Translations under genes and position numbers: made by a program
Shown: positions 1-12,298 of the stretch, piece by piece
Position numbering within the stretch: position 1 is the stretch's first letter
How the letters are laid out: every line of letters begins with the position of its first letter
The notes under the pieces: model-generated
Seen by the model: only the letters and a program-made list of their open reading frames with translations
The model's database searches: none
Told to the model about the DNA's origin: nothing
NCBI GenBank assembly: GCA_034722435.1
Contig: JAYENX010000034.1
Span: 1 to 12,298 of the forward strand
Origin: Nanobdellota archaeon
GTDB lineage: Archaea; Nanobdellota; Nanobdellia; Woesearchaeales; JAHWHD01
Length of the DNA: 12,298 nt
Direction of reading: 5' to 3'

Positions 1-586
1 ATGTATCATAAATAAAATAATCAATTAAATTCTGAACAGCATCATTATTAGTAACTGAAACACTGAACTCAGCCACACTACCATTCTCAACAGTATCAGA
101 AGTTGCAGTCTTTGTAATTGTAACATTGACTACAGAGGCATTAATCTCCTGATTTGCAAAATCAAAATCTATTTCAGCTTCAGTACTGTTCTCCAACGTA
201 ACATTGTTTGTCGTATTACCAACAGCTTTTGTTGTAAAATTAATATATATTAAAAATGATTGCGAAGTATTCAAATCAAAGAACCAACCTATCTCGTTTG
301 TAGTCATATTATAATCAGTATAATTAGGACTCACATCAGCACCATCATCAAGAAAATCAAAATACGTATCATCATATTCATCCCACACACTATAACCAGT
401 TACATTGACATCCCCAATATTTGTAACATTAATAAAAAATTCAGCAACAGTTTGATTCTCTACAGAAGGAGTTAAAGATGTTTTTGTTACAACAACATCC
501 TCCGCAGCTAATACTGCAAAACTAAAAATTGTTAATAAGAATACTAATAATATTGATACAAATAATTGATTTCCCCTTTTTGTCAT
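1..586 (-). CDS. Secreted/surface protein with tandem DUF11-like (conserved repeat domain) modules; 5' part only, runs off the window start
   Basis: Not in the ORF track; hand translation from ATG 586 gives 195 open codons: MTKRGNQLFVSILLVFLLTIFSFAVLAAEDVVVTKTSLTPSVENQTVAEFLLMLQNIGDVNVTGYSVWDEYD...VTITKTATSDTVENGSVAEFSVSVTNNDAVQNLIDYFIYDT. Signal peptide ending VLA-A; two V.KT...V...F.....N.G...v.D repeats typical of DUF11; GGAGG RBS at 595-599. Confidence 0.8.
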   Translation of the reverse strand, partial: MTKRGNQLFVSILLVFLLTIFSFAVLAAEDVVVTKTSLTPSVENQTVAEFFINVTNIGDVNVTGYSVWDEYDDTYFDFLDDGADVSPNYTDYNMTTNEIGWFFDLNTSQSFLIYINFTTKAVGNTTNNVTLENSTEAEIDFDFANQEINASVVNVTITKTATSDTVENGSVAEFSVSVTNNDAVQNLIDYFIYDT

Positions 587-594
587 GATGATCG

Positions 595-599
595 CCTCC
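595..599 (-). promoter_or_regulatory. Shine-Dalgarno site (GGAGG) of the DUF11-like gene
   Basis: GGAGG on the minus strand 8 nt upstream of ATG 586. Confidence 0.75.
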
Positions 600-627
600 G
601 TTAATGGCAACATTTAAAAAAAACCCC

Positions 628-635
628 TATATAAA
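628..635. promoter_or_regulatory. Archaeal TATA box in the divergent intergenic region (TATATAAA on +, TTTATATA on -)
   Basis: Best TATA-like element in the 77-bp gap between divergent genes; 41 nt from ATG 586 (-) and 28 nt from ATG 664 (+). Confidence 0.55.
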
Positions 636-663
636 TATTTCCATTTAAATCACAAAAAATAAA

Positions 664-1020
664 ATGAAAAACAAAAAACCCACCTATGCAATCATCGGCG
701 CATCTAACAATCCCGATAAATATGGTTACAAAATTCTTAAACATCTTAAAGAAAAAGGATACAATGTAATCCCTATAAATCTTAAAGAAAAAGAAATCCT
801 CGAGTTAAAAGTTTATCCAAAACTTTCAAAAGTAAAAGAAAAAATAGACACAGTAATTTTTGTTGTCCCATCTTCAATTACAGAAACAGTTCTAGAAGAT
901 GTTAAAGAACTAAAAATAAAAAAAGTATGGATGCAACCAGGATCAGAATCAAAAAAAGCAATCGAATTCTGCAAAAAACACAAAATAGAATGTATTTACA
1001 ATGCATGTATAATGACTTAA
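664..1020 (+). CDS. CoA-binding domain protein (YccU/COG1832-like Rossmann fold)
   Basis: Family motifs AIIGASNNPDKYGY, GYNVIPIN, IDTVIFVVP, VWMQPG, NACIM. Confidence 0.92.
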   Translation: MKNKKPTYAIIGASNNPDKYGYKILKHLKEKGYNVIPINLKEKEILELKVYPKLSKVKEKIDTVIFVVPSSITETVLEDVKELKIKKVWMQPGSESKKAIEFCKKHKIECIYNACIMT

Positions 1021-1064
1021 CAAGGTTGTAACCCCTTAACAGATACAACAAATAAGGAAATCTT

Positions 1065-1072
1065 TTTATATA
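1065..1072 (+). promoter_or_regulatory. TATA box (TTTATATA) with purine-rich BRE-like AAGGAAA upstream; probable leaderless promoter of the 318-aa gene
   Basis: TTTATATA ends 20 nt before ATG 1093; no RBS in front of the ATG. Confidence 0.6.
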
Positions 1073-1092
1073 ACCCCAATTAAAATAATTCT

Positions 1093-2049
1093 ATGAAACT
1101 AAAAAATATAGCTAATACTTTATTACTAACATCAGCTTTAGCTATACTTCCTCAGGCACAAGCAGCATTAAACATCTGTCAGCCACAATGCTACGAAGAT
1201 TCAATTGATCAAAAAATCGAATCCGTTAAATTCAATACAAAAAAAGGAAGATATGAAATAATTGCAGAAGTAAATGGTAAAAAAATATCCGAAGGGTTCT
1301 ATTATTACGAGCAAGCACTGGTCAAAGCAGGAATCGAAAATGAACAAGAACGAAATATATATCTTGAACAGATGCACAAAAAAACCATTCCAATTATCGC
1401 AAAACAAAAATTCAAAAATTCTATGACTAAACTACATTCATGGAACGGAATTAAAAAACTTGAAAGCGTTCTTGGAAAAGAAGATACTAAAAATATTTTA
1501 CCATACATAATAACTGAATCAGGAGGAGATTTAAAAATTAAAAGAACCCGTGGACACTGTTACGGAATACTACAAGTTAAATACCCCGTATATATTGACA
1601 CAATAAACTACTTTAAAAGAAATCCTAAATTAAGATCCGCCAAAAAAATAAAAAAGATAAAATGGAAAGATCTGAAAAAAAGATTAGTGGCACCACAATC
1701 AAGAATATTTCTAGGATATCAAAACAGAATCGATGAAATGTATCAGATATACACTAAAGGCAGAATGAAACAATCAGATAAACAACGTTTCAGAGACCTT
1801 GGTTGGAACCTAGGCCCTGTTGTTGTTGGAAAAACAGTTAAAGAAATACACGGTCCAAATATTAGCTATAACGAAACCAAATTCAAAATTGTCTCACCAA
1901 ATAACCTAAAACAATATTCCTCATACAAAAAGTTTTCAGATAATGAACTAATGCAAAAAAAAGCAATTTCATTAGCTTATCCAGAATTCTGCAAACAATA
2001 CAGAATTCTTCTTGAAACAATTCCTAAACAAATCGCAAAAGCTGATTAG
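1093..2049 (+). CDS. Secreted lysozyme-like protein, putative soluble lytic transglycosylase (SLT-like domain)
   Basis: Sec-type signal peptide MKLKNIANTLLLTSALAILPQAQA-A; SLT-like motifs in correct order: IITES (E142), YGILQV (158-161, cf. GLMQ), GWNLGP (237-242, cf. AYNAGP); C-terminal AYPEFCKQY loosely resembles the ET.nYv..V helix. The ORF is certain; the family call rests on motif recognition only. Confidence 0.7.
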   Translation: MKLKNIANTLLLTSALAILPQAQAALNICQPQCYEDSIDQKIESVKFNTKKGRYEIIAEVNGKKISEGFYYYEQALVKAGIENEQERNIYLEQMHKKTIPIIAKQKFKNSMTKLHSWNGIKKLESVLGKEDTKNILPYIITESGGDLKIKRTRGHCYGILQVKYPVYIDTINYFKRNPKLRSAKKIKKIKWKDLKKRLVAPQSRIFLGYQNRIDEMYQIYTKGRMKQSDKQRFRDLGWNLGPVVVGKTVKEIHGPNISYNETKFKIVSPNNLKQYSSYKKFSDNELMQKKAISLAYPEFCKQYRILLETIPKQIAKAD

Positions 2050-4496
2050 AAAAATTTACTTAACTTACTCTGATTCTTATCTTCTAAAAGTTCTTTAATA
2101 TTATACCCTAAAACATCAAAAATTCTATCCACTGCAGGAATAACCTGATTATTAATGTAATAATCTGAATCATAACCATTTTCAATAATTTCTTCAGGTA
2201 ACTTAACCCTCTCACGTACAATACCCTTACCTGGAGTAACCACAAACCGAACAAAAGTTCCAGGTCTAACATCTAAACCTTGGTCCCGCATCCTCATTGC
2301 AGCTGCGACATGTGGACCTATAGATTCATAATCAGCAATATCTTTCTGTAACTGTGTTGAAATAACCACATCTTCAACATCAATCACTTTATTCTTCAAC
2401 TCAGCTATAACATTTTTCACATAATTAAAAGCCTTGTTAGTATCATCTTCATTCAAAACAATATCAAGAACTTTTTGTTGCACTTGCTTAGCAACCTTAC
2501 TCCAGTTCCTCCTTACAGCTTCAAACCCGCGTATCTTCATAACTCCCCGTTCATCCATTAAAGCATACTTTTTCTTTGCACCTGTTGCACTCAATTTTGC
2601 AGAAACAAATATACCTGAAGGGTAAAACCCTTCAAACTCAAGCTCCATCAAATCTGGAAGCTTTTCATTAATCCCTCTTGCAAACTCTTTACTCTCCTCT
2701 TTGGTCTTATCGCCAAGTGTTAAAAAAACACTATCCGTATCAGAATAAATCACACCAAACCCTGCTTCATCAGATTTAGCAATTACATCCTTAATATAAA
2801 AACGTGCATAAGCAGTCGTACTTCTTGCAGAATCTGAAGAATACCATCTTGCACCATAAAATCCCAAATATCCATAAAAAGAATTACTCAACAACTTCAA
2901 AGCTTGTGACCGAGCTTTAAGCAGAGTAACTTTCAAAGGATCTTCAACTTTTTTAATCATCTCTTTAACCCTTAACCTTCTCGTAATTATACTTTCTAAT
3001 ATGGTAGGTATGAAACCACGCTTATTCTTACAGAACCATATCTTTGCACCCTCTAAAGGAACTAAATTTGATTCACAACATTTACAATTAATATTCTCAG
3101 GACCAATATTATGCGAAACAATTATACTAGGGTAAAGACTTCTAAAATCGTAAACAACAATATCTCTATACAATCCAGGTTTAGGCTGAAAAACAAAAGC
3201 TCCTTTAAATCTTGAAGCCCTCCTTTCTTTAACCTCTGAATATGAAGGATTGTTAGGAGCAAGCTCATTATACTCAGGCGCTTGCTTAAGTATAAACCAT
3301 TCAACCATTTGACTAAAACCCATCCCGTTAATATCAAAAGGAGTCAAACCTATCAACTTAATAAATTCTTCAATGTTCGGCATCAAACGTTCACAAAGCA
3401 TATATGTCAGACGAGAATCTTGTAAATTATATGCTGCAAAATCCCTTAACTCGTTTGAAACTGAATCCCATGCAGGTGCAAGATTTTCCATATTAACACT
3501 ATGCTTTTTCTCTCCAAGTAACTCATGCGCAACATCATCTAATTTATAAGTAGCAGTATCAAGAACCTGCCTTAAAGCACGCCGTATAAACCTACAAATA
3601 TCCAAATGTACCATACCAGTTATCCTAGCACTACTAACAGTACCTTTGCGTATTTTTACTAAAGAACCGTCCCAGCCAAAATCCAGAGGAATTTTATATT
3701 TCTCAGCACGCACCGCTATGTAAGGAAAATCAAAACCATCTGAAAAATATCCAGTAAGAATATCTGGTTTATACTGTTCAACTAAATCTTTAAACCTCTG
3801 AAGCATCTCAGCTTCGCTCTTAAGAACTTCAACATAATCCAAATCATTCTCAAACTGTTTCCATGTTAATACTTTCTTAAAATCTAAACCATAAAGACTA
3901 ATCATAACTATCGGATGTACATCAGGCAAAACAGATTTCCCGTTAGGATTATAAGTTTCAATATCAAAAGCAAGTATTTTCAAATCTTTACAAGTATTAT
4001 TATTTACATGTTCAATCTTATCAATCTTCAAAGTAATAACTTTAAAACCTTGATTTGAAACTAAACCTTCAGCCTCAGTCAAAGTCATAGGCGTCACACC
4101 TTTATCTATAAGATATCTCCGCACAAAAGGAATATCAAACTCATGAACCGATTTCACAGATTCTAAAGAACAAATATCTTTTGCAATAAGCGGAACTTGC
4201 CAAGGAAGTTGTACAAAAACTTTCAAAGCCTTAACATCTTTACCTAAAAACTTTTTATTAAATTCCTCAACCCTTACAACTTTAGCAACACCGTTTTTAT
4301 GTTCAACAGTAACTTTAGATATAACTTTAGAAGCATTCTCACAATCATCAACAATTACCCAAAAATAAGGTTCAAAACCTTCATCAATCATACAAACATG
4401 TTCACCATCTACAGCTCTACCAAAAACATGAACTACCGGTTTATCATTCAAAATCTTATATTTTATATCTAAAGGATAAAACTGAATCTTTGTCAT
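2046..4496 (-). CDS. polB: Family B DNA polymerase (archaeal PolB3 type), 816 aa, no intein
   Basis: ExoI AFDIETY (D178, E180), ExoII GYFSDGFD (D256), ExoIII YNLQD; Pol A YDFRSLYPS, Pol B KLLSNSFYGY, Pol C YSDTDS (D586, D588); KKKYA and IRGFEAVRRNWS motifs; N-terminal EFDIPFVRRYLID; C-terminal PIP box QSKLSKFF. Confidence 0.98.
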   Translation of the reverse strand: MTKIQFYPLDIKYKILNDKPVVHVFGRAVDGEHVCMIDEGFEPYFWVIVDDCENASKVISKVTVEHKNGVAKVVRVEEFNKKFLGKDVKALKVFVQLPWQVPLIAKDICSLESVKSVHEFDIPFVRRYLIDKGVTPMTLTEAEGLVSNQGFKVITLKIDKIEHVNNNTCKDLKILAFDIETYNPNGKSVLPDVHPIVMISLYGLDFKKVLTWKQFENDLDYVEVLKSEAEMLQRFKDLVEQYKPDILTGYFSDGFDFPYIAVRAEKYKIPLDFGWDGSLVKIRKGTVSSARITGMVHLDICRFIRRALRQVLDTATYKLDDVAHELLGEKKHSVNMENLAPAWDSVSNELRDFAAYNLQDSRLTYMLCERLMPNIEEFIKLIGLTPFDINGMGFSQMVEWFILKQAPEYNELAPNNPSYSEVKERRASRFKGAFVFQPKPGLYRDIVVYDFRSLYPSIIVSHNIGPENINCKCCESNLVPLEGAKIWFCKNKRGFIPTILESIITRRLRVKEMIKKVEDPLKVTLLKARSQALKLLSNSFYGYLGFYGARWYSSDSARSTTAYARFYIKDVIAKSDEAGFGVIYSDTDSVFLTLGDKTKEESKEFARGINEKLPDLMELEFEGFYPSGIFVSAKLSATGAKKKYALMDERGVMKIRGFEAVRRNWSKVAKQVQQKVLDIVLNEDDTNKAFNYVKNVIAELKNKVIDVEDVVISTQLQKDIADYESIGPHVAAAMRMRDQGLDVRPGTFVRFVVTPGKGIVRERVKLPEEIIENGYDSDYYINNQVIPAVDRIFDVLGYNIKELLEDKNQSKLSKFF

Positions 4497-4519
4497 AGTA
4501 TAATAGAATTTAGAAGCGG

Positions 4520-4527
4520 TATATAAA
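4520..4527 (-). promoter_or_regulatory. TATA box (TTTATATA) of polB, preceded by AAAAC
   Basis: 23 nt upstream of ATG 4496, inside the 45-bp gap after the PAC2 stop. Confidence 0.65.
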
Positions 4528-4541
4528 GTTTTATCATCTAA

Positions 4542-5336
4542 CTATCCAATATAATTACTATCCTTGCCAAGCCTTCGAATTTTATTCATTACAGAACGTT
4601 TTGTTGCTTCGTTAATATCATCAGTTCGTTTCAACATAGCCTGTTCAACCTCTTTAATCTCTTTCTCAAGCTGATTAAGATCAAGATCAAGTTCTAATTT
4701 ACTGTCAAGAATCTTTAATATCTGTTTCGCGCCTTTAATCCCTAAATATATAGGATGTCCAAAAGTTTCCGCTAACAAAGTAACTGCATCAATCTCTCTT
4801 TTCTTTGCAAGACCCAACAACAAACCCGATACACCCACGATCGGACCTACAACTCCATAAAGATTATCTTGTACATTAGAATCTGATTTATATTTTTTAA
4901 TTACGTCTTTACTATTACCGGTGCAATAAACTTTTGGTTTCTTAGGAATACTTTGAAGCCCTATCCCTCCCAATGTAACAAGTTCTTTCCCTCCAAATTG
5001 TTGAACCACGTCAAGAATAGTATCTGAAAATTTATAAGAACTTACTTCATCAATAGGCTGAACATCTCCCGCCAATAAAAGAAGATCGCGTTTACCCGCA
5101 CCCATCTTTTTATAATACATTTCAATCACTGGAAGCTCGATAAGATTATCTTCATTCACAAAAACAGAATGAGGAAACGTATAACTGAAAAGGTCATAAA
5201 TTTTTTTTGCTTTAAGATGGTCTATAATAAAATCAACAGCAACTTTACCAACATTACCTATACCCGGCAAACCCTCGATTAAGATAGGATCGTTAAGCTT
5301 TGGCAACCTCTTTACACTCTGACTCAATTCCCACAT
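4542..5336 (-). CDS. PAC2 family protein (proteasome assembly chaperone-like, COG2047 type)
   Basis: PILIEGLPGIGNVGKVAVD, LLLLAGDVQP, LVTLGG, IVGVSGLLLG, LLAETFG motifs; C-terminal YIG; usual position downstream of nop10. Confidence 0.93.
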   Translation of the reverse strand: MWELSQSVKRLPKLNDPILIEGLPGIGNVGKVAVDFIIDHLKAKKIYDLFSYTFPHSVFVNEDNLIELPVIEMYYKKMGAGKRDLLLLAGDVQPIDEVSSYKFSDTILDVVQQFGGKELVTLGGIGLQSIPKKPKVYCTGNSKDVIKKYKSDSNVQDNLYGVVGPIVGVSGLLLGLAKKREIDAVTLLAETFGHPIYLGIKGAKQILKILDSKLELDLDLNQLEKEIKEVEQAMLKRTDDINEATKRSVMNKIRRLGKDSNYIG

Positions 5337-5358
5337 ACTTTGTATAAAATAAACATCG

Positions 5359-5366
5359 TTTAAATA
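5359..5366 (-). promoter_or_regulatory. TATA-like box (TATTTAAA) upstream of the PAC2 gene
   Basis: 22 nt upstream of ATG 5336. Confidence 0.45.
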
Positions 5367-5448
5367 ATTTTTGAATATTAGAATACAATGTTTGAATTAT
5401 ACCATATAGAACATATAGCAAGCTTAATAAAAATCCTCATTACAAATT

Positions 5449-5454
5449 AAAAAA
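5449..5454 (-). terminator. Oligo-T tract, candidate archaeal intrinsic terminator of the rpl44e-nop10 transcript
   Basis: CCGGTTTTTT on the minus strand about 18 nt after the nop10 stop. Confidence 0.35.
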
Positions 5455-5472
5455 CCGGAAACTATTCAAAGA

Positions 5473-5652
5473 TTAAATCAAATCTTTCTTTTCTAAATCT
5501 TCAGTTCTTGCTTTTCTTCTATACTCACCATACGGATCTTCAGGAGAAAATTTAGGAGGTTTCACTTGCACAGTTATAACATCACAATCAGAACATTTAT
5601 CTTTCATTGTATACTTGCCACACTTAGGACACTTAAGAATATGTTTTGCCAT
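5473..5652 (-). CDS. nop10: H/ACA RNP component Nop10 (59 aa)
   Basis: MAKHILKCPKCGKYTMKDKCSDCDVIT...PPKFSPEDPYGEYRR: Zn-ribbon Cys pairs plus the P.FSPED.YG.YRR signature. ATG 5652 preferred over the TTG 5658 of the track, which overlaps the aIF2-alpha stop. Confidence 0.95.
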   Translation of the reverse strand: MAKHILKCPKCGKYTMKDKCSDCDVITVQVKPPKFSPEDPYGEYRRKARTEDLEKKDLI

Positions 5653-5654
5653 CT

Positions 5655-6446
5655 TCAAGCCTTTGCTTTAGTTCTTACAAAATGAACTTCTGCATCATTC
5701 TTTTCAGCATTAGAAGTTGCAGTATCTATAATAGCGTCCATAAATTTCTCAGCTTCTTTATATTCAGAACCTTTTATTATTATTTTAAATTTTCCGGCAC
5801 CAAGATACCTTATCTCAGAATCTGGACCTCCTTTCTCTGCTGCTTTAACTAAAGCATCTTTAACAATAGAAACTCCATCAAATGCATGACTTATTATAGA
5901 AATCTCGCCCGACACTTCAACTTCAGGAGGTTTTACTCTTTGCTTTACAATTTCACCAAGTTTTAAAGTAAACTCTTTATCCATACCTAATTCTTTAAGA
6001 TCAAATTCTTCCATTACATATCCAAAAAAAACATCATGTAAAGAATCAAATCTAGGAAAAACTGCTGAAGAAATTTTCTGATAAGTTGACTTTACATCTT
6101 TCTTAAACTCTTTACATACAAATTCAATAATTTTCTCAGCTTTTTGCTCTTGCTTGATAAACTCATTCTTTGCCCGTCTCTGAGATTCATTCACTCTTCT
6201 TAATGATAAATCTATATGACCTCTATCCTCATGAATCTTCAAAAGTTTACAAACAACTTTTTTACCTTCTGCAACATAATCTCTTATGTTCCGTATTCTA
6301 CCAGGAGCAACCTCCGAAATATGAATCATACCACTCATACCAGGATACTCATCAAGGTTTGCAAAAATAGAATGATGATAAATTTTAGTAACTGTGCAAA
6401 GTAAAATTTCACCTTCTCTAGGTTTACCTTGCCGCTTATATAACAT
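5655..6446 (-). CDS. eif2a: Translation initiation factor aIF2 subunit alpha
   Basis: N-terminal S1 domain with P.EGE...CTV..I, GMIHISEVAPGRIRNIRD, GHIDLSLRRV; C-terminal IRYLGAGKF; GAGGT RBS at 6457-6461. Confidence 0.97.
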   Translation of the reverse strand: MLYKRQGKPREGEILLCTVTKIYHHSIFANLDEYPGMSGMIHISEVAPGRIRNIRDYVAEGKKVVCKLLKIHEDRGHIDLSLRRVNESQRRAKNEFIKQEQKAEKIIEFVCKEFKKDVKSTYQKISSAVFPRFDSLHDVFFGYVMEEFDLKELGMDKEFTLKLGEIVKQRVKPPEVEVSGEISIISHAFDGVSIVKDALVKAAEKGGPDSEIRYLGAGKFKIIIKGSEYKEAEKFMDAIIDTATSNAEKNDAEVHFVRTKAKA

Positions 6447-6626
6447 TTATTCAAGTACCTCAAGAACTCTCGCTTTAATCTTAACCTTACCACCGGTTGG
6501 ATTAGCCAAGATTTTACCACATACAAGACACTTTACATCTGTTGAAGCCTTACCAAATGTAATCTGTTCATTCTTACATTTAGGACATCTGATTTTAACA
6601 TATTTACTTGTAGTATCTTTCGCCAT
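6447..6626 (-). CDS. rps27e: 30S ribosomal protein S27e (59 aa)
   Basis: Not in the ORF track; hand translation MAKDTTSKYVKIRCPKCKNEQITFGKASTDVKCLVCGKILANPTGGKVKIKARVLEVLE with CxxC..CxxC and PTGGK signature; GGAGGGG RBS at 6637-6643; stop abuts the aIF2-alpha ATG (TAAATG). Confidence 0.97.
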   Translation of the reverse strand: MAKDTTSKYVKIRCPKCKNEQITFGKASTDVKCLVCGKILANPTGGKVKIKARVLEVLE

Positions 6627-6636
6627 TTTAATTATA

Positions 6637-6643
6637 CCCCTCC
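6637..6643 (-). promoter_or_regulatory. Shine-Dalgarno site (GGAGGGG) of rps27e
   Basis: 10 nt upstream of ATG 6626, just after the rpl44e stop. Confidence 0.7.
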
Positions 6644-6647
6644 AAAT

Positions 6648-6962
6648 TTACTTAAGTTCAAGCTTTTTAGCTCTAAAAGTTTTTCTAGGAACTGAAGCTC
6701 TTTTACAAACAGAACATGTATAACGCAGGTCAAGATGTTTTGATGTTTTTTTACCAGTCATCTTAAAATCTTTAATAGCCGGTCTCGAACCATACCTACC
6801 GAGATTACCATGACCTTTACCAAAACCTGTTCTGAATTTTGCACCCTTTCCACCAGGGTTCGCAGTATTAGGACCTCTACGTTTTGATTGTGCCACTTTA
6901 TGCTCTGTATGTTTTTTACAGTATTTGCATAATTTTTTGACTGTTTTAGGAAGTTTTACCAT
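6648..6962 (-). CDS. rpl44e: 50S ribosomal protein L44e (eL42)
   Basis: PK....CKYCKKHTEHKV, K..K..DLRYTCSVCK, FRAKKLEL motifs; position upstream of rps27e. Confidence 0.96.
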   Translation of the reverse strand: MVKLPKTVKKLCKYCKKHTEHKVAQSKRRGPNTANPGGKGAKFRTGFGKGHGNLGRYGSRPAIKDFKMTGKKTSKHLDLRYTCSVCKRASVPRKTFRAKKLELK

Positions 6963-6985
6963 AGGATAACGAGAAAAAATTAGTG

Positions 6986-6993
6986 TTTATAAA
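6986..6993 (-). promoter_or_regulatory. TATA box (TTTATAAA) of the rpl44e operon, preceded by AAAACC
   Basis: 23 nt upstream of ATG 6962. Confidence 0.65.
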
Positions 6994-6996
6994 GGT

Positions 6997-7019
6997 TTTG
7001 GAAAAATGGCATTTCCAAA
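6997..7019. repeat. Perfect 8-bp inverted repeat TTTGGAAA-N7-TTTCCAAA
   Basis: Arms 6997-7004 and 7012-7019 read directly; lies immediately upstream of the rpl44e TATA box. Confidence 0.6.
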
Positions 7020-7024
7020 CTTAA

Positions 7025-7110
7025 AAATTAAAGATTCTATGAATTACAGAATTACACTTAATTCAAGATTTTAAACACCACGTTTATATAAATTAAAGAA
7101 TCTAAAATTA
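7025..7110. repeat. Short direct repeats in an AT-rich intergenic region
   Basis: AAATTAAAGATTCTA (7025-7039) vs AAATTAAAGAATCTA (7090-7104), 14/15 identical; tandem GAATTACA x2 (7041-7056). Confidence 0.45.
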
Positions 7111-7136
7111 ATTAATAAACTCACATTTATAAAGAT

Positions 7137-7427
7137 TTAAACCCTTTCTTTAGGTAATACCTTTATTTCATACCTAATTACATCCCCTGGCTCATAACCT
7201 TGCTCTTCTGCCATTCTTGCAAGATACAATTCATCCCTCATATTCGTAATACTTAATCTAGGGGTATTAGGAAAAATTCTAGAAGGTTTTGCATGATAAG
7301 GAACCGTAAGTTCACCTGTTCTCTCAACAACAATACTTCCATCTTCATCGCGCATTAAAGTTTCTAAAAATATTTCTCGATCTTTATCTTCTACAGATAA
7401 TTTAGTATCATTTTTTTTATCAGCCAC
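7137..7427 (-). CDS. Hypothetical protein, 96 aa
   Basis: GTG start 3 nt after the GINS stop with a GAGGTG RBS (7436-7441) 8 nt upstream; same strand and codon style as neighbours; no family recognised. Confidence 0.75.
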   Translation of the reverse strand: MADKKNDTKLSVEDKDREIFLETLMRDEDGSIVVERTGELTVPYHAKPSRIFPNTPRLSITNMRDELYLARMAEEQGYEPGDVIRYEIKVLPKERV

Positions 7428-7430
7428 TAA

Positions 7431-8096
7431 TCATACACCTCTAATCTCTTCAGCTCTCTGTTTCAAAACAAGTATATCTGCAATCTCTGCAGGAAGGTTA
7501 GCCATATCCTCTTCATCAAAAGGTCCATACACTTCTAAATCTTTACCAACAAATTTAGGAACCGCATGAATAAATCTCACCATCTTATTCCCTAAATCAG
7601 CTGAAGGCTCAGAATCACTATTCTGTACCTGAGTACCTGAAACTGACTGAGTCTCTTCACTACCAACTACCATTTTTCTTAACTCAGGAAGTTTTGCATT
7701 GATTAGATTCATAAGAACATCTTTCCTAAACTTTGAAAATAAATCGCATAATACATCATAAAACTCGCGCTCCTCTTTAAGAAGAGCAGACGTATCAATA
7801 ATATTTGAATCAGTCCTTGCTTTATTGAGAGCCATAGCAATTATTTTAGACTCTCTTTTATCATAAAGATCCTTCAACATCTTTCTGATATTTATAAGCT
7901 GTTTCTCAACCTTCATCTTTTCACTCTGAGCAAAAAGGTCATCATCAGAACCTAGAGTTATCTGCTTTTTCTCTTTAAGATAATCTATTATATCGTTATA
8001 GAAAGTATCATCTAACTTTTGCAATTCCAGCTTATTTCGTTCATTCCTAAGAAACTCAAAAATAGTTTCATAAGTAATCTTAATATCTTCTCCCAT
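7431..8096 (-). CDS. gins15: DNA replication complex GINS subunit (Gins15/Gins51 type, COG1711), about 221 aa
   Basis: A domain ITYETI...ER...LQKLDDTFY.DI.DY and Y.KRE.KI..MA, LL.EE..FY; polar linker; B domain VRFIHAVPKFVGKDLEVYGPF..EDMANLP..IA.IL. ATG 8096 preferred over TTG 8108 (GTGGGG RBS-like at 8101-8106). Confidence 0.92.
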   Translation of the reverse strand: MGEDIKITYETIFEFLRNERNKLELQKLDDTFYNDIIDYLKEKKQITLGSDDDLFAQSEKMKVEKQLINIRKMLKDLYDKRESKIIAMALNKARTDSNIIDTSALLKEEREFYDVLCDLFSKFRKDVLMNLINAKLPELRKMVVGSEETQSVSGTQVQNSDSEPSADLGNKMVRFIHAVPKFVGKDLEVYGPFDEEDMANLPAEIADILVLKQRAEEIRGV

Positions 8097-8129
8097 AATT
8101 CCCCACAAAAATAAGATAAATCATGAATA

Positions 8130-8137
8130 TTTAAATA
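8130..8137 (-). promoter_or_regulatory. TATA-like box (TATTTAAA) upstream of GINS
   Basis: 33 nt upstream of ATG 8096, leaving room for a short leader with RBS. Confidence 0.4.
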
Positions 8138-8197
8138 TTTGTATAGTTAAGATACGAGCTATTAATAAAAACAAACAGAAAACATTACTTATTCTAA

Positions 8198-9019
8198 TTA
8201 AAAAAGTCTGAAAACTCCTCTTGTTACATATATCTCAAGGAACGCCGCTAACACTATCAACACAATAGATAACAAAAACATAACTGTCGCATCCTTGATA
8301 ACATTTCTAAAAGCCAAACTTCCAATCCTTTCCCTCATCAATGCACGCGAAATTACTCCTCCAGCTATAGCAGCTAACAAAAACCCCGATATCTCAGGGA
8401 CTAAATGTATAAGCATAGTGGCAAAAATAGCTGTAGCATGTGCCGTAGTAGTAGATAAATATCTTACCAATAACACAATAAATGATGCAAAGATCGAAGC
8501 GTTATACACTATCAAAAATATAGCTCCTGCTCCATAAGCAATTGAAAGAAAAAATGCTACAACATTAACTGTAAGGTTCCTTCCAATAATATTTACAACT
8601 TGACCAATAGTACTATCCGGAACAACACTTACGCCATCAGGTGTTATTCCTCTAGCTTTCAAGAAATCAAACTGGTAAGCACTCACATCATAATTAACAT
8701 TCAAAGCAAAAAATCCAATTAATAAAAAACCAAGAAACACACCATGAAATATAAAAAGATAAGTTTCAAATACATCTTTATGATTTCTAAAAAAATGTTT
8801 AAGCCCCTCTTCGCGCTCAATTTTTTCTTCTTTTCCAAGATAATATATCAATGTAGGCACTAATAACAAAGTTGTCAAAAATATACTCGCTAGAGACATA
8901 AAATCTTTGAAAAGAAAGAAAGCTGTAATTATTCCTATCAAAGAATACGCAAAACCTAAAAGCATTGCAAAATAATGCCTCTTCTCAATTTTATGCATCA
9001 ACAATAAACGCTCAAGCAT
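8198..9019 (-). CDS. Stage II sporulation protein M (SpoIIM/DUF95) family polytopic membrane protein
   Basis: About 7-8 hydrophobic segments; I..RNL.V....F.LS..YGAGAIFLIVYNAS and H.VPEI.GF.LAA.AG, L.IVL...AAFLE.Y match the family pattern. Confidence 0.85.
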   Translation of the reverse strand: MLERLLLMHKIEKRHYFAMLLGFAYSLIGIITAFFLFKDFMSLASIFLTTLLLVPTLIYYLGKEEKIEREEGLKHFFRNHKDVFETYLFIFHGVFLGFLLIGFFALNVNYDVSAYQFDFLKARGITPDGVSVVPDSTIGQVVNIIGRNLTVNVVAFFLSIAYGAGAIFLIVYNASIFASFIVLLVRYLSTTTAHATAIFATMLIHLVPEISGFLLAAIAGGVISRALMRERIGSLAFRNVIKDATVMFLLSIVLIVLAAFLEIYVTRGVFRLF

Positions 9020-9042
9020 TCTTGCCTAAATTACCTCTTTTT

Positions 9043-9050
9043 TTTATATA
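9043..9050 (-). promoter_or_regulatory. TATA box (TATATAAA) of the SpoIIM-family gene
   Basis: 23 nt upstream of ATG 9019. Confidence 0.5.
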
Positions 9051-9059
9051 TTTCAAATT

Positions 9060-9071
9060 AAAAATAAAAAA
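9060..9071 (-). terminator. T-rich tract TTTTTTATTTTT directly after the surface-protein stop; candidate terminator
   Basis: Immediately follows TAA 9072-9074 on the minus strand. Confidence 0.4.
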
Positions 9072-11546
9072 TTAATCACCAAACTCTCTAAGGAACTTAT
9101 CTTTCTTTTTCTTATTTGACCAACCACCTAAGAAAAGCAAAGCAATAACAGTTATCACAATTATAAATATCAAAAGCGTCCTTGGATTTTTAAGGAAATC
9201 TGTAAATATTCCCCAACCTGAACCTGCTACAAGATTATCAACAACCTCTTCCTCTGGCTGCAAAACCTCGCCCCCGGAAATCTCCTCAGGAACTTGCTCA
9301 ACAAATCCAGAGTTAAGACCATCTTCAGAGTCATCATCGCCCTCAGTTACTAAACCAAAAGTATCATCTTCAGCAACAGGAAATTCCAAAACAGCAGTCT
9401 GACAAAAACCGCAATCTTTCGAACAAGTAGCACAAGTTTCTCGATTTACTTGACACACTCCGTCACCACAAGTTGCAGAAGAACCTCCACCGCCTCCACC
9501 GCTGCCACTAGTAGTTTTAATAGTGACAGCAGACGAATTACTAAAAGTCTCTCCGTTTTCATAAATATGAGCATACACAGTACCTGCACCAGTAATCCGC
9601 ACTGTAGACGAATAATAACCTACCGCATTTGAAGTAGTATTATAATCAGCTCCACCAAATGTTACATTAACTAACCTACTATCAACAGTTCCATTATCAT
9701 AATAAACATAACCGTAAGCAGTAACGTCAGTATTCGTTGTAGGGTTTGTATCGCTAAGATCTAAAGAAACTTCCATAGACAACTTAAGAGTTATTACTTT
9801 GGTAGTTGTGTTAACATTACCAGCCATATCCTCAACATCTACAGTAACAGTACAATTACCAATTTCAGTTGTTACATTACTCTGCCATGTAACTGTAAAC
9901 ACATTAGCAGAAGTATTTGTTAACACCATATCAGCAATAGTATCACCAGGACATTCAATAGTTGCATTCACTCTATTAACATCATAATTATCAGTTGCAT
10001 TCGCTGTAATAGTCACACCATCTTTCCTTAAAAAAGTATCACCCATTGTAATATCAACAGTTGGTAAAGTGTTATCGATTGTAAACACTGCATCACTTTG
10101 GTCACTTGCATTATTATGAGTATCATTCACATGCACTAAAACAAGATAAGTATCATCATTCTGAATCGTTGTAGTATCCCAGGAATAGTTCGTTATATTA
10201 ACACCAGATGACAAAACAATCCATTCAGTGATGTTCCAATAATAAAGGTTTACAATTATATCATCTGTGTTATCATCATCATAATAAACCCATTGTACTG
10301 ATTGAATTCCAGCTAAATACTCCCCACCATTAGGATAAGTAACCGTAACATTAGGTTTTTGATTATATGTAATATTAACATCAGTTATATTAATAATTCC
10401 AGATGTATCTGAATGAAATAATAAAGGAATACTATGAGCGGTATTATCATCAGGAAGAGTATCTAAAAGCTCATTTAATTCATCTGTAAAATTCTGATAG
10501 TTAAAAACATCAGTAGTATCAAATTCTCCTGAATAACCCCATTCAATATCACTGTCATTAGTTACATCTATTGTAGGATTCGTCGGATAATATTTTTTGA
10601 CTAACTGAACTTTTCTTGTTCCAGTTTCATCAGTTACTAACCATTCAAAATCATTAATATATTCTGCATCTTTAGCTGAAACTAAACCATCTGAATAAGA
10701 ATTAATAATAACGCCACTAGTTATGTTTAAAAGAATAACTTCATTACTATGCGTAATAAGCCATTTTTCTGAACTAACATATTCAACATCATAAACATCT
10801 CTGAGTGTAATTAAATCATTATATTGATTAATCACAGTGCCATCAGTCACATTAACTTCAACTATTCCAATTGAACGAGCAACAAGCCAAATTTCATCAC
10901 TAATAAATTCAGAATCATAAGTAGTTGAAGGATTTGTACTATAATTAGAAACATCCTCCATGTTAGTTACATTAATTAACCTTACAATCTTATTAGCTTG
11001 GTCAGTAACTAAAATTCGTTCATTATCAACTAAATCAGCATCAACAAAAATTGGATCAGGAATAGATCTATTAAATAATATTTTTTCAGTTGGAACTGTT
11101 TGAATATTTTCTAAAAGTATTATTTTATCATTCCCAGTATCAGTTATCAATAAAGTATCAGAATCGATATACTCGGCATCCTGAGGTCCGCTTACTGTTG
11201 AATAAGAATAATCAAGACTTCCTGAAATAGGATTAACTAGCAATAATCTATTATTATCTGTATCAGATATTAACCATTGATTACTCGAAATATACTCTGC
11301 ATCTTGAGGACTATTAAGATTCGTATAATTATAAACTAACTCCCACTCACTCAACTCACCATTAAACGTCATTGTAGAACTCAAAACATAAGCATTACCT
11401 GGCAAGGTTACATAAGTTGCAACATCGCTATTTCCATTAAAAGTTAATATGCTATCGGATAACTGAGAAATATTATCAATATAACTTAAACCAAAAACTG
11501 CACTAACCAATATCAGCATTAATACTACATATACACCCTTTTTCAT
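9072..11546 (-). CDS. Large membrane-anchored cell-surface protein (824 aa): signal peptide, six-blade NHL-like beta-propeller, Ig-like domains, Gly linker, Cys-rich motif, acidic stalk, C-terminal TM helix
   Basis: Start reassigned to ATG 11546 (MKKGVYVVLMLILVSAVFG; GAGGGTG RBS 11553-11559; TATA 11589-11596) because the 899-aa track ORF overlaps the methyltransferase. Six PQDAEY.....LI.D..N.. repeats; PNVTVTYPNGGE and DNTLPTV Ig-like starts; SGSGGGGGGSS; CGDGVCQVNRETCATCSKDCGFC; LLIFIIVITVIALLFLGGW followed by NKKKKDK. Confidence 0.88.
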   Translation of the reverse strand: MKKGVYVVLMLILVSAVFGLSYIDNISQLSDSILTFNGNSDVATYVTLPGNAYVLSSTMTFNGELSEWELVYNYTNLNSPQDAEYISSNQWLISDTDNNRLLLVNPISGSLDYSYSTVSGPQDAEYIDSDTLLITDTGNDKIILLENIQTVPTEKILFNRSIPDPIFVDADLVDNERILVTDQANKIVRLINVTNMEDVSNYSTNPSTTYDSEFISDEIWLVARSIGIVEVNVTDGTVINQYNDLITLRDVYDVEYVSSEKWLITHSNEVILLNITSGVIINSYSDGLVSAKDAEYINDFEWLVTDETGTRKVQLVKKYYPTNPTIDVTNDSDIEWGYSGEFDTTDVFNYQNFTDELNELLDTLPDDNTAHSIPLLFHSDTSGIINITDVNITYNQKPNVTVTYPNGGEYLAGIQSVQWVYYDDDNTDDIIVNLYYWNITEWIVLSSGVNITNYSWDTTTIQNDDTYLVLVHVNDTHNNASDQSDAVFTIDNTLPTVDITMGDTFLRKDGVTITANATDNYDVNRVNATIECPGDTIADMVLTNTSANVFTVTWQSNVTTEIGNCTVTVDVEDMAGNVNTTTKVITLKLSMEVSLDLSDTNPTTNTDVTAYGYVYYDNGTVDSRLVNVTFGGADYNTTSNAVGYYSSTVRITGAGTVYAHIYENGETFSNSSAVTIKTTSGSGGGGGGSSATCGDGVCQVNRETCATCSKDCGFCQTAVLEFPVAEDDTFGLVTEGDDDSEDGLNSGFVEQVPEEISGGEVLQPEEEVVDNLVAGSGWGIFTDFLKNPRTLLIFIIVITVIALLFLGGWSNKKKKDKFLREFGD
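10597..11318 (-). repeat. Six intragenic approx. 40-aa beta-propeller blade repeats
   Basis: PQDAEYISSNQWLISDTDN / PQDAEYIDSDTLLITDTGN / FVDADLVDNERILVTDQAN / TYDSEFISDEIWLVA / VYDVEYVSSEKWLIT / AKDAEYINDFEWLVTD. Blades 1 and 2 share 18/20 nt at 11290-11309 vs 11167-11186. Confidence 0.8.
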
Positions 11547-11588
11547 ATTACACACCCTCTTTATGATAAGAAAATTAATCATATCTGG

Positions 11589-11596
11589 TATATAAA
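11589..11596 (-). promoter_or_regulatory. TATA box (TTTATATA) of the large surface-protein gene
   Basis: 42 nt upstream of ATG 11546 with an RBS in the predicted leader; 5 nt past the methyltransferase stop. Confidence 0.6.
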
Positions 11597-11601
11597 CGTT
11601 T

Positions 11602-12225
11602 CTATGAATAACTCTTAAGTTTACCCAGTATACAATAATGATTATGAGCATCAATAAAAATGTCCAAAATTTTAAAATTATTAAAATATTTTTTAAGCAA
11701 AGCTTTAGTATAAATATAATGAGGCACCCCTTTTTCGGGACCATCCAACATAACATACGTTCTTGGTGCAATCAATTTAACTTTACTCGCCCTACCCTTC
11801 ATCTTATTTCGCGTCACAGTCACAAAAATAATTCCGCCAGGTTTTAACACCCTTTCAATCTCCTTTATACATTTAATTATATCCTCTAACTTCGCATGAT
11901 GAATCACTTGAACAGAAATCACAGCATCAAAAAAATTATTTTTGTAAGGAAATTCTCTATAACAACTCGCATTTTTAACTACCGCCTTAAGCTTTAACTC
12001 TTTCAACCACTTTCTTGTCTGCTTCAACCCTGATTCAGAATTATCCACCGCATAAACATCAAAACCTTCATTTGCAAGAAGTATAGTGTGCCTTCCAGAA
12101 CCAGACCCAAGATCAAGAACCGTCTTAACTCCCTCTTTCTTCATTAATTTAATAGCTTCATACACTTCTTTATGAGGTTTATAGAAAACTTTACCCTTAC
12201 TTTTAAAAATATCATCCCAAGTCAT
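11602..12225 (-). CDS. Class I SAM-dependent methyltransferase (Methyltransf_11/25-like; substrate unknown)
   Basis: Motif I VLDLGSGSGRH, VYAVDNS, PYKNNFFDAVIS..VIHH, EIERVLKPGG..F. Confidence 0.93.
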   Translation of the reverse strand: MTWDDIFKSKGKVFYKPHKEVYEAIKLMKKEGVKTVLDLGSGSGRHTILLANEGFDVYAVDNSESGLKQTRKWLKELKLKAVVKNASCYREFPYKNNFFDAVISVQVIHHAKLEDIIKCIKEIERVLKPGGIIFVTVTRNKMKGRASKVKLIAPRTYVMLDGPEKGVPHYIYTKALLKKYFNNFKILDIFIDAHNHYCILGKLKSYS

Positions 12226-12247
12226 ACAAGAATTCTTAATTATAAAA

Positions 12248-12255
12248 TATATAAA
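12248..12255 (-). promoter_or_regulatory. TATA box (TTTATATA) of the methyltransferase gene
   Basis: 22 nt upstream of ATG 12225; no RBS. Confidence 0.6.
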
Positions 12256-12298
12256 ATTATGCTTTACAAAAACTTAATTAAATATCTCACCAAAAATA

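Follow-up and report, generated by a model that had tools for sequence, protein, structure and literature searches.

Genes and features at the locus

The window, by which we mean the whole stretch of 12,298 nt analysed here, contains at positions 1093..2049 of the forward strand a complete open reading frame of 318 amino acids plus a stop codon. An earlier sequence-only reading had taken its product, designated P0001, for an exported lytic-transglycosylase-like enzyme on account of a signal peptide and three motifs, namely E142 (codon 1516-1518), GILQ (158-161) and GWNLGP (237-242), and all of these were located in the frame as described. The features of the locus are as follows.

1063..1072 (+): TATA-box-like element TTTTTATATA, seen in the sequence, 21-30 nt upstream of the ATG
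1093..2049 (+): gene for P0001, a predicted secreted, divergent SLT/GH23-like enzyme (open reading frame, alignment, model and hhalign)
1093..1164 (+): Sec-type signal peptide, residues 1-24, from sequence and hydrophobicity profile; predicted cut after AQA
1165..1200 (+): linker, residues 25-36, with CQPQC; low confidence, pLDDT below 50 over residues 1-36
1201..1371 (+): N-terminal module, residues 37-93; predicted three-stranded beta-sheet, short helix and first part of a long helix
1372..2034 (+): lysozyme-like (SLT/GH23-type) catalytic domain, residues 94-314, from predicted fold and profile comparison
1516..1521 (+): motif I, 'ES', E142-S143, closing helix 129-143 at its C-terminal end; E142 is the putative catalytic Glu
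1558..1560 (+): C156, invariant in alignment A1; candidate disulfide partner of C300
1564..1575 (+): motif II equivalent (GLMQ), G158-I-L-Q161, 19 residues past E142 (~18 in family-1 lytic transglycosylases); G, L and Q invariant
1801..1818 (+): motif III equivalent (AYNxGP), G237-W-N-L-G-P242; Trp replaces Tyr, N239 and G241 invariant
1978..1980 (+): motif IV Tyr, Y296, invariant; aligns with MltE Y192
1990..1992 (+): C300, invariant in alignment A1; candidate disulfide partner of C156

The GC content of the gene (0.29-0.30) is in line with the remainder of the contig. The TATA-like TTTTTATATA suggests that the gene is transcribed from an archaeal promoter of its own, as a leaderless or very short-leader mRNA; the gene region shows no excess of sigma-70-like promoters or of terminators. 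The N-terminus of P0001, MKLKNIANTLLLTSALAILPQAQA followed by A at the predicted cut, combines a basic n-region and a hydrophobic core with an AQA motif of the cleavage type; written as MKLK-NIANTLLLTSALAIL-PQAQA, it shows the tripartite build of a Sec signal peptide. The hydrophobic core gives the best 11-residue Kyte-Doolittle mean (2.26, residues 9-19), and values elsewhere in the protein do not exceed 1.18. In the mature protein, 58 K+R stand against 30 D+E, which makes it strongly basic.

According to Pfam, the genes of the window include PolB, PAC2, aIF2-alpha, L44e, S27e, Nop10 and GINS51, in agreement with the archaeal neighbours (polB, GINS, L44e, S27e, aIF2-alpha and Nop10) recognised previously from the sequence; the immediate neighbours of the SLT-like gene are those for a CoA-binding protein, PolB and PAC2. 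Several other frames of the window are worth recording. The frame at 2-613 (-), which runs off the window end, encodes a DUF11-domain protein (E 4.6e-7), a probable surface protein flanking the region of the SLT-like gene. The frame at 9072-11771 (-) is open for 899 aa and belongs to no Pfam or NCBIfam family; its likely start is an internal MKKGVYVVLMLILVSAVFG signal peptide. The frame is rich in N-x-S/T sequons and contains repeated '..QDAEYI..' units and a Cys-rich stretch, then a transmembrane helix at the C-terminus and, after it, KKKKDK; its product resembles an archaeal surface glycoprotein anchored by its C-terminus. In addition, a SpoIIM-family membrane protein (PF01944, E 4.9e-12) is encoded in this archaeon at 8198-9019 (-), adjoining the GINS51 gene, and the GINS51 and L44e genes flank a 96-aa ORF at 7137-7427 (-) that matches no Pfam or NCBIfam family.

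Family members and chromosomal context

Homologs were sought exhaustively with phmmer among 1.84 billion representatives, and also with word-indexed searches. The sole relative recovered by phmmer is P0003, a hypothetical protein of 332 aa from 'Candidatus Woesearchaeota archaeon' with 32% identity, and the only addition from the word-indexed searches is P0002, with 67% identity. The P0001 family is small and highly diverged, with three known members, all from Woesearchaeota-type DPANN archaea. A signal-peptide-like N-terminus is present in all three members, in P0002 from an internal Met42. As called, P0002 (L003:73-1161) begins 41 codons before the Met that opens the signal peptide and pairs with M1 of P0001; the extended N-terminus is probably a gene-calling artefact.

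The P0002 gene adjoins polB and PAC2 on contigs of three different sequencing runs, in the same position as in the window. This recurrence on independent contigs indicates that the SLT-like gene is chromosomal and archaeal and not an assembly chimera, and the chimeric bacterial insert that the sequence-only reading had named as a risk is thereby disposed of. On its 209-kb Woesearchaeota contig, the P0003 gene has TruD, adenylate kinase and a GatB/GAD-domain (GatE-like) gene as neighbours; this public NCBI contig is apparently the same record as G183, one of four genomes flagged as unpublished (G092, G183, G210 and G273). Recent transfer of the gene from a bacterium or phage was considered and rejected, since neither the exhaustive phmmer nor the word-indexed searches gave a bacterial or phage relative; at phmmer sensitivity, no recent bacterial or phage donor exists among the 1.84 billion representatives. 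No phage homolog of P0001 was found at significant scores in PHROGs or BFVD either.

Genome G092, from the same genus and 89% complete, retains polB and PAC2 and carries a gene for an Ig-like (Big_13) surface protein downstream of polB, on the side that corresponds to that of the DUF11-domain gene in the window. A search with the A1 profile found no member of the P0001 family in it; both this absence and the synteny rest on a genome that is flagged as unpublished. With the family member missing there and the Ig-like gene present instead, the SLT-like gene is an accessory gene and lies in a variable surface-protein neighbourhood.

Conserved motifs

In alignment A1, which comprises P0001 to P0003, the invariant positions include E142, G154, C156, G158, L160, Q161, D235, N239, G241, Y296 and C300. 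Position 142 is Glu in all three members, and the next residue is Ser in two and Thr in P0003. In the hhalign and MAFFT alignments, E142-S143 pairs with E64-S65 of MltE and with the ES of Slt70. According to the titles of PDB entries 6ghy and 4hjy, the inactive mutant of MltE is E64Q; the Y192F mutant of MltE, at the position that aligns with Y296, is PDB entry 6ghz. The motifs of P0003 (TETNG, GWLQ and AAYNGG) are nearer to the textbook SLT motifs than those of P0001. The two branches of the family share 31-32% identity, yet neither the catalytic Glu nor the cleft motifs vary between them, which argues for selection on activity.

The post-catalytic loop of P0001 has Arg at the conserved Ser positions of MltE (S73 and S75). 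From the alignment, C156 and C300 are candidates for a disulfide that would tie this loop to the last helix. The CQPQC of the linker, which had been pointed out as a motif, is not conserved and is replaced by SQPAH and ENHTF in the homologs of alignment A1. The region between the signal peptide and the catalytic domain that had been left unexplained is also shorter than supposed, about 57 aa (residues 37-93) rather than about 110 aa, with residues 94-141 assigned to helices of the predicted catalytic domain. No recognisable fold match was obtained for this N-terminal module.

Searches of curated libraries

No SLT match to P0001 was found in Pfam, NCBIfam or PHROGs, even at E up to 10. PF01464, whose gathering cut-off of 21.3 bits is not reached by P0001, likewise gave no match to P0001, P0002 or P0003 at E up to 10, and the Pfam comparison suggested together with the sequence-only reading thus came back empty. 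Nothing relevant was found by Pfam on P0002 and P0003, and when the entire 1.30-Mb genome (94.5% complete) was scanned with PF01464 in six frames, no match was returned. The only matches to P0001 in these libraries, IMP2_N (Pfam, E 0.0073, below cut-off) and phrog_22666 (PHROGs, E 0.16), were discarded as noise, and the PDB sequence searches gave only spurious matches, to UTR4 (E 0.73) and, by profile, to the toxin 8bgm (E 0.031).

The P0001 ORF was missed when the genome was searched in six frames with a profile built from 12 canonical archaeal SLT domains. A second HMM was built from 14 SLT domains (12 archaeal Pfam-type domains together with MltE and Slt70 of E. coli, taken from NC_000913) and run with the HMMER filters off against the 2497 ORFs of at least 80 aa in the genome. 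P0001 ranked second (E 0.057), the first rank was taken by another protein with SLT motifs, encoded on contig C58, and all remaining ORFs had E values above 0.9.

Predicted fold and relationship to SLT domains

The AF2 model of P0001 was built on the three-sequence alignment and has a mean pLDDT of 75; the prediction was confident in one of the five models, and the other four had pLDDT of 45-57. In the chosen model, residues 1-36 and the loop 149-162, between E142 and GILQ, have pLDDT below 50. The predicted fold is lysozyme-like and mainly helical, nearest to family-1 lytic transglycosylases. A lysozyme-like structure was what the sequence-only reading implied, and MltF and MltE were indeed the top Foldseek matches in the PDB; however, they matched weakly, with E of 0.07 or worse. 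Foldseek against BFVD gave nothing significant. The ESM Atlas's own model of the P0001 sequence likewise falls on SLT clusters.

Profile-profile comparison gave clearer results. The alignment of the P0001 family with the 14 SLT domains by hhalign reached E 3.4e-11 in global mode (203 columns) and E 4.2e-9 in local mode (182 columns), versus 0.13 for the reversed-family control. When the SLT domains were compared by subgroup, the closest were woesearchaeal SLT proteins of 626-833 aa (G234, G287 and G068; E 1.5e-9), followed by other archaeal SLT domains (6e-4) and MltE plus Slt70 (1.2e-3), where the three woesearchaeal proteins had been chosen since they matched the P0001 family, so that the subgroup comparison with them is not independent. 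This closeness points to divergence within the lineage. The A1 profile was also run in six frames against the 401 sampled genomes of this GTDB order; it found the family in two genomes and gave weak matches in four others (E 7.7e-7 to 5.6e-4), each of which falls on a Pfam SLT domain (E ~1e-16).

The Pfam SLT search fails, and P0001 is recognised as an SLT relative by profile-profile and structural comparison only. The alignments and the predicted model support an SLT/GH23 lysozyme-like fold for residues ~94-314, with E142 as the putative catalytic Glu. In this respect the proposal of an exported SLT-like enzyme with a single catalytic Glu at E142 is borne out by the predicted fold, by hhalign and by the MAFFT alignment with E64 of MltE and with Slt70.

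Other predicted wall-directed genes in the genome

Neither a Mur ligase nor GT51 was found in the 94.5%-complete genome, which suggests that the archaeon builds no murein or pseudomurein for P0001 to remodel. Meanwhile, two Peptidase_M23 domains are encoded on contig C22, at 20208-20459 and 25975-26280 (+) (loci L025 and L026; E 8.2e-16 and 9.0e-14); one is in a 187-aa frame, and one ends a 2055-aa open frame. In addition, a multi-pass membrane protein encoded by the 795-aa frame from ~31315 (+) of contig C58 has another divergent SLT-like domain at its C-terminus, whose motifs are HVET, GIMQV, YGYNRG and YPEKV and which gives an hhalign E of 5.7e-5 against SLT domains; PF01464 misses this domain too. 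Paralogy between P0001 and the C58 protein was considered and set aside, as the two have no significant similarity (blastp E of at least 3; hhalign E 0.32). The lack of wall-synthesis genes, together with the two M23 domains and the second SLT-like protein, makes a foreign (bacterial) wall the likely substrate of P0001; the strongly basic mature protein also fits an exported enzyme that would act on the peptidoglycan of other cells.

Distribution in the order and published work

PF01464 is present in 219 of the 401 sampled genomes of the order (G210 and G273, flagged as unpublished, enter this tally only) and in 162 of the 281 high-quality ones. The SLT domains often occur several per genome, up to 6, and the open frames that carry them measure 118 to 2422 aa. 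The frequency in the order (219/401) is far above the handful of genomes named in earlier literature.

Castelle et al. 2021 (PMC8204110) proposed that proteins with lytic-transglycosylase domains ('fam00969') bind or degrade bacterial walls, with bacteria as hosts, and cited Rinke 2013 and Castelle 2015. Vigneron et al. 2022 (PMC9723730) reported GH23 lytic transglycosylases in several Woesearchaeota MAGs and argued for predation on bacteria, and Strock et al. 2025 (PMC12352652) cited this work. As PMC8204110 and PMC9723730 propose the same role, the inference of a bacterial wall as target is an already established hypothesis in the field. A lytic-transglycosylase-like gene is present in this archaeon as first noticed; the surprise attached to it was overstated, because SLT domains occur in 219/401 genomes of the order and the inference had been published. 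P0001 adds a divergent member to enzymes that are common in Woesearchaeota-type archaea, and the idea that a lytic transglycosylase implies a bacterial partner is already in print.

By Pfam, the window's own GTDB family is free of SLT domains (PF01464 in 0/3 genomes), yet the genome has two divergent SLT-like genes. Therefore, counts of the peptidoglycan-degrading potential of DPANN archaea that are based on HMMs or CAZy are probably undercounts. P0001 provides a worked case, in which a predicted wall-cutting enzyme was missed by every curated model and recovered by structure and profile-profile comparison.

Proposed function and alternative explanations

Taking the alignments and the model together, we think it probable that P0001 is a Sec-secreted, basic, single-domain protein of SLT/GH23 fold that would cleave glycan strands, with the peptidoglycan of neighbouring bacteria as its most likely substrate. 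The activity, product, substrate and ecological role that we infer for it are as follows. E142, at the end of its helix, would serve as the single acid/base acting on the beta-1,4 MurNAc-GlcNAc bond, as in family-1 lytic transglycosylases, and GILQ, GWNLGP and Y296 would line the cleft; cleavage would leave 1,6-anhydro-MurNAc ends. P0001 may open or digest the bacterial wall for contact, predation or scavenging, probably together with the M23 endopeptidase domains of the genome and the second, membrane-anchored SLT-like protein. If it is active, P0001 would be a compact, secreted and highly basic archaeal muralytic enzyme that is easy to express, and it could help to examine whether certain Woesearchaeota need bacteria or prey on them. 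Points that weigh against this reading are the empty searches of the curated HMMs, the weak Foldseek E-values, a model built from three sequences with low confidence in the loop 149-162, and the departures from the usual residues in motif III (Trp for Tyr) and in the post-catalytic loop (Arg for the conserved Ser).

The same fold might act on a different substrate, a non-murein GlcNAc polymer such as chitin or chitooligosaccharides, pseudomurein or the surface glycans of an archaeal host. Its role would in that case be in nutrition or in attaching to an archaeal partner rather than in attack on a bacterial one; this seems rather unlikely to us. A more elaborate version, which we regard as doubtful, is that the P0001 family represents a new GH23 subfamily whose altered cleft (the loop Arg, the Trp of motif III and a Cys156-Cys300 staple) and beta3-alpha module would have retargeted it to an envelope glycan of an archaeal host or to a specific bacterial wall chemotype. 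If this were true, P0001 would be a tool by which a DPANN episymbiont specifically opens the wall of its host, and no generic peptidoglycan degrader.

Two further explanations concern the reaction itself. P0001 could be a hydrolytic muramidase resembling goose-type lysozyme, in which water attacks and no anhydro product is formed, with the same target and role. We consider this very improbable, because the best matches and the set of motifs (ES, GLMQ, AYNxGP and the C-terminal Tyr) are those of family-1 lytic transglycosylases, and because the family has invariant Lys residues (K150 and K163) at the positions that would correspond to the accessory Asp residues of goose lysozyme. The least probable explanation in our view is that P0001 is an inactive or non-enzymatic protein of lysozyme fold, for example a glycan-binding adhesin, or that the resemblance is artificial and stems from the small number of aligned sequences and the one confident AF2 model. 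It would account for the lack of any curated HMM match, and it draws on the three sequences behind the model, on the four poor AF2 models out of five (pLDDT 45-57) and on the unmodelled catalytic loop. However, an hhalign E of 4e-9 with a reversed control of 0.13 is hard to reconcile with an artefact, the family profile falls solely on true SLT domains, the catalytic Glu and cleft motifs have stayed unchanged in branches with 31-32% overall identity, and the ESM Atlas model independently yields SLT neighbours. The secreted glycan-strand cleaver directed at bacterial peptidoglycan remains our preferred reading.

Comparison with known systems

The best characterised counterparts are MltE (EmtA) of E. 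coli and the catalytic module of MltF of P. aeruginosa, family-1 lytic transglycosylases of GH23 and PF01464, with which P0001 shares ~15% identity. MltE and MltF are bacterial outer-membrane lipoproteins, whereas P0001 is an archaeal protein with the signal peptide of a Sec-secreted one. Compared with both, P0001 has an extra N-terminal beta/alpha module of ~57 aa and the invariant Cys pair C156 and C300; compared with MltE, it has Trp for Tyr in motif III and basic residues at the positions of S73 and S75. P0001 also has an insert of ~45 residues between motifs III and IV, which is absent from MltE and Slt70 and is shared with some archaeal SLT proteins, the 626-833-aa woesearchaeal ones among them. 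In contrast to the SLT-type virion and lysis proteins of phages, such as gp144 of phiKZ, P0001 stands outside any phage context.

The large lytic-transglycosylase proteins of Woesearchaeota (PMC8204110, PMC9723730) agree with P0001 in lineage, superfamily, extracellular location and proposed role against bacterial walls. These published proteins were described as up to 3000 aa long and were detected by standard HMMs or CAZy. P0001 lacks the multi-domain architecture of the large proteins of Woesearchaeota and Pacearchaeota (PMC8204110) and consists, within 318 aa, of a signal peptide, the 57-aa module and one catalytic domain. With the 626-833-aa proteins of G234, G287 and G068, it has in common a C-terminal '...L..(F/Y)S.Y+.(F/W)SD...' segment.
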